NCBI GenBank assembly: GCA_035353995.1
Contig: DAOQAL010000002.1
Location: forward strand, 28,729-92,728
From: Minisyncoccota bacterium
Lineage (GTDB): Bacteria > Patescibacteriota > Minisyncoccia > Phycocordibacterales > UBA9973
Direction: 5' to 3'
Length of the DNA: 64,000 nt
In this document: piece after piece, positions 1 through 64,000 of the stretch
Numbering within the stretch: the first letter of the stretch is position 1
Layout: every line of letters begins with the position of its first letter
Made by a program: the position numbers and the translations under genes
Notes under the pieces: generated by a model
The model's database searches: none
What the model saw: only the letters and a program-made list of their open reading frames with translations
What the model was told of the DNA's origin: nothing

Positions 1-636
1 TATTAAATTAATAAGATAAATTTTTGAAATATTTTTGTTTTTTAAGAAAACTTTTATTGTGTTTAAAACAGGAACTTTTGTATACTTTGGATCCTTAAAA
101 TCACTTAAACAAAAACTAAAAATTATTGAAACAAGTAACATGAAACTTGCAGAAAATACATATATTCCTCTAAAAGACCCATCTTTTATAATAGAACCAG
201 AAACCATTTGGGCTATAACCCATGCTAGATTCATTACCATTAAAAAAAGTCCACGGAATTTTCCTATTGAAGAATTTTTTGAAACGTCCTCTATGAAAAT
301 ATCAAGTGATGCATAAAGAAAATTCATTGAAGCAAAAAACAAAATAAATGCAGGTATGATTGCATATATATTATCTATATATGCTAGCGATAACATCGCT
401 ACGAAATTCGTTATAGAGAACAATAGTGCAGTAAAACGATTTCCTAGTTTTGTTAATATCTTTGGAATCTTTAACATGCTCCATATTGTAATAACAGAAG
501 CAAGTATATAAACAATACCGAGATAATCCTCATTAATATATTTTTCTAGAAAACTTGAGTTTATATATGAAGTTAAAGCGATTGAAATAGAAAAAAGAAA
601 ACCTGCCAAATAAACGATGTTTTTGTTATTTCTCAT
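1..636 (-). CDS. MFS-type transporter, N-terminal 212 aa (CDS continues past the window start)
   Basis: Reverse-complement of 1-636 translated by hand is open throughout, starting at ATG 636-634 (MRNNKNIVYLAGFLFSISIALTSYINSSFLEKYINEDYLGIVYILASVITIWSMLKIPKILTKLGNRFTALLFSITNF...). It shows repeated hydrophobic helices and a GxxxNRF-type loop typical of MFS permeases. It is absent from the ORF track because it runs off the window edge. Confidence 0.5.
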   Translation of the reverse strand, partial: MRNNKNIVYLAGFLFSISIALTSYINSSFLEKYINEDYLGIVYILASVITIWSMLKIPKILTKLGNRFTALLFSITNFVAMLSLAYIDNIYAIIPAFILFFASMNFLYASLDIFIEDVSKNSSIGKFRGLFLMVMNLAWVIAQMVSGSIIKDGSFRGIYVFSASFMLLVSIIFSFCLSDFKDPKYTKVPVLNTIKVFLKNKNISKIYLINLI

Positions 637-661
637 TATTATTCTACACTTACTTATAATT

Positions 662-2596
662 TTATACAGTTAATACAACTGGTATAACTAATGGTCTTTT
701 TGCTGTTTTTTGGTAAAGATATTTTGAAATTGTTTCTCCCAAATTATTCTTTATATAATCCAAATCAAGCTGATTCATTTTTTGTGTAGTATCTTCTACT
801 GATTTCTTAATTATTATTCTTACTTGTCTTAATAGTTCCTGATTTTCTTTTAGATAAACGAAACCTCGTGAAATTAAATCTGGAGATTTTTTTAACTTGC
901 CAGTATTTTGATCAAGTAATGCTATAACGACAAACATCCCATCTTGTGCAAGCATTACACGATCTCTTATTACAACATCTTGTACATCAGAAATAGCAAG
1001 ACCATCTACCATCATTGGTGCGGATGGAGCTTTTTCTTTTCTAAGAACCATTTTTTTACCGTCTGCAGAAATTTCAATTATAGAACCATTATCAGGAACA
1101 ATAATATTTTCTTCTGGCATACCAAGTTCCATCGCTAATTCTTTATGAAGTTCCAACATGAAATGATTTCCATGAATTGGTATAAAAAATCTAGGATGTG
1201 TTTTTCTATGAAGCCATTTAATATCTTCTTTGTTTCCATGACCTGTAGCGTGAACAAAATCTTCTCCAGCAGTTCTGTAACTTATTATCTTTACTCCTTG
1301 ACGTGACAAATTATCTTTTATACGTTGAACTTTTAATTCATTTCCTGGTACAACAGAAGCAGAGAGAATTATTGTGTCTCCTTTTTTAATTCCAAATTTT
1401 TTATGAGATTTATTTGCAGCACGAGAAAGGGCTGCAAATTCTTCACCTTGTGAACCTGTCATAAGTATTACCACTCTATTAGGAGGGTATTTATCGGCTT
1501 CTTCTATTGGTATTATCGTGTCCTTTTTAGGTTTAAAGAAACCAGCTTCGATTGCGACATCAATATTTGTTTTCATTGAACGTCCATCTATGGCTATTTT
1601 TTTACCCATTGATTCTGCTGTTTTCACAACATGAGCAAGTCGAGTAATTTGTGAAGAGAAAGCTGCAATTATTATTCTTCCATTTATTTTTCTTAATAAA
1701 TTATCAAGCCCTTCGTGTACTTTTATTTCAGGAAGAGAAAAACCCTCGTTCTCTACATTTGTAGAATCTGTCATCAGAAGGAGTACATTTGCTTTATCAA
1801 AAATAGAATATTCTTTTTCTTCATTGTCGGTAACAACTCCATTTATTTGATCAAGTTTATAATCGCCAGGCGTAACAATCCAACCATGTTTTGTTTCTAT
1901 AATTATTCCCATTGAATCTGGAATTGTATGTGTAACACCAAAAATTCTGATTTTTATTTTTCCACAAGTTACAACTTCGTTTTTTTCTACAACTTCTATA
2001 TTTATTGGTGGTAAATGTGGAAATTCAGCTTGACGCTTTTTTATCATGAGAACAGTTAAGTTTCTTGAATAAACTTTTGGATTTCCAATACGAGATAAAA
2101 CTATTGGTATTCCACCAATATGATCCAGGTGTCCATGAGTTATAAATAAACCACGAATTTTGTCTTTATGTTCTTCTAAGTAAGTAGTATTAGGAATTAC
2201 GTAATCAACTCCAGGTGTGTCTTCATTTGAAAAATGCATACCAGCATCGACAACGATAATATCATCGCCTATTTCAATTGCAGTCATATTTTTTCCGATT
2301 TCCTCAGCTCCTCCTAACGGAATAATACGAATCTTGCCTTCTTCTAATGGTGGAATTTTTACTTCATTAATACTGTTGCTTTGATTTTTTAATGGTGAGC
2401 GCATTCCTCTTCCTTGTTTTTTGTTAAATTTAGAATATTGGAATGTTGAGCTTTTTGTTCCTTTCTTTCTGTCTGTTATTTTATTTTCTGTTTTTGGATA
2501 AATTTTATTAGCTACATTTATATGTGTAGGAAATTTTTCTTCCTTTTTATGTTCGATGCTTACAGCACTGAACGATAGTCTTGTTTTTTTAGTCAT
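662..2596 (-). CDS. rnj: Ribonuclease J (metallo-beta-lactamase/beta-CASP RNase) with a Lys-rich N-terminal extension
   Basis: HGHLDHIGG motif, IIPLGGAEEIGKNMTAIE start of the MBL fold, beta-CASP region and the conserved RNase J C-terminal domain. Confidence 0.85.
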   Translation of the reverse strand: MTKKTRLSFSAVSIEHKKEEKFPTHINVANKIYPKTENKITDRKKGTKSSTFQYSKFNKKQGRGMRSPLKNQSNSINEVKIPPLEEGKIRIIPLGGAEEIGKNMTAIEIGDDIIVVDAGMHFSNEDTPGVDYVIPNTTYLEEHKDKIRGLFITHGHLDHIGGIPIVLSRIGNPKVYSRNLTVLMIKKRQAEFPHLPPINIEVVEKNEVVTCGKIKIRIFGVTHTIPDSMGIIIETKHGWIVTPGDYKLDQINGVVTDNEEKEYSIFDKANVLLLMTDSTNVENEGFSLPEIKVHEGLDNLLRKINGRIIIAAFSSQITRLAHVVKTAESMGKKIAIDGRSMKTNIDVAIEAGFFKPKKDTIIPIEEADKYPPNRVVILMTGSQGEEFAALSRAANKSHKKFGIKKGDTIILSASVVPGNELKVQRIKDNLSRQGVKIISYRTAGEDFVHATGHGNKEDIKWLHRKTHPRFFIPIHGNHFMLELHKELAMELGMPEENIIVPDNGSIIEISADGKKMVLRKEKAPSAPMMVDGLAISDVQDVVIRDRVMLAQDGMFVVIALLDQNTGKLKKSPDLISRGFVYLKENQELLRQVRIIIKKSVEDTTQKMNQLDLDYIKNNLGETISKYLYQKTAKRPLVIPVVLTV

Positions 2597-2622
2597 TTTA
2601 TTTTAGTAATTTTTAGTAATTT

Positions 2623-4374
2623 TTATTTTGAGAATATTTCCCAAACGTTGTCCGTGTTTATATACCATAGATATGAATTTAAAAATCTGTCTGATGATGA
2701 AGTAATTGTATTTATTGAAACACCTTTTAGATTTTTTGACACTACATAAATGAAGTTCGGACTATATATAAATACTGCTGGCATATCTTTTTTTATTTCA
2801 TCTTCAAATTGTGCGTATTTTTTTTCTCTAGCATCTTGATTTGTCATTGTAAATGCATCTTCTAAAATTTTATCAGCTTTTGCATTTGTATACATTGCAA
2901 CATTTAATCCAGGATCTTTTCTTTGTGAAGAATGCCAGAATGCATATAAGTCAGATTCGTGATTTATTATTTCTCCAAAAAGCAAAGCATCATATTTTCG
3001 TGGGCGAATAACAGACTGATTTAAATTGCCAACTTCGAATGTTTTTACATCCACTTTCATTCCGAGTGCAGTAAGATTTTGTCTTATTATCTCTGCTGTT
3101 GCTACAAGCTCTGAAGTGTTACCAGTTGATATAGAAAATTCTATAGTTGATATTGTTTTTTTCTTCTTTACCGTAGTTGTCTTTTTTAAATAACCGTCTT
3201 CTCCTTTTTCCCAACCATCTTTCGCTAAAATTTCTTGTGCCTTTTTAAAATTTTCGTCTGCTGAAGAATTATTTTTTTCATTTTGTTTTTGATATGAAAC
3301 CATATTTGGTGGTATAGGTTCATCTATTGCGACTCCATATCCTGAAAATACTTCTTTAATAATTCTATCCTTATCAATAGACAAATCTATTGCTTCAACT
3401 ATTTTTTTATTAGTGAATATTTGGTTTTGATTCTGATTAAAGAAAAGACCAAACACTCTAGGAAGAACTGAAGACTTAATTACGTAATTTTTCTCTTTTA
3501 ACAATTCAGCATTTTTTGGTGTGATAGAACTTGCTTGTTCAACATTTCCACTTAACAGTGCTGAAATTAATTCTTCTTCATTTGAATAGAAATTCAAAGT
3601 TATATTTTTGATATATGGTTTTCCTAAAGCAAATTTTTGAAAAGATTTAAGTTCGATATTTTTTATTACGCCATTTGATTCTTTGCTAACATTTACTATT
3701 TGGAAAGGACCAGAACCTATAGGGTTTATATTGTAGTCATTTATCTCGATAGGGGAATCTACCCAAAGATGTTCTGGCAATATCCCAAGAGTTGTATTTT
3801 CTAGAAAAGATGCAAATGGTTGTTTCAAAGAAAATTTTATTGTTTTCTCGTCAATTTTTTGTACAGTTACTCCATCCCAATTTGTTTTCTCAGCACTTTT
3901 CGTAAGCGGATCTTTTGCTTTTTCTATTGTGAATACAATATCATCTACTGTTACAGGTTCTCCATCTTGAAAGAATATTTTATCTTTTAATATGAATGTA
4001 TAAGTTAAACCATCTTTTGATATTTCATAACTCTCAGCTAAGTCAGGTATTATTGTGCCATCTTGATTTTTTCTTGTAAGTCCAGAATATACTAAAGATA
4101 CTAGGTCATTATCTGTAGAAGAATATGCGAGAATTGGATTTATAAAACGTGGAGAACCAACAATGCCTTCTGAAATTGAACCTCCTTGCATCGGCACGCT
4201 TACCATAAACTTTTTATTTAATCCTTCCAAAATAACCATTGCGCTTACTGTAAGAGCAAACACAAGAATTAAAAGAATTATACGCTCTCTCTTTGAGAAC
4301 ATAGAAAGAGCCAACCTGATTTTACTTATTAAAGGTAATATAAAATTACGTATACGTTTATAGAAATTTCTCAT
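2623..4374 (-). CDS. ABC transporter substrate-binding protein, family 5 (oligopeptide/dipeptide type)
   Basis: N-terminal transmembrane anchor followed by a long periplasmic-type domain with OppA/DppA-like segments (GGSISEGIVGSPRFINPI..., LAESYEISKDGLTYTFILKDKIFFQDGEPVTVDDIVFT). Confidence 0.7.
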   Translation of the reverse strand: MRNFYKRIRNFILPLISKIRLALSMFSKRERIILLILVFALTVSAMVILEGLNKKFMVSVPMQGGSISEGIVGSPRFINPILAYSSTDNDLVSLVYSGLTRKNQDGTIIPDLAESYEISKDGLTYTFILKDKIFFQDGEPVTVDDIVFTIEKAKDPLTKSAEKTNWDGVTVQKIDEKTIKFSLKQPFASFLENTTLGILPEHLWVDSPIEINDYNINPIGSGPFQIVNVSKESNGVIKNIELKSFQKFALGKPYIKNITLNFYSNEEELISALLSGNVEQASSITPKNAELLKEKNYVIKSSVLPRVFGLFFNQNQNQIFTNKKIVEAIDLSIDKDRIIKEVFSGYGVAIDEPIPPNMVSYQKQNEKNNSSADENFKKAQEILAKDGWEKGEDGYLKKTTTVKKKKTISTIEFSISTGNTSELVATAEIIRQNLTALGMKVDVKTFEVGNLNQSVIRPRKYDALLFGEIINHESDLYAFWHSSQRKDPGLNVAMYTNAKADKILEDAFTMTNQDAREKKYAQFEDEIKKDMPAVFIYSPNFIYVVSKNLKGVSINTITSSSDRFLNSYLWYINTDNVWEIFSK

Positions 4375-4406
4375 AAAAGAAAAAGTATCAAATCTAAACA
4401 GAATCT

Positions 4407-4646
4407 TTAGCTTCTAGCTTTTATTATTATAGCGAGAAAAGCTGATAAAGCAAAAAGGATTCCACAAACTATGGATAAGTAAAAAAGAAACTTTTCTGAA
4501 CCACGACGAGTATGATGAAATGTGTCATCTCCACCACCAAGCGCGCCACCTAATCCTGCGCCGGACTGTTGAAGTAAAATAGCTATAACTAATACTATTG
4601 AAAAGACTATCTGCGCATAAGGCAGTATTTTGGCTATTAATTGCAT
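4407..4646 (-). CDS. secG: Preprotein translocase subunit SecG
   Basis: LLQQSGAGLGGALGGG glycine-rich SecG signature between two TM helices. Start placed at the internal Met (codon 21 of the ORF-track entry) to give a typical ~79-aa SecG. Confidence 0.7.
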   Translation of the reverse strand: MQLIAKILPYAQIVFSIVLVIAILLQQSGAGLGGALGGGDDTFHHTRRGSEKFLFYLSIVCGILFALSAFLAIIIKARS

Positions 4647-4700
4647 GTATACTATTATCGCACAATGAAGCATAAAAAGCAATATGTATTCATTTGCATA

Positions 4701-4728
4701 TTGCAAATAATATTACTAGTGATAAAAT
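4701..4728 (+). promoter_or_regulatory. Sigma-70-like promoter (TTGCAA-N16-TAAAAT) placing the transcription start ~1-2 nt before the ATG: likely leaderless mRNA
   Basis: TTGCAA at 4701-4706 and TAAAAT at 4723-4728. The ATG of the downstream CDS is at 4737. Confidence 0.4.
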
Positions 4729-4736
4729 TACATATT

Positions 4737-5849
4737 ATGTCTAGAGAAAAAATAATAACTTTAAGTAAAGATCTTCAGTCAAAAATTTTTATGGGGGAAA
4801 GGGATTATAAACCAGATCCTAAAACACCCATTACTAATTGGCTTGTTAATACAAAGAGGCATTGTAATGGTGGAAAAACCGTCAATGCAGGTCTTTGGCT
4901 AAAGAGGCATACAGACAATGGAGGAAAAATATTTTTAACCATGTCCGGTGCTGGTTCTTCTTTTCAGCAGGGTGTTATGATTTCTGAACTTATAAAAGCA
5001 GGAAAGATAGCTGCTATTTCTGTTACAGGTGCAAATATGGAAGAAAGTTTATACAGACTTGTTGCTAATAGTCATTATGCTTATATACCAGATTATTTGG
5101 AATTAACAAGATCAGAAGAAAAAGAATTAGCACAAGCTGGACTACGAAGAATTACTGATACATTTTTACCAGAGGATGAATCTGTTAGAGTGGTTTTGCC
5201 ACAACTTGAAAAACTTTGGCGTGAAGCGGAAGAAAACAATAAACCACTTTTGTGGCATGAATATTTTTTCCAACTTTTTGAAAGAAAGATGATAGATTTT
5301 GATCCTACTGCTAATACAGATGAGTGTTGGTTATACCAAGCATGGTTAAATAAGATTCCAGTTTTTGTTCCAGGTGCTGAAGACTCAACTATGGGAAATA
5401 TTTTTACTCAAGCTTGTTATGATGGAAACCATCCTATTCTTTCTAAATATAAATTAGAGAAACCTATAAGCCCAGAAGTTATTCATCATTCATTCCGTTA
5501 TATGCATGCTCTTGCAGAATGGTATTTAGATAATACTAAAGATAATGGATTAGCATTTCTTCAATTGGGAGGAGGCATAGCTGCAGATTTTCCTATTTGT
5601 GTAGTTCCACATATTAAAAAAGATTTTCTATATAAAGAAACGGAAGAGTTGCAAGAAAAAATTGTGCGTTCTTGGGCAGGGTTCATTGAAATACATTCTT
5701 CTCCTATGAGTTTCGGATCATACTCTGGTGCTGGTTTCAAAGAAAAAATAACTTGGGAGAAATTTGACGTAGATGCTTTTGGAGAGCAAATTTTCGGAGA
5801 CTACACAGAACATTTCCCTGATATCGTTGCCATTATACTAGGCAAATAA
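4737..5849 (+). CDS. Deoxyhypusine synthase family protein (DHS-like / homospermidine synthase-like)
   Basis: Clear similarity to eukaryotic/archaeal DHS as recalled from memory ([41 protein letters not shown] matches the TTAGGVEEDLIKC region; [19 protein letters not shown] matches [33 protein letters not shown] matches ILGGGVVKHHI). Start moved to the internal ATG at 4737; the upstream part of the track ORF overlaps secG and begins with TTG. Confidence 0.65.
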   Translation: [370 protein letters not shown]

Positions 5850-5939
5850 AAATTGTTAGATATTTTAAGGTATAATTTTTAACAAAAAATAAAAAATTAT
5901 ATTGTCATTTTATATTTGTAAAAAAGGGTTATTAAACTC

Positions 5940-5968
5940 TTGACTTTGATTTTGGATTAATATATACT
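5940..5968 (+). promoter_or_regulatory. rRNA promoter TTGACT-N17-TATACT
   Basis: TTGACT at 5940-5945, 17-nt spacer, TATACT at 5963-5968, about 210 nt upstream of the 16S 5' end. Confidence 0.5.
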
Positions 5969-6177
5969 CCTTCTAGCGTCTAATCCATATTGGATAAGGC
6001 GTTTTCATTTAATAAACAGACTTTGAAAATTTAATAGTTTGAGAACTAGTCCTGCAAAGGAGCAGGACGAAGTGCAAGTAATTTAGTTTATTTTTCAATA
6101 ATTTTATTGAGCATATGATCAAAATATATTAAACAAAAATCATTGCTGTTTTTTGTTTTGTTTCGTTCTAACAACTT

Positions 6178-7712
<1,535 letters not shown>

Positions 7713-7900
7713 TGAAACTCGTTGTTGGATATTTATATTCGATAACTTATTGAGTCGGTATTGTACGCCTCAATTGAGCGTACAATGGTTTATTTGAACC
7801 TAAAACAAAATGACAAGTATGGAAAGACATACAAATAAAAAAGTTTACTCTGCTTCGGTGGAGGAAAGAACGAAACAAAACAAAGAACAGCTAATAAAAA

Positions 7901-7930
7901 CACCTCGTGGAAACACGGGGTGTTTTTTTT
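7901..7930 (+). terminator. Intrinsic terminator closing the solitary 16S transcription unit
   Basis: Hairpin CACCTCGTG-GAAA-CACGGGGTG followed by T8. Confidence 0.5.
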
Positions 7931-7996
7931 GACAAAAAAATAAATTAAGTTATTGTATAATTGAAAAACAAATGTACTTAACCAAATAAATATCAT

Positions 7997-8416
7997 ATGA
8001 ACAAAAGAGAAGATTATCAGAAAATGGCGGAAATTCTCAATTCAATTTCTGCAGATGGTGGCGTGTTTTTTATTGCCACTAAAATAGGAAACAGAACTCG
8101 TATTTTAGGAAGACTTGAAAAAATGGAAGTAAAAGAAAACTCTGTTTCTTTTATACCTAAAAATTCTTTTTATTTTGTAAAAGACGAATCTTTTGAAATT
8201 CCTCCTGGAAGCATAAATTGGTTTTTTTCTATAGAACCTGCCTCTGGTTTTGTAGCCTGTATGCGAGCCGGTACTAAAGGGGCTTCTCATAATGTAAGTA
8301 TTTGCAACGTAGTTGTTATTAAAATCTTTTCTGAAAAGAATAATTTTTTACAATCAGTTGCTGAAAACTGTGACGGTTTGCCAGTAGAAAAAATTCCAAG
8401 AGAAATTATTGATTGA
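7997..8416 (+). CDS. Hypothetical protein
   Basis: 139-aa ORF with its own downstream hairpin/T-run. No confident family assignment. Confidence 0.4.
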   Translation: MNKREDYQKMAEILNSISADGGVFFIATKIGNRTRILGRLEKMEVKENSVSFIPKNSFYFVKDESFEIPPGSINWFFSIEPASGFVACMRAGTKGASHNVSICNVVVIKIFSEKNNFLQSVAENCDGLPVEKIPREIID

Positions 8417-8473
8417 TCTCTTTAAGGTGTCCCTAGTCTATATAGGGGCGCCTTTTTTTGATATAATAAAAAT

Positions 8474-9391
8474 ATGCCGGAAAATAAATATAAAAATAAA
8501 GTTGGAGTACTTCGTGGAGGTACAGATAAATTTTACGAAGACTCTTTACAGGATGGAGGAGAGGTAATTACTAATCTTTCTAAATATTTAGGTAGCAATT
8601 GGAAAGTTTTTGATATTTTAATTGATAAAAAAGGTGTTTGGCATTTTGCTGGGTTGCCAATTAAGCCTACTGAGTTAGCACATAAAGTTGATGTAATTTG
8701 GAATACTTCTAGTTCTGAATTTTCTCAAATTTTAAAAAATCTTGGTATACCATATTTTGGTTTGAAATCTTTTTCAGAATCTTTGTGTAATAGTAAACAA
8801 ATGTTAAAAGAACATATGGAAAAAATTGGAGTTAATATGCCAAGGCATTTGATTTTGTCACCTTATAAATGTGATATCGATGGTCCGAGAGAAAGATATT
8901 CAATAAAAAAAGCAAAAGAAGTTTTTGAAAAATTTGGTGCTCCTTGGACTATTCAATCATTAACTACAAATTCAAATATGGCTATTCATGTGGCGAATAC
9001 TTTTCCTGAATTAGTAGACGCTATAGAAGATGGTGTTAGTCAGGGTGTTGGTCTTTTGGTTGAAGAATGTATAAAAGGTAGAGAAGCACAAGTCCATATT
9101 TTACCAGGATTCAGAGGAGAAAATATTTATACTTTTCCTGTTGGCAATTTTAGGAAAGATGAAAAAGAAAAAATAGATTTGCTTTCTAGAAAAATTTTAA
9201 ATCATGTCGGATCACAATATTATTTGAAAACAAATTTTAAGTTAGATAATAAAGGGAAAATTTATTTTATTGGATTGGAGTTAATGCCTTCTTTAAAAAC
9301 AGAATCACATTTTTATTCATCTTGTGAATCTGTTGGCGTAAAACAACACCAGATTGTTGAGCATATCTTAAAAAGAGTTTTAGATTTATAA
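8474..9391 (+). CDS. ddl: D-alanine--D-alanine ligase (ATP-grasp)
   Basis: N-terminus VGVLRGGTDKFYEDSLQDGGEV matches the Ddl GGxSxEHEVSLxSG region; C-terminal ATP-grasp segment EECIKGREAQVHILPG. Confidence 0.65.
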   Translation: MPENKYKNKVGVLRGGTDKFYEDSLQDGGEVITNLSKYLGSNWKVFDILIDKKGVWHFAGLPIKPTELAHKVDVIWNTSSSEFSQILKNLGIPYFGLKSFSESLCNSKQMLKEHMEKIGVNMPRHLILSPYKCDIDGPRERYSIKKAKEVFEKFGAPWTIQSLTTNSNMAIHVANTFPELVDAIEDGVSQGVGLLVEECIKGREAQVHILPGFRGENIYTFPVGNFRKDEKEKIDLLSRKILNHVGSQYYLKTNFKLDNKGKIYFIGLELMPSLKTESHFYSSCESVGVKQHQIVEHILKRVLDL

Positions 9392-9397
9392 AATTCT

Positions 9398-9468
9398 CGG
9401 GCTGTAGTATACCGGTAGTACACACCCTTCGGGAGGGTGTAGACTGGGTTCGATTCCCAGCAGCCCGA
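9398..9468 (+). tRNA. tRNA-Pro (anticodon CGG)
   Basis: Hand-folded cloverleaf: acceptor CGGGCUG/CAGCCCG, D-arm GUAU...GUAC, anticodon stem CACCC/GGGUG with loop UUCGGGA, T-arm CUGGG-UUCGAUU-CCCAG, discriminator A. Confidence 0.8.
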
Positions 9469-9469
9469 C

Positions 9470-10399
9470 ATGGTATTAAATTTAATTTTGTTTTTAATTT
9501 CATTATACTTAGTAATAAAAGGAGCTACTTTCTCTACTAAATATGCAGCTCAATTAGCGGAAAAATTTCATTTATCAAAATATGCAATTGGTTTTATAAT
9601 TGTTTCAGTAATTTCTATTTTGCCAGAAGCTTTTATATCAATTAACTCTGCCATTGAACAGGTTCCTTTGTTTGGTCTTAGCGTTCTTTTTGGTTCAAAT
9701 GTTGCTGATTTGACTTTAATTTTTGCAATTATTATTTTTGCGAATGGACGTAGATTGAAAATCGAAAGTAAAATTTTAAAGGACCAAAAATTTTTTCCTC
9801 TTCTATTAATTTTGCCATTGCTTTTTGGAATTGATGGAAGCTTTTCTAGAATTGAAGGTTTAGCTTTAATTTTTTTTGGAGTAATTTTTTATTATTCCTC
9901 ATTAAGAAAAGAAACTGCTACCAGAGTGCCTATTGATAAGAAAGAAAATAAATTTAAAGATTTTTTATTTTTATTATTAAGTATGTCCGCCTTACTTTTA
10001 GGTGCCCACTTTACTGTAACTTCAGCTACAGCATTAGCAAATTATTTTAAAATTAGTTCAGTATTGATTGGAATTTTAGTTGTTGGACTTGGTACTACTT
10101 TGCCAGAATTATTTTTTTCCTTGAAGGCCGCGAAAAAAAATGATGATTCTTTAGCAGTAGGAGATATTTTTGGTACTGTCTTGGCAGACTCGACTATCGT
10201 TATAGGAATACTTGCTTTAATTTCTCCATTTTCTGTTCCAATAAAAACTATTTCTGTTACAGGAGTTTTTATGGTCATTGCCTCTATAATTTTATTATAT
10301 TTCATGCGTTCTGATAAAAATGTATCTAAAAAAGAAGGCATTTTACTCTTCTTGTATTGGCTTGTTTTTATTTTAGTTGAATTCTTCTTGAATAGATAA
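9470..10399 (+). CDS. Ca2+/cation antiporter (CaCA family; YrbG-like Na+/Ca2+ exchanger)
   Basis: Two alpha-repeat signatures, GSNVADLTLIF and GTTLPELFFS, in a ~10-TM protein. Confidence 0.7.
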   Translation: MVLNLILFLISLYLVIKGATFSTKYAAQLAEKFHLSKYAIGFIIVSVISILPEAFISINSAIEQVPLFGLSVLFGSNVADLTLIFAIIIFANGRRLKIESKILKDQKFFPLLLILPLLFGIDGSFSRIEGLALIFFGVIFYYSSLRKETATRVPIDKKENKFKDFLFLLLSMSALLLGAHFTVTSATALANYFKISSVLIGILVVGLGTTLPELFFSLKAAKKNDDSLAVGDIFGTVLADSTIVIGILALISPFSVPIKTISVTGVFMVIASIILLYFMRSDKNVSKKEGILLFLYWLVFILVEFFLNR

Positions 10400-10514
10400 T
10401 TTTTATGTTATACTAAAAAAGTAAATTGTTTTTATCTGTAGCGGGTGATCGCACTCACATAGGCACATATGTTGGAGGTTAGCCATCACCCGCTTCAAAT
10501 CAAAATAATTTAAA

Positions 10515-10542
10515 ATACATCACTTCGGTGGTGTATTTTTTT
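10515..10542 (+). terminator. Intrinsic terminator after the antiporter gene
   Basis: ATACATCAC-TTCG-GTGGTGTAT hairpin followed by T7. Confidence 0.55.
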
Positions 10543-10748
10543 ATTAACTTGCATAATTTTATTTTATTTTTGTTTTTTTATTTACAAAATATTTAAAATA
10601 ATTTTTTTTAAAAAAATAAAAATAAAAGTTATCCACAGTTTTTTAAAAAAATGATTGTTTTAAATTTGTTTTTGAGAGATAATTAAATTAGTTCTTTGCG
10701 ATAATTATTTTTTAAATATTTTTTAAAAATATTTTTAGGTCGTAATTA

Positions 10749-10777
10749 TTGCAAACTTAATTATTATTTAATAAAAT
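10749..10777 (+). promoter_or_regulatory. Promoter TTGCAA-N17-TAAAAT for the mini-ORF / secA leader
   Basis: TTGCAA at 10749-10754 and TAAAAT at 10772-10777. Confidence 0.45.
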
Positions 10778-10814
10778 GCAAGTTCGTAGAAATACGAATA
10801 AGCAAAAAAATAAA

Positions 10815-10883
10815 ATGGCAGCAAAAAAGAAAGCAAAGAAGACAACAAAGAAAGCAAAGAAGACAACAAAGAAGCGAGCATAG
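10815..10883 (+). CDS. Lys-rich mini-ORF (22 aa, MAAKKKAKKTTKKAKKTTKKRA) in the secA leader region
   Basis: ATG at 10815, TAG at 10881-10883. Contains a tandem 24-nt duplication (aaagcaaagaagacaacaaagaag). Preceded by a promoter and followed by an intrinsic terminator. Confidence 0.35.
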   Translation: MAAKKKAKKTTKKAKKTTKKRA

Positions 10884-10897
10884 TCTTCCTATAAAAA

Positions 10898-10923
10898 CTT
10901 CCGGCGAAAGTCGGAAGTTTTTT
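10898..10923 (+). terminator. Intrinsic terminator/attenuator hairpin 23 nt upstream of the secA start
   Basis: CTTCCG-GCGAAAGT-CGGAAG hairpin followed by T6. Confidence 0.5.
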
Positions 10924-10946
10924 GTTTTTGTGCTAATATATTATCT

Positions 10947-13448
10947 ATGAGTTTATTCAATAAAATCTTTGGTGATGAGAGCTCAAAATTCATTAAAGAA
11001 ATAGATAATATAATAGTAAAAATCAATTCTCTTGAGGATGAGATATCAAAATTAAAAGACGAGGATTTTCCAAATAAAACATTGGAATTTAAGAATCGTT
11101 TGAAGAATGGTGAAAATATTGATGATATTTTACCAGAGGCTTTTGCATTAGTTAGAGAGGCCCAGAAGAGAACTCTTGGTATTAGACTTTATGATGTTCA
11201 AATGGTAGGGGGTATTGCTTTGCATTCCGGTAAAATTTGTGAAATGAAAACTGGTGAAGGTAAGACTAACGTTGCAACATTGCCACTTTATTTAAATGCC
11301 TTAACAGAAAAAGGAGTACATCTTGTCACTGTGAATGATTATCTAGCTCGTCGTGACGCTGTTTTAATGGGACAAGTTTATGATTTCTTAGGTTTGTCCG
11401 TTGGTGTAATAAATTCACAAAATGTTTCTTATTTATATGATCCAAAACATTTTGATGAAGACAAAGAGCGTGATAAGGTTGGAGAATTTAAAATAATTTA
11501 TGATTTTTTAAAACCATGTTCAAGAAGAGAAGCATATTTTGCTGATATTACTTATGGAACAAATCACGAATATGGTTTTGATTATTTAAGAGATAATTTA
11601 GTAACTTCAATAAATGATCTTGTCCAAAGAGAGCACAACTTTGCAATTGTAGACGAGGTTGATTCTATATTAATAGATGAAGCACGTACTCCTCTTATAA
11701 TTTCTTCTGCTTCAAGTGATTCTGAAGATTTTTATGTTAAATTTTGTCAGATTGCTAAACAATTAAAAAAAGATACAGATTATAAAGTAGATGAAAAACT
11801 AAAAGCTATTTCTCTTACAGATGAAGGAATAACAAAAGCTGAAAATTTATTAGGAGTAGAAAACATTTATACAGAAAAAGGGATAAAATATGTTCATCAT
11901 TTAGAAACTGCCGTCAAAGCACAGGCAATTTTTGAACGTGATAAAGATTATGTTGTAAAAGAAGGTGAAGTTATTATCGTTGATCCATTTACAGGTCGTT
12001 TACAGCCAGGTAGACGTTGGTCTGAAGGTATACATCAGGCTATTGAAGCAAAAGAAGGTGTAAAAATTGAAAAAGAAACACGTTCTTCTGGGTCAATTAC
12101 ATTTCAAAATTATTTTAGATTTTATAAAAAACTTTCTGGAATGACAGGTACTGCTGAAACTTCTTCTGAAGAATTTTTGAAAGTGTATGGCCTAGATGTA
12201 ATAGTAGTTCCAACCAATCGTCCTGTAATAAGAATTGATCATCCAGATATTATTTTTCAAACAGAAAAAGGAAAATTCCAAGCTATTGCAAAAATGGTAA
12301 AAGATCTAAATAAAAAAGGGCAACCTGTTTTAATTGGAACAATCTCAATTGAGAAAAATGAACTTTTGTCAATTTATTTGAAGCAAGAAGGTGTACCGCA
12401 TACAATTTTAAATGCTAAAAATCATGAAAAAGAAGGAGAGATTATAGCTCAAGCTGGAAAGAGAGGAGCCGTTACTATTGCTACAAATATGGCTGGTCGT
12501 GGAATAGACATTAAACTTGGAGGTAATCCACAAACTAAAGAAGAGTATGAATTTGTAAAAAGTTCTGGTGGTCTTTTTGTCCTTGGTACAGAACGTCACG
12601 AAGCTCGTCGTATTGATAATCAGCTTCGAGGTCGTTCAGGAAGACAAGGTGATCCAGGAGAAACACAATTTTTTGTATCATTAGAGGATGATCTAATGCG
12701 CGTATTCGGTTCTGAAAAAATAAAAAATATGATGGGACGTTTTGGTATACCAGAGGATCAACCAATTGAAAATAGATTTATTGGAAAACAATTAGAAAGT
12801 GCCCAAGCAAAAATAGAAGGTTTTCATTTTGATGCTAGAAAGCACACTCTTGAATATGATGATGTTATGAATCATCAAAGACAGTCAGTTTATGAAAGAC
12901 GTCAAAAAATGATGCGAGTAGATAAAGAAGATATAGAAAAATTATTGTCTAAGATAACAGAAGAAAGAGATATTGTAAATCAATCCTCAGATGCAAGCAA
13001 TCTAGTAAAAGAAAAAAGAGAAAAATTAGGCGACCAAGTATTTTTTGAAACGGTACGCAGAATCGCTCTTTATGTTACTGATGTTCTTTGGATGGAGCAC
13101 TTGGAAGCAATGGATTATTTGCGAAGTTCAGTAAATTTGCGAGCATATGGTCAACGTGAACCAATTGTTGAATATAAGAAAGAAGGTTTAATAATGTTCA
13201 GAGAAATGGAAGAAGCTTTCAAAGATCAAGTATTTTCTTTGATTGAAAATATGAGTACAGAAGTAAAAGTTGCAAAAGAAGAAGATGGTATAAAAACAGA
13301 ATCTTTGGTAACAAGTCACGACGAGCCTTCTGAATTTTCGGATAATAAAAAAAGTTCCTCTGCAAAAAATGAAACAAAAACTGTAGGCAGGAATGATCCT
13401 TGTCCTTGTGGTTCTGGAAAAAAATACAAAAAATGTCACGGAGCATAA
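10947..13448 (+). CDS. secA: Preprotein translocase ATPase SecA
   Basis: DEAD-like motor ([25 protein letters not shown]), preprotein cross-linking and helical scaffold regions, and the C-terminal zinc-binding tail [14 protein letters not shown]. Confidence 0.95.
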
Positions 13449-13470
13449 ATTTGAATTAGATTAAAACTAA

Positions 13471-14694
13471 GTGAAAAAGATTGTTAAAAAACTTAAGATT
13501 AAAAGACGAGCTATTGCTACATTGGCAGCGTTGCATTTTTATGGTGATCCTTCAGCAAAATTGAAAATTATTGGAGTAACTGGCACTAATGGTAAAACGA
13601 CAACTGCCACTCTCTTGTATAAAATTGCTACAAGTTTAGGCTATAAAACAGGACTTATTGGTACTGTTGAAAATATCATCATAAATGATAGAAGGCCAAC
13701 TATAAATACAACACCAGGCCCTATGGTTTTAAATAAATTGCTTAAAGAGATGGCAGAAAAAGGTTGTGAATATGTTTTTATGGAAGTTTCTTCTCATGGA
13801 ATTGACCAAAAAAGGATTGCAGGAATAAATTTTGTCGGTGGTATTTTTACAAATCTTACTCAAGATCATCTTGATTATCACAAGAGTATGGAAAATTATT
13901 TCTTAACTAAGAAGAAGTTTTTTCAGAATTTACCAAAAGATTCTTTTGCACTTTCAAATGCTGATGACGAATATGGTGAAGAAATTTTGAAAGATATCAA
14001 AGCTAAAAAATATTTTTATGGAATAAATAAGCAAGCAGATTTTAAAGCTGAAATTAAAAAGTTAGATTTTGACGGAATAGAGTTACAAATAGGGGACAAT
14101 TTAATTAAATCAAAATTACTTGGAAAATTTAATTCATATAATTTACTTGCTATATTTAGTACAGCAAACCTTTTAGGTTTTGATATAGAAAAGGTTAAGA
14201 AAATTTTGGAAACTATTGAACCACCTAAAGGCAGATTTGATTATTTTGTTTCTAAAGGTGGAGTTTTGGGGATTATAGATTTTGCACATACGCCTGATGC
14301 CTTAGAAAAAGTTTTGAATACAATAAGAGAATTTAAAACAAATGGTAGTAGGATTATAACTGTTTTTGGTTGTGGTGGTGACAGAGATCCGTTGAAAAGA
14401 AGGATTATGGGAAAAATTGGAGTAGAACTTTCTGATGTTGCTATTTTAACTTCTGATAATCCAAGAAGTGAAGATCCAGAAAAAATTATTGCTGAAATGA
14501 AAACTGATTTGAGTATTAATGAATTAAAAAAAGTAAAAGTTTTTACAGACAGAAGTTTAGCTATTGTTGAAGCCGTAAAAGAAGCAAAAATGGGTGATAT
14601 AATTTTATGTGCAGGTAAGGGGCATGAAAGTTATCAAGATATAAAAGGTATAAAACATCATTTTAATGATATGGAGGAATTAAAAAAGTATTGA
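13471..14694 (+). CDS. murE: UDP-N-acetylmuramoyl-L-alanyl-D-glutamate--2,6-diaminopimelate ligase (MurE), N-terminally shortened, GTG start
   Basis: P-loop GVTGTNGKTTTATL and the MurE-specific DNPRSEDP motif. The P-loop lies only ~35 aa from the start, so the usual N-terminal domain is missing or reduced. Confidence 0.85.
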   Translation: MKKIVKKLKIKRRAIATLAALHFYGDPSAKLKIIGVTGTNGKTTTATLLYKIATSLGYKTGLIGTVENIIINDRRPTINTTPGPMVLNKLLKEMAEKGCEYVFMEVSSHGIDQKRIAGINFVGGIFTNLTQDHLDYHKSMENYFLTKKKFFQNLPKDSFALSNADDEYGEEILKDIKAKKYFYGINKQADFKAEIKKLDFDGIELQIGDNLIKSKLLGKFNSYNLLAIFSTANLLGFDIEKVKKILETIEPPKGRFDYFVSKGGVLGIIDFAHTPDALEKVLNTIREFKTNGSRIITVFGCGGDRDPLKRRIMGKIGVELSDVAILTSDNPRSEDPEKIIAEMKTDLSINELKKVKVFTDRSLAIVEAVKEAKMGDIILCAGKGHESYQDIKGIKHHFNDMEELKKY

Positions 14695-14717
14695 TTTAAA
14701 ATGAAAAAAATATAAAT

Positions 14718-14954
14718 ATGAAACTTGAAATTGGATCAATTTATAGACATTATAAGGGGACTAAAGTAAAAGTTTTAGGCGAAGCATTACATAGTGAGAC
14801 CTTAGAACCTATGGTTATTTATATGCATTTGGAAGATGGTATAACTTGGGTACGACCAAAGAAAATGTTTTTGGAGAAAGTAAAAATTGGCAAAAAACTT
14901 GTGCTAAGGTTTCAAAAAATTAAAACTAAAATTATAATTAAGCCCAAAAAATAA
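14718..14954 (+). CDS. DUF1653 family protein
   Basis: IYRHYKGTKVKVLGEALHSETLEPMVIYMHLEDGITWVRPKKMFLEKV matches the DUF1653 consensus (YRHYKG...HSET.E..VVY..L..G..WVRP..MF) as recalled from memory. Confidence 0.7.
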   Translation: MKLEIGSIYRHYKGTKVKVLGEALHSETLEPMVIYMHLEDGITWVRPKKMFLEKVKIGKKLVLRFQKIKTKIIIKPKK

Positions 14955-14955
14955 T

Positions 14956-15348
14956 ATGAAGACAATATTAGTGGATGCGGCGTATACTTTTACAATAGAG
15001 AAAGAAGGGAAGTTTGTAATTTTTCAGGATCTTTATAAATTACTAGAAACATATCCTAGCAGAAAAATATTGCTTACTGGAGCAAACGAAGAAAGAATGA
15101 AAAAATATGCCCTAGATAATGCTCCCTATCCAATATTTACCCAAAAACACAATCCAGAAAAGTCAGATCCAAAATATTATGAAACACTACTCAAAACTTT
15201 TAATCTGAACAAGGAAGAGGTAGTTTATTTTGAGCACGCACCTGAAGCGGTAAAAAGCGCCGAATCTATAGGTATAAAATCATATTTTTATGATAATGAA
15301 AAAAAAGATCTTACTGCTCTCAAGAAGTTTTTGGATGAAAATTTGTAA
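14956..15348 (+). CDS. Hypothetical protein, possibly HAD-like hydrolase fold
   Basis: N-terminal ILVDAAYTF and C-terminal EVVYFEHAPEAVKSAESIGIKSYFY resemble HAD motifs I and III/IV only weakly. Confidence 0.3.
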   Translation: MKTILVDAAYTFTIEKEGKFVIFQDLYKLLETYPSRKILLTGANEERMKKYALDNAPYPIFTQKHNPEKSDPKYYETLLKTFNLNKEEVVYFEHAPEAVKSAESIGIKSYFYDNEKKDLTALKKFLDENL

Positions 15349-15367
15349 ATTGTGCTAATATCAAAGT

Positions 15368-16702
15368 ATGGATAGTTATAAACAATTTTTTAAGGACAAA
15401 AAAATAACCGTTATGGGACTCGGGCTTTTAGGGCGTGGACTTGGTTATACTAAATTTTTGGCTGAATGTGGCGCTGATTTAATCGTTACTGATTTGAAGA
15501 CAAAGAAGCAATTAGCAACTTCTTTAAAACAATTGGGCAAATATAAGAACATTAAATATGTTCTTGGTGAGCATCGATTAGAAGATTTTAAAAATAGAGA
15601 GATGATAGTAAAAGCTGCTGGTGTTCCATTTGATTCTATTTATATAAAAGAGGCGAAAAAAAATAATATTCCGATTGAAATGGATGTTTCACTTTTTGCA
15701 AAACTTGCTCCGCAGGTAATAATTGTCGGTGTTACAGGTACTCGTGGTAAATCTATGACTGCTATGCTCATTTACGAAATTCTTTCCAAGAATTTGAAAG
15801 ATAAAAAAGTATATCTTGGTGGAAATATCCGTGGAGTTGCAACTTTGCCTTTGCTTGAAAAAGCAAAACCCGGTGATGTTTTGGTTTGCGAGCTAGATTC
15901 ATGGCAATTACAAGGTTTTGGTGATGCTAAAATGTCTCCGCATATTTCCATCTTCACTTCTTTTATGCCGGATCATATGAATTATTATAAAAATTCTATG
16001 AAAGATTATTTTGCTGATAAGATGAATATTTTCAAATATCAAAAAAAGAATGATTTCTTAATAATTCGACCGCACGTAGAAAAATTGATAAGTAAAAAAG
16101 TAAAAAGTAAGATAATAGTAGCTGATGTAAAAAAATTAGTTGGTTTTAAATTTGTTGTTCCAGGAGAGCATCAAAGAGAAAACCTAGCTTGTGCTTTTGA
16201 AGTTGCTAGACTTTTTAAAATTCCTATCGTTAAAATTAAGAACACAGTCAAAAATTTTAAAGGAATAGAAGGCAGATTGCAACATTTAAAAACTGTTCGT
16301 GGAATAAAAATTTACAATGATAATAATGCGACTACTCCAGAAGCTACAATAGCAGGTATTAAAGCTTTGTATCAAGATGGTAAAGAAGGCAAAATTGTTT
16401 TGATTTCTGGCGGAGCAGATAAAAAGCTTGATTTGAAGCTTTATGTGAATGTTGTGAATACTTTTTGTAAGGCTATAGTACTTATTCCTGGTAGTGGAAC
16501 GAATGTTTTGTTGAAAGATTACAAATTAAAAATTCCATATGTGGTAGGAAAAGATTTTAAAGATGCTGTTTTAAAGGGATTAGATTTTACAAAAAAAGGG
16601 GATGTTCTGCTCTTTTCTCCAGCCTTTGCTTCATTTGGTATTTTCAATAATGAATACGAAAGAAATGATTTATTTGTGAAGTTAATTAATAAGTTAAAAT
16701 AG
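15368..16702 (+). CDS. murD: UDP-N-acetylmuramoylalanine--D-glutamate ligase (MurD)
   Basis: N-terminal Rossmann-like segment ITVMGLGLLGRGLG and P-loop VGVTGTRGKSMTAMLI, with a Mur ligase C-domain. Confidence 0.85.
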   Translation: MDSYKQFFKDKKITVMGLGLLGRGLGYTKFLAECGADLIVTDLKTKKQLATSLKQLGKYKNIKYVLGEHRLEDFKNREMIVKAAGVPFDSIYIKEAKKNNIPIEMDVSLFAKLAPQVIIVGVTGTRGKSMTAMLIYEILSKNLKDKKVYLGGNIRGVATLPLLEKAKPGDVLVCELDSWQLQGFGDAKMSPHISIFTSFMPDHMNYYKNSMKDYFADKMNIFKYQKKNDFLIIRPHVEKLISKKVKSKIIVADVKKLVGFKFVVPGEHQRENLACAFEVARLFKIPIVKIKNTVKNFKGIEGRLQHLKTVRGIKIYNDNNATTPEATIAGIKALYQDGKEGKIVLISGGADKKLDLKLYVNVVNTFCKAIVLIPGSGTNVLLKDYKLKIPYVVGKDFKDAVLKGLDFTKKGDVLLFSPAFASFGIFNNEYERNDLFVKLINKLK

Positions 16703-16706
16703 AATT

Positions 16707-16916
16707 ATGAAAAAAGAAATAGAAAAAGATTACACAAAAAAGCAAACTATAAAAATTCTAAAAAGATTAGCTGATTCTTTGGGTAAAAATAAGGCTTTTA
16801 GAATGCAAATCAAAAACAAGAAAGTTTACATTCCTAAAGAGTCGGAAATTCAGATAGAATACGAAAAAGAGAAAAAGGAAGAAAAAATAGAAATCGAAAT
16901 AAAATGGGGGAAATAA
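16707..16916 (+). CDS. Small acidic protein, amphi-Trp-domain-like (C-terminal ...IEIEIKWGK)
   Basis: 69 aa with an amphipathic N-terminal helix and an alternating charged C-terminus ending in Trp. Confidence 0.35.
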   Translation: MKKEIEKDYTKKQTIKILKRLADSLGKNKAFRMQIKNKKVYIPKESEIQIEYEKEKKEEKIEIEIKWGK

Positions 16917-16957
16917 AATTAAATTACACAGGGTAGTCCTGTGTAAAATTAGAAGTA

Positions 16958-16978
16958 GTGTCAAAGACCGTCTTTGAC
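16958..16978. repeat. REP-like perfect 21-bp palindrome TGTCAAAGACCGTCTTTGACA (copy A, intergenic)
   Basis: Exact copy of the palindrome that flanks the RAYT gene. It shares an extended ~34-bp unit with copy B (AGAAGTA-R-TGTCAAAGAC-S-GTCTTTGACAAATT). Confidence 0.6.
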
Positions 16979-17005
16979 AAATTATAAAGAATTTAAAATG
17001 AATTT

Positions 17006-17494
17006 ATGAAAATACCAGTTGTAAATGAAAATGATGAAGTAATAGAAATTAAGGACAGAAAAGATGTGGATAAAAGTCCTGAGCTAATTTACCGCGTTTC
17101 TTATCTTTGGGTTACTGATACTAATGGAAGAATACTTTTGGCTCAACGGGCATTTAATAAAAATCATAATCCAGGTAAATGGGGTCCAGCAGTAGCTGGT
17201 ACAGTTGAAGAAGGAGAAACTTATGAATCAAATATAATTAAAGAAACCGAAGAAGAAATTGGTATTAAGGACGTAAAATTAAAAATTGGGCAAAAAGAAA
17301 GAAGAAAAACTAATTATAATTATTTTGCACAAGAATTTTTGCTTGAATTGCCAGCTGGTTTTAATGATTTTAAAATTCAAGAAGTGGAGGTCGCTCAAAT
17401 TAAATGGTTTACTAAAGAGGAATTAAAAAAAGAGTTACAAGAGCACCCAGACAATTTTTTGTCATTAATTAAAAACAAAATTGATTTAATATGA
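17006..17494 (+). CDS. NUDIX hydrolase
   Basis: Nudix box GTVEEGETYESNIIKETEEEIGI (Gx5Ex7REUxEExGU). Confidence 0.7.
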   Translation: MKIPVVNENDEVIEIKDRKDVDKSPELIYRVSYLWVTDTNGRILLAQRAFNKNHNPGKWGPAVAGTVEEGETYESNIIKETEEEIGIKDVKLKIGQKERRKTNYNYFAQEFLLELPAGFNDFKIQEVEVAQIKWFTKEELKKELQEHPDNFLSLIKNKIDLI

Positions 17495-18738
17495 ATTTAG
17501 ACTTATCAAAAATTAAAAAGGTATATTTTATCGGAATCGGGGGAATTGGAATTTCGGCATTGGCGAAATGGGCCAGTGCGCGTGGAATGGAAGTTGCGGG
17601 TGTAAACGATGAAGAAGGAAAAACGACAGACTCCCTTAGAGAATTTGGTATAGAAGTAATGTCAAAGACGGTCTTTGACAAATTGCCAGAAGCTGATATG
17701 TATGTTTACTCAGATGCTTGGCTTAACCGTGGTCCAGAAATAATAGAAGACGCACGAAATACTGGTAAGCCAACCTTGTCTTATTTTGAAGCTCTTAAAG
17801 AATTTTCCAAAGATTATAAAGTTATAGCAATTTCTGGAACTCATGGTAAAACTACGACTACTGCAATGGTTGCTGATATATTAATTGATGCGGGCATAGA
17901 CCCGACGGTTATTGTTGGTTCTTTTGTTAAAAAGTTTGATAGTAATTTTCGAGAAGGCAAGAGTGAATATTTAATAGTAGAAGCTGACGAATATAATCGT
18001 CATTTTTTACAATTTAATCCTTTCATTGGTGCAGTAACCAACATCGAAGCTGACCATTTGGATTGTTATAAAGATTTAGATGATATAAAAAAATCTTTTG
18101 ATCAGTTTTTATCTCAAAGTGAACACAAAATAACAAATTACGAAAAATATTTAGAAAAAGTTCCCAAACTTCTTGTCCCTGGAGAGCACAACAGAAAAAA
18201 TGCAGCCTTAGCTCTTGCTGTTGCAGATCTTTTGGGTATTAAGGAAGAGCTTGCTATAAAATCTTTAGAAAATTTTGAAGGAACTTGGCGTCGTTTGGAA
18301 AAACGAGGGAAGACAAAAGCTGGTACCATTATTTATGATGATTATGCTCATCACCCAACAGAAGTTCGAGCTAGCTTGCAAGCATTAAGAGAGCTTTATA
18401 CAAAAGAACAAGGCAAAAAAATAACTGTAGTCTTTCAGCCACATTTGTATTCCAGAACCAAGGCTCTTTTTGACGATTTTGCCAAATGTTTCCACGGGGC
18501 GGACAAAATCGTCCTTTTGCCTATTTATTTTGCTAGAGAAAACCCTGATAAAAGCATTTCAAGCGGTCTTTTAGCAGATGCTATATGTGCAAATGGTGAT
18601 AAAGCTATAGCTTTTACTGATTTTGAACTGGCAGAAGAATATATAAAGAGTCAAACCTTTGGTAAAGATGACATTTTTGTGACTATGGGTGCAGGGGAGT
18701 CTTATAAAATAGCCGATAAGCTGTTTGATTTTCAATAA
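17491..18738 (+). CDS. murC: UDP-N-acetylmuramate--L-alanine ligase (MurC)
   Basis: VYFIGIGGIGISALA N-terminal motif, P-loop ISGTHGKTTTTAMVA, and a Mur ligase C-terminal domain. Codons 57-64 (MSKTVFDK) are encoded by the REP palindrome. Confidence 0.85.
   Translation: MNLDLSKIKKVYFIGIGGIGISALAKWASARGMEVAGVNDEEGKTTDSLREFGIEVMSKTVFDKLPEADMYVYSDAWLNRGPEIIEDARNTGKPTLSYFEALKEFSKDYKVIAISGTHGKTTTTAMVADILIDAGIDPTVIVGSFVKKFDSNFREGKSEYLIVEADEYNRHFLQFNPFIGAVTNIEADHLDCYKDLDDIKKSFDQFLSQSEHKITNYEKYLEKVPKLLVPGEHNRKNAALALAVADLLGIKEELAIKSLENFEGTWRRLEKRGKTKAGTIIYDDYAHHPTEVRASLQALRELYTKEQGKKITVVFQPHLYSRTKALFDDFAKCFHGADKIVLLPIYFARENPDKSISSGLLADAICANGDKAIAFTDFELAEEYIKSQTFGKDDIFVTMGAGESYKIADKLFDFQ
17660..17680. 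repeat. REP-like 21-bp palindrome TGTCAAAGACGGTCTTTGACA (copy B) lying in frame inside murC
   Basis: The same palindrome with the central base flipped. It lies within the murC reading frame without interrupting it. Confidence 0.6.
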
Positions 18739-19006
18739 AATAGGTCAAGAAAGTTATCCACAATACAAAATTAGGCTTATTTTAGCCTTATTTGTCAATA
18801 AGGGGTTATTAAAAAAACCTTATTTTTCAAGCTATTTTCAATTTGACATATCAAAAAGTCGTTGCTTAACTATTGACTTTTGCTTGCCAATATGATAGTA
18901 TATAAGTATATCCTTATTATTAACCTTTAAAGCTTATTTAATAAGGATTTTTTCAGTTAAAGCTGAATTTCCAACCTATGAGTTTTGCGGAGCATAACCG
19001 CTTTGT

Positions 19007-19627
19007 ATGGAAAATAAAAACTTGATACGTTTTGTGGAATCATTTGTTTTGTTACCATTTATGACAATATCTATGCCACTTGGGAGTGTAACCGAGAATC
19101 AGGCAAATACTGTTCTAGATTCACAAATAACGTTATCACCAAAAGAAAATATCGAAACTTTAGGATTGCTTGCCTTTAACCAGGAAGTTGATCAGAAAGT
19201 TAACACCCTAAAGATAAAAGCAGAAGCTATTGATGCCTACTTTAAAGAGCACGATATGCCCCTTTTAGGAAAAGGAGAAAAGCTAGTAGAGGAAGCTGAG
19301 AAAAATAATCTTGATTGGCGTCTTTTAGCTGCCATAGCTGTTCGAGAATCTACTGGTGGAAAACATGATTGTAAAAAGGTAGAAAATAACCCATTCGGTT
19401 GGGGTTCTTGTAAAATCGGTTTTAAAACACTAGATGAGGCTATCGAAACCATTGGACGAAACTTGGGTGGAAATAACCCTAACACAGCACATCACTATTC
19501 AGGTAAGGATACAAAAGATATACTTCAAAAATATAACCCACCTTCTATAGTTAAGAATTATGCTGAACAGGTTATGTCTATAATGGATGAAATAGGAGAT
19601 AAAGATATAACAATTCTAAACTCTTAA
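19007..19627 (+). CDS. Secreted peptidoglycan hydrolase, glucosaminidase (FlgJ/LytD-like) domain
   Basis: N-terminal hydrophobic leader; NLDWRLLAAIAVRESTGG...NNPFGWG resembles the ESGWG...NN(L/P)FG(I/W) signature of mannosyl-glycoprotein endo-beta-N-acetylglucosaminidase domains. Confidence 0.5.
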   Translation: MENKNLIRFVESFVLLPFMTISMPLGSVTENQANTVLDSQITLSPKENIETLGLLAFNQEVDQKVNTLKIKAEAIDAYFKEHDMPLLGKGEKLVEEAEKNNLDWRLLAAIAVRESTGGKHDCKKVENNPFGWGSCKIGFKTLDEAIETIGRNLGGNNPNTAHHYSGKDTKDILQKYNPPSIVKNYAEQVMSIMDEIGDKDITILNS

Positions 19628-19652
19628 AAAACCACCCAATGGGTGGTTTTTT
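19626..19652. terminator. Bidirectional intrinsic terminator between two convergent genes
   Basis: A6-CCACCC-AAT-GGGTGG-T6. Confidence 0.6.
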
Positions 19653-19659
19653 AGTTTAT

Positions 19660-20757
19660 CTATTCTAGATGTATCAGTGTCATCTTATGACTCTTTGGTT
19701 CAAATAGTGTAATTTGGAAATTGTATTTTTTCCCAAGCTCTAGCTTTTCACGAAGTTTTGATTCTGAACTGAATGTTGAATTGTGTACTAATCCAGCAAC
19801 TCCTTCTTTTATAGAAACCAATGCACCGTGTTTATTGTATTTTATAACAACGCCTTCAATGATGTCGCCCTTTTTCAATTTGCCTTCAAATTCTTTCCAT
19901 GGATTTTCTTTTAGAGCTTTAATTGAAAGAGAGATTTTACCATCTTTTATTTCAATTATTTTTGCACGAACTTCATCTCCAACTTTAAACATGGAACGAG
20001 GATCTTCTACAAGTCCCCAGTCAAGTTCTGAAATATGTACCAATCCCTCAAGTCCATCTTCTAATTTTAAAAACATTCCAAAATCAACTATGCCAGCAAC
20101 TTTGCAAACAAGTTCATCACCAACATTGTACTTACTTAGAATTTCTTTCTTTTCTTCTGGGTTATTATCTTTTTCAGAAAAGATTAATTTTCCTTCTTTT
20201 GGAAGTGTAGAAATAATAATTACTGAAATTTTTTCTCCAACAAGTTTCTTCAATTCCTTTAAAATCTTATCTTTATCGGAATCTTCTACACGAGGATAGT
20301 GGTCAGATTTTAATTGAGAAGCTGGCAAAAATCCTTGTATTCCTTGCCATTCAAGTATAAGTCCTCCTTTATTTGCTTCTTTTATTTCAAGCTCCATTAC
20401 AGTTTTTGCTCTGATAGCTTTTTCTGCATCACTCCAAATTAGGGCTTGTTTTGCTTCTCGCAAAGATAATTCTATATATCCATCTTCATTTTCAGTGTCA
20501 ACTACTTTTGCTTTTATAAGATCTCCTACAGAAATTTTCTTTATGATATCTTTTGCATTAATAAATTCTTTTCCATAAATAATTCCTGTTCCAAAAGGAG
20601 ACAAGTCTACGAATACTGATGATTTTTTTACTAATATAACTGAACCTTCAACTAAAGATTCAATTGCAGGTCTTGATAGACTTCTATCTGCAATTGATTT
20701 CAAAACTGGATTCTCTTTTTCTTCTTTTATTGTTTCTTCTTTTATTGTTGCTTTCAT
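19660..20757 (-). CDS. rpsA: 30S ribosomal protein S1-like (four S1 RNA-binding domains, short form)
   Basis: Repeated S1-domain signatures (GxV...G.FV.L..G..GL.H.SE...). Confidence 0.6.
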   Translation of the reverse strand: MKATIKEETIKEEKENPVLKSIADRSLSRPAIESLVEGSVILVKKSSVFVDLSPFGTGIIYGKEFINAKDIIKKISVGDLIKAKVVDTENEDGYIELSLREAKQALIWSDAEKAIRAKTVMELEIKEANKGGLILEWQGIQGFLPASQLKSDHYPRVEDSDKDKILKELKKLVGEKISVIIISTLPKEGKLIFSEKDNNPEEKKEILSKYNVGDELVCKVAGIVDFGMFLKLEDGLEGLVHISELDWGLVEDPRSMFKVGDEVRAKIIEIKDGKISLSIKALKENPWKEFEGKLKKGDIIEGVVIKYNKHGALVSIKEGVAGLVHNSTFSSESKLREKLELGKKYNFQITLFEPKSHKMTLIHLE

Positions 20758-20983
20758 AAAATCGTTTTAAATTAAAATATCCGCGTAAAGCGGATATAAG
20801 GTCTAGGTGTCGCTTTAGCTTTTGCACAAGCGATGTTACCCTAAATCCATGCTTTTAATATAAATATCATCAAAAAGTAAGGATTACTAAGTGATTGAAT
20901 TTATGTTTTGATATTACTATATTTTATTAAAAAAGCAAGTAAGTGTTTTTTTTAAAAAAATATTATATAATAAAAGAATATTT

Positions 20984-23900
20984 ATGAAAAAAATAAAAAT
21001 TTTATTCGCCATTTGTTTTGTAGTGGTTTCTGTGTTTTGTGTATTTAAAAGTTTTAAAATAAATAATGCTTTAGGTGACGATACACCATCCATATCTTAT
21101 TCTGGTTCTTTTAGAGAGACTTCAGCAGATATAGGAGCTGTTTCTGGTAGTAGGGTAGCTACTATAACTGGAGATACATTTACAAATGCTGGTGGTGTAT
21201 GGGAAGAAGGTACTTATTATTATCTTACCAATAAACCATTTGGATTAAGTTCCAGTATGGCAGTAAGTTCAGATGGGACAACAGCAACGCTAACTTTTTC
21301 TGGTAATGCAAATTCAAGTACAAATTATAGCGATGTTTCAAATTTAACTATCACATTTTTAGATGGAGCTTTTACGAATAACCCAATAGCATCTGATGTT
21401 ACTAATTATACTGATAGTAATGGTGTTGTTGATTTTGTCTCAATTAATTACTGGAAAGAACTGGGTCCTGTTGTAGGTTCGGTTGAGTCTGGTGTTGATA
21501 TAATATCTCTTAAAATTGATTCAAATGATGTTCCTTATGTTGCTTTTAAAGATTCTAATAATAGTTATGGGCTTACCGTTAAGAAATGGAATGGAAGTGC
21601 ATGGAGCGTAGTTGGGTCTGAAAATTTTTCTTCTGGAGCAGTATACAATATTTCTTTTACAATAGATAAAAATGATGTTCCTTATGTGGCATATACTGAT
21701 TCAACAAACAGTTCAAAAATTACTGTTATGACATTTAATGGTTCATCGTGGGTTTTAGTTGGAACAGCCGGTTTCTCTACTGGTGAAGCTACTGCTACAT
21801 CTATTGCTACTGACAATAGTTATACACCTATTCCTTATGTATCATTTTTTGATAGTTCTGGAAATGTAGAAGTTATGAAATTTGTTGGTATTGATGAAAC
21901 ATATACAACTGGATGGCAAAAAGTTGGCCTTGATATAACTGCCGATAATACAGTTACTGATACTTCTATTGCTCTTAATTCAAGTAATATTCCTTATGTA
22001 GCTTATGTAAAACATTTATTATACGTAGGATCATATACATTTGTTCTAGAATATTCTTCTGATGTCTGGACAGCAGTTGGAGATTTATCTACTGTTCAGT
22101 TAGATTACAATAATTTTGCAATTGATTCACAAGATAATCTTTATGTATCATTTGTCTCAATAAAAGATGGTAGTTATATGAAGTCTATTAAGATAACAAA
22201 ATGGGATGGAAGTGCATGGGTTGATTTACCTATTGCATTTACACTAAACCCTACTACTGAAATTGATATTTCTTCTATATCTTTAGCTTTAGACAAAAAT
22301 GATATACCTTATGTAGCATATCCTGACTATGGATACACTGGTGATAGCCCTCGTATGGCTACGGTTGTAAGTTGTGATAACTGTGATAGTAAATGGAATC
22401 TAGTTGGTAATTCTGATTTTTCATATTATGCTGCGGATGATTTATCTCTTTCTTTAGACTCTAATAATATTCCTTATTTAGCTTTTAATGGAGAAAGCTT
22501 TAACGAAGTAGATTCTGGTGCTATCGTTATGACTTTTAAAACAGTTGAGCAGGTTGTTGGGCTATCCGCTACTGCTGGTGATTCAGAAGTTGATTTGTCT
22601 TGGACTCAATTAATAAATGATGGGTATTTTATTACTGATTATATTATAGAATACAAATTATCTTCAGGCGGTTCTTGGTCTACTTTTGATGATGGAACTT
22701 CGGAAAATCCTACAGCTACTGTTACTGGTTTATCTAATGGATCAAGTTATGATTTTAGAGTCAAGGCTTATAATTCTGTTTTAGGTGAAGGAACTGTTTC
22801 TTCTGTTGCTACGGCTACTCCAGTTTCCGCTACTTCTGCACCTTCGCAAGTTACTGGTCTTTCGGCAAATACAGATAGTATTAGTGAAATTAATTTATCT
22901 TGGACTGCACCTGATGATGGAGGATCTGATATAACTGATTATTTAATTGAATATAAATTAACTTCAGATAGTTCTTGGTCTACTTTTAATGATGGAACTT
23001 CAACAGAAATTACAGAAACAGTAAATGATCTTGATAGCGATACTAGTTATGATTTTAGAGTAAGCGCAATTAATTCTGTTGGAACAGGAACAGCATCTGA
23101 TATAGCAAGTGCAACAACAAAGAAAAAAACTTCTTCTGGTTCCTCAGCTTCTCAAACTATATCACCTGTAACAGAGCCAATAACACAACCCGTAACAGGG
23201 CCTATTACTCCTGTAAATCCACCAATAACAACACCAACAGAGCCTGCAAAACCTATTAATAATGAACCTAAAGAAACAAAACCACCACAACCAGATGAAG
23301 TGGCTCCAGTATTATCACCAATAGAAGAACCAGTAGTCGAAGATTTGCCACCAACAGAAGACGATACAAAACAAATAACAGAACCAGGTGATTCTTTGTG
23401 GAATACAATTTCTAAAGAAATAAGAAAAAGTTTTGTTGCAGTAAGTGATGCATCTTCTAGTGCATATTGGACAGCAAAAGAAGAAATAAATAAAAAAGAA
23501 GTTTCAGTTTTTATAAAAATTTTGACAACTGCTGGCATAGCGATCGGTGCTTTGTTTTCTGTTTTGCCAACATTGTTTGCTAGCCCATTTTCATTTTCAG
23601 AAATAGTATTATTGCCGTTTCGTATATGGTCATTACTTTTAGCTGCTTTGGGATTAAAAAAACGAAATCGTCCTTGGGGTACAGTCTATGATAGTGTTAC
23701 AAAACAACCACTTGATCCAGCTTATGTAATATTAAAAGATGAAAATGGAAAAGAAATTGCTTCTTCAATAACAGATCTTGATGGAAGATATGGATTCTTG
23801 GTAGAAGAAGGAAATTACACATTAGAAGTAAATAAGACGGATTATAAATTCCCATCAAAAAATCTTGAAGGAAAAAATTCAGATGAATTATATCAAAACC

Positions 23901-24445
23901 TTTATCAAGGAGAAGTTATTTCTGTAATGAATTCCGAAGAAGTTATTACAAAAAATATTCCAATGGATCCAATAAAATTTAACTGGAACGAATTTGCTAA
24001 AAAGCAACAGAAACTAAATAAATTTTATTCAAGAAAAGATTTTATCTTTAATAGGATTTCAACAGCATTATTTATCCTTGGTGGAATTACTTCAATTCTT
24101 GCATTGTTATTAGCACCTGAACCGTACAATATAATAATTTTTGCAGTTTATATAGTTCTTTTTGTACTAAGACAGCTTGGTATAAGACCTAAAGATAAAG
24201 GAACTATTTTGGAAAATAATCATCCTTTGCCTTTCTCAATTATCAGAGTATTCCAAAAAGCAACAAATACAGAAATAATACACAAGGTTTCTGATAAGCA
24301 TGGTAAGTTTTATTGTTTAGTTCCAAATGGAAGTTATTATATAAAAATAGAAAAAAAGCTAGAATCTGGTGATTATGAAACTGTTCATGTTTCAGGAATA
24401 ATTGATGTTGCTAAGGGTTTAATAAAGGGGAAATTTGAAGTATAA
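20984..24445 (+). CDS. Large cell-surface protein with mixed domains: signal peptide, ~40-aa ND(V/I)PYVAY repeats, two fibronectin type-III domains, Pro/Thr-rich stalk, TM segments, two carboxypeptidase-regulatory-like (CarbopepD_reg / transthyretin-like) beta-sandwich domains
   Basis: Signal peptide MKKIKILFAICFVVVSVFCVF. At least 7 repeats containing NDVPYVA(F/Y) and W..VG. Fn3-like modules (LSWTQ...YIIEYKL...YDFRVKAYNSVLGEG, and a second copy). P/T-rich linker. Hydrophobic helices around residues 840-890 and 1020-1060. GTVYDSVTKQPLDPAYVILKDENGKEIASSITDLDGRYGF is CarbopepD_reg-like. Confidence 0.6.
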   Translation: MKKIKILFAICFVVVSVFCVFKSFKINNALGDDTPSISYSGSFRETSADIGAVSGSRVATITGDTFTNAGGVWEEGTYYYLTNKPFGLSSSMAVSSDGTTATLTFSGNANSSTNYSDVSNLTITFLDGAFTNNPIASDVTNYTDSNGVVDFVSINYWKELGPVVGSVESGVDIISLKIDSNDVPYVAFKDSNNSYGLTVKKWNGSAWSVVGSENFSSGAVYNISFTIDKNDVPYVAYTDSTNSSKITVMTFNGSSWVLVGTAGFSTGEATATSIATDNSYTPIPYVSFFDSSGNVEVMKFVGIDETYTTGWQKVGLDITADNTVTDTSIALNSSNIPYVAYVKHLLYVGSYTFVLEYSSDVWTAVGDLSTVQLDYNNFAIDSQDNLYVSFVSIKDGSYMKSIKITKWDGSAWVDLPIAFTLNPTTEIDISSISLALDKNDIPYVAYPDYGYTGDSPRMATVVSCDNCDSKWNLVGNSDFSYYAADDLSLSLDSNNIPYLAFNGESFNEVDSGAIVMTFKTVEQVVGLSATAGDSEVDLSWTQLINDGYFITDYIIEYKLSSGGSWSTFDDGTSENPTATVTGLSNGSSYDFRVKAYNSVLGEGTVSSVATATPVSATSAPSQVTGLSANTDSISEINLSWTAPDDGGSDITDYLIEYKLTSDSSWSTFNDGTSTEITETVNDLDSDTSYDFRVSAINSVGTGTASDIASATTKKKTSSGSSASQTISPVTEPITQPVTGPITPVNPPITTPTEPAKPINNEPKETKPPQPDEVAPVLSPIEEPVVEDLPPTEDDTKQITEPGDSLWNTISKEIRKSFVAVSDASSSAYWTAKEEINKKEVSVFIKILTTAGIAIGALFSVLPTLFASPFSFSEIVLLPFRIWSLLLAALGLKKRNRPWGTVYDSVTKQPLDPAYVILKDENGKEIASSITDLDGRYGFLVEEGNYTLEVNKTDYKFPSKNLEGKNSDELYQNLYQGEVISVMNSEEVITKNIPMDPIKFNWNEFAKKQQKLNKFYSRKDFIFNRISTALFILGGITSILALLLAPEPYNIIIFAVYIVLFVLRQLGIRPKDKGTILENNHPLPFSIIRVFQKATNTEIIHKVSDKHGKFYCLVPNGSYYIKIEKKLESGDYETVHVSGIIDVAKGLIKGKFEV

Positions 24446-24516
24446 GAATATTTCTGACCTTTTTGTGCTTATAAAAAAGATGATTTTTCTTTTATTTTTT
24501 GCTATAATATATAGTA

Positions 24517-25143
24517 ATGATAATCACATATTTTGGAAAACAATTTTTTAAAATACAACAAGGTGAAATGGTTATTGCATTTAACCCTGTAAGTAAAAGC
24601 TCTAAATTAGATATATCTACTCATTTTGGTGCTGACATAGCTCTTGTAACTACAAATCATCCAGACTATAACGGTGTTGAACAATTATCATATGGAGACA
24701 GAGAACCATTTGTTATTAATGGGCCAGGTGATTATGAAGTTAAAGAAATATTTATTAAAGGAGTAATGTCGCCAGCATTAGTTGATAATAAAAAATACGT
24801 AAACAGTGTTTATCTTCTTACTGTAGATGACATGGATATATTATTCCTTGGAGCTTTATCTGATTCTGAAGTAAGCAAAGAATCACGTGAAGCTATAGAA
24901 GAACCAGATATTCTTTTTGTGCCAATAGGTGGAAAGGGAATTATCGATGCAAAACAAGCAGCAAAATTTGCTTCTTCTCTTGAACCAAAACTTATTATTC
25001 CTATGGATTATGATGATGCATCACTTAAAACTTTTTTGAAAGAACTAAGTGAAGAAAAAGCTGAAGTCGTTGATAAACTTACAATAAAGAAAAAAGATTT
25101 AGAAGGAAAAGAAGGTGAGGTCGTAGTATTAAAATCAATTTAA
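24517..25143 (+). CDS. MBL-fold metal-dependent hydrolase (UPF0173/Lactamase_B_3-like)
   Basis: IITYFGKQFFKIQ...MVIAFNP N-terminus and overall pattern typical of the small beta-lactamase-fold hydrolases. Confidence 0.5.
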   Translation: MIITYFGKQFFKIQQGEMVIAFNPVSKSSKLDISTHFGADIALVTTNHPDYNGVEQLSYGDREPFVINGPGDYEVKEIFIKGVMSPALVDNKKYVNSVYLLTVDDMDILFLGALSDSEVSKESREAIEEPDILFVPIGGKGIIDAKQAAKFASSLEPKLIIPMDYDDASLKTFLKELSEEKAEVVDKLTIKKKDLEGKEGEVVVLKSI

Positions 25144-25170
25144 TTATTCCGTTAATTCGGATTAATATTT

Positions 25171-25422
25171 ATGAAAAGAGTAATTCATCATTTAAGAAAA
25201 AAACCAGAAGAAGAAAGAAGACATATTTTGCATCTTTCTGTTATTATAATTGGAATTATTTTAATTTTTCTTTGGACACTATCTTTAGGAAGAAGTATTA
25301 CAAATAAAGATACAAAGATAAAAATGAAGCAAGATTTAAAACCATTTTCCGTTTTGAAAGAAAATATGGTCGGAGGTTATAATAGTATTACAACGGGAGA
25401 AAGTTCCAACACTGCTGAATAA
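25171..25422 (+). CDS. Hypothetical small membrane protein
   Basis: 83 aa with a single TM helix ([20 protein letters not shown]). Confidence 0.3.
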
Positions 25423-25427
25423 TATTT

Positions 25428-27890
25428 ATGGCTAAAAAAACAATTGATCCAATAGAAAAAAAACCAAGAGAAGATGAAATTCTTCCAGTAAACATAGTTA
25501 GCGAAATGAAAGAGTCGTATTTGGCTTATGCTATGTCTGTTATTACATCACGTGCATTGCCAGACGTAAGAGATGGATTAAAACCTGTTCACAGAAGAAT
25601 ATTATTTGCTATGAATGAAATGGGACTTACTTCAAGTTCTAGATTTAGAAAATCCGCTGCTGTTGTTGGAGATGTTTTAGGAAAATATCATCCTCACGGA
25701 GATGTGGCAGTGTATGACACAATGGTTGGTATGGCACAAGAATTTTCTTATCGTTATCCTTTTATTTTAGGTCAAGGTAACTTTGGTTCTATAGATGGAG
25801 ACAGTGCAGCTGCAATGCGTTATACAGAGACGAAGATGGCAAAAATTTCTAATGAACTTTTAAAAGATTTAGATAAAGAAACAGTTGATTTTCGTCCAAA
25901 CTATGACCAAACACGTAAAGAACCGACAGTTCTTCCTGCAGCTGTTCCCGCATTGTTATTAAATGGAACACTTGGTATTGCTGTTGGTATGGCAACGAAT
26001 ATCCCACCTCACAATTTAGCAGAAGTTGTAGATGCAACAAGATTTTTAATTGATAAAGAAGATGCAACTACAGAAGATTTAATGCAATTTATTAAAGGGC
26101 CTGATTTTCCTACTGGTGGAATTGCTTATGGATATAAAGATATTCTTCATGCATATTCTTCAGGACGTGGAGGTGTTGTTTGTAGAGGAGAAGCTGAAAT
26201 AATTGAAACAAAAGGAGGAATGTACCAAATAGTTATAACTTCTATTCCTTTTAGAGTAAATAAAGCAAACTTAATAATGTCTATTGCAGACCTTGTTCAA
26301 GAAAAAAAGCTTGAAGGTATAAAAGGGTTAAGAGATGAATCTACAAAAGATATTCGTATAGTTATTGATTTAAAAAGTGGTGCTCATCCTGAAAAAATTC
26401 TAAATTATATTTATAAAAATACTCAACTTGAATCAAATTTCAATTTTAATATTGTTGCATTAGTTGATGGAGTGCCACAAACACTTTCTCTAAAATCTAT
26501 TCTTGTTGAATTTATTGCTCATAGACGTGATGTTATAAAAAGAAGATGTCAATATGATTTAAGAAAAGCTGAAGAACGTGAACATATTTTATTAGGTCTT
26601 AAAAAAGCCCTTGATAAAATTGATAGAATCATAACTGTTATAAGAAATTCAAAAGACGCACAGATTGCAAAAATAAATTTGATAAAGGAATTTAAATTTT
26701 CTGATTTGCAGGCAGCTGCAATATTAGAAATTAAATTACAGAAATTAGCTGGATTAGAAAGAAAAGCAGTGGAAGATGAATTAGCAGAAAAACAGAAATT
26801 TATTAAGGAAATGAAAGAACTTTTAACAAGTCCTAAAAAAATGTTGAAAGTTGTATCAGACGAATTAAAAGAAATTCGTGATAGATATTTTGATGAGAGA
26901 AGAACAAAAATAATTAAAGGAGGAGTGAAAGAAATTAATGATGAAGATTTGATTCCAGATACAGAAACTGTTCTTGTTTTCACTGCTGGTGGATACGTAA
27001 AACGTACTGATCCTAGTGAATACAGAGCACAAAAGAGAGGGGGAGTTGGTGTTGTGGATTTAGAAACAAAAGAAGAAGATTTTGTAACGATGCTTGTTTC
27101 AGGGTCTACTCATAATGATTTGTTGTTCTTTACTAATACAGGAAAAGCTTATCAAATGAAAATGTATGATATTCCTGAAGGACGTCGTGCAACAAAAGGA
27201 AAATCAATTATGAACTTCTTGTCTCTTTCTGGAGATGAAAAAGTCACATCTATTTTGTCTCTACCAAAAGAAGCCAAAAAACTTCCTTCTTCTTTGGTTC
27301 TTGTAACAAAAAATGGAACAGCGAAAAAAATGTCAGGGGAAAGCTTTAAAGATGTTCGCCGAAGTGGAATTATTTCAATAAGATTAGATAAAGGTGACCA
27401 ATTAGTTCAAGCTCTTTTAGTTGATAAAGGTGACGAGATAATGATTGCAACAGAAGGAGGTCAGTCAATAAGATTCAAAGAAAGTGATGTTAGAGAAATG
27501 GGAAGAACTGCTGGCGGAGTGCGAGGAATTAAATTAGGAAAAAATGATGAAGTAATTGGTGTTGATGTTATTAAAAAAGATCAAAAAGATGGAGCATTTC
27601 TTACAATGAGTGCAAATGGTTTTGGTAAAAAAACTGCTCTTAAAGAATATAAAGTACAAAAGCGTGGTGGTTCAGGAATCAAAACAGCAAAAGTTACAAC
27701 AAAAACAGGAAAATTGATTGTAGCAAAAGTTTTGAGTACTGAAGAAGAAGAACTAATAGCAATGTCAAAAAAGGGACAAGTAATTAGAACTGCTCTAAAA
27801 GATATTCCATCATTAGGACGTCAAACTCAAGGAGTTACAATAATGCGTCTTCGCGCAGGGGACGGTATTGCATCTCTTACCTGCATGTAA
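25428..27890 (+). CDS. gyrA: DNA gyrase subunit A
   Basis: [26 protein letters not shown], the active-site Tyr region, and C-terminal beta-pinwheel repeats with GyrA-box-like QKRGGSG. Confidence 0.95.
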
Positions 27891-27909
27891 ATTTCTCAAA
27901 CTCTCAAAC

Positions 27910-27930
27910 TGTCAAAGACCGTCTTTGACA
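27910..27930. repeat. REP palindrome TGTCAAAGACCGTCTTTGACA (copy C) overlapping the 3' end of the RAYT gene
   Basis: The last 7 codons of the RAYT ORF (KHVKDGL*) are read from this palindrome. Confidence 0.65.
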
Positions 27931-28541
27931 TGCTTGGTGTTATTGGCTATAGTTTCTTTTTCGAAATCTTTTTTGCTGAAAACTGATTCTAAAAAATCTT
28001 TAAATACGATTGATGAATTTCTATTTTCGGTAAAATCTTTATAGCTACTCCATTTATATTGACCAGGGTGTTTAACTAAACCATCCTTTACTGGATTCAT
28101 ATGTATATAAGCGGAAGTCCACATAAACTGCGGATTGTTTTCAATATTTACTGCTTTAAATTTATCTTGAAATACATGTCCAACTTTTTTATATTTTAAA
28201 TTTAGATATTTTGCATAGCTAGTACATGTTTGAGATATTAGCCTAGAAATAGGAACATCTCCGCATTGTTCTATCAATAAATGAAAATGATTTGGCATAA
28301 GGCAAAAAGAATGTAATTTAAATGATTTAGCATTTCCGTTTATTCTAATTCGTGAATTTTTTACTGACGATATGTCATCTTTTTTTAGAATTTCTTTATC
28401 TACTCCGAGAGATAGACCAAGTCTAAAAAGGAAAGCATTATAGTCGCTTTCTTCGTGGAAAATTTTTTCTTTATTATTACCTCGATTGTAAACATGCACC
28501 AAAGCACCAGGCATAAATGTTTTATAGTCTCTATTGTTCAT
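27912..28541 (-). mobile_element. REP-associated tyrosine transposase (RAYT), IS200/IS605 TnpA-like Y1 HUH enzyme
   Basis: HUH motif CLMPNHFHLLI. C-terminal catalytic-Tyr helix FMWTSAYIHMNPVKDGLVKHPGQYKWSSYKDF closely parallels E. coli RAYT (YafM) ...[28 protein letters not shown] as recalled from memory. N-terminal HVYNRGNNKEKIF. Flanked on both sides by the same palindrome. Confidence 0.8.
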
Positions 28542-28551
28542 AAATCAATTA

Positions 28552-28572
28552 TGTCAAAGACCGTCTTTGACA
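28552..28572. repeat. REP palindrome TGTCAAAGACCGTCTTTGACA (copy D), 11 bp upstream of the RAYT start codon
   Basis: Exact 21-bp copy. Confidence 0.65.
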
Positions 28573-28646
28573 GCAAGGAGATTGTTAATAACTATAGACA
28601 ACTATAGGCGAAAAAGATTTTTTATACTATAATATATAGTATATAT

Positions 28647-29174
28647 ATGTTTGCTGATCCGATAAAAAATTTAAAACAACTTGGATTAAGAGAAGATATG
28701 ATTGTAGCTGATTTAGGGGCGGGAACAGGTTTTTATTCTATTGCTGCAGCAAAAATGGTACCAAATGGAAAAGTATATGCTATAGAAGTAATAAAAGATT
28801 ATTTGATTACTATAAAAAATAAAGCGAAAGAATTTCATATTAACAATCTTGAATGTTTTTGGGGAGATATTGAAAAACTTGGTGGAACAAAATTAAAAGA
28901 TGGCATTGTTGATGCTGTTATACTTTCGAATATTTTATCTCAAATTGAGGACAAGAGTGGTCTTGTTCTTGAAGTTAAAAGAATATTAAAACAAAATGGT
29001 AAGGTTCTTGTAGTAGACTGGTCTGAATCTTCTGCTTTAGGTCCAAAACCAGATAAAATAATTTTGAAAGATAAAGTAGTTGAAATATTTGCAAAAAAAG
29101 GATTAACTTTTAATCGTGATATTGATGCTGGTAGTCATCATTATGGTATTGTTTTAACAAATAAAAAAATATGA
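28647..29174 (+). CDS. Class I SAM-dependent methyltransferase
   Basis: Motif I VADLGAGTGFYSIAAA and motif post-I/II spacing typical of Methyltransf_11/25. Confidence 0.6.
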   Translation: MFADPIKNLKQLGLREDMIVADLGAGTGFYSIAAAKMVPNGKVYAIEVIKDYLITIKNKAKEFHINNLECFWGDIEKLGGTKLKDGIVDAVILSNILSQIEDKSGLVLEVKRILKQNGKVLVVDWSESSALGPKPDKIILKDKVVEIFAKKGLTFNRDIDAGSHHYGIVLTNKKI

Positions 29175-30466
29175 AAGGAAATTTTAAAATAGTAATGTTA
29201 GTTATTTGTATTATTGCAGCTGTTTTTGGAATTTTAGTTTTTGCTGGATTAATTACAATTGGTAGTGATAAAAACGAAGAAGGCTCTCTTGGTACAGTCA
29301 TAATATGGGGAACAGATAAAATGCAAAACCTAGCTAAGCCAATAGAGAATTTCAATAAAGTAAATACAACCTTTACGGTAAAGTATGTTCAAAAAGACGC
29401 AGAAACATTTGATGAAGACTTACTCGAAGCTCTTGCTTCAGGAACAGGTCCTGATATGTTTTTTATCTCTAATGAATTAGCACATAAATACAGTAATAAA
29501 ATTTATACTATTCCATACACAAGTTATCCATTGGCTTCATTTAAAGGTACATTTGCAAGCGCTGGTGATGTATTTTTGACTTCAAATGGTGTATTAGCAT
29601 TTCCTTTAACGATAGACCCTATTGTTATGTATTACAACAGAAGCATATTGGATTCAAGCAATGTAATTTATCCACCAACAAATTGGACTGAATTAACAAA
29701 TCTTGTGCCTTCAATTACAGTAAAAGATGGATCAAATAAAATTTCAACAAGCACTGTTGCATTAGGCCAGTTTTCAAATATACTTCATGCAAAAGATATT
29801 TTAGTAACTCTTTTTATGCAGGCTGGAAATTCTATAGTAACTGAAAGTAATGGGACATTTTCTTCGGTTTTAGATTCAACAGATTCAAAATATAGTCTTA
29901 GCTCGATGCTAGAATATTATACGAATTTTTCTGACCCATTAAGCGATACATATTCTTGGAACAAATCACTTGCAAATTCGCAAGATTATTTTAGCTCAGA
30001 AAATTTAGCATTTTATTTTGGATATGCAAGTGAGATGGAAACATTGGTAAATAAAAATCCAAATTTAAATTTTCTAGTTTCTGCTATTCCTCAAATAGAA
30101 AATTCTAAAACAAAGGTAACAAATTCTAAGGTTACCGGTATAGCAATTTCTTCATTTTCTAAAAATTTCAGCACGGCTTTTACTGCTGCAAGTTTGATGT
30201 CAACGGGTAGTTTTGCATCTGATTATATAAAAGCTACATCATATATACCTGCAAGAAGAGATCTTCTTTCTGAAAAAAAGACCGATGCATTTTCTCCTAT
30301 ATTTTATGCTTCAGCATTATACGCAAAAAGTTGGATTGATCCATCTAGTGAAGACACGAATGATATTTTTAGAACTATGATTGATGGAACTCTTTCGAAT
30401 AGCTTATCAACAAATGAAGCCATAAAAGATTCAAGCGCAAAACTTGATTTATTATTAGCGAAATAA
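29171..30466 (+). CDS. Extracellular solute-binding protein (ABC transporter SBP family 1, sugar-type), membrane-anchored
   Basis: N-terminal TM anchor followed by a MalE-like alpha/beta domain (TVIIWGTDKMQNLAKPIENFNK...). Confidence 0.5.
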   Translation: MKGNFKIVMLVICIIAAVFGILVFAGLITIGSDKNEEGSLGTVIIWGTDKMQNLAKPIENFNKVNTTFTVKYVQKDAETFDEDLLEALASGTGPDMFFISNELAHKYSNKIYTIPYTSYPLASFKGTFASAGDVFLTSNGVLAFPLTIDPIVMYYNRSILDSSNVIYPPTNWTELTNLVPSITVKDGSNKISTSTVALGQFSNILHAKDILVTLFMQAGNSIVTESNGTFSSVLDSTDSKYSLSSMLEYYTNFSDPLSDTYSWNKSLANSQDYFSSENLAFYFGYASEMETLVNKNPNLNFLVSAIPQIENSKTKVTNSKVTGIAISSFSKNFSTAFTAASLMSTGSFASDYIKATSYIPARRDLLSEKKTDAFSPIFYASALYAKSWIDPSSEDTNDIFRTMIDGTLSNSLSTNEAIKDSSAKLDLLLAK

Positions 30467-30488
30467 AATTTATATAAATTTTTAAGAT

Positions 30489-30893
30489 ATGAAAAAAACA
30501 ATAACTATATTATCTTTAACTCTTCTTTTGGGGTTTTTAATTTTTCCTGCATTTTCTTTTGCAGAAGAAACAACAGATCTTTCTACTAGCGGTGGTGGAC
30601 TTACTGCAGCATGCCCAGAAGGGGGGTGTGGTTTTAAAGAATTAGTTGATGTAGTTAATAAAGTGATAAATTATGTTTTATTTGTACTTGCAATACCAAT
30701 AGCAGCGATTATGTTTGCATATGCAGGAATATTGCTTATAACATCTGGTGGCGAACCTTCTAAAAGAACAAAAGCAAAAAGTATTTTTGTGAATGTTGGT
30801 ATCGGTCTTGTTGTGGCTGCTGCAGCTTGGCTTATTATTAATACTATTCTTTCAATAGTTGGTTTTGATGGGTCGTGGATTGGTTTTAAGTAA
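30489..30893 (+). CDS. Small secreted two-helix membrane protein, TrbC/VirB2-pilin-like paralog 1
   Basis: Sec signal peptide (MKKTITILSLTLLLGFLIFPAFSFA), Cys pair CPEGGC, then hydrophobic helix - charged loop (GGEPSKRTKAKS) - hydrophobic helix. Confidence 0.5.
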   Translation: MKKTITILSLTLLLGFLIFPAFSFAEETTDLSTSGGGLTAACPEGGCGFKELVDVVNKVINYVLFVLAIPIAAIMFAYAGILLITSGGEPSKRTKAKSIFVNVGIGLVVAAAAWLIINTILSIVGFDGSWIGFK

Positions 30894-30895
30894 TA

Positions 30896-31318
30896 GTGTA
30901 TAATTTATTTATGATAAATAATTTTAAAAAGAATTTATTTGTATTAATCTTAGTTTCTTTTATCGTTTTCTCTCCAGTTTTATTATTTGCACAAGGTGGA
31001 ACAGGAAGCCTTGGCGACAGTGGCGGAACAGGAAGTTTGAGTGGAGATACCACTAGTGGCCAACTTAAAAATCCAATTAATCAAAGTTCTATAAATGGTC
31101 TTATTAAGACAATTCTAGAAGGCGTTCTAAAAATAGGAATACCAATAGTTGCATTAGCCATAATATATTGTGGTTTTCTTTTTGTTTCTGCAAGAGGAAA
31201 TCCAGAGGCATTAAAAAAAGCTAAAGATGCACTAATCTATACTTTAATTGGAGCAGCGATTCTTTTGGGATCGTGGGCAATTGCGCAACTTATTTCTGAT
31301 ACAGTATTAAAATTATAA
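30896..31318 (+). CDS. TrbC/VirB2-pilin-like paralog 2
   Basis: Signal peptide, Gly/Ser/Thr-rich segment, helix - loop (RGNPEALKKAKD) - helix. Confidence 0.5.
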   Translation: MYNLFMINNFKKNLFVLILVSFIVFSPVLLFAQGGTGSLGDSGGTGSLSGDTTSGQLKNPINQSSINGLIKTILEGVLKIGIPIVALAIIYCGFLFVSARGNPEALKKAKDALIYTLIGAAILLGSWAIAQLISDTVLKL

Positions 31319-31327
31319 ATAATTTAT

Positions 31328-32077
31328 ATGAAAAATAAAAAAATAAAAAAAATTTGTTTGATGATTCTAATATTAGCAGTTATAGCTGTGCCATTTTTAT
31401 CTTTTGCTCAAAATGTAACTGATGTTACTCCAGTAGAAGAAGCGTGTGGAGCATCTTCTACTGATTTATTAGGAATAATTTGTAGAATAGGTTTTTATTT
31501 GAATCAAATAATTCCAATATTGCTTGCATTAGGAGTTGTATATTTCGTATGGGGGGTTATTACCTATATGATAAAAGATGATGAGGAAGCAAAGAAAAAA
31601 GGAAAGAATAGAATTATTTACGGCATTATTGGTTTGGTTGTAATAATATCACTATGGGGTATTGTGACTATTGTTATAGATAGTCTTGGTATTGATACGC
31701 AAGAACTTGCTCGAATCACACCTTCAACAGAGCAAATTACACAAACTTATGAGACTTCAGGTGTATGCATAGCAAATTATAAAAAATTATCCTCTCCTGT
31801 ATTGGGAGATTTAATTAACTATGTTACTTGCACTATAAGTAAATCAGTAATTCCATTGCTTTTCATTCTAGCTGTCCTCTTATTTATATGGGGTGTTGTT
31901 CAGTATGTTATTAATGCAGATTCTGATGAGAAAAGAACAAAAGGTAGGGATTTTATGATATGGGGAATTATTGGTCTTGTTGTCATGACATCAATTTGGG
32001 GTTTGGTTAAGATTTTTGGAGATACATTTGATATTAAAACTGATTTCGTGCCTCAAGTTAATACACAGGGGCAGTAA
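31328..32077 (+). CDS. TrbC/VirB2-pilin-like paralog 3 (internally duplicated: two copies of the helix-loop-helix module)
   Basis: Signal peptide, then IIPILLALGVVYFVWGVITYMIKDDEEAKKKGKNRIIYGIIGLVVI..., repeated as IPLLFILAVLLFIWGVVQYVINADSDEKRTKGRDFMIWGIIGLVVM... Confidence 0.5.
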   Translation: MKNKKIKKICLMILILAVIAVPFLSFAQNVTDVTPVEEACGASSTDLLGIICRIGFYLNQIIPILLALGVVYFVWGVITYMIKDDEEAKKKGKNRIIYGIIGLVVIISLWGIVTIVIDSLGIDTQELARITPSTEQITQTYETSGVCIANYKKLSSPVLGDLINYVTCTISKSVIPLLFILAVLLFIWGVVQYVINADSDEKRTKGRDFMIWGIIGLVVMTSIWGLVKIFGDTFDIKTDFVPQVNTQGQ

Positions 32078-32208
32078 GTTTAACAGTGTTTTTATGTTAT
32101 AATTAGATAAACCTATTTTTAGGAAAATATTATTAGTAAGGTCGCATTTATTATTAGTTCAGCCACAGGCTGATATCCGCTCGAAGCGGTAAAATATTAA
32201 AAATTATT

Positions 32209-32583
32209 ATGAAAAAGAAGTTAATTGTTTTGTCAGGTTTGATTGCACTTGCTCCATTTGCTTTTGCTGATGCTGGTCTTTGTACTTTTCAAACTGGTAT
32301 TCAAGCAGTTATTTGTAAAATTGGTGAGATTTTAAATACAATTATACCAATTTTGATTGTATTGGGTGTTGTTTACTTCGTATGGGGAGTTATCACCTAT
32401 ATGATAAACGACGATGAAGAAGCAAAAAAGAGGGGAAAGAATAAAATTATTTACGGAATAATTGGTTTAGTTGTTATCGTTGGCATGTGGGGATTGGTAA
32501 AGATAATAACAAGCACTTTTGATTTGGATAATAATAGTGCAGGTATTGAAACTCCATGTGTCCCAGGAACTCCAGGATGTTAA
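32209..32583 (+). CDS. TrbC/VirB2-pilin-like paralog 4
   Basis: Signal peptide; core IIPILIVLGVVYFVWGVITYMINDDEEAKKRGKNKIIYGIIGLVVIVGMWGLVKI nearly identical to module 1 of paralog 3. C-terminal CVPGTPGC. Confidence 0.5.
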   Translation: MKKKLIVLSGLIALAPFAFADAGLCTFQTGIQAVICKIGEILNTIIPILIVLGVVYFVWGVITYMINDDEEAKKRGKNKIIYGIIGLVVIVGMWGLVKIITSTFDLDNNSAGIETPCVPGTPGC

Positions 32584-32598
32584 AATAATTCATTATTT

Positions 32599-32922
32599 AT
32601 GGGATTTTTATTTGTAAATGTTGCATATGCGAGTGTTGATTCATTCGTAATAAATCTAAATAAGTTGATAATCAATCCTCTTATTTTATTACTCTTTGCT
32701 TTAGCTGTAGTATATTTTTTATATGGCATTGTTGAATTTCTTTCTAATCAAGAAAATGAAGATAAAAGAAGCAAAGGTAAAAGTCATATGATATGGGGAA
32801 TTATTGGAATGACTATTATGATGGGAGTATTTACTATTATGAAACTAATATTAAATACTTTAAATATAGATGGAATTAATCCAGAGAAGGGAACAGTGCA
32901 ACTAGATAATTATCCAGAATAA
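32599..32922 (+). CDS. TrbC/VirB2-pilin-like paralog 5
   Basis: LILLLFALAVVYFLYGIVEFLSNQENEDKRSKGKSHMIWGIIGMTIMMGVF core. Confidence 0.45.
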   Translation: MGFLFVNVAYASVDSFVINLNKLIINPLILLLFALAVVYFLYGIVEFLSNQENEDKRSKGKSHMIWGIIGMTIMMGVFTIMKLILNTLNIDGINPEKGTVQLDNYPE

Positions 32923-32944
32923 ATTTTTTGAAAATAAATTTCCA

Positions 32945-32972
32945 AAAACCCCGAAAGGGGTTTTTGTTTTTT
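32945..32972 (+). terminator. Intrinsic terminator ending the pilin-like array
   Basis: AAAACCCC-GAAA-GGGGTTTT followed by a T-run. Confidence 0.6.
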
Positions 32973-32981
32973 AAGGAAAAT

Positions 32982-33022
32982 AAAAAAAGCGGTTTGCTTT
33001 CGCAAACCGCTCAGTGTTTTTT
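32982..33022. terminator. Bidirectional terminator (A-run, GCGGTTTGC-TTTC-GCAAACCGC, T-run)
   Basis: Perfect 9-bp stem flanked by an A-run upstream and a T-run downstream. Also serves the convergent minus-strand operon. Confidence 0.6.
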
Positions 33023-33028
33023 AAATTC

Positions 33029-33667
33029 TCAATCAGTCTTATAAAGAATGACCTCGAATGTACTAGTTTCTCCAGGAAGAGTTGAAACTCTCACTGGACC
33101 TTGTGTAGCATCATCGGGTAGTGGATCTCTGTTAATCTCTCCCTTTTTATACAATACTGATCTTGTCCATCCACAATTTTTGGAAGTGAACTCTACTTGG
33201 TAACTTACATAATTTTGAGTCCGAAATGCAAACCTGTAATGGACTCTTGAAGTTTCCCATACTTTACCAGGACCAATAGTTCCGCTTTCTATGTAGGTAA
33301 TTGGTTTACCATCCAAGTAAGCGTCATATTTGGTTCCAGAGAAACCGTAGACTACAACCTTACTTTGCCCGTTAATTAATCTGTCACAGCTGTTAACAAT
33401 AGAGCAGATAATAATAAAAGCAAAAACTATTCCAGCAGCTATTAAGACTAAATTAGCAATTTTTGAGAATTTATCCCAAGAACTCACTTTAGTTTTTTGA
33501 ACTATTTGAGTGTTTTGGGATTTAGTAGTGTCAGTTGTATCAGCAGTCAGCGTGCTTGTATTTTTTTCAGTTTTTGTTGCTGAACGACTTCTACTTACAT
33601 TCACTAAAATAATAGTGATGATACCAACTACAATAATGATTCCAGGTATTATCCAGAATAAATTCAT
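33029..33667 (-). CDS. Hypothetical membrane protein co-transcribed with the SPFH protein (possible NfeD-like partner)
   Basis: Two TM helices separated by a Ser/Thr-rich linker; ~110-aa C-terminal soluble domain. ATGA start/stop overlap with the upstream SPFH gene. Confidence 0.4.
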   Translation of the reverse strand: MNLFWIIPGIIIVVGIITIILVNVSRSRSATKTEKNTSTLTADTTDTTKSQNTQIVQKTKVSSWDKFSKIANLVLIAAGIVFAFIIICSIVNSCDRLINGQSKVVVYGFSGTKYDAYLDGKPITYIESGTIGPGKVWETSRVHYRFAFRTQNYVSYQVEFTSKNCGWTRSVLYKKGEINRDPLPDDATQGPVRVSTLPGETSTFEVILYKTD

Positions 33668-34752
33668 TTTTTACCTCCTTCTTTTACTCTTTTAAATAAT
33701 TCTTCAAGACCACTAACGGCAGAAAACAATTCTCCACCTGGGATGATGGTGTAGTTCGCTTTTTGGATAGCTTCTTGCATGGTTTGTAACCAAATTACAA
33801 GCTTGCCTTCGTCTGTGCCAGCTTGTTTAGCAAGTTTTCCCATGCCGAATGCTTTTGCCTCGTAGATTAATTTTTCAACTTTAGCCTTAGTTTCTCCAAT
33901 TAAAAGCTCTGCCTTAGCAGTTCCTTCTCCTTGTTTCTCGATTCTAGTTTTTTCCCCATCCGCTGTAGCAGACATAGATTTTGCACCAAGAATAGCTTCT
34001 GAAACACCGACAACAGCTTTATTTAACCCATGACTGAAGTTGAAAGGTTTTATCTGGGCATTTATAACTTCAATTCCCCAACCACGTACCTCTTCCTCAA
34101 TTGATATTTTCAGTTGATTGCTATACTTATCAAGATTTTTGAGGGCTACTGCTGGTGTGATCTGTGCAAAATTTGCATTGAATTCAGCGATGCACGTATC
34201 TTCCATTTGCTTTCTTGCTTTTTCGATAGTACCAATAGTTGATACAAAAACTTCCAAATCTATAATTCTCCAGCGTATTACTGGGGTGACTTCCACAGTC
34301 ATTTGAATGTTGTATGGACTATCTTTTAGATCAGGGTATTTGTTATAATCAGGCTGACCAAAAGTTATTCTGATGGGTGGAAAGTACCCTTTGGTCATAG
34401 GCACATTTCCTTCTCCCTCTTTTGTTCGCCAGATCTTTTCTGGATCTGCGGGAAGCTCGTCTTGAATAACAAGAATAGTTTCTTTCTTTAAAGAAACAAA
34501 TCCTAGCAGAACAAAAACCAAACCAGATTTGACCTTGTCAATAGGCCTTCCAAATAAAAGAAGAAGTCCAACTTGATCCACCTCGACTCTACGTAGGCAA
34601 GCCATTGAATAAACAAATTCTACGGCAAAAGCACAACCAATAAGGTTGTATTTATTTACCCAATTGTCTTTTCCCGAAAACATCATGATAATTCCCGAAA
34701 TTAGCAGAATTATCAAACATGTAATAGCAAAATATTTTACTGTTTTTTTCAT
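33664..34752 (-). CDS. SPFH/band-7 (stomatin/flotillin-like) protein
   Basis: N-terminal TM, SPFH core, and Ala/Glu/Lys-rich coiled-coil tail (AKAELLIGETKAKVEKLIYEAKAFG). Confidence 0.7.
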   Translation of the reverse strand: MKKTVKYFAITCLIILLISGIIMMFSGKDNWVNKYNLIGCAFAVEFVYSMACLRRVEVDQVGLLLLFGRPIDKVKSGLVFVLLGFVSLKKETILVIQDELPADPEKIWRTKEGEGNVPMTKGYFPPIRITFGQPDYNKYPDLKDSPYNIQMTVEVTPVIRWRIIDLEVFVSTIGTIEKARKQMEDTCIAEFNANFAQITPAVALKNLDKYSNQLKISIEEEVRGWGIEVINAQIKPFNFSHGLNKAVVGVSEAILGAKSMSATADGEKTRIEKQGEGTAKAELLIGETKAKVEKLIYEAKAFGMGKLAKQAGTDEGKLVIWLQTMQEAIQKANYTIIPGGELFSAVSGLEELFKRVKEGGKK

Positions 34753-34930
34753 AATACACCTCCTCCAGTGGTGATTTTTTTTTATTTTTTATTGATGAAT
34801 TAATATATTTTTTTATATTTTCAACATTTATCAATGATCAAAATACCACTATAGTATAGCATAAATAAAACAAAAAGTCAATCCCTTAGGACTGACTTTT
34901 TGATAATAATAATCTTATTTATAATGTTTA

Positions 34931-35674
34931 TTATGCGTGCTTTAATGGCACTGACTCATTTTCTTTGTTTGAGAACAACTTCCTCCATAGAACTACTATA
35001 AGCAATATTAGGATAAAGAAGAATATCCATTGAACAAGACTTGATGGCATAAATGCGCTTGAACCAAATATTGCATTTGATGCTAATTCGCTTTCTTGAT
35101 CACTTGTTTCTTTTATCGTCTTAGAATTTGCGCTAGTAGCCTGATTTGCAGTTGAACTTACAACTGAAGTTTTTGCTTTGGATGTTGTATTTGCGCTCGC
35201 ATTTGTGGGATTAGTTACTTTAAAAGTAATTGCATTTGAGTATCCTCCACCGGGAGCTGGGTTGAAAACTGAAATAGAGTAACTGCCAATTGTTCCAAGT
35301 TCGTAAGAATTCAATTGAGCTGTAAGAGTTGAAGAATTTATAAATGATGTATTCAAATCATGATCATTTAATCTAATATTTGATTCAGGAGTAAAATTTC
35401 TTCCTTTTACAGTTATTGTTATATTTGAATTCTTAGTTATAGAATTTGGACTTACTGAAGTTACTGAAGGATTAGGATTATAATCATCATTTGACCAATT
35501 TCCAGATCCTCCGTTGTTACTATCATCATAGTAACCAACATATTCACCATCTTCCCAACCAACATGATAATAAGCGTTTGCGTTGTTTGGTAATAAGACC
35601 AATAAGTTCAAAACAAAAACTATTGAAGTGGCAAAAACGAAAGATATTAAGTTTTTATAATTTATTTTAAACAT
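34931..35674 (-). CDS. Surface protein with IPT/TIG-like domain and C-terminal TM anchor
   Basis: Signal peptide, PSVTSVSPNSITKNSNITITVKGRNFTPESNIRLND (IPT/TIG-like), Ser/Thr-rich stalk, C-terminal hydrophobic helix. Confidence 0.45.
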   Translation of the reverse strand: MFKINYKNLISFVFATSIVFVLNLLVLLPNNANAYYHVGWEDGEYVGYYDDSNNGGSGNWSNDDYNPNPSVTSVSPNSITKNSNITITVKGRNFTPESNIRLNDHDLNTSFINSSTLTAQLNSYELGTIGSYSISVFNPAPGGGYSNAITFKVTNPTNASANTTSKAKTSVVSSTANQATSANSKTIKETSDQESELASNAIFGSSAFMPSSLVQWIFFFILILLIVVLWRKLFSNKENESVPLKHA

Positions 35675-35765
35675 ACTAACAGTATAGCATATTCGAAATA
35701 AAAAGTCAAGCCCTAAAATAGGCCTTAAAATAAGAACTAAATTAATGTATTAGTCCATTTTTTAG

Positions 35766-35847
35766 TGCTGGAGGAGGGACTCGAACCCTCAAGTCTTTCG
35801 ACACTAGTTCCTAAGACTAGCGCGTATACCAATTCCGCCACTCCAGC
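35766..35847 (-). tRNA. tRNA-Leu (anticodon TAG), long variable arm
   Basis: Hand-folded on the minus strand: acceptor GCUGGAG/CUCCAGC, anticodon loop CUUAGGA, variable hairpin GUCGAAAGAC, T-arm GAGGG-UUCGAGU-CCCUC. Confidence 0.8.
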
Positions 35848-35900
35848 ATTATATAATTATAAGCTTATAAAATATTTCGTATGAAAACTTTTTAAGCTAG

Positions 35901-35973
35901 TCCGCCCAGTTGGATTTGAACCAACGACCAATCGCTTAAGAGGCGAGTGCTCTACCAACTGAGCTATGGGCGG
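35901..35973 (-). tRNA. tRNA-Lys (anticodon CTT)
   Basis: Minus strand GCCCAUAGCUCAGUUGGUAGAGC..., anticodon loop CUCUUAA, T-arm GUUGG-UUCAAAU-CCAAC. Confidence 0.8.
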
Positions 35974-36024
35974 ATATATAAAAATACTTTTTTCTTTTTT
36001 AAATAAATATTCAATATTTATTTG

Positions 36025-36106
36025 TGCCCGGAGTGGGAATCGAACCCACACCTCTTGCGAGACACGATTTTAAGTCGTGCGCGTATACCAGTTCCGCCAT
36101 CCGGGC
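36025..36106 (-). tRNA. tRNA-Leu (anticodon TAA), long variable arm
   Basis: Minus strand GCCCGGAUGGCGGAACUGGUAUACGCGCACGACUUAAAAUCGUG..., T-arm GUGGG-UUCGAUU-CCCAC. Confidence 0.8.
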
Positions 36107-36163
36107 ATTTAAAATGTATTTTCTAATTATAATTTATTAATATTTTTTTCTCAAATTACAATG

Positions 36164-36235
36164 AGGCCTGGGGCGGAATCGAACCGCCGTATGAGAGTTT
36201 TGCAGACTCTAGCCTTACCACTTGGCGACCAGGCC
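36164..36235 (-). tRNA. tRNA-Cys (anticodon GCA)
   Basis: Minus strand GGCCUGG...CUGCAAA loop...GGCGG-UUCGAUU-CCGCC-CCAGGCC, discriminator U. Confidence 0.8.
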
Positions 36236-36246
36236 ACTTTTCCATA

Positions 36247-36567
36247 TTACTTTGGTCTGAGCAATTCGTCAATTTTCTGTCTATTTTTTTCTCCTTTATC
36301 AATTTCAATATCAAGAAATGGTATAATTTTTATCTTCATATTTTTTTTCAAAAAATCTCTTAATTCTTTTCTTTTTCTTTTTGCAAAATCTAAAGCATCG
36401 TGTTCTTTTTCATCAGGAAGAACTGTTATAAATATTGTTGCATTTTTAAGATCATGAGAAATATTGCATGATGTTACAGTAATAAGAGATGTACGATTAT
36501 TTTCTCGTTCTAAAAAATTTGCGGATAGTTCTTTTATTAAATTTGCAACTTTTTCTGTTCTATCCAT
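36247..36567 (-). CDS. rbfA: Ribosome-binding factor A
   Basis: KVANLIKELSANFLERE...TSLITVTSCNISHDLKNATIFITVL matches the RbfA KH-like fold consensus. Confidence 0.7.
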   Translation of the reverse strand: MDRTEKVANLIKELSANFLERENNRTSLITVTSCNISHDLKNATIFITVLPDEKEHDALDFAKRKRKELRDFLKKNMKIKIIPFLDIEIDKGEKNRQKIDELLRPK

Positions 36568-36568
36568 T

Positions 36569-38077
36569 TTATTTTTGGGTTACGATAAAAGATTCAACTA
36601 TATCGCCTGGTGCAATTTCTGTTTTTGATTCAACCATCATTCCAAATTCTATGCCTTCCTCTACAGAAGAAGTTTTTGTTTTATTTTTTTCTAAATTTAC
36701 AATTCTTCCATTTCCTATTTCAAAATCTCTTCGTATTATCTTTACAGTGCTATTTAAAGCTATTTTACCTTCTATCACTTTACCACCCATTATTTGACGT
36801 TCTTTTGTCCTGCTGAATGTTTTTAATATTTTTGCTTTTCCAAGTATTTCAGTTGTTTCAACTTTTAATCTTCTTTTTTCCATTTCTTCTTCTAGCCATT
36901 CTGTCATTTTATAAATTATATTAAAGAAAGAAACAGTAATTCCTTTTTTCTCTGCTAATTCAGTCGCACTCTTGTCTATTTTTACATTGAATCCAACTAT
37001 TATTGCATCTGGACAACTTGCCACGGCTTTTACATCTGATTCAAGTATTGATCCTGCTCCTTTTTGAACGATTCTAAATTCAGTATTTTCACTTTTTATT
37101 TTGCTAATTTCTTTTTCTATAGCTTCAAGCGATCCTGAAACATCAGTTTTTATTACAATCGGAATTATTTTTTTATTTGTATCTTCTACGTTTATTGTTT
37201 TTTCGCAATTTATTTTTTCTTTTAAATTAGATGCATAATTTTCTGCATCCTTTTTATTTTTAAATGCAACAAATTCTGAACCTATATTAGGTATTTTACT
37301 AAAACCTATTAATCTGATAGGGGATGAGAATGTTGCTTCATCTACACTCTTTCCAAGAAAGTTTTCAATAATTCTTGTAGAACATATAGCATCTTCCACT
37401 GCTACTGTCATTCCTTTTTTTAAAGTACCATTTTTTATAATTAATGTAGCTTGAATACCTCTTTTGGAATCTAAATTTGCTTCAATAACAAAACCTGATG
37501 CTTCTTTTTCTTTTACTGCTGTTAAACTTTCCATTTCTGCAAGAATTAAAAGTAGCGATAATAGATTTTCTACACCTTCTCCTGTTTTTGCTGAAATTTC
37601 TGCAAATGGGATTTTTCCTCCATAGTTTTCCAAATATATTTCATTCTCTGCCAATTCTATTTTTGTTTTTTCAATATTTGCTCCAGGTTTGTCTATTTTA
37701 TTTATTGCAACAATATAAGGAACATTATTTTCAGTGATTGTTTTCCATGCCTCAATTGTTTGAGGTTTTACTCCATCTTCAGCTGATACGATAAGAATAG
37801 CTATATCTGCAATCTGTGCACCACGTTCACGCATTTTTGAAAAAGCCGCATGTCCTGGTGTGTCTAGAAATGTTATTTTTCTATCTTTTCCATGTTCATC
37901 TTTATGTATTACTTCATAAGCTGAAATATGCTGAGTAATTCCTCCAGCTTCTTTGTCTACAATGTTTGTATTTCTAATATAATCAAGTAGTGTAGATTTT
38001 CCGTGATCAATATGTCCCATTACCACTATTACAGGAGGACGTTCTACAATATTTTCTTTTGTAATTGTTTTTTCCAT
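36569..38077 (-). CDS. infB: Translation initiation factor IF-2 (short form: G domain through C2)
   Basis: G1 [27 protein letters not shown]. 502 aa, lacking the long N-terminal region. Confidence 0.85.
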
Positions 38078-38149
38078 ATTATTAAATTTTTTAGAGAAGT
38101 ATAGTTGTAAAAACTTTCCTATATGAAAATATTTACAACTACACTCCTG

Positions 38150-38605
38150 CTATACTTCTGCTTTTTTCAATGCTTCCTTTTCTTCTTCGGTAAGCTCGTA
38201 TTCGGATTTCTTATTTTTAATTGGTTTAGCAAATACGCTCATTCTTTCTCTTGAATATAAACTTGAAAGAACAACTCCATCTCCATCTTCATTTAGCATA
38301 CCTATAGAAAAACTTTGGTTACTGCCTTGATCTGGAAATGGGTTAAAACGAACTGTTTCTACACCGCGTATACTCTTTTTAAGTTTTGCATTTATTTTTT
38401 TAAGTTCATCTTCAGCATTTTCTTTTGCAATTTTCAACTTAGCAATATCACTTTCAAGGTTTTCAAGAGTTTCCTCTAGATCTTTTGCTTTCTTTCCTAA
38501 AAAGAATCTTTTTAAACGTTTTTCTGTATTAAAAACCCATACTATGTTTATTAAAATAATAATTGCTATAAAAATAAATAGGGCAATTTCGAACTTTATA
38601 TTCAT
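38150..38605 (-). CDS. DUF4446 family membrane protein
   Basis: N-terminal TM, coiled coil, and RFNPFPDQGSNQSFSIGMLNEDGDGVVLSSLYSRERMSVFAKPI core. Confidence 0.5.
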   Translation of the reverse strand: MNIKFEIALFIFIAIIILINIVWVFNTEKRLKRFFLGKKAKDLEETLENLESDIAKLKIAKENAEDELKKINAKLKKSIRGVETVRFNPFPDQGSNQSFSIGMLNEDGDGVVLSSLYSRERMSVFAKPIKNKKSEYELTEEEKEALKKAEV

Positions 38606-38629
38606 AGTTATTTAATATATACTATTTTT

Positions 38630-39877
38630 ATGAAGAAATCAAAGGAAATATATTTAGATTATGCTTCAAGCACTCCAATAGAAAAGCGCGTTGTTTCTGC
38701 GATGAATCATATTATCAATAATAATTTCGCAAATCCGAGTGCTATTCATGAACTTGGTTTAAAATCTAAAGAAATTTTAAACAATGTAAGATCTAATATA
38801 GCAGATATTTTGGAAGTTAGGCCAAAAGAAATAATTTTTACAAGTGGTGCAACAGAAAATAATAATTTAGCAGTTTTAGGTATATTTCAAAAAACACATT
38901 TTAATTTTTTTCCTCACATTGTTACTACAAATATAGAGCATCCTTCTGTAATAGAAGTTTGTAAATATTTAGAAGAAACAAAACAAGCTGAAGTTACTTA
39001 TGTAAACGTAGAGCCAGATGGCATAGTTGACCCAAAAAAGATTAGTAAAGCTTTGAAAAAAAATACAGTGTTAGTTGCAATAATGTATGCGAATAATGAA
39101 ATAGGGACGATACAGCCAATAAAAGAAATTGCAAAAGAAATAAGACATTTTAAAAAAATGCAAATAGATACATTACTAAAAAAAGACAATACTATGTCTT
39201 CTCCTATTTTCCCAATTTTTTACGTTGATGCAACTCAAGCTGTAAATTATTTGCCAATTTCTGTGCCAAAACTCGGTGTAGATATGATGTCATTCAATGG
39301 AGATAAAATTTATGGTCCAAAGGATATAGGAGTTTTCTATTCTAGGAATAATATTCCATTAGGTAAAATCTTTTTTGGTGGTGATCAAGAATTTGGTAAA
39401 AGACCTGGTACAGAAAATCTTGCAAGTATCGTTGGATTGGATGAAGCGTTAAAAATTGTAGGAAAGATAAAAATTAATGAGAATAAAAGATTAATTAATC
39501 TAAGAAATTATTTTATTAAGCAATTAACAAATTCAAAAACTTTTAAAAAATATGGAATTTTGTTAAATGGAAGTTTGGAAAATAGATTGCCAAATAATAT
39601 AAATATAACAATACCAAAAATTCCAAGTGATTTACTCTTAGTAGAACTTTCTGCTAATGGAATATATGTTTCAGAAAAAAGTGCTTGCAAATCTGGTGAT
39701 AAAAAAAGTTCTCACGTTATTAATGCAATTTGTAATATTTCTGAATCAAATTCGTCAAATAAAGAGAGTAATTCCCTAAGATTTTCTTTGGGCAGAAGTA
39801 CAACAAAAGATGATTTAAATTACACCCTAAAGGTATTAGCTTCGACATTGAAAAAACTAGAAAAATGGTATTGCTAA
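38630..39877 (+). CDS. Cysteine desulfurase-family aminotransferase class V (NifS/IscS-like)
   Basis: IYLDYASSTP N-terminus; PLP-lysine region SFNGDKIYGPKDIGVFYSR. Confidence 0.7.
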   Translation: MKKSKEIYLDYASSTPIEKRVVSAMNHIINNNFANPSAIHELGLKSKEILNNVRSNIADILEVRPKEIIFTSGATENNNLAVLGIFQKTHFNFFPHIVTTNIEHPSVIEVCKYLEETKQAEVTYVNVEPDGIVDPKKISKALKKNTVLVAIMYANNEIGTIQPIKEIAKEIRHFKKMQIDTLLKKDNTMSSPIFPIFYVDATQAVNYLPISVPKLGVDMMSFNGDKIYGPKDIGVFYSRNNIPLGKIFFGGDQEFGKRPGTENLASIVGLDEALKIVGKIKINENKRLINLRNYFIKQLTNSKTFKKYGILLNGSLENRLPNNINITIPKIPSDLLLVELSANGIYVSEKSACKSGDKKSSHVINAICNISESNSSNKESNSLRFSLGRSTTKDDLNYTLKVLASTLKKLEKWYC

Positions 39878-39936
39878 TGTCTTAGATAAGTTGTTCCTTG
39901 ATTTTGACTAAAAGAAAAGAATGATATAATGAAGGC

Positions 39937-40698
39937 ATGGATATGAAAGATTTAAACAAATCACAATTAGTTTTACTTACGATACTGATAAGTTTTATCA
40001 CTTCGATTGCTACAGGTATTTCTACCGTGTCCTTGTTACAGCAAGCACCTGTGTCTTTCACAGCACCTATCAATCGTATTGTAAGACAAACAGTAGAAAA
40101 GATTGTACCTGGTGAATCAAGTGTTCAAACAGTTGTCGTAAAAGAAGAAGATTTAGTAGTGGATGCTATAGCAAAAAATCAATCAACTGTTTTTGCAATA
40201 AGTAAAGATTCTTTTGATGAGTTTGGAAATTCAATAGAAGTATCTGCTGGAAGAGGATTTGCTGTTTCGAATGATGGAATTATTGTAGCTGACTCTTTGC
40301 AAGTTACAGGTTATGAAAAGTATTATGTAAAAAATGATAATGGTAAATTTAATGCTGAGTTTATTTCTGCGGACAAAAAAGGTTTTTCTTTCTTAAAAAT
40401 TGGAAAACCTATTGATGAAAAAAGTAAGTTGGTTTATACTGTTCCAGCTTCCGGTGATTTAGGGAATATGAAAGCTGGACAGAAGATCATTCTTTTGGGA
40501 AGCACTATTTCATCTTTTATTTATGAGGGTTCAAAAGATTTAAAAATTACTGTAAATAAAACAAATGCTGGTGGAATTTTGCTTGATATAGATGGAAATG
40601 TGCTAGGAATTGCTTTGTCTAATGAAACTATTTCTTTTGCTTCGATTGCAGATATTCTTAGCTCTTTGAAATCCCTAAACGAAACACCAAAAGCATAA
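39937..40698 (+). CDS. Trypsin-like (HtrA/S1C fold) protein with the catalytic His and Ser replaced: probably a pseudo-protease
   Basis: N-terminal TM anchor. [17 protein letters not shown] aligns to GSGF...G.ILTNAHVV without the His; [18 protein letters not shown] aligns to GNSGGPL..L.G.VIGIN with Ser replaced by Ala. Confidence 0.4.
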
Positions 40699-40751
40699 AA
40701 TATTGTTGTTCGCTATTAATTTTATTTATAAATTTTAATTTATATTTATTT

Positions 40752-43454
40752 ATGCCACCACTTAACAAATTTACAACTAAAGCAAAGGATGCAATAAAAA
40801 AGGCTCACGAGCTTGCAATTGAGCGTGGTCAAAATCACGTTTCTTCATTGCACTTGCTTGCAGCTCTTTTACTTCAAGATGAAAGTATGGTTAATTCCAT
40901 TCTAGACAGATTAGAGGTAGATACTATGCTATTAACTGATTCCATTTTGGAATTAATAGAAACACCAGAAACTAGAAGTACTATTTCTCCAGCCTATCAA
41001 ATTTATTTAAATGCAGATTTTGCACAAGCAATAGAACATTCAGTTAAATTAGCAGAATACTTGAAAGATGAATTTGTTTCTACTGAACATTTATTTGTTG
41101 CTATATTGGAAGTTCCTGGAGAAGCTCGTGAAGTTTTGGCAAGACATAGAATTAATAAAGATCTTGTATTAAAAGTTTTAGAAGAACTTCGTAGTCAAAA
41201 TATTACTGATGTTAGCGAACCTAAAAAGTTTAAATTAATTTTGAAATATACTAGAAATTTAACTAAGCTTGCAAAAGAAGATAAGCTAGACCCTGTTATA
41301 GGAAGAGACAGCGAAATAACTAGAATAATGCAAATACTTTCTCGCAGAACAAAAAATAATCCTATTTTAATAGGTGAGGCTGGTACTGGAAAAACTGCAG
41401 TCGTTGAAGGTTTGGCTCAAAGAATTTCAAAAAACAATGTTCCAGAATCTTTAAGAGAAAAAGAGCTTGTTTCACTAGATCTTGGAATGCTTATTGCTGG
41501 TACTAAATATCGTGGAGAATTTGAAGAAAGATTAAAAGGCATAATGAAAGAAATAGAAAGAGCAGAAGGAAAAATAATTTTATTCATTGATGAAATACAT
41601 ACTATTGTTGGTGCTGGTGGTGGTGAGGGAACTATGGATGCTTCGAATATGTTGAAGCCTGCACTTTCTCGTGGAGAGTTAAGAGCAATTGGTGCTACTA
41701 CTTTAAAAGAATATCAAAAATATATTGAAAAAGATCCAGCTTTGGCTCGTCGTTTTCAACCTGTTTATATAGAAGAGCCGAGCGTGGAAGATGCTATTGC
41801 TATTTTGCGTGGGCTTAAAGAAAAATATGAACTTTTCCACGGAATACGTATTACAGATGATGCTATAGTTTCTGCTGTAAATCTTTCTACACGTTATATT
41901 ACGAATAGATTTTTGCCAGACAAGGCTGTTGATTTGATAGATGAAGCGTCATCTTCATTAAAAATAATGTTGGAAAATAAACCACCAGTGTTAGAAGATG
42001 CTCATAGAAAAATAATGCGTCTTGAAATTGAAAAGGAAGCTCTAAAAAAAGAAATTGAAGAAGAATATTCTGAGGATAAGAGTAAAAAAAATAGAATTAA
42101 AGCAATTGATAAAGAGATAGGGAATTTAAAAGAAAAAACAAAAGAACTTGAATTAAAGTGGCAAAACGAAAAAGCAATTGTAGTTGAAACTAGTTCAATA
42201 AAAAAAGAACTTGATGCTCTTCGTGTTGAAGCAGAAAATGCTGAGATGAGAACTGATCTTTCAAAGGCTGCGGAAATTCGCTATGGTAAAATCCCAATGC
42301 TTAAAAAAGAACTTGATACAAAATTAGCACGTCTCAAAAAATTACAAAAATCTAGAAGAATATTGAAAGAAGAAATTACTGCAGAAGATATTGCTGAAGT
42401 TGTAGCACGATGGACAGGTATTCCTCTTTCAAAGATGCTTGAAGAAGAGCGTGCAAAATTGGAAAAAATGGAAGAAGAATTATATAAGAGAGTTATTGGA
42501 CAGAAAGATGCAATTAAAAGAGTTGCTGATGTAATTCGTCGTTCTCGTGCTGGAATTTCTGATCCTAATAGGCCTATTGGTTCATTTATTTTCTTAGGCC
42601 CATCAGGAGTTGGAAAAACAGAACTTACAAAAGCTCTTGCTCAATTTATGTTTAATGATGATAGAGCGCTTATTAGAGTTGATATGTCTGAATATATGGA
42701 AAAATATTCAGTTTCAAAACTTATAGGTTCTCCACCTGGTTATGTTGGATATGAAGAATCAGGCCAATTAACTGAAGCAGTAAGGCATAGACCATATTCT
42801 GTTGTTCTTTTTGACGAAATAGAAAAGGCACATCCAGAAGTATTTAATATGTTACTTCAAGTTATAGATGAGGGAAGATTAACAGACGGAAAAGGTAGAG
42901 TTGTAAATTTTAAAAATTCAATTATTATTTTGACGTCAAATATCGGTTCTCAATTTGTTGAAAAAATGGAATCAATAGGATTTTCAAATAATTCAGATAG
43001 AGATGATTACAGTAATATGAAAGATAAAGTTCTTGAATCTTTGAAAGAAAATTTCCGACCAGAATTTTTGAATCGTTTGGACGAAATTATAGTTTTTGAT
43101 GTCCTATCAAAAGAAGCAATTATTGAAATAGTGAAATTGAGAGTAGAAATGGTAAAAGAAAGATTACTTGCGAAAGGAATCCATTTCAAAATTTCTGATG
43201 ATGCATTGTCTCTGTTGGCAGAAAAAGGATATGATCCACATTATGGTGCAAGACCTATTAATCGTTTGATTCAAAATAAAATTTTGAATCCTGTTGCGTC
43301 ATATATTATTTCAAATGATGTAAAAAATGGAGATATGATTGCTGTGTCTGTAAAAAATAATGAAATATTTATTGAAAATCAAAAGGAACATTCAAAACAC
43401 ATAAAAAAAATTCAAAGTCCAATTATTACATCACAGCGTTCGCCAAAGAAATAA
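40752..43454 (+). CDS. clpB: ATP-dependent chaperone ClpB
   Basis: Clp N domain, two AAA+ modules ([15 protein letters not shown]; [15 protein letters not shown]), long M-domain coiled coil, C-terminal ClpB_D2-small domain. Confidence 0.9.
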
Positions 43455-43457
43455 ATT

Positions 43458-43485
43458 AAAAATCTCCCTTCAAAGGGAGATTTTT
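43458..43485. terminator. Intrinsic terminator after clpB
   Basis: AAAAATCTCCCTT-CAAA-GGGAGATTTTT. Confidence 0.6.
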
Positions 43486-43553
43486 AATTTGGTGCGCCGG
43501 GTAGGAGCGCTTCGCATTTCTCTCCTTACAGAAGCTTGAATTTTTTAATATAG

Positions 43554-43637
43554 TGCGCCGGGTAGGATTCGAACCTACGTAGCCCTAAGGGCGACTGATT
43601 TACAGTCAGTTGCAATTGACCACTCTGCCACCGACGC
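43554..43637 (-). tRNA. tRNA-Tyr (anticodon GTA), long variable arm
   Basis: Minus strand GCGUCGG...anticodon loop CUGUAAA, variable hairpin GCCC-UUA-GGGC, T-arm GUAGG-UUCGAAU-CCUAC, acceptor 3' CCGGCGC-A. Confidence 0.8.
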
Positions 43638-43905
43638 TATTTTGCGACATAAGTCGCAATCCTATATATGCGTAGGAACATAGCTTTAGTGGTAGCCCAC
43701 CTTCGCTACGCTACAGATAAAAAATGAAGCAGTTCATTTTTTATCCACCGACGCATCTTAGAGTAAAATAGCATAAAAAAAGTCTTTTTGCATCTTTTTC
43801 TATTGAGTATTTTATTTTATAAAAATACTTTTTGCTATTTTAAGAATAGTATGTTATGATTAACAAAATAAATTAAGCCTGACGGCTTTTTTATTTCGTA
43901 AAATT

Positions 43906-45720
43906 ATGGAAATTAGAAATATTGCAATTATAGCGCACGTTGATCACGGCAAAACAAAACTGACCGATTCTTTAATGAAACAAAACGGTATGTTTTTGGA
44001 CGACAGTGTATCAATGGATTCAAATGAACTCGAAAAAGAGCGAGGTATTACAATATATTCAAAAAATACATCTATATATTATAAAGGAACTAAAATAAAT
44101 ATTGTAGATACTCCAGGGCACGCAGACTTTGGTTCTGAAGTTGAACGTGTTCTTCGTGCAATTGATTCTGTTTTATTGTTAGTTGATGCTGTAGAAGGAC
44201 CAATGCCTCAAACAAGATTTGTATTGAAAAAATCCTTAGAGCTTGGATTAAAACCAATTGTTGTTATAAATAAAATAGACAAAAAAGCTGCTGATCCGAA
44301 TAGAGCATACGAAGAGGTTCTAGAACTTTTTTTTGAATTAGGCGCTACAGAAGAGCAGGCAAATTTTGAAACTGTTTATGCAATAGGTAGAGAAGGAATT
44401 GCAAAAAGAAAATTAGAAGATGAATCAAAAGATTTAACTCCTCTTTTGGATGTTATTTTAGAAAAAGTTTCACCAGCATCAAAAAATGAAGAAGGTCTTA
44501 TGTCTGCGCAAGTATTCAATCTAGGTTATGACAATTTCTTAGGAAGACTTGCTATAGCTAGAATATATTCTGGAAAAATGACTTCAGGTAATCAGGTTTT
44601 TGTAAAAGGAGAAAATGGAACAAGATCTGGAAAAATATCTAAATTATTTACCTTTGAAGGTTTAACTAGAAAAGAAGTTAAAGAAGCAACTTCTGGCGAT
44701 ATTGTACTTCTTGCTGGTATACCTGATATATATATTGGAGAAACGATTTGTGAAGATGAGTCTGTTGAACCAATGCCACATATTGCTATTGATGAGCCAA
44801 CAATTTCTTTAAATTTTTTAGTAAATGATTCTCCTTTTGCTGGGAAAGAAGGTAAATTTGTAACATCAAGACAATTAAAAGAAAGACTAGAAAAAGAGTT
44901 GGAGATGAACGTAGGTCTTAAAGTTGATTTTTCTCCAGAACAAGGAAAAATAAAATCGGGACCAAGTTTTTTTAAAGTGTACGGAAGAGGTGAATTGCAC
45001 ATTGCTATTCTTTTAGAAAATATGCGCAGAGAAGGATTTGAAATGCAGGTATCTCAACCAGAAGTTATTGTTAAAGAAATAAATGGTATAAAAATGGAAC
45101 CATATGAAGAAATAATCATAGATGTTCCAAATATTTTTTCAGGTTCTGTTATAGAAAAAATTAGTAAACGCAGAGGTCTTATGAAAAATATGACAGAAAA
45201 AGAAGGCATTTGTAGAATTACTTTTGAAATACCAACAAGGGGAATTTTAGGATACAGAGGAGAATTTATAGTAGATACAAAAGGTGAAGGAATTATGTCT
45301 GGCAGAGTTATAGGATTTAAAGAACATGCAGGAGAAGTTAGAAAAAGAGAATATGGATCTATGGTTTCTATGGTATCTGGAAAAGCTGTAGCTTTTGCTC
45401 TTGCAAACTTACAAGAACGAGGCGTGCTTTACATTGGTCATGGAGCAGAGGTATACGAAGGAGCTGTAATTGGTAATGTATTAAAAGGAAATGATATGTC
45501 TGTAAACCCAACAAAAGGTAAACAGCTCAGTAATATGCGTGCTTCTGGAACAGATGAAGCAATAATTTTAAATCCTCCTTTTGTGCTTAATATTGAAAGG
45601 GGATTAGAGGTTATGGGTGATGATGAGTATCTGGAAATAACTCCAAAAAGTGTTAGACTTAGAAAAAAATATTTAACAGAACTCGAAAGAGTGAGAATGG
45701 CTCGTTTAGTCAATGACTAA
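43906..45720 (+). CDS. typA: Translational GTPase TypA/BipA
   Basis: [31 protein letters not shown], and the BipA-specific C-terminal domain. Confidence 0.9.
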
Positions 45721-45723
45721 AAT

Positions 45724-45751
45724 TTGACATCGGGTCAAGATTATGTATAAT
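45724..45751 (+). promoter_or_regulatory. Consensus sigma-70 promoter TTGACA-N16-TATAAT
   Basis: TTGACA at 45724-45729 and TATAAT at 45746-45751, 40 nt upstream of the next ATG. Confidence 0.5.
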
Positions 45752-45791
45752 TAAGATAAAAGAAATTATTATAAATTAAGATTATAAAAAA

Positions 45792-46820
45792 ATGACAACA
45801 ATATCATTCAAACCAAAGCAGGTAACAAAAAAAATAACTTCAAATCTACACAATAGAGCAAATGATGTAATCATGAATCGTTTTGGTTTGAACACTGAAG
45901 CTGAAAGAAAGACTCTCGAAGAAATTGGTAAGAAATATAATATAACTCGTGAAAGAGTAAGACAAATAGAAGAGTCAGCTCTTAACATGATAAAAAAATC
46001 AGAAGCTTATAAAGGTGAGCAGGCTGTTTTTGATGAACTAAAAGAATTGATAAACTCTTTGGGTTCTATTATTTCAGAACATGAACTTTTGTCTCACATA
46101 TCAAAAGATAAAGCAACTCAGAATCATATTCATTTTTATTTGGTATTGGGTGACGCTTTCAAAAAACACAGAGAAGATAATCACTTTCATGCACGTTGGA
46201 GTGTGAATGATGAAGTTGCACAAAAAGTACATGATTCTTTGAAAAAACTTTATGCAAGTCTTAATGATGAAGATTTAATATCAGAAACAGAAATGATAAA
46301 AAAGTTTTTTGATAATATGAAAGATTCAGTTGAAGAATACAAGAAAGAAGAAATAGTAAAGAGATGGCTTGGAATGTCAAAAACAATATCTAAAAATCCG
46401 CTTGGTGAATGGGGAAAATCAACATCTCCTAATATCCGTACTCGTGGTGTAAAAGATTATGCATTTTTAGTAATGCGACGTCATGGTTCTCCTATGCATT
46501 TCAGAGAAGTAGCTGATAATATTTCAAAAACTTTTAATAGAAAAACTCACTATGCAACATGTCACAATGAACTCATAAAAGATCCTCGTTTTGTATTAGT
46601 TGGACGTGGAATGTATGCTTTATCTGAATGGGGATATAAAGCCGGAATTGCAAGAGAAATAATTAGAGATATTCTAAAAAGAGAAGGTCCTCTTTCTAAA
46701 GATCAAGTTGTAGAAAAAGTAATGAAAGAAAGATATTTCAAGAAAAATACTATTTTGGTAAATCTTGTTAATTCAAAATATTTCAAAAAGAACAAAAACG
46801 GTCTTTATACTGCAATATAG
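45792..46820 (+). CDS. Sigma-70 region-4 HTH protein with C-terminal winged-helix (HARE-HTH-like) domain
   Basis: LNTEAERKTLEEIGKKYNITRERVRQIEESALNMIKK resembles sigma-70 region 4.2. C-terminal RGVKDYAFLVMRRHGSPMHFREVADNIS...FVLVGRGMYALSEWG resembles HARE-HTH/winged-helix modules. Confidence 0.4.
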   Translation: MTTISFKPKQVTKKITSNLHNRANDVIMNRFGLNTEAERKTLEEIGKKYNITRERVRQIEESALNMIKKSEAYKGEQAVFDELKELINSLGSIISEHELLSHISKDKATQNHIHFYLVLGDAFKKHREDNHFHARWSVNDEVAQKVHDSLKKLYASLNDEDLISETEMIKKFFDNMKDSVEEYKKEEIVKRWLGMSKTISKNPLGEWGKSTSPNIRTRGVKDYAFLVMRRHGSPMHFREVADNISKTFNRKTHYATCHNELIKDPRFVLVGRGMYALSEWGYKAGIAREIIRDILKREGPLSKDQVVEKVMKERYFKKNTILVNLVNSKYFKKNKNGLYTAI

Positions 46821-46866
46821 AATATTTTGTTTTACTTTACTCTCTCTTTATATTAATATATAAGAT

Positions 46867-48168
46867 ATGGCTGATATTCCTGTAGATATAGCTGTTTTTC
46901 TTTTTAATATTGTTTTATGGATTTTACCTCTTATCGGTACGATCTTTTTGGCTGTGGTTGCTTGGAAGTTGTGGATACATTATGTACAACAAAATTTTAT
47001 TTCTGGTATTGATTTTGTTTTATTAGAAATTGTTCCTCCACGTGATGTTCTTCGTTCACCAAAAGCTATGGAGCTTTTCTTTACTAATGCTCTTTATCAT
47101 AAAAGTACAAAGGGTGGTATTGAAGAGTTCTGGCAAGGTGCTGTTTGGTTTTGGTTTTCTCTTGAAATAGTTTCTATTGATGGACAAGTTCATTTTTATA
47201 TTAGAACACCAACGAGAATAAGAGGATTAATTGAAACACAAATGTATGCTCAATATCCTCAAGCTCAGATAAAAGAAGTTGATGATTACACTCTTGCAGT
47301 AGATGAGATTTCAGATAATAGTAAATACAATCTATGGGGATGTGAATTTTGGTTGGACAAACCAGAAGCTTATCCTATAAAAACTTATGTTGATTTTGGT
47401 TTAGATAAAGATCCTAAAGAAGAATTTAAAGTTGATCCAATCGCTCCGATAATAGAACTTTTTGGTTCTCTAAAAAAAGGAGAACAAATGTGGTTACAGT
47501 TTGTTATTACTCCAGCACGCAAAAAATATCATACAATAGGAACTTGGTTTAAAAATCATGACTGGGTTGCTGAATCAAGGCTGGAAGTTAGAAAAATATT
47601 AAAACCATATATGGCTGTTAAGGATGAAGGTAAAAGAATAGAAGTTCGTGTTCCTTCTTATTTGGAAGGTCAAGTAGAAGGTATTAATAGTAAAATAACT
47701 AAACTAGGTTTTGATTGTGGCATAAGAGCATGCTATGTTGCAAAAAAAGAATCTTACGATTTAAGTAATAGAAGAAATTTACGTCTTATTTTCCGTCAAT
47801 ACGCAACTCCATCACTAAATTGTCTTGAAAGACATAATTCAACTCAGGCTGATGCTTTTACTGCTAATTTCTTTGAATCTTTCTTTCTTATTTCTCAAAA
47901 GACGATTACTCGTTTATCAAATAGAATGCTGGAAGAATATAGAGAACGTGCATTTTTCTATACTCCATTAAGACATAAACTTTCTAGTTTTATTCCTTGG
48001 CCACTTTCACCTTATATATTTCCAAAATATTTTCACCACAATACTTTTGTTCTTAATACAGAAGAAATTGCTACACTTTGGCATTTCCCAGGTCAGATTT
48101 TGAAAGTTCCTACATTAGAACGTATAGAATCAAAAGAAGCATCACCGCCTCCAAATTTACCGATATAA
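46867..48168 (+). CDS. Hypothetical membrane-anchored protein
   Basis: N-terminal TM (IAVFLFNIVLWILPLIGTIFLAVVAW); no recognisable catalytic motifs. Confidence 0.4.
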   Translation: MADIPVDIAVFLFNIVLWILPLIGTIFLAVVAWKLWIHYVQQNFISGIDFVLLEIVPPRDVLRSPKAMELFFTNALYHKSTKGGIEEFWQGAVWFWFSLEIVSIDGQVHFYIRTPTRIRGLIETQMYAQYPQAQIKEVDDYTLAVDEISDNSKYNLWGCEFWLDKPEAYPIKTYVDFGLDKDPKEEFKVDPIAPIIELFGSLKKGEQMWLQFVITPARKKYHTIGTWFKNHDWVAESRLEVRKILKPYMAVKDEGKRIEVRVPSYLEGQVEGINSKITKLGFDCGIRACYVAKKESYDLSNRRNLRLIFRQYATPSLNCLERHNSTQADAFTANFFESFFLISQKTITRLSNRMLEEYRERAFFYTPLRHKLSSFIPWPLSPYIFPKYFHHNTFVLNTEEIATLWHFPGQILKVPTLERIESKEASPPPNLPI

Positions 48169-48171
48169 TAT

Positions 48172-49110
48172 ATGGAAAATTTTTCTTTATTAAATAATAA
48201 TAAAATTCCAGAAGAAAATATAAAGAAACAATATTCATTTAAGAAAAAAGTTTCTCTCTTTGTTTTGGGATTATTTTCTTTTTTGTTTATTGGATATTTT
48301 CTTTTTTTAAGTACCCCGTGTTCTTTTCCAAAGGGTATTGTAATTAGTATTGAAAAAGGAGAAAGTTTGAGAGATGTATCTTTATTATTGAAAGAAAAAA
48401 AAATTATTAGATCAAGAGTTTCTTTTGAAACATTTGTTATTTTATTTGGTGGAGAAAAACATATTTCTCAAGGAGATTATTTATTTGAAAATAAATTACC
48501 AGTTTTCGAGGTTGCAAAACGAATAGTTGAAAAGGATCGTCATTTAGCATCAGTAAAAATAACAATTCCTGAAGGATATAATCTTTTGCAAATAGCTGAT
48601 GCGGTTTCTACAAAATTGAAAAATTTTAACAGAGAAAAATTTTTTACAGAAGCAAAAGAGGGATATCTATTTCCAGATACATATTTTTTCTTTTCAACAG
48701 ATAGTGAAGAGCAAGTTGTAAAGTATATGACAGAAAATTTTGAAAAGAAAATTAAAACGGTAAAGTCTGAAATTAATGATTCTGGTAAAACAGAAAATGA
48801 GATTATAATTATGGCATCTCTTATAGAAAAAGAGGCAAAAGGTGATGCTGATAGAGGTTATATTTCTGGAATTTTGTGGAATAGATTAAAAAAGGGAATG
48901 CCATTACAAGTTGATTCAGCTGAAGAAACATACAAAACAAAAGGTTTGCCAGAGAACCCTATTTGCAATCCAGGCTTAAAAGCTATAAAAGCGTCGATTT
49001 CACCAATTAATTCTCCATATTTATATTATCTTCATGATAAGAATGGCATAATTCATTATGCAAAAACTTTTGATGAGCATAAAAAAAATAAATTAAAATA
49101 TTTGAATTAA
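48172..49110 (+). CDS. mltG: Endolytic murein transglycosylase MltG (YceG-like)
   Basis: N-terminal TM, TIPEGYNLLQIADAVS and GYLFPDTYFF signature motifs. Confidence 0.75.
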   Translation: MENFSLLNNNKIPEENIKKQYSFKKKVSLFVLGLFSFLFIGYFLFLSTPCSFPKGIVISIEKGESLRDVSLLLKEKKIIRSRVSFETFVILFGGEKHISQGDYLFENKLPVFEVAKRIVEKDRHLASVKITIPEGYNLLQIADAVSTKLKNFNREKFFTEAKEGYLFPDTYFFFSTDSEEQVVKYMTENFEKKIKTVKSEINDSGKTENEIIIMASLIEKEAKGDADRGYISGILWNRLKKGMPLQVDSAEETYKTKGLPENPICNPGLKAIKASISPINSPYLYYLHDKNGIIHYAKTFDEHKKNKLKYLN

Positions 49111-49113
49111 AAA

Positions 49114-49641
49114 ATGAGAAAACATAATTTAGCTTTTACAGATTTAGAAACCACTGGTCTTAATATTCTCAAACATGAGATTATTGAGATTGGTTGTGTT
49201 ATTACAGATTATAAATTGAAAGTTATTGAAGAATTTGAAATAAAAATAAAACCAGAAAATATTGAGAATGCAGATCTTGTTGCTTTAAAGGTGAATGGAT
49301 ACAATGATGAAGATTGGAAAGACGCTATGTCATTAAAAAATGCATTACATATTTTTTCTGATAAAGCAAAAGATTGCATTATGGTAGGACAAAATGTTGC
49401 TTTTGATTCTTGGTTTTTAGAATATAATTTTGCTAAATTAAATTTAAAAAATACATTGCACTATCATAGGCTTGATACTATTTCTATTGCTTGGGCAAAA
49501 CTTCATAAAAAAGAAGAAGTTAACCATTTCTCTTTGCGTGAAATGTGTAAATATTTTGGAATAAAAAATGAAAATCCGCACAGAGCATTGTCTGATGCAC
49601 AGGCTACATTTGAGCTTTACAAAAAGCTTATGAATATGTAG
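49114..49641 (+). CDS. DEDDh 3'-5' exonuclease (DnaQ-like)
   Basis: Exo I FTDLETTGL, Exo II VGQNVAFDSWFL, Exo III HRALSDAQATFELYKKL. Confidence 0.65.
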   Translation: MRKHNLAFTDLETTGLNILKHEIIEIGCVITDYKLKVIEEFEIKIKPENIENADLVALKVNGYNDEDWKDAMSLKNALHIFSDKAKDCIMVGQNVAFDSWFLEYNFAKLNLKNTLHYHRLDTISIAWAKLHKKEEVNHFSLREMCKYFGIKNENPHRALSDAQATFELYKKLMNM

Positions 49642-49679
49642 TATCAAATCATATTTGTTTTAAAAAATATTTTCATTTT

Positions 49680-50774
49680 ATGAAGAAACTTAAAAACAAA
49701 AAAATAGTTTTTGTTGGCATGTCTGGAGGTGTAGATTCTTCTGTTTCTGTAGCTATTTTGAAAGAACAAGGCTATGACGTAGTTGGTGTTTTTATTCGTA
49801 CTTGGCACCCAGATTTTTTGCCATGCAATGAAGAAAAAGAAAGATTAGATGCGATGAGAGTAGCTGCTTTTTTGAATATACCATTTTTAACTTTTGATTT
49901 TGAAGACATTTATAAAAAAGGAGTGGCAGATTATATGATTGCAGAATATAAAGCTGGTAGAACTCCAAACCCAGATGTTATGTGTAATAAGGAAGTAAAA
50001 TTTGGTGCTTTTCTTAAAAAATCTCTTTCTATGGGTGCAGACTATGTTGCTACTGGACATTATGCAATAAGTAAAAAATATTCGAATGATTTTAATTTAT
50101 TGAAAGGAAAAGATTCCACGAAAGATCAAGTATATTTTCTCTGGACATTAAAACAGGAACAGCTTTCAAAAATTTTTTTCCCTGTAGGTAATATAAAAAA
50201 GACAGAGGTAAGAAAACTTGCAAAAAAATTTAAGTTACCTGTTGCAGATAAAAAAGATAGTCAGGGGATTTGTTTTCTTGGAGCTGTTGATTTAAAAGAA
50301 TTTTTAAAACACTATATTAAAGAAAAAGGAGGAAACGTAGTAAATACAAATGGGGAAATTATTGGATACCACGATGGGGCTGTTTTCCATACACTTGGAG
50401 AACGTCATGGTTTTACAATTACGAAAAAGAATCCAAACGATGGAGCTTATTATATAGTTTCAAAAAATATAAAGAAAAATACTTTAGTAGTAAGTCAGGA
50501 TAAAAATTCTTTTCAAGAAGATAAAGATAAGAAAAATAATTCGGAATTTTATTTAGAAATAGATAATTTAAATTGGATTAACGAAATTCCTAAAGCAAAT
50601 AAAAATTATCAAGCACAAATTCGTTACCATGGAGAATTTTTACCTTGCAAGATAGAATTGAATAGTAAAACAAAAGCAAAAGTAATTTTTAAAAAATATA
50701 TTTTAGCAGATAAAGGACAGTCATGTGTTATTTATGATAAAGATGTTTGCCTTGGTGGTGGTATAATTATATAA
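49680..50774 (+). CDS. mnmA: tRNA-specific 2-thiouridylase MnmA
   Basis: PP-loop VGMSGGVDSSV, catalytic Cys region MCNKEVKFGAFL, CFLG. Confidence 0.85.
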   Translation: MKKLKNKKIVFVGMSGGVDSSVSVAILKEQGYDVVGVFIRTWHPDFLPCNEEKERLDAMRVAAFLNIPFLTFDFEDIYKKGVADYMIAEYKAGRTPNPDVMCNKEVKFGAFLKKSLSMGADYVATGHYAISKKYSNDFNLLKGKDSTKDQVYFLWTLKQEQLSKIFFPVGNIKKTEVRKLAKKFKLPVADKKDSQGICFLGAVDLKEFLKHYIKEKGGNVVNTNGEIIGYHDGAVFHTLGERHGFTITKKNPNDGAYYIVSKNIKKNTLVVSQDKNSFQEDKDKKNNSEFYLEIDNLNWINEIPKANKNYQAQIRYHGEFLPCKIELNSKTKAKVIFKKYILADKGQSCVIYDKDVCLGGGIII

Positions 50775-50783
50775 TATAAATAT

Positions 50784-51263
50784 ATGGAACAATTTTTTAT
50801 ACAAAACGGAGATATTGTTTTGAGATTAGTAATAGCTATGTTTTTAGGAATGTTAGTTGGAACAGAACGCTTTTTAGCCCGCAAGGAAGCAGGTGTTAGA
50901 ACTCATGCTCTTGTATCTGTGGGTTCAGCTCTTTTTGTTATAATTTCTGAAATAGTTATGCAAAATTATGCTAACATGGGAGCATTTGATCCAATGCGTA
51001 TGGCATCTCAGATCGTTGTAGGAATTGGATTTCTTGGTGCTGGCTCTATTATATTGGAAGGTTCACGATTAAAAGGGTTAACGACAGCAGGTGGACTTTG
51101 GGTTACTGCTGGAATAGGAATGGCAGCTGGATTTGGACTTTTTGGACTTGCTACTATATCAACAGTTTTAGTCCTTTTAATTTTGATTTTTGTTTATATA
51201 CTTGAAAAACCTCTTTTAAAAATTTCAGAAAAAAACGATACTGCAGAAAAAACTGATAATTAA
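50784..51263 (+). CDS. MgtC/SapB family membrane protein
   Basis: RLVIAMFLGMLVGTERFLARKEAGVRTHALVSVGSALF matches the MgtC N-terminal consensus. Confidence 0.7.
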   Translation: MEQFFIQNGDIVLRLVIAMFLGMLVGTERFLARKEAGVRTHALVSVGSALFVIISEIVMQNYANMGAFDPMRMASQIVVGIGFLGAGSIILEGSRLKGLTTAGGLWVTAGIGMAAGFGLFGLATISTVLVLLILIFVYILEKPLLKISEKNDTAEKTDN

Positions 51264-51268
51264 TTTTT

Positions 51269-52912
51269 ATGAACTCGAATGAAATCAGACAAAAGTTTTT
51301 AAGTTTTTTTGAGAACAAAGGACATAAAATAATTTCTTCATCTTCTCTTATACCTGAAAATGATCCATCAGTGCTTTTTACTACTGCTGGTATGCAACAA
51401 TTTAAAAAATATTACATAGATCCAGAATTGGCAGAAAAAGAACTTGGAAGTAAAAATGTTGTAACTGTGCAAAAATGTGTCAGGACTGGTGACATAGATG
51501 AAGTTGGTGATAATTCGCATTTAACATTTTTTGAAATGCTAGGTAATTTTTCTTTTGGTGGTTATGGAAGAAAGGAAGCTATAGAATATGCTTACGAATT
51601 TATTACAAAAGAAATGAATTTAGATATTTCTTATGTAACTTGCTATAAAGGAGAAGGAATTGTTCCAAAAGATTCTGAGTCTGAAAAAGTTTGGCAAGAG
51701 CTCGGATTGAAAGATATTAGGGAAGAGGGATCTGATGTTTTTTGGGGACCAACTGGAGATTCTGGTCCTTGTGGCCCTACTACGGAAATTTATTGTAAGA
51801 ATGCGTCTGGAGAAGATGTAGAAATTTGGAATATAGTTTTTAATGAATATTTTTGTAATGGTTCACGGGAGAAATTAGATAAAGGTGAAGCCGAATTAAA
51901 AAAATTACCAGTTTTAGGAATTGATACTGGAATGGGTTTTGAAAGACTTGTTTCTATAGTTCAGAATAAAAAAAGCGTTTACTATACTGATTTATTTGAA
52001 GGTGAAAATACAAGAGAAGAAAGAGTTGTTTCTGATCATATTAAAGCATCTATGTTTTTAATTTCTGATGGTGTTGTTGCTTCTAATACTGGAGCAGGGT
52101 ATGTTCTTCGCAGATTGATTAGAAGAGCTGTAAGATTTACAAAAGAACCACTAAAAAATAGAATAGAAAAAGTAAAAAATTTATACAAAGGAATTTATGA
52201 TTTAGATGAAAAAGGAGAAATAGAAAAAGAAGCAGAAAAATTTAAATTAACGCTAGAACATGGTTTGAAAGAATTTGAAAAAGGTATTGATCCTTTTATT
52301 CTAGCTACCACTTATGGTTTTCCTATTGAACTTACAGAGGAATTGGCAAAAGAAAAGGGAATAAAAATAAATTTGGAAGATTTTAATAAAAAAATGGCAG
52401 AGCATCAAAAGCTTTCTCAAACAGCTTCAGCTGGAATGTTTAAAGGAGGACTAGCTAGTCATTCTGAAAAAGCTACTAAATTACACACAGCACATCACTT
52501 GCTTTTGTCTGCTTTACAAAAAGTTGTTAATCCAGAAATACATCAAAGGGGAAGTAATATTACAGATGAAAGATTGAGAATAGATTTTATTTGTGATCAT
52601 AAATTAACGGAAGAAGAAAAGAAAAATGTTGAAGATCTAGTAAATGAAAAGATTAAGAGTGATTTAAATGTAATCAAAAAAGAAATGCCACTTTCTGAAG
52701 CCCAAAAGACAGGAGCAGAAATGGAATTTGGTGCAAAGTATCCAGAAATAGTTACAGTTTATTTTATTGAAGATAAAAATGGTAATGTTTTTTCGAAAGA
52801 ATTTTGTGGAGGACCACACGTTTTGCATACTGGTGAATTAGGAATATTCAAAATAATAAAAGAAGAAGCCGTATCTGCTGGTATTAGGAGAATAAAAGCT
52901 ACACTTATATAA
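51269..52912 (+). CDS. alaS: Alanine--tRNA ligase, minimal form (catalytic core plus editing domain, no C-Ala domain)
   Basis: Class II AlaRS N-terminus (FLSFFENKGHKII.SSSLIP.NDPSVLFTTAGMQQFK), GMGFERL, editing-site HTAHHLL and CGGPHV motifs. Only 547 aa. Confidence 0.8.
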   Translation: MNSNEIRQKFLSFFENKGHKIISSSSLIPENDPSVLFTTAGMQQFKKYYIDPELAEKELGSKNVVTVQKCVRTGDIDEVGDNSHLTFFEMLGNFSFGGYGRKEAIEYAYEFITKEMNLDISYVTCYKGEGIVPKDSESEKVWQELGLKDIREEGSDVFWGPTGDSGPCGPTTEIYCKNASGEDVEIWNIVFNEYFCNGSREKLDKGEAELKKLPVLGIDTGMGFERLVSIVQNKKSVYYTDLFEGENTREERVVSDHIKASMFLISDGVVASNTGAGYVLRRLIRRAVRFTKEPLKNRIEKVKNLYKGIYDLDEKGEIEKEAEKFKLTLEHGLKEFEKGIDPFILATTYGFPIELTEELAKEKGIKINLEDFNKKMAEHQKLSQTASAGMFKGGLASHSEKATKLHTAHHLLLSALQKVVNPEIHQRGSNITDERLRIDFICDHKLTEEEKKNVEDLVNEKIKSDLNVIKKEMPLSEAQKTGAEMEFGAKYPEIVTVYFIEDKNGNVFSKEFCGGPHVLHTGELGIFKIIKEEAVSAGIRRIKATLI

Positions 52913-52938
52913 TTTTTTTATGATATAATAAAACGAGT

Positions 52939-54117
52939 ATGGGAATTTTTTCAAGCTCGAAAAACAAAGATGAACTAGCATTAGTCTTTGATATCGGCTC
53001 TTCTTCAATTGGTGGGGCTCTTTTTTTGATTCAAAAAAATGGAGTCCCAAAAATAATCTATTCAATTCGAGAGCCTATAACACTTGAAAAGACAATAAGT
53101 TTTGATAGATTTTTATCTTTAACTTTAAAATCCCTTGAAGCTGTAGCAACTAAAATTGGAAAAACAGGGTTAGGAGCACCGAAAGAAACTTTCTGTGTTC
53201 TTTCTTCGCCTTGGTATGCATCGCAAACAAGAAGTATATTGCTTAAAAAAGATACACCATTTATTTTTAATTCAAAACTTGCTGATAGTCTAATTCAAAA
53301 AGAAATACTTTCTTTCGAGGCAGATTGCAAAGAAAAATATACAAGCAATGGAGAAAAAGTTGTTCCTATTGAATTAAAAAATATGCAGATATTGTTAAAT
53401 GGATATCCTACACAAAAGCCACTTGATCAAAAAGCTTCAGAACTTGAAATGACAGTTTTTGTTTCTATGGGTACTGAATCAGTTTTAGAAAAAATAAAAG
53501 AAGTTATAGGAAAACATTTTTATCATAAAAATATAAAATTCTCTTCATTTATTATGTCCTCTTTTGCAGTTGCAAGAGATATTTTTGTTCACCAAGATAA
53601 TTTTCTTTTAATTGATATCGGTGGAGAAGTTACAGATATTTCTATGATTAAAAAAGACATACTGCGTTCATCTGTTTCTTTTCCATTTGGTAAAAACTTT
53701 TTAATTCGTGGAGTTGCATCTATTTTGGATTGTTCTCTTGATGAAGCTATTTCATATATATCTCTATACAAAGATGGTCATATTGCAGATTCTTCTCTCA
53801 AAAAAATAGAACCAATAATAAATAAATTAAAAAATGAATGGCTTACAAAATTTCAAGAATCTTTAGTTAAACTATCAAATGATATTTCTATTCCATCTAC
53901 AATTTTCTTAACCGTAACTCCTGAATTGGCAAATTTCTTCACAGAAACAATAAAATCTGAGCAGTTCAACCAATACACATTAACAGAATCAAAATTTAAA
54001 GTTGTTTTTCTTGGCTCGCAGGCACTTCATGGTGTAGCTTTAATAAAAGATGATATTGTACATGATTCATTTTTAATAATAGAATCAATTTATATTAGTC
54101 GTTTTCTTCACAAATAA
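52939..54117 (+). CDS. Actin-fold ATPase of the FtsA/PilM (ASKHA) type
   Basis: Phosphate-1 LALVFDIGSSSIGGALF and phosphate-2/adenosine LLIDIGGEVTDISMIKKD motifs. Confidence 0.45.
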   Translation: MGIFSSSKNKDELALVFDIGSSSIGGALFLIQKNGVPKIIYSIREPITLEKTISFDRFLSLTLKSLEAVATKIGKTGLGAPKETFCVLSSPWYASQTRSILLKKDTPFIFNSKLADSLIQKEILSFEADCKEKYTSNGEKVVPIELKNMQILLNGYPTQKPLDQKASELEMTVFVSMGTESVLEKIKEVIGKHFYHKNIKFSSFIMSSFAVARDIFVHQDNFLLIDIGGEVTDISMIKKDILRSSVSFPFGKNFLIRGVASILDCSLDEAISYISLYKDGHIADSSLKKIEPIINKLKNEWLTKFQESLVKLSNDISIPSTIFLTVTPELANFFTETIKSEQFNQYTLTESKFKVVFLGSQALHGVALIKDDIVHDSFLIIESIYISRFLHK

Positions 54118-54121
54118 AATT

Positions 54122-55462
54122 ATGGCAAAAATATTACAAGACATGGTAAAAGTAAAAAGAGCAGGTGGTTTCAAAGAGAAAAATGTTGAGCCAAAAGTTC
54201 AAAAAGACATTTACCAAAATAAACAAAATGTAAAAAGCGAAAAAGAAAAAAAGGAATTTCGTGATTCTTATTTTAACAAAAAATTTACATCTGTTTATGA
54301 CAATTTTGATGATAAAAAAGACAAAGGTGGCCAAAAATATGGGCTTTGGTTTGTTGCATTAATTTCTATTGTTGTATTATTTTTTGCAGTATCATTTTTG
54401 TTTTCTAGTGCACAAATAACTATTAATCCGAAAACGAAAGATGTTTTTTTGAATAAAAATTTTTCAGCATCAAAATCATTGAAGGATGATTATCTATTAT
54501 ATAATTCTGTAATTATTCCTGGTGAAGAATCAAAAACAGTTAAAGCTGGTGAAGAAAAAGATTATGTTCAACCAGCAACTGGATCTGTTTTACTTTACAA
54601 TTCTTTTAGTACTTCTTCTCAAGATCTTTCAATTGATACAAGGTTAGAAGGTTCAAATGGAAAAATTTATAAAACAAAATCAAAAGTAACTATTCCTGGA
54701 ATGACAAAAAGTGGAACACCAGGGAAAATAAGTGTTGATATTTACGCATCAGAACCTGGCGAAGAATATAATAGTTCACCATTAGATTTTAAAATTTTAG
54801 GGTTTAAGGGTACGTCAAAATATTCAAAATTCTATGGTAGGTCTGTTGGAGAAATAGCTGGAGGTTTAAAAGGAAAGGCTAGACAATTAAGTGATGAAGA
54901 AAAAGAAAAAGCTATAAACAGCTTAAAAGATACTCTTTTAGAAAAACTTTTTAAAAAAGCAAAAGATCAAACGCCAGAGGATTTTGTTTTCTTTAAAAAT
55001 GCTAATTTTTTAAATATTGAGGAACAAAAAATAGGTGCAACATCAAAAGATGGTGATGTTACAATAACAATAAAAGGAACATTTTATGGACTTTTGTTTA
55101 ACAAAGAGGAAATATCAAAAAAAATAACAGATTCTGTATTGAATGATGAAGAAAAAGGAAATGATATATATATATCAAATATTTCTAATTTAGATTTTTC
55201 TGTTGAAAATAAAGATATACTGTTATTTACAGAAGCAACAGAAATGAATTTCAAACTAAAAGGTGATATGAAAATTGTTTGGAATGTTGATTCTTCACAA
55301 ATAATATTGGATGTATTGGGAAAAAGTAAAAAACAATTTAGCCAAATATTATCTGAATATACAAACATCGAATCAGCTGATTTGGTTGTAAAACCTATAT
55401 GGAAAAGATCTTTTCCAGAAAAAACAAAAGATATAAAAGTAAAAATCAATTATCCAGAATAA
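54122..55462 (+). CDS. Hypothetical single-pass membrane protein with Lys-rich cytoplasmic N-terminus
   Basis: TM GLWFVALISIVVLFFAVSFLF; 4-bp gap from the FtsA/PilM-like gene suggests an operon. Confidence 0.35.
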   Translation: MAKILQDMVKVKRAGGFKEKNVEPKVQKDIYQNKQNVKSEKEKKEFRDSYFNKKFTSVYDNFDDKKDKGGQKYGLWFVALISIVVLFFAVSFLFSSAQITINPKTKDVFLNKNFSASKSLKDDYLLYNSVIIPGEESKTVKAGEEKDYVQPATGSVLLYNSFSTSSQDLSIDTRLEGSNGKIYKTKSKVTIPGMTKSGTPGKISVDIYASEPGEEYNSSPLDFKILGFKGTSKYSKFYGRSVGEIAGGLKGKARQLSDEEKEKAINSLKDTLLEKLFKKAKDQTPEDFVFFKNANFLNIEEQKIGATSKDGDVTITIKGTFYGLLFNKEEISKKITDSVLNDEEKGNDIYISNISNLDFSVENKDILLFTEATEMNFKLKGDMKIVWNVDSSQIILDVLGKSKKQFSQILSEYTNIESADLVVKPIWKRSFPEKTKDIKVKINYPE

Positions 55463-55503
55463 TTAATATATAAATTATAATAGTGTTATTAACAATAAGT
55501 ATA

Positions 55504-55532
55504 TTGACCTTTTTCAAATACTTTGTTAGTAT
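55504..55532 (+). promoter_or_regulatory. Promoter TTGACC-N17-TAGTAT for the infA-ribosomal-rpoA cluster, giving a very short (<8 nt) 5' UTR
   Basis: TTGACC at 55504-55509, TAGTAT at 55527-55532, infA ATG at 55544. Confidence 0.45.
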
Positions 55533-55543
55533 TAGCATACTAA

Positions 55544-55783
55544 ATGAGTGAAATAAAAAACGATAAAATATTAACCGCTAGAGGCATAATTACAGAAGCA
55601 TTGCCTAGTACTTTATTTAGAGTGAAACTTGAAAAAGAATCCGCTGACGTAGAAGAGAAAGAAATTTTGGCGTATCTATCTGGAAAAATGAGGATACACA
55701 GAATAAAAGTTTTAATAGGAGATTATGTCGAAGTTGTAATTGATCAATACGGCGGAAAGGGTAGAATTGTAAAAAGGTTGTAA
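55544..55783 (+). CDS. infA: Translation initiation factor IF-1 (with a short acidic insertion)
   Basis: GIITEALPSTLFRVKLE...LAYLSGKMRIHRIKVLIGDYVEVVIDQYGGKGRIVKRL matches the IF-1 S1-like fold. KESADVEEKE is an insertion. Confidence 0.85.
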   Translation: MSEIKNDKILTARGIITEALPSTLFRVKLEKESADVEEKEILAYLSGKMRIHRIKVLIGDYVEVVIDQYGGKGRIVKRL

Positions 55784-55885
55784 TTTTTTTAAAAATAGTG
55801 TATTATAGTAACCACAATTGATGGAATAGAGAAACACTGAAAAAATAAGGGTTATTCCCTTGTTTTTGAATTGTTATATAAAAAA

Positions 55886-55996
55886 ATGAAAATTAGATCA
55901 ACAGTTAAAAAGATTTGTGATAATTGTAAAATGGTAAAGCGTAAGAGACATTTGCGAGTTATTTGTACTAACCCAAAACATAAACAAAAACAATAA
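55886..55996 (+). CDS. rpmJ: 50S ribosomal protein L36
   Basis: Hand translation [36 protein letters not shown] with a Cys/His zinc ribbon. Not in the ORF track because it is under 60 aa. Confidence 0.8.
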
Positions 55997-55998
55997 TT

Positions 55999-56379
55999 AT
56001 GAGAATACTTGGAATCACTGTGCCAAATGAAAAGAGATTAGAAATCGGACTTACTTGTGTCTATGGTGTTGGCATTTCATCTGCCAGAAAAATTTTGGAT
56101 CAAGTAGGAATTGATCGTGGCAAAAAAGCAAAAGATTTAACTTCTGATGAAGAAAACAAAATTAGAGCAATTATAGAAAGTATGAAGATAGAAGGTAACT
56201 TGAAAAGAGAAGTTGCTGCAAATATAAAAAGATTAAAAGATATAAAAACTTATCGAGGTATTCGTCATATGAAGAGATTGCCAGTTAGAGGTCAAAGAAC
56301 AAAAACAAATTCTAGGACTATAAGAGGCAATGTAAGAAAAACAATGGCTTCAGGTAAGAGAAAAGAAAGTAAGACATAG
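55999..56379 (+). CDS. rpsM: 30S ribosomal protein S13
   Basis: MRILGITVPNEKRLEIGLTCVYGVG... Confidence 0.9.
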   Translation: MRILGITVPNEKRLEIGLTCVYGVGISSARKILDQVGIDRGKKAKDLTSDEENKIRAIIESMKIEGNLKREVAANIKRLKDIKTYRGIRHMKRLPVRGQRTKTNSRTIRGNVRKTMASGKRKESKT

Positions 56380-56416
56380 TTTTGATTTGCTTAACTATAA
56401 ATAAAATTAATTTAAA

Positions 56417-56863
56417 ATGGGAAAAACAAAAATCACAACAGAATCATCAGAAGAAGTTATAAAAGATTCAAGCGCAGAGAATCAAAAAACTACTTCAACA
56501 AAAACTCCAAAGAAGAAAATTACTTCAGGTATCCTTTTTGTTGAAGCAACATTTAATAATACAAAAGTTCTTTTTGGAGACAAGGTAGGTAATACATTGT
56601 TTTGGTCAAGTGCTGGATCTTTAGGTTTTAGAGGTGCAAAAAAGGGAACTCCATTTGCAGCTTCAAAAGTTGGAGATCTTATTGGTATGAAAGCATTGGC
56701 TCTCGGAGTTAAAGATTCTGATGTCGTTGTAAAAGGCGTTGGATCAGGACGAGAACCAGCTATTAGAGCATTTATGGCTCATGGAATTGAAATTACATCT
56801 ATAAAAGACGCAACTCCAGTTCCTCACAATGGTCCGAAACCTAAAAAACCAAGAAGAGTATAA
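56417..56863 (+). CDS. rpsK: 30S ribosomal protein S11 (with N-terminal extension)
   Basis: GILFVEATFNNTKVLFGDKVGNTLFWSSAGSLGFRGAKKGTPFAA... Confidence 0.9.
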   Translation: MGKTKITTESSEEVIKDSSAENQKTTSTKTPKKKITSGILFVEATFNNTKVLFGDKVGNTLFWSSAGSLGFRGAKKGTPFAASKVGDLIGMKALALGVKDSDVVVKGVGSGREPAIRAFMAHGIEITSIKDATPVPHNGPKPKKPRRV

Positions 56864-56885
56864 AAATTAAGAATTAAATTATTTT

Positions 56886-57491
56886 ATGATAACAAAACCA
56901 AAATTTAAAATTTGTAGAAGATTAGGACCAGGTGTTTATGACAAATGTCAAACAACCAAGTTTTCAACTACATCTGGTAAATTTGGCAATTCTAATTCAA
57001 AACGTCCAAAAGCACTTTCTGAATACGGAACTCAGCTTTTAGAAAAACAGAAAATTCGATTTTCTTATGGAATTTCAGAACGCCAACTTTCAAATTATGT
57101 TAAAAAGGCTTCCAATATTAAAGGAGCTGGAACTGCTATAAAATTTTATGAAGATCTTGAGTCTCGATTAGATAACGTAATTTATAGAATGGGTCTTGCT
57201 TCAAGTAGACGTGCTACACGTCAGATGGTTTCCCATGGACATTTTATTGTTAACAATAAAAAAGTTACGATTCCATCTTTTGAAACAAAACCAGGTGACA
57301 TAATCAAAATTCGTGAAGGTTCAAAAAATAAGAAAATTTTTGACAATATGGCTGAAAGATTAAAAGATTATTCAGCTCCATCATGGGTTTCTTTTGACCC
57401 TGTAAAAATGGAAGGAAAAATTTTGGCTAAGCCAAAAAATACTGAAACGTTTCTTGATTTAAACGCTGTGCTCGAATTTTACAGTCGTTAA
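56886..57491 (+). CDS. rpsD: 30S ribosomal protein S4
   Basis: KFKICRRLG...; S4 domain LESRLDNVIYRMGLASSRRATRQMVSHGHFIVNNKKV. Confidence 0.9.
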   Translation: MITKPKFKICRRLGPGVYDKCQTTKFSTTSGKFGNSNSKRPKALSEYGTQLLEKQKIRFSYGISERQLSNYVKKASNIKGAGTAIKFYEDLESRLDNVIYRMGLASSRRATRQMVSHGHFIVNNKKVTIPSFETKPGDIIKIREGSKNKKIFDNMAERLKDYSAPSWVSFDPVKMEGKILAKPKNTETFLDLNAVLEFYSR

Positions 57492-57545
57492 ATTAATTTG
57501 AATTTGTTTTTTATTTATTATTAAATTAAATTTTTATATAAAAAT

Positions 57546-58514
57546 ATGTCTGAATATAAAATAATTATGCCTTCTAAACCGAGAATCGTACTAGAAGAGG
57601 GAAATAAAGGAGTATTTGAAATAGACGGACTATATTCTGGGTATGGACACACTCTTGGAAATAGTTTAAGAAGAATAATACTTTCTTCATTGCCTGGGGC
57701 AAGCGTTACTTCTATAAAAATAGAGGGTGTTTCCCACGAGTTTTCAGCTATGGATGGAATAAAAGAGGATGTTATTATTATGATTCTAAATATTAAGAAA
57801 ATCCGTTTTAAGATGTTATCTGACGAACCTCAAACAGTAAATCTTTCAATAAAAGGACCAAAAGTAGTAACAGCAGAAGACATAAAGATAAGTGGGCAAG
57901 TCGAAATTTTAAATCCTGATTTGTATATTGCTGAAGTTACTGGTAAAGTAAACTTGAATATAGAAATGAAGATAGAAAAAGGACTTGGTTTTATTTCAAA
58001 AGAATCTTTACAAAAAGAAAAAGTAGAGATTGGAACAATAGCAGTAGATGCTATCTTTTCTCCTATTCGTCGTGTTTCTTATGAAGTTGAAAATATGCGT
58101 GTTGGCGATAGAACTAACCACAATCGTTTAAGAATGTATATTGAAACAGATGGTACATTAACTCCACGTGAAGCTCTATCTCGTTCTATTGAAATAATGA
58201 TAAATCAATTAAAAGCAATAGTTGATTTTAAAGAACCAGAGGAAATAGTAGAAGAGAAAAAAATAGAAGTTGAAGAGAAAGATAAAGAAGAAAAAAAAGA
58301 AGATGATTTTACAGATGTTCTAAAAACAAGGACAGATAATTTAGATCTTTCAACAAGAACATTAAATGCATTAACTGCAGCAAATATCAGAACACTTGGA
58401 GGCCTTGCAAGAAAAAGAAGAGAAGATTTACTTGAAGTAGAAGGTATAGGAGAAAAAGGAATTAATGAAATCAAAAAAGTACTTAGTAAGTATGGTTTTA
58501 ATTTGAAAGAATAA
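57546..58514 (+). CDS. rpoA: DNA-directed RNA polymerase subunit alpha
   Basis: N-terminal domain (GYGHTLGNSLRRIILSSLPGASVTSIKIEGV) and C-terminal domain helix-hairpin-helix (DLSTRTLNALTAANIRTLGGL). Confidence 0.9.
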   Translation: MSEYKIIMPSKPRIVLEEGNKGVFEIDGLYSGYGHTLGNSLRRIILSSLPGASVTSIKIEGVSHEFSAMDGIKEDVIIMILNIKKIRFKMLSDEPQTVNLSIKGPKVVTAEDIKISGQVEILNPDLYIAEVTGKVNLNIEMKIEKGLGFISKESLQKEKVEIGTIAVDAIFSPIRRVSYEVENMRVGDRTNHNRLRMYIETDGTLTPREALSRSIEIMINQLKAIVDFKEPEEIVEEKKIEVEEKDKEEKKEDDFTDVLKTRTDNLDLSTRTLNALTAANIRTLGGLARKRREDLLEVEGIGEKGINEIKKVLSKYGFNLKE

Positions 58515-58528
58515 ATAATAGTAAAAAT

Positions 58529-58882
58529 ATGAGACATCACAATAACAAAAGAAAATTTGGAAGAGAAAAAAATCAGAGAAATGCATTGATGATATCTTTG
58601 GCATTGAATTTGATAGTAAGAGAAAAAATAAAAACTACTGAAATAAAAGCAAGAGAGCTTCGACCATTTATAGAAAAATTAGTCACAAAAGCAAAGAAAG
58701 ATAATTTAACTAATCGTAAATTAGTATCTTCAAGAGTATTAAACAGAAAGAAAGAAGTAAAAAAACTTTTTGAAAAAATAGCTCCTAAATATGCTGATAA
58801 GAATGGAGGATATACAAGAATTTTAAAACTTGGCGCTAGAAAGTCCGATGGTGCAAAGATGGCTATTATAGAATTTGTATAA
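58529..58882 (+). CDS. rplQ: 50S ribosomal protein L17
   Basis: MRHHNNKRKFGREKNQRNALMISLALNLI...GGYTRILKLGARKSDGAKMAIIEFV. Confidence 0.85.
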   Translation: MRHHNNKRKFGREKNQRNALMISLALNLIVREKIKTTEIKARELRPFIEKLVTKAKKDNLTNRKLVSSRVLNRKKEVKKLFEKIAPKYADKNGGYTRILKLGARKSDGAKMAIIEFV

Positions 58883-58893
58883 TATTTAAAAAT

Positions 58894-59262
58894 ATGAAAA
58901 AAGAAAATACAAAAAAAGAAGAAAAAATAATAGATGCGAGTGGTAGAACCTTAGGAAGAGTTGCAAGTGAAGTTGCTATGTCTTTAATGGGTAAAACAAA
59001 AGCTAGTTTTGAACGCAACGTTTATTCTGGTGTTCCAGTAAAGGTTATAAATGCATCAAAAATAAAAATTACATCCAAAAAATTGGATAGTATAGTTCAT
59101 AAAAGATATTCAGGTATTCCAGGAGGCCTTCGTATCATAAAAGGTACTGAAACAGTTGAAAAGAAAGGATTTGGTGAATTAGTTAAATTAGTTGTTTTCC
59201 AAATGTTACCTGATAATAAAATTAGAAAACAAATGATGGAAAAATTAACAATAGAAAAATAA
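58894..59262 (+). CDS. rplM: 50S ribosomal protein L13
   Basis: IDASGRTLGRVASEVAMSLMGK...; sits directly upstream of rpsI as in the rplM-rpsI operon. Confidence 0.8.
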   Translation: MKKENTKKEEKIIDASGRTLGRVASEVAMSLMGKTKASFERNVYSGVPVKVINASKIKITSKKLDSIVHKRYSGIPGGLRIIKGTETVEKKGFGELVKLVVFQMLPDNKIRKQMMEKLTIEK

Positions 59263-59291
59263 TTTTTAGCGCTACGGCGTAGATTAAAAAA

Positions 59292-59702
59292 ATGGAGAAA
59301 AAAACAACAAAAGAAAAATATATTGAAGCAATAGGAAGAAGAAAAACTTCAACTGCAAGAGTACGAATTACACCAAGCACTAAAGCAAGTTTTATTGTTA
59401 ATGGTAAAGATTCAAAAGAATATTTTAAAACAGAAGAAGAAAAACGTTTAGTTCAAGATCCAATAGCAAAAGGAAAACCAGGTAGCAAATGGACAGTAGA
59501 AGCAAAAGTTTCTGGTGGTGGAATACATTCTCAAGCTGAAGCTGTAAGACATGGACTTGCTAGAGCATTAGTTTTATCAGATCAAGAACTTAGAGGAAAA
59601 TTAAAAACATTGGGATATTTGAAACGTGATCCTAGGGCTAAGGAAAGAAGAAAATTCGGTCTTAAGAAAGCAAGAAAAGCTCCACAGTGGTCTAAAAGAT
59701 AA
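59292..59702 (+). CDS. rpsI: 30S ribosomal protein S9
   Basis: ...GGGIHSQAEAVRHGLARAL...RDPRAKERRKFGLKKARKAPQWSKR. Confidence 0.9.
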   Translation: MEKKTTKEKYIEAIGRRKTSTARVRITPSTKASFIVNGKDSKEYFKTEEEKRLVQDPIAKGKPGSKWTVEAKVSGGGIHSQAEAVRHGLARALVLSDQELRGKLKTLGYLKRDPRAKERRKFGLKKARKAPQWSKR

Positions 59703-59706
59703 AACA

Positions 59707-59735
59707 AAATCCCCCATATTTATAGGGGGATTTTG
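59707..59735 (+). terminator. Intrinsic terminator after rpsI
   Basis: AAAATCCCCC-ATATTTAT-AGGGGGATTTT. Confidence 0.6.
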
Positions 59736-59801
59736 GTATCTATTAAAATATGTTAAAATAAAAGTATAAAGACATTTTAAAAGTTTTAAATTTTTAATTA
59801 A

Positions 59802-60434
59802 ATGGATGAAGAAGAATCAAAAAAAAATAAAAAAACAGATCCAATTTCAGTCGGAACTGATTCAGGAAAAGAAGAAAAAGACGAGTCAGAAGTTCTTGAA
59901 TTTGAATTTAATGAAGACGGGGAAGAAGATTTCAAAAAGACAATAAAGAAACTTCGAGCTGATTTAAAAAAGGCTAAAAAAGAAAAGGATGAGTATTTAA
60001 CAGGTTGGCAAAAAGAGCGAGCTGATTTTACTAATTACAAAAAACAAGAAGAAGACAGAAAAATAAATTTTTCAGAATCAATTCGTGAAAGAATCTTAAC
60101 AAGATTTTTGACAGTGACAGATAGTTTTAATATGGCTTTTAAAAACAAAGAAGTATGGGAAAAAGTAGATGAGAGTTGGAGAAAGGGAGTTGAATATATA
60201 TATTCTCAGATGAATACAATTTTTGAGGAATACGGAGTAAAACCAGTTGGTGAAGTAGGTGAAAGCTTTGACCATAATATTCATCATTCTATTGAAATGA
60301 TTCCGACTGATAAAAAAGAAGATGATCATAAAATTGCAGAAGTAATTCAAAAAGGTTACAAATTGGGCGATCGCGTTATTCGTGTCGCCAGGGTGAATGT
60401 TTTTGAATACAAAAATGACAAACCCGCAGAATAA
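59802..60434 (+). CDS. grpE: Nucleotide exchange factor GrpE
   Basis: Acidic N-terminus; RADFTNYKKQEEDRK; C-terminal FDHNIHHSIEMIPTD...VIQKGYKLGDRVIRVARVNV. Confidence 0.85.
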   Translation: MDEEESKKNKKTDPISVGTDSGKEEKDESEVLEFEFNEDGEEDFKKTIKKLRADLKKAKKEKDEYLTGWQKERADFTNYKKQEEDRKINFSESIRERILTRFLTVTDSFNMAFKNKEVWEKVDESWRKGVEYIYSQMNTIFEEYGVKPVGEVGESFDHNIHHSIEMIPTDKKEDDHKIAEVIQKGYKLGDRVIRVARVNVFEYKNDKPAE

Positions 60435-62217
60435 AACACATTCAGCAGGCAGAGTCTCAAAGACCTGCCAAAATTGTAAATGCGAATTCACTATTGAATC
60501 GGAAGATTTTAAATTTTACGAAAAGTTTGGAGTGCAGGTACCAGGATTTTGCCATGAATGTAGATTGCAAAGAAAATTAACATGGCGCAACGAGCGTTCT
60601 TTATATAAAAGAAATTGTGGTCTCTGTGGGAAGACGGTTATCTCTGTTTTTTCCTCAGACAAACCTTTTCCTGTGTATTGTCACGATTGTTATCGTGGAC
60701 ATTCCTGGGATCCACTTTCTTATGGAGAAGAAGTTGATTTTTCAAAGCATTTTTTAGATCAATTTTTTGAATTACAACAGAAAGTTCCTAGACAATATGC
60801 TTTGGTTTTCGGTAACATTAATAGTGAATATACCAATGGTACTGGTTACAACAAAAATTGTTATTTAATTTTTGTTAGTGATCACAACGAAGATTGTTTC
60901 TATTCCTTCAATATTTACTATTGTAGAAATTCTCTTGATCTTTCAACTTGTTTTAATTGTGAGTATTGTTATGAGCTTCTAAATTGTTCCGATTGTAATC
61001 ATTGTTCATTTTCGATCGACTGTCGAGATTCCTACAATCTTCTTTTTTCCAAAGATTGTGTAAATTGTCATGACTTAGTTGGTTGTGTTGGATTGCGTAA
61101 TAAAGCATATGCAATTTTTAATGTTGTTTATTCTAAAGAAGAATACGAGAAAAGAATTTCCGATTTAGATCTTTCCTCATACCATTCAACGATGGCAATT
61201 AAATCAAAGGCGCAGGATTTGTTCAGAAAATACCCAGTGAAATACTTACATGGATCAAACAATAAAGATGTGACTGGTGATATGGTAAATAATTCAAAAA
61301 ATACACTCCATGCTTTTTCTGCTAAGAGTCTTGAAGACAGTAAATATATTATCAATGGTAACAAAGCACGGGAATCTTATGAATGTTATGTAGCGGTAGA
61401 CGATTCGGAATATTGTTTTGATAGCTTGGGTTGTGCCAATACACAAAATGTGAAAGCTAGCCATTTACCTTGGGATAGTTTTGATTGTGATTATACAGAC
61501 GCTTGTGAGAGTTCCAATAACTGTTTCGGATGTGTAGGACTTTTGCATCATGAATACTGCATTTTAAATAAAAGATATTCCAAAGAGGAATATGTAAAAT
61601 TGCGTGAAAAAATTATTGCTGGAATGAAAGAAAAACCATATACCGATAAAGAGGGAAGAACATATAACTTCGGGGAGTTTTTTCCAGCAGAGTTTTCACC
61701 TCACGATTATAATGAAACATTAGCAAATTTTTATTACCCTCTTTCAAAAGAAGAAGCAAAAAAACATGGTTACTTTTGGAAAGATCCAGAACCAAAAGAT
61801 TATACAATAACTTTAGATTCTGATAACTTACCAAACAATATAAAAAATGTGGATGATTCGATTCTAAAAGAAGTAATAGTTTGCGAGCACAAAGGAAGTT
61901 GTATCACTGACCAATGTACGGAAGCATTTAGGATAACACCTGGAGAACTCGTTTTATATCGTCGTCTTAATATTCCTTTGCCTAGGTTGTGCCACAATTG
62001 TCGTTACTATGAACGCTTGAAGCTTGAAAACCCAAAGAAACTTTGGAAGAGACAATGTCAGTGTGCTGGATCTCACTCGGAAAATGGGTTATATAAAAAT
62101 ACAGGGACGCACGAACATAAAGGAGAGAAATGCCAAACTGAATTTGAAACCAGCTATGCTCCCGATAGGAAAGAGATTGTTTATTGTGAGAAGTGTTACC
62201 AAAAAGAGGTGTATTAA
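60397..62217 (+). CDS. Cys-rich protein with terminal zinc-ribbon modules and an internally duplicated Cys-repeat core (unknown function)
   Basis: More than 50 Cys residues. N-terminal CQNCKC...CHECR...CGLCGK...YCHDCY and C-terminal CEHKGSC...CHNCRYYERLK...CQCAG...YCEKCYQK are homologous zinc ribbons. Central halves share ...GCVGL....Y.I.N..YSKEEY.K. The ORF-track start overlaps grpE by 38 nt, so the true start is probably the internal Met at about 60415. Confidence 0.5.
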   Translation: MFLNTKMTNPQNKTHSAGRVSKTCQNCKCEFTIESEDFKFYEKFGVQVPGFCHECRLQRKLTWRNERSLYKRNCGLCGKTVISVFSSDKPFPVYCHDCYRGHSWDPLSYGEEVDFSKHFLDQFFELQQKVPRQYALVFGNINSEYTNGTGYNKNCYLIFVSDHNEDCFYSFNIYYCRNSLDLSTCFNCEYCYELLNCSDCNHCSFSIDCRDSYNLLFSKDCVNCHDLVGCVGLRNKAYAIFNVVYSKEEYEKRISDLDLSSYHSTMAIKSKAQDLFRKYPVKYLHGSNNKDVTGDMVNNSKNTLHAFSAKSLEDSKYIINGNKARESYECYVAVDDSEYCFDSLGCANTQNVKASHLPWDSFDCDYTDACESSNNCFGCVGLLHHEYCILNKRYSKEEYVKLREKIIAGMKEKPYTDKEGRTYNFGEFFPAEFSPHDYNETLANFYYPLSKEEAKKHGYFWKDPEPKDYTITLDSDNLPNNIKNVDDSILKEVIVCEHKGSCITDQCTEAFRITPGELVLYRRLNIPLPRLCHNCRYYERLKLENPKKLWKRQCQCAGSHSENGLYKNTGTHEHKGEKCQTEFETSYAPDRKEIVYCEKCYQKEVY

Positions 62218-62237
62218 AAAGATAAACTCCATTTTGA

Positions 62238-62348
62238 TACAGTATACTGTAGCAAATTAAATCCATTAATACAATTTATAACAGTATACTGTGGTAAATT
62301 GAATTTACCTATGTAATTTATAACAGTTTACTGTGATAAATTGAATTT
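62238..62348. repeat. Three tandem 42-bp repeats, each carrying the 12-bp palindrome ACAGTATACTGT (third copy ACAGTTTACTGT) and a TAAATTGAATTTA palindrome
   Basis: Palindrome copies begin at 62239, 62281 and 62323 with exact 42-bp spacing. They sit in the convergent gap between the Cys-rich gene and the PaaX-like gene. Confidence 0.6.
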
Positions 62349-62874
62349 AGCTTTTGATAGATTCGATGAAGGCGAGAGAAGTTTCTGGGTCTAATTTATC
62401 TGTGACAATTATCATAAGTTCTGTAGAGAGGCCCAAATCTTTTTTTATATTAGTAAAAAGATGTTCGTATGGGTGAGGGGAGATCCAAACAGTATTTTTT
62501 ATACATACAAAATTTGCTTTCTTTAAAAGATAGCGTAATGCTTCACGTTCGCTTTTTCTTTCTTCCGGTATATCTAAAATTATAATTCTCCAAAATCCAT
62601 CCCAAGTATTTGGCACCAAAGCTTCTTCTCCTTCAAGTCGTATTGAATTTAATTTACCTTGTCCCTTTTTCGTTATTTTTAAATATTTTTGATTGTCAGA
62701 ATTGTGTATTTCTACGCAACCAGATTCAACTAATTGTTTGATTGAACGGGCTAAAGCATAGTTCCTTTTAGGATCATTATCCTTAATTGTGTCAAAAGAA
62801 ATTGCTGGTTTTTCTGCTAAAATTTTTAAAATAGCCTTTTGAATATTAGATTTTTTGGAATTTTCAGATTTCAT
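62347..62874 (-). CDS. PaaX-family-like transcriptional regulator (winged-helix N-terminus, PaaX_C-like C-terminus)
   Basis: WDGFWRIIILDIPEERKSEREALRYLLKKANFVCIKNTVWISPHP matches the PaaX C-terminal consensus W.G.W.L.....PE..R..R..LR..L...GFG.L....W(I/V)SP as recalled from memory. Confidence 0.45.
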   Translation of the reverse strand: MKSENSKKSNIQKAILKILAEKPAISFDTIKDNDPKRNYALARSIKQLVESGCVEIHNSDNQKYLKITKKGQGKLNSIRLEGEEALVPNTWDGFWRIIILDIPEERKSEREALRYLLKKANFVCIKNTVWISPHPYEHLFTNIKKDLGLSTELMIIVTDKLDPETSLAFIESIKS

Positions 62875-62907
62875 ATTGACATTATAACATAGCTGAATAT
62901 AATATCA

Positions 62908-62963
62908 ACAAGTATTTTGCGACCGCGAAATACTTGTCAAAAATGGGTGTATTAGTATATAAT
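62908..62963 (+). promoter_or_regulatory. Promoter (TTGTCA-N18-TATAAT) whose -35 is embedded in a 10-bp inverted repeat ACAAGTATTT-N10-AAATACTTGT: candidate operator in the divergent regulator / DUF3467 intergenic region
   Basis: Inverted-repeat arms at 62908-62917 and 62928-62937; TTGTCA at 62934-62939; TATAAT at 62958-62963. Confidence 0.35.
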
Positions 62964-62979
62964 GGTTTTATTAGTTAGA

Positions 62980-63017
62980 AACCCCGAAAGTCGAAGTCGG
63001 GAAATAAAATAAATAAA
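62980..63017 (+). repeat. 38-bp 5'-UTR element AACCCCGAAAGTCGAAGTCGGGAAATAAAATAAATAAA (copy 1), ending 3 nt before the ATG at 63021
   Basis: Identical 38-mer recurs at 63305-63342 in front of dnaK. Contains a CCCGA...UCGGG stem. Confidence 0.5.
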
Positions 63018-63020
63018 TAT

Positions 63021-63299
63021 ATGATAGATCCAAAAAAAATAGATTTTAATCAATTGCCAAAGAAGTTTTGTGACGGAGCAATTGGAGCATTTAATAAAGA
63101 ATCATTTTTCTTTGCTTTCACATCCGGAAATAATTTGGATGTCTTTGCTACTACTCCGAGAACAATGAAAGATATTGCGATTTTTCTGACAAGACATGTT
63201 GAAAATTATGAAAAACAATTCGGAGAAATAGATATGACCATTCCTGAAATACCGAGCCCACTTCAAATGTCCGATTTGGGTAGTTCTGATAAAAAATAA
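63021..63299 (+). CDS. DUF3467-like small protein
   Basis: GAIGAFNKESFFFAFTSGNNLDVFATTPRTMKDIAIFLTRHVENYEKQFGEI follows the DUF3467 pattern (A....HS.SEF.LDF...P.......R....P.HAK.L...L.ENV..YE) as recalled from memory. Confidence 0.4.
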   Translation: MIDPKKIDFNQLPKKFCDGAIGAFNKESFFFAFTSGNNLDVFATTPRTMKDIAIFLTRHVENYEKQFGEIDMTIPEIPSPLQMSDLGSSDKK

Positions 63300-63304
63300 T
63301 TACA

Positions 63305-63342
63305 AACCCCGAAAGTCGAAGTCGGGAAATAAAATAAATAAA
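63305..63342 (+). repeat. 38-bp 5'-UTR element (copy 2), 13 nt upstream of the dnaK ATG
   Basis: Exact repeat of the 62980-63017 element. Confidence 0.5.
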
Positions 63343-63349
63343 AATATAA

Positions 63350-64000
<651 letters not shown>

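Follow-up and report, generated by a model that had tools for sequence, protein, structure and literature searches.

A cysteine-rich protein encoded directly behind grpE in a Minisyncoccota bacterium is a member of an unnamed and very large family of paralogous proteins of about 590 amino acids in the Paceibacteria (Parcubacteria), whose steadiest gene neighbor across the family is an orphan soluble P-loop ATPase of the VirD4/TraD type, not a chaperone. Paceibacteria are tiny symbiotic bacteria with genomes of about 1 Mb, and many of them devote up to 10 kb or more to arrays of this family; such an investment in genomes of this size therefore implies an important lineage-specific function. A survey from 2025 left open the role of approximately 5700 Patescibacteria VirD4-like ATPases located away from secretion genes (PMC12102498), and a reciprocal, co-directional partner sharing a common zinc-ribbon module provides a testable handle on that role.

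Gene and local gene order

The window analyzed is a stretch of 64,000 nucleotides. The Cys-rich ORF is open without interruption over positions 60397-62217 (+ strand), encodes 606 amino acids when read from the first ATG and is a real gene. Its start is probably the ATG at 60415, since a database protein (P0001) that is 100% identical begins at this internal methionine and comprises 600 amino acids, as the original prediction had supposed. The gene overlaps the 3' end of grpE (59802-60434, + strand); the overlap of 38 nt claimed at first holds for the first ATG and shrinks to 20 nt for the probable start. A hairpin terminator (59711-59728) lies upstream of grpE. Because the two ORFs overlap and the terminator precedes grpE, they look like a single transcription unit and are probably co-transcribed.

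The gene had been described as wedged between grpE and dnaK, which is accurate on the grpE side, but two ORFs separate it from dnaK. These encode a PaaX-like winged-helix regulator (62347-62874, - strand), convergent with the Cys-rich ORF and divergent from the DUF3467-dnaK genes, and a DUF3467-like protein of 92 amino acids (63021-63299, + strand; 23.9 bits, slightly below the cut-off of 25). The 5' part of dnaK (63357-64000, + strand) follows and continues beyond the end of the window. A sigma-70-like consensus promoter (62876-62903, + strand; TTGACA-16-TATAAT, 12/12 matches) precedes the DUF3467-like ORF and dnaK and sets the transcription of dnaK apart from the Cys-rich ORF. The window contains no CIRCE element, and neither a paralog of the Cys-rich protein nor a VirD4-like ATPase was found elsewhere in it.

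The protein contains 40 cysteines, fewer than the more than 50 reported initially. This corresponds to 6.6% of its residues, as compared with a median of 0.58% for the 44 other window ORFs of at least 150 amino acids, the runner-up having 2.0%. It is a soluble, cytoplasmic protein and has neither a signal peptide nor a membrane segment.

Domain organization

The layout is nearly mirror-like, with a basic ribbon pair, two repeat stacks, an alpha/beta module and a second basic ribbon pair, all features being given here on the + strand. The N-terminal zinc-ribbon pair (60448-60711; net charge approximately +2.6) consists of the zf_Tbcl-like ribbon 1 (C24/C27...C52/C55), a basic linker, and ribbon 2 (C74-x2-C77-x17-C95-x2-C98), which has CxxC-x17-CxxC spacing. 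M1 (60814-61110), in which about eight beta repeats of 12 residues form the first stack, is mildly acidic and carries Cys, Ser or Asn at repeat positions 1, 4 and 10. A cap motif (..YSKEEY..) and a helical linker (61111-61260) form the segment of greatest variability. They are followed by M2 (61261-61557), a second stack of 12-residue repeats that is homologous to M1 with most cysteines substituted. The next segment (61558-61824), modeled with a pLDDT >90, consists of the second cap and the alpha/beta module (PY.D..GR.Y.YGEFFP.ELSPFAYNET...), which shows the highest conservation. The C-terminal zinc-ribbon pair (61873-62214), homologous to the N-terminal one, has 10 conserved cysteines as well as conserved histidine.

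Both internal duplications proposed originally were confirmed, and the motifs quoted for them are present in the sequence. The N-terminal (residues 1-115) and C-terminal (481-606) modules align with a Smith-Waterman score of 97, as compared with 31±5.7 in 500 composition-preserving shuffles (z=11.5); the central halves M1 and M2 share 32% identity over 130 amino acids (score 140 vs 35±6.5, z=16.1). Conservation is highest in the termini and the alpha/beta module, the repeats and the linker being more variable. Along the protein, basic ribbons alternate with acidic repeat stacks in charge; a role of the stacks as a strong DNA mimic was rejected, their net charge being only about -4 to -5 per 100 residues.

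Predicted structure and zinc ribbons

The full-length AlphaFold model (pLDDT 81, pTM 0.84) shows both central halves as stacks of approximately 12-residue beta repeats, with a pLDDT of only 60-83 in the repeat regions. In a model of the central region (pLDDT 78) the strands lie in a 12-residue register according to DSSP. Sequence autocorrelation is strongest at lag 12 in M1 (z 2.2); in M2 the same lag is present (z 1.4), ranking below lags 3 and 21.

The profile searches and structure predictions suggested for this protein yielded no confident match to a characterized family. Searches of Pfam, NCBIfam, PADLOC and PHROGs with the whole protein and two central pieces gave only sub-threshold zinc-ribbon matches and one weak PHROG without assigned function, and among PDB sequences neither the single protein nor a family profile found anything useful. 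Foldseek matched the full model to PDB and BFVD entries only at the level of zinc ribbons, and the central model to PDB entries only through non-significant beta-helix matches (E 7e-3 to 6, TM-score 0.07-0.11). The best of these, to the right-handed parallel, pectate-lyase-like beta-helix of 2uve (E 7.4e-3, TM-score 0.08, rmsd 16 Å), was likewise not significant. The central 380 residues match nothing from Pfam, NCBIfam, PADLOC and PDB. This core appears to be a fold arrangement without a solved or annotated relative.

The window protein scores below the cut-offs of zf_Tbcl_2 (19.5 bits vs 27) and TIGR04272 (15.8 bits vs 36), and 13 of 45 relatives match the zf_Tbcl_2 model (E<0.1). To zf_Tbcl (PF13451), the model for ribbons 1 and 3, the window protein has no match; 13 of the 45 relatives do match it (best E 2.1e-5), and three of 120 proteins among the homologs listed carry PF13451 in their precomputed annotation. 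The terminal modules hold 18 conserved cysteines, and CxxC-x17-CxxC proteins of Methanosarcina mazei have been shown by ICP-MS to bind zinc (PMC12704099). From these conserved residues and the archaeal precedent, the Cys-rich protein is predicted to bind zinc.

Family size and tandem arrays

Searches for homologs returned more than 5855 matches, every one named 'hypothetical' and all from Patescibacteria, forming 3620 clusters at 50% identity (E≤1e-3) or 1410 (E≤1e-30). A description of the family was not found in the literature. The architecture is uniform, with strongly conserved ends; domain fusions were not found, the longest members having only N-terminal ORF extensions. A phage origin was rejected, since 50,697 phage records contained no match and IMG/VR a single marginal fragment.

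The 80 family-anchored loci contain 179 copies, with at least two copies in 48 loci and a maximum of seven. Adjacent copies are co-directional in 69 of 69 pairs, separated by a median gap of 26 nt. Within one locus the paralogs share a median identity of 42%, and for 114 of 118 copies the nearest relative lies in a different genome; the tandem paralogs are ancient.

The VirD4/TraD-like ATPase neighbor

Soluble VirD4/TraD-like ATPases occur in 24 of the 80 family loci (32 copies), and where ATPase and family genes are directly adjacent they are co-directional without exception (21/21, median gap 90 nt). The ATPases match the models TrwB_AAD_bind, T4SS-DNA_transf, DUF87 and TraD; they are very divergent (45-49 bits vs cut-offs of 250-650), and the majority are without a hydrophobic segment. 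A CxxC-x17-CxxC ribbon is present in eight of the 32, one of these scoring 41.8 bits (cut-off 27) and 44.8 bits (cut-off 36).

The reverse search, anchored on the ATPase, recovered the family in 54 of 80 loci, in 30 of the 36 loci that span 12 kb or more (83%) and in 14 of the 20 long loci lacking dnaJ, with 96 of 100 family copies co-directional, in a sample made up mostly of relatives of one query lineage, so that the loci are non-independent. The 2025 survey counted 5713 VirD4-like homologues in 2918 Patescibacteria genomes, just 148 of them near virB4, and left their exaptation open (PMC12102498).

Proposed role

We tentatively regard the family as a zinc-stabilized adaptor or specificity factor for orphan coupling-protein-like ATPases, a possible reading that falls short of probable, the partnership being suggested by gene neighborhood alone. 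Counting against it are the absence of an ATPase within 6 kb at 56 of the 80 family loci and from the window itself, the non-independence of the ATPase-anchored loci, the ribbon scores of the window protein below the curated cut-offs, and the pLDDT of only 60-83 in the repeat regions. Four or five Cys4 sites would bind zinc and stabilize the protein; the alpha/beta module and the conserved ribbon pairs may dock on a partner common to the family, which could be nucleic acid or the ATPase; and the variable repeat stacks could confer a binding specificity of its own on each paralog. From common docking elements joined to paralog-specific stacks, a function as adaptor or specificity factor would follow. 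The position behind grpE may then reflect a lineage-specific habit of placing arrays and ATPases inside the grpE-dnaK-dnaJ region, with no DnaJ-like function.

More speculatively, and with greater doubt, the arrays and the orphan soluble ATPases might together constitute an unrecognized, Paceibacteria-wide machine, a motor steered by zinc-ribbon/beta-solenoid specificity subunits. Its tasks might, for example, be the handling of scavenged nucleic acid or the hand-over of proteins at the symbiont-host interface. If true, this would explain both the thousands of coupling-protein homologues encoded far from secretion systems and the module embedded in the Hsp70 operon of one lineage.

It is fairly unlikely that the family members instead bind nucleic acids on their own, as regulators or RNA/DNA chaperones, and lie near the ATPase for historical and not functional reasons. 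Nucleic-acid binding is common among treble-clef ribbons, the ribbon pairs are basic with conserved Arg and aromatic residues in their linkers, and the majority of family loci (56/80) have no ATPase within 6 kb; however, the strong association among the long ATPase loci of the reverse search, the common ribbon type and the consistent co-directionality argue against this reading.

An accessory role in the Hsp70 system, as a zinc-finger client-holding protein or co-chaperone acting with GrpE, DnaK and DnaJ, was the reading closest to the original prediction, and we consider it improbable. The synteny behind it is real and takes two forms: four and at least three family copies immediately 3' of grpE in the closest relatives, at 76% identity, whereas one Paceibacteria lineage has a conserved PaaX(-)-dnaK-ATPase-family-ATPase-dnaJ block. 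The overlap with grpE behind a terminator, with probable co-transcription, and the occurrence of dnaJ within 6 kb at nine of the 80 family loci point the same way. This synteny is, however, confined to certain lineages and rare family-wide, grpE, dnaK or dnaJ lying within 6 kb at just 10 of the 80 loci; approximately 88% of the loci are without chaperone genes, and copies are found instead in a purine operon, beside argS/ileS, or with pgk on one side and recJ on the other. In the window dnaK has a consensus promoter of its own, and several divergent paralogs per genome would be unexpected for a core co-chaperone.

The original statement that the protein is not DnaJ is correct: it lacks the HPD motif and any PF00226 (J domain) match at E≤1, CxxCxGxG repeats were detected neither by regular expression nor by Pfam (PF00684), and the DnaJ C-terminal client-binding domain (PF01556) did not match. 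Since complete type-I DnaJ proteins, whose zinc finger has all four CxxCxGxG motifs, occur together with family members, the family is no substitute for the DnaJ zinc finger. A split DnaJ, composed of a zinc-finger-less DnaJ and the Cys-rich protein, was rejected, as five of nine neighboring DnaJ proteins keep all four motifs. The chaperone reading is only weakly supported.

A further improbable reading treats the tandem paralogs as effectors sent into host cells and recognized by the adjoining coupling-protein-like ATPase, as with the Bartonella Bep arrays next to virD4. The arrays do adjoin VirD4-like genes, and Patescibacteria are episymbionts for whose growth a type IV secretion system matters (PMC12102498). 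Yet the ATPases are soluble, most of them lacking hydrophobic segments, and almost never near virB4 (PMC12102498), and the Cys-rich protein has no BID or other effector domain. The paralogs are, moreover, old lineages with conserved orthologs and no sign of fast evolution, uniform in architecture up to their strongly conserved ends, and their multi-zinc folds would be poorly suited to unfolding.

A metal-handling or redox protein, whose M1 cysteine ladder would bind Fe-S clusters or serve as a metal store or buffer, is very unlikely. It would account for the high cysteine content, for M1 coils with up to three cysteines each and for the recurrence of CutA1 (divalent-ion tolerance) near the module (6/80 family-anchored and 8/80 ATPase-anchored loci), but for most M1 cysteines conservation reaches only 40-80%, with Ser, Asn or Leu in their place in M2 and the paralogs, and the protein matches neither the CX2CX2CX3C motif and Fer4 profile of 4Fe-4S ferredoxins nor the metallothionein profile. 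An anti-phage or inter-genomic conflict system pairing a HerA/FtsK-like ATPase with a variable sensor, suggested by the resemblance of ATPase and variable paralogs to certain defense systems and by a weak HerA_antiphage match of the ATPase (19 bits), is highly improbable, given that PADLOC matched no families, nuclease and other effector domains were not detected, the genes sit at conserved positions inside housekeeping operons, and the family is missing from phage records and nearly missing from viral contigs.

Comparison with known systems

Like the zinc finger of DnaJ (Hsp40), the protein is Cys-rich, has two putative zinc centers and has its gene in a neighborhood of grpE, dnaK and dnaJ; unlike DnaJ, it has no J domain, CxxCxGxG repeats or DnaJ C-terminal domain, and it departs from DnaJ in the spacing of its cysteines and in its predicted fold. 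With narrow 12-residue beta-helices such as the Tenebrio molitor antifreeze protein (1ezg), and with right-handed parallel beta-helices, it shares the 12-residue repeat with Cys or small residues at fixed positions, whereas a disulfide-filled core is unlikely in a cytoplasmic protein, and no carbohydrate-active or ice-binding context is present. Ribbon 2 has exactly the CxxC-x17-CxxC spacing of zf_Tbcl_2 (PF23477) and TIGR04272, which are grouped with zf_Tbcl (PF13451) among treble-clef zinc ribbons and of which a bona fide copy also occurs in some of the neighboring ATPases; these domains are, however, modules of 35-40 residues and unassigned function that make up <15% of the Cys-rich protein, and its 380-residue core has no counterpart.

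The coupling-protein factors TraM/TrwA and the Bep arrays beside virD4 in Bartonella differ from the family in that it has no ribbon-helix-helix or BID domain and that its ATPases are soluble, very divergent and located outside type IV secretion loci. They resemble it in combining tandem paralogs with co-directional placement beside a VirD4/TraD-type ATPase, and as a possible adaptor or specificity factor for its orphan motors the family would be analogous to TraM/TrwA in role, not in fold.

Gene and genomic context

The Cys-rich ORF occupies window positions 60397-62217 on the forward strand and has 606 aa; residue positions of its product follow this numbering. A 'hypothetical protein' from a Candidatus Paceibacterota MAG (P0001) is 100% identical to it and begins at the second ATG, 60415 (600 aa), in agreement with the original prediction that the internal Met near this position is the real start, and the overlap with grpE (59802-60434) thereby falls from 38 to 20 nt. 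The gene is real. Its product contains 40 cysteines, fewer than the more than 50 claimed at first, and has a cysteine content of 6.6%, whereas the 44 other long ORFs of the window have a median of 0.58% and reach 2.0% at most. The gene had been described as wedged between grpE and dnaK; grpE is indeed overlapped by its 5' end, but it is separated from dnaK, which starts at 63357 and runs past the end of the window, by a PaaX-like winged-helix gene in the opposite orientation (62347-62874) and by a DUF3467-like ORF of 92 aa. Because a hairpin terminator (59711-59728) lies 3' of rpsI and a consensus promoter (12/12; 62876-62903, + strand) precedes DUF3467-dnaK, grpE appears to be transcribed together with the Cys-rich ORF, and DUF3467-dnaK as a separate unit.

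The PaaX-like gene is divergent from DUF3467-dnaK, and the shared intergenic region (62875-63020) holds, besides the 12/12 promoter, a promoter on the - strand (11/12, extended TG) and a 14-nt inverted repeat (93%; 62908-62921 / 62924-62937). A CIRCE element was absent from the window, so dnaK may be under the control of the PaaX-like regulator instead of HrcA; the related loci L031, L091, L092, L096, L102, L105 and L107 share the PaaX(-)-dnaK pairing. Two Logan contigs that cover this locus (L082 and L083), which are independent short-read assemblies, both end about 130 nt past the PaaX-like gene, within the promoter and inverted-repeat region, which points to a repeat or to differences between strains at this site. 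Between the convergent 3' ends of the Cys-rich ORF and the PaaX-like gene, the perfect 12-bp palindrome ACAGTATACTGT occurs three times (62239-62250, 62281-62292 and 62323-62334, the third with one mismatch) at a spacing of exactly 42 bp. It is absent from the rest of the 64 kb (chance expectation 0.09), and the triplet could form an array of operators bound by a regulator.

Protein anatomy and predicted fold

Both internal duplications noted in the original prediction are real and no artefact of composition: the N- and C-terminal modules align with a score of 97 against 31 ± 5.7 for shuffled sequences (z = 11.5), and the central halves, M1 and M2, with 140 against 35 ± 6.5 (z = 16.1; 32% identity over 130 residues). 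In the N-terminal pair (residues 18-105) a basic, conserved linker connects two Cys4 ribbons, of which the second has a spacing of exactly CxxC-x17-CxxC. The homologous M1 (residues 140-238) and M2 (residues 289-387) are both closed, as first described, by GCVGL....Y.I.N..YSKEEY. Residues 388-476, with the motif PY.D..GR.Y.YGEFFP.ELSPFAYNET, form the best-conserved region of the Cys-rich family, and the C-terminal ribbon pair (residues 493-606), a repeat of the N-terminal one, has 10 conserved Cys and conserved His.

An AlphaFold2 model of the full-length protein (45 homologs; pLDDT 81, pTM 0.84) exceeds 90 at both ends and in residues 390-470 but reaches only 60-70 in M1 and M2. In a model of the central 376 residues (149 sequences; pLDDT 78), M1 and M2 are predicted with moderate confidence as stacks of short strands, which register with 12-mers whose positions 1, 4 and 10 are occupied by Cys, Ser or Asn. 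The profile of M1 shows its strongest autocorrelation at lag 12 (z 2.2); for M2 the value at this lag is also elevated (z 1.4), yet lies below those at lags 3 and 21.

Family size, arrays and chaperone synteny

The Cys-rich family is large and unnamed: more than 5855 matches, all about 590 aa, were scored among 8000 candidates, those with a named organism being Patescibacteria and each given name being 'hypothetical'. With clustering at 50% identity, an exhaustive search yielded 3620 clusters (E<=1e-3) or, under the stricter limit of E<=1e-30, 1410. Members share one architecture, fusions were not observed, and none has a hydrophobic stretch of the kind seen in membrane or secreted proteins. 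In 80 loci of species-representative genomes there are 179 copies, with two to seven copies within 14 kb in 48 loci, and adjacent pairs are always co-directional (69/69; median gap 26 nt). Paralogs within a locus have a median identity of 42%, and 114 of 118 copies have their closest relative in a different genome. The paralogs are ancient and the arrays old.

Synteny with chaperone genes in relatives was borne out at close range. Since the nearest relatives (76% identity) hold four copies after grpE in one case (grpE-582-592-567-568-PaaX(-)-Hsp70) and at least three in the other, the post-grpE position is conserved at short range and the window array is reduced; the context differs, however, at 67% identity (three copies inside a purine operon), 63% (one copy between pgk and recJ) and 55% (two copies ahead of argS/ileS). 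At locus L084 (10001-15344) a purine biosynthesis operon is interrupted mid-way by a three-copy array with purN-like/purD-like flanks; Cys-rich arrays thus occupy housekeeping operons.

Chaperone genes occur in 10 of the 80 family-anchored loci (dnaJ in nine, true dnaK in three, grpE in one). One lineage has the conserved block (family)-PaaX(-)-dnaK-ATPase-family(0-3)-ATPase-dnaJ-(family)-membrane protein-arginase(-), and its left edge is matched by the window, which stops within dnaK. Five DnaJ proteins beside the family are full type I with four CxxCxGxG and four are short without the finger, and a systematic supply of a missing DnaJ finger by the family was therefore rejected. The short variants (216-223 aa, J domain with HPD, no CxxCxGxG; L031:11938-12609, L032:5302-5955, L057:1678-2328 and L066:5289-5948) occupy the block position held by full-length type-I DnaJ in other genomes.

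Association with a VirD4-like ATPase

The commonest non-self neighbour of the family is a P-loop ATPase (32 copies in 24 of the 80 loci), and wherever the two genes are directly adjacent (21 cases) they run in the same direction, a median of 90 nt apart. It matches TrwB_AAD_bind, T4SS-DNA_transf, TraG-D_C and DUF87 in Pfam and TraD/VirD4-like models in NCBIfam, the latter far under the equivalog cut-offs, and most copies are without any hydrophobic segment. Eight of the 32 carry a CxxC-x17-CxxC ribbon C-terminal to the ATPase domain (consensus C..CG....VPF.P...RPVYC..C), which in one case exceeds both curated cut-offs. Soluble Paceibacteria ATPases with the ribbon include L031:3810-5912, L047:557-2743, L018:8234-10297, L029:4-2364 and L081:327-2399, in which the C-terminal ribbon is followed by a long low-complexity tail.

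The link is reciprocal. When 15 of these ATPases were used as queries against metagenome contigs and the family was sought within 7 kb, 54 of the 80 loci contained it. Among loci with a length of 12 kb or more the figure was 30 of 36, including 14 of 20 long loci without dnaJ, and 96 of 100 copies were co-directional; the loci are phylogenetically non-independent and the ATPase-anchored sample is skewed to one lineage. A survey of 2918 Patescibacteria genomes counted 5713 VirD4-like homologues, only 148 of them near virB4, and its authors kept open the possibility of exaptation for another function (PMC12102498). In the window (45792-48168) a sigma-70 region-4/HARE-HTH protein adjoins a protein of roughly 435 aa without Pfam domains; in other genomes (L018, L030, L044 and L077) this pair immediately precedes arrays of ATPase plus Cys-rich genes.

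Proposed function

Judged from gene neighbourhood alone, the family may tentatively be regarded as adaptors or specificity factors for VirD4-like motors. The ribbon pairs would be stabilised by zinc and, with the conserved alpha/beta module, would dock onto a shared partner (nucleic acid or the ATPase); paralog-specific binding would come from the variable stacks of 12-residue repeats.

That the proteins are stand-alone nucleic-acid binders would fit the basic ribbon modules (net charge about +2 to +3) but is unlikely, as the ATPase recurs beside them. The stacks of repeats have a slightly acidic character (-4 to -5). Somewhat less probable is an Hsp70 accessory role, with the post-grpE slot on one side and the scarcity of chaperone genes across loci on the other. 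Translocated effectors, which a VirD4-like partner might suggest, are just as doubtful. A metal or redox protein, which the abundant cysteines might bring to mind, is improbable: as most M1 cysteines are conserved at just 40-80% and are substituted in M2 and paralogs, they look like a structural ladder and not an obligatory metal site, and the protein has no ferredoxin motif. A defence system formed with the ATPase is very improbable, the PADLOC scan having given no match and the family being absent from 50,697 phage records and nearly absent from IMG/VR.

Comparison with known families and folds

As originally predicted, the protein is not a DnaJ, since profile and motif searches found no J domain, CxxCxGxG motif or DnaJ_C domain. 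Pfam and NCBIfam gave sub-threshold matches only (zf_Tbcl_2, 19.5 against a cut-off of 27 bits; TIGR04272, 15.8 against 36), and among 45 relatives zf_Tbcl and zf_Tbcl_2 each matched 13. The central pieces had no Pfam match even at E<=10, PDB sequence and profile searches gave none, and the PHROGs scan gave a single weak match to a family of unknown function. With Foldseek the full model had no PDB match at E<=1e-3 and in BFVD matched only zinc-ribbon proteins; the central model came closest to enzymes with a right-handed beta-helix and to the 12-residue antifreeze helix of a beetle, but every match was insignificant, with TM-scores of 0.07-0.11 relative to the query. Because no curated family, solved structure or description in the searchable literature was found for the core or for the family-ATPase module, we rate both the protein family and the gene module as new in kind. 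The small terminal modules are of a known zinc-ribbon type; zinc binding by CxxC-x17-CxxC modules is experimentally supported in small proteins of Methanosarcina mazei (PMC12704099).
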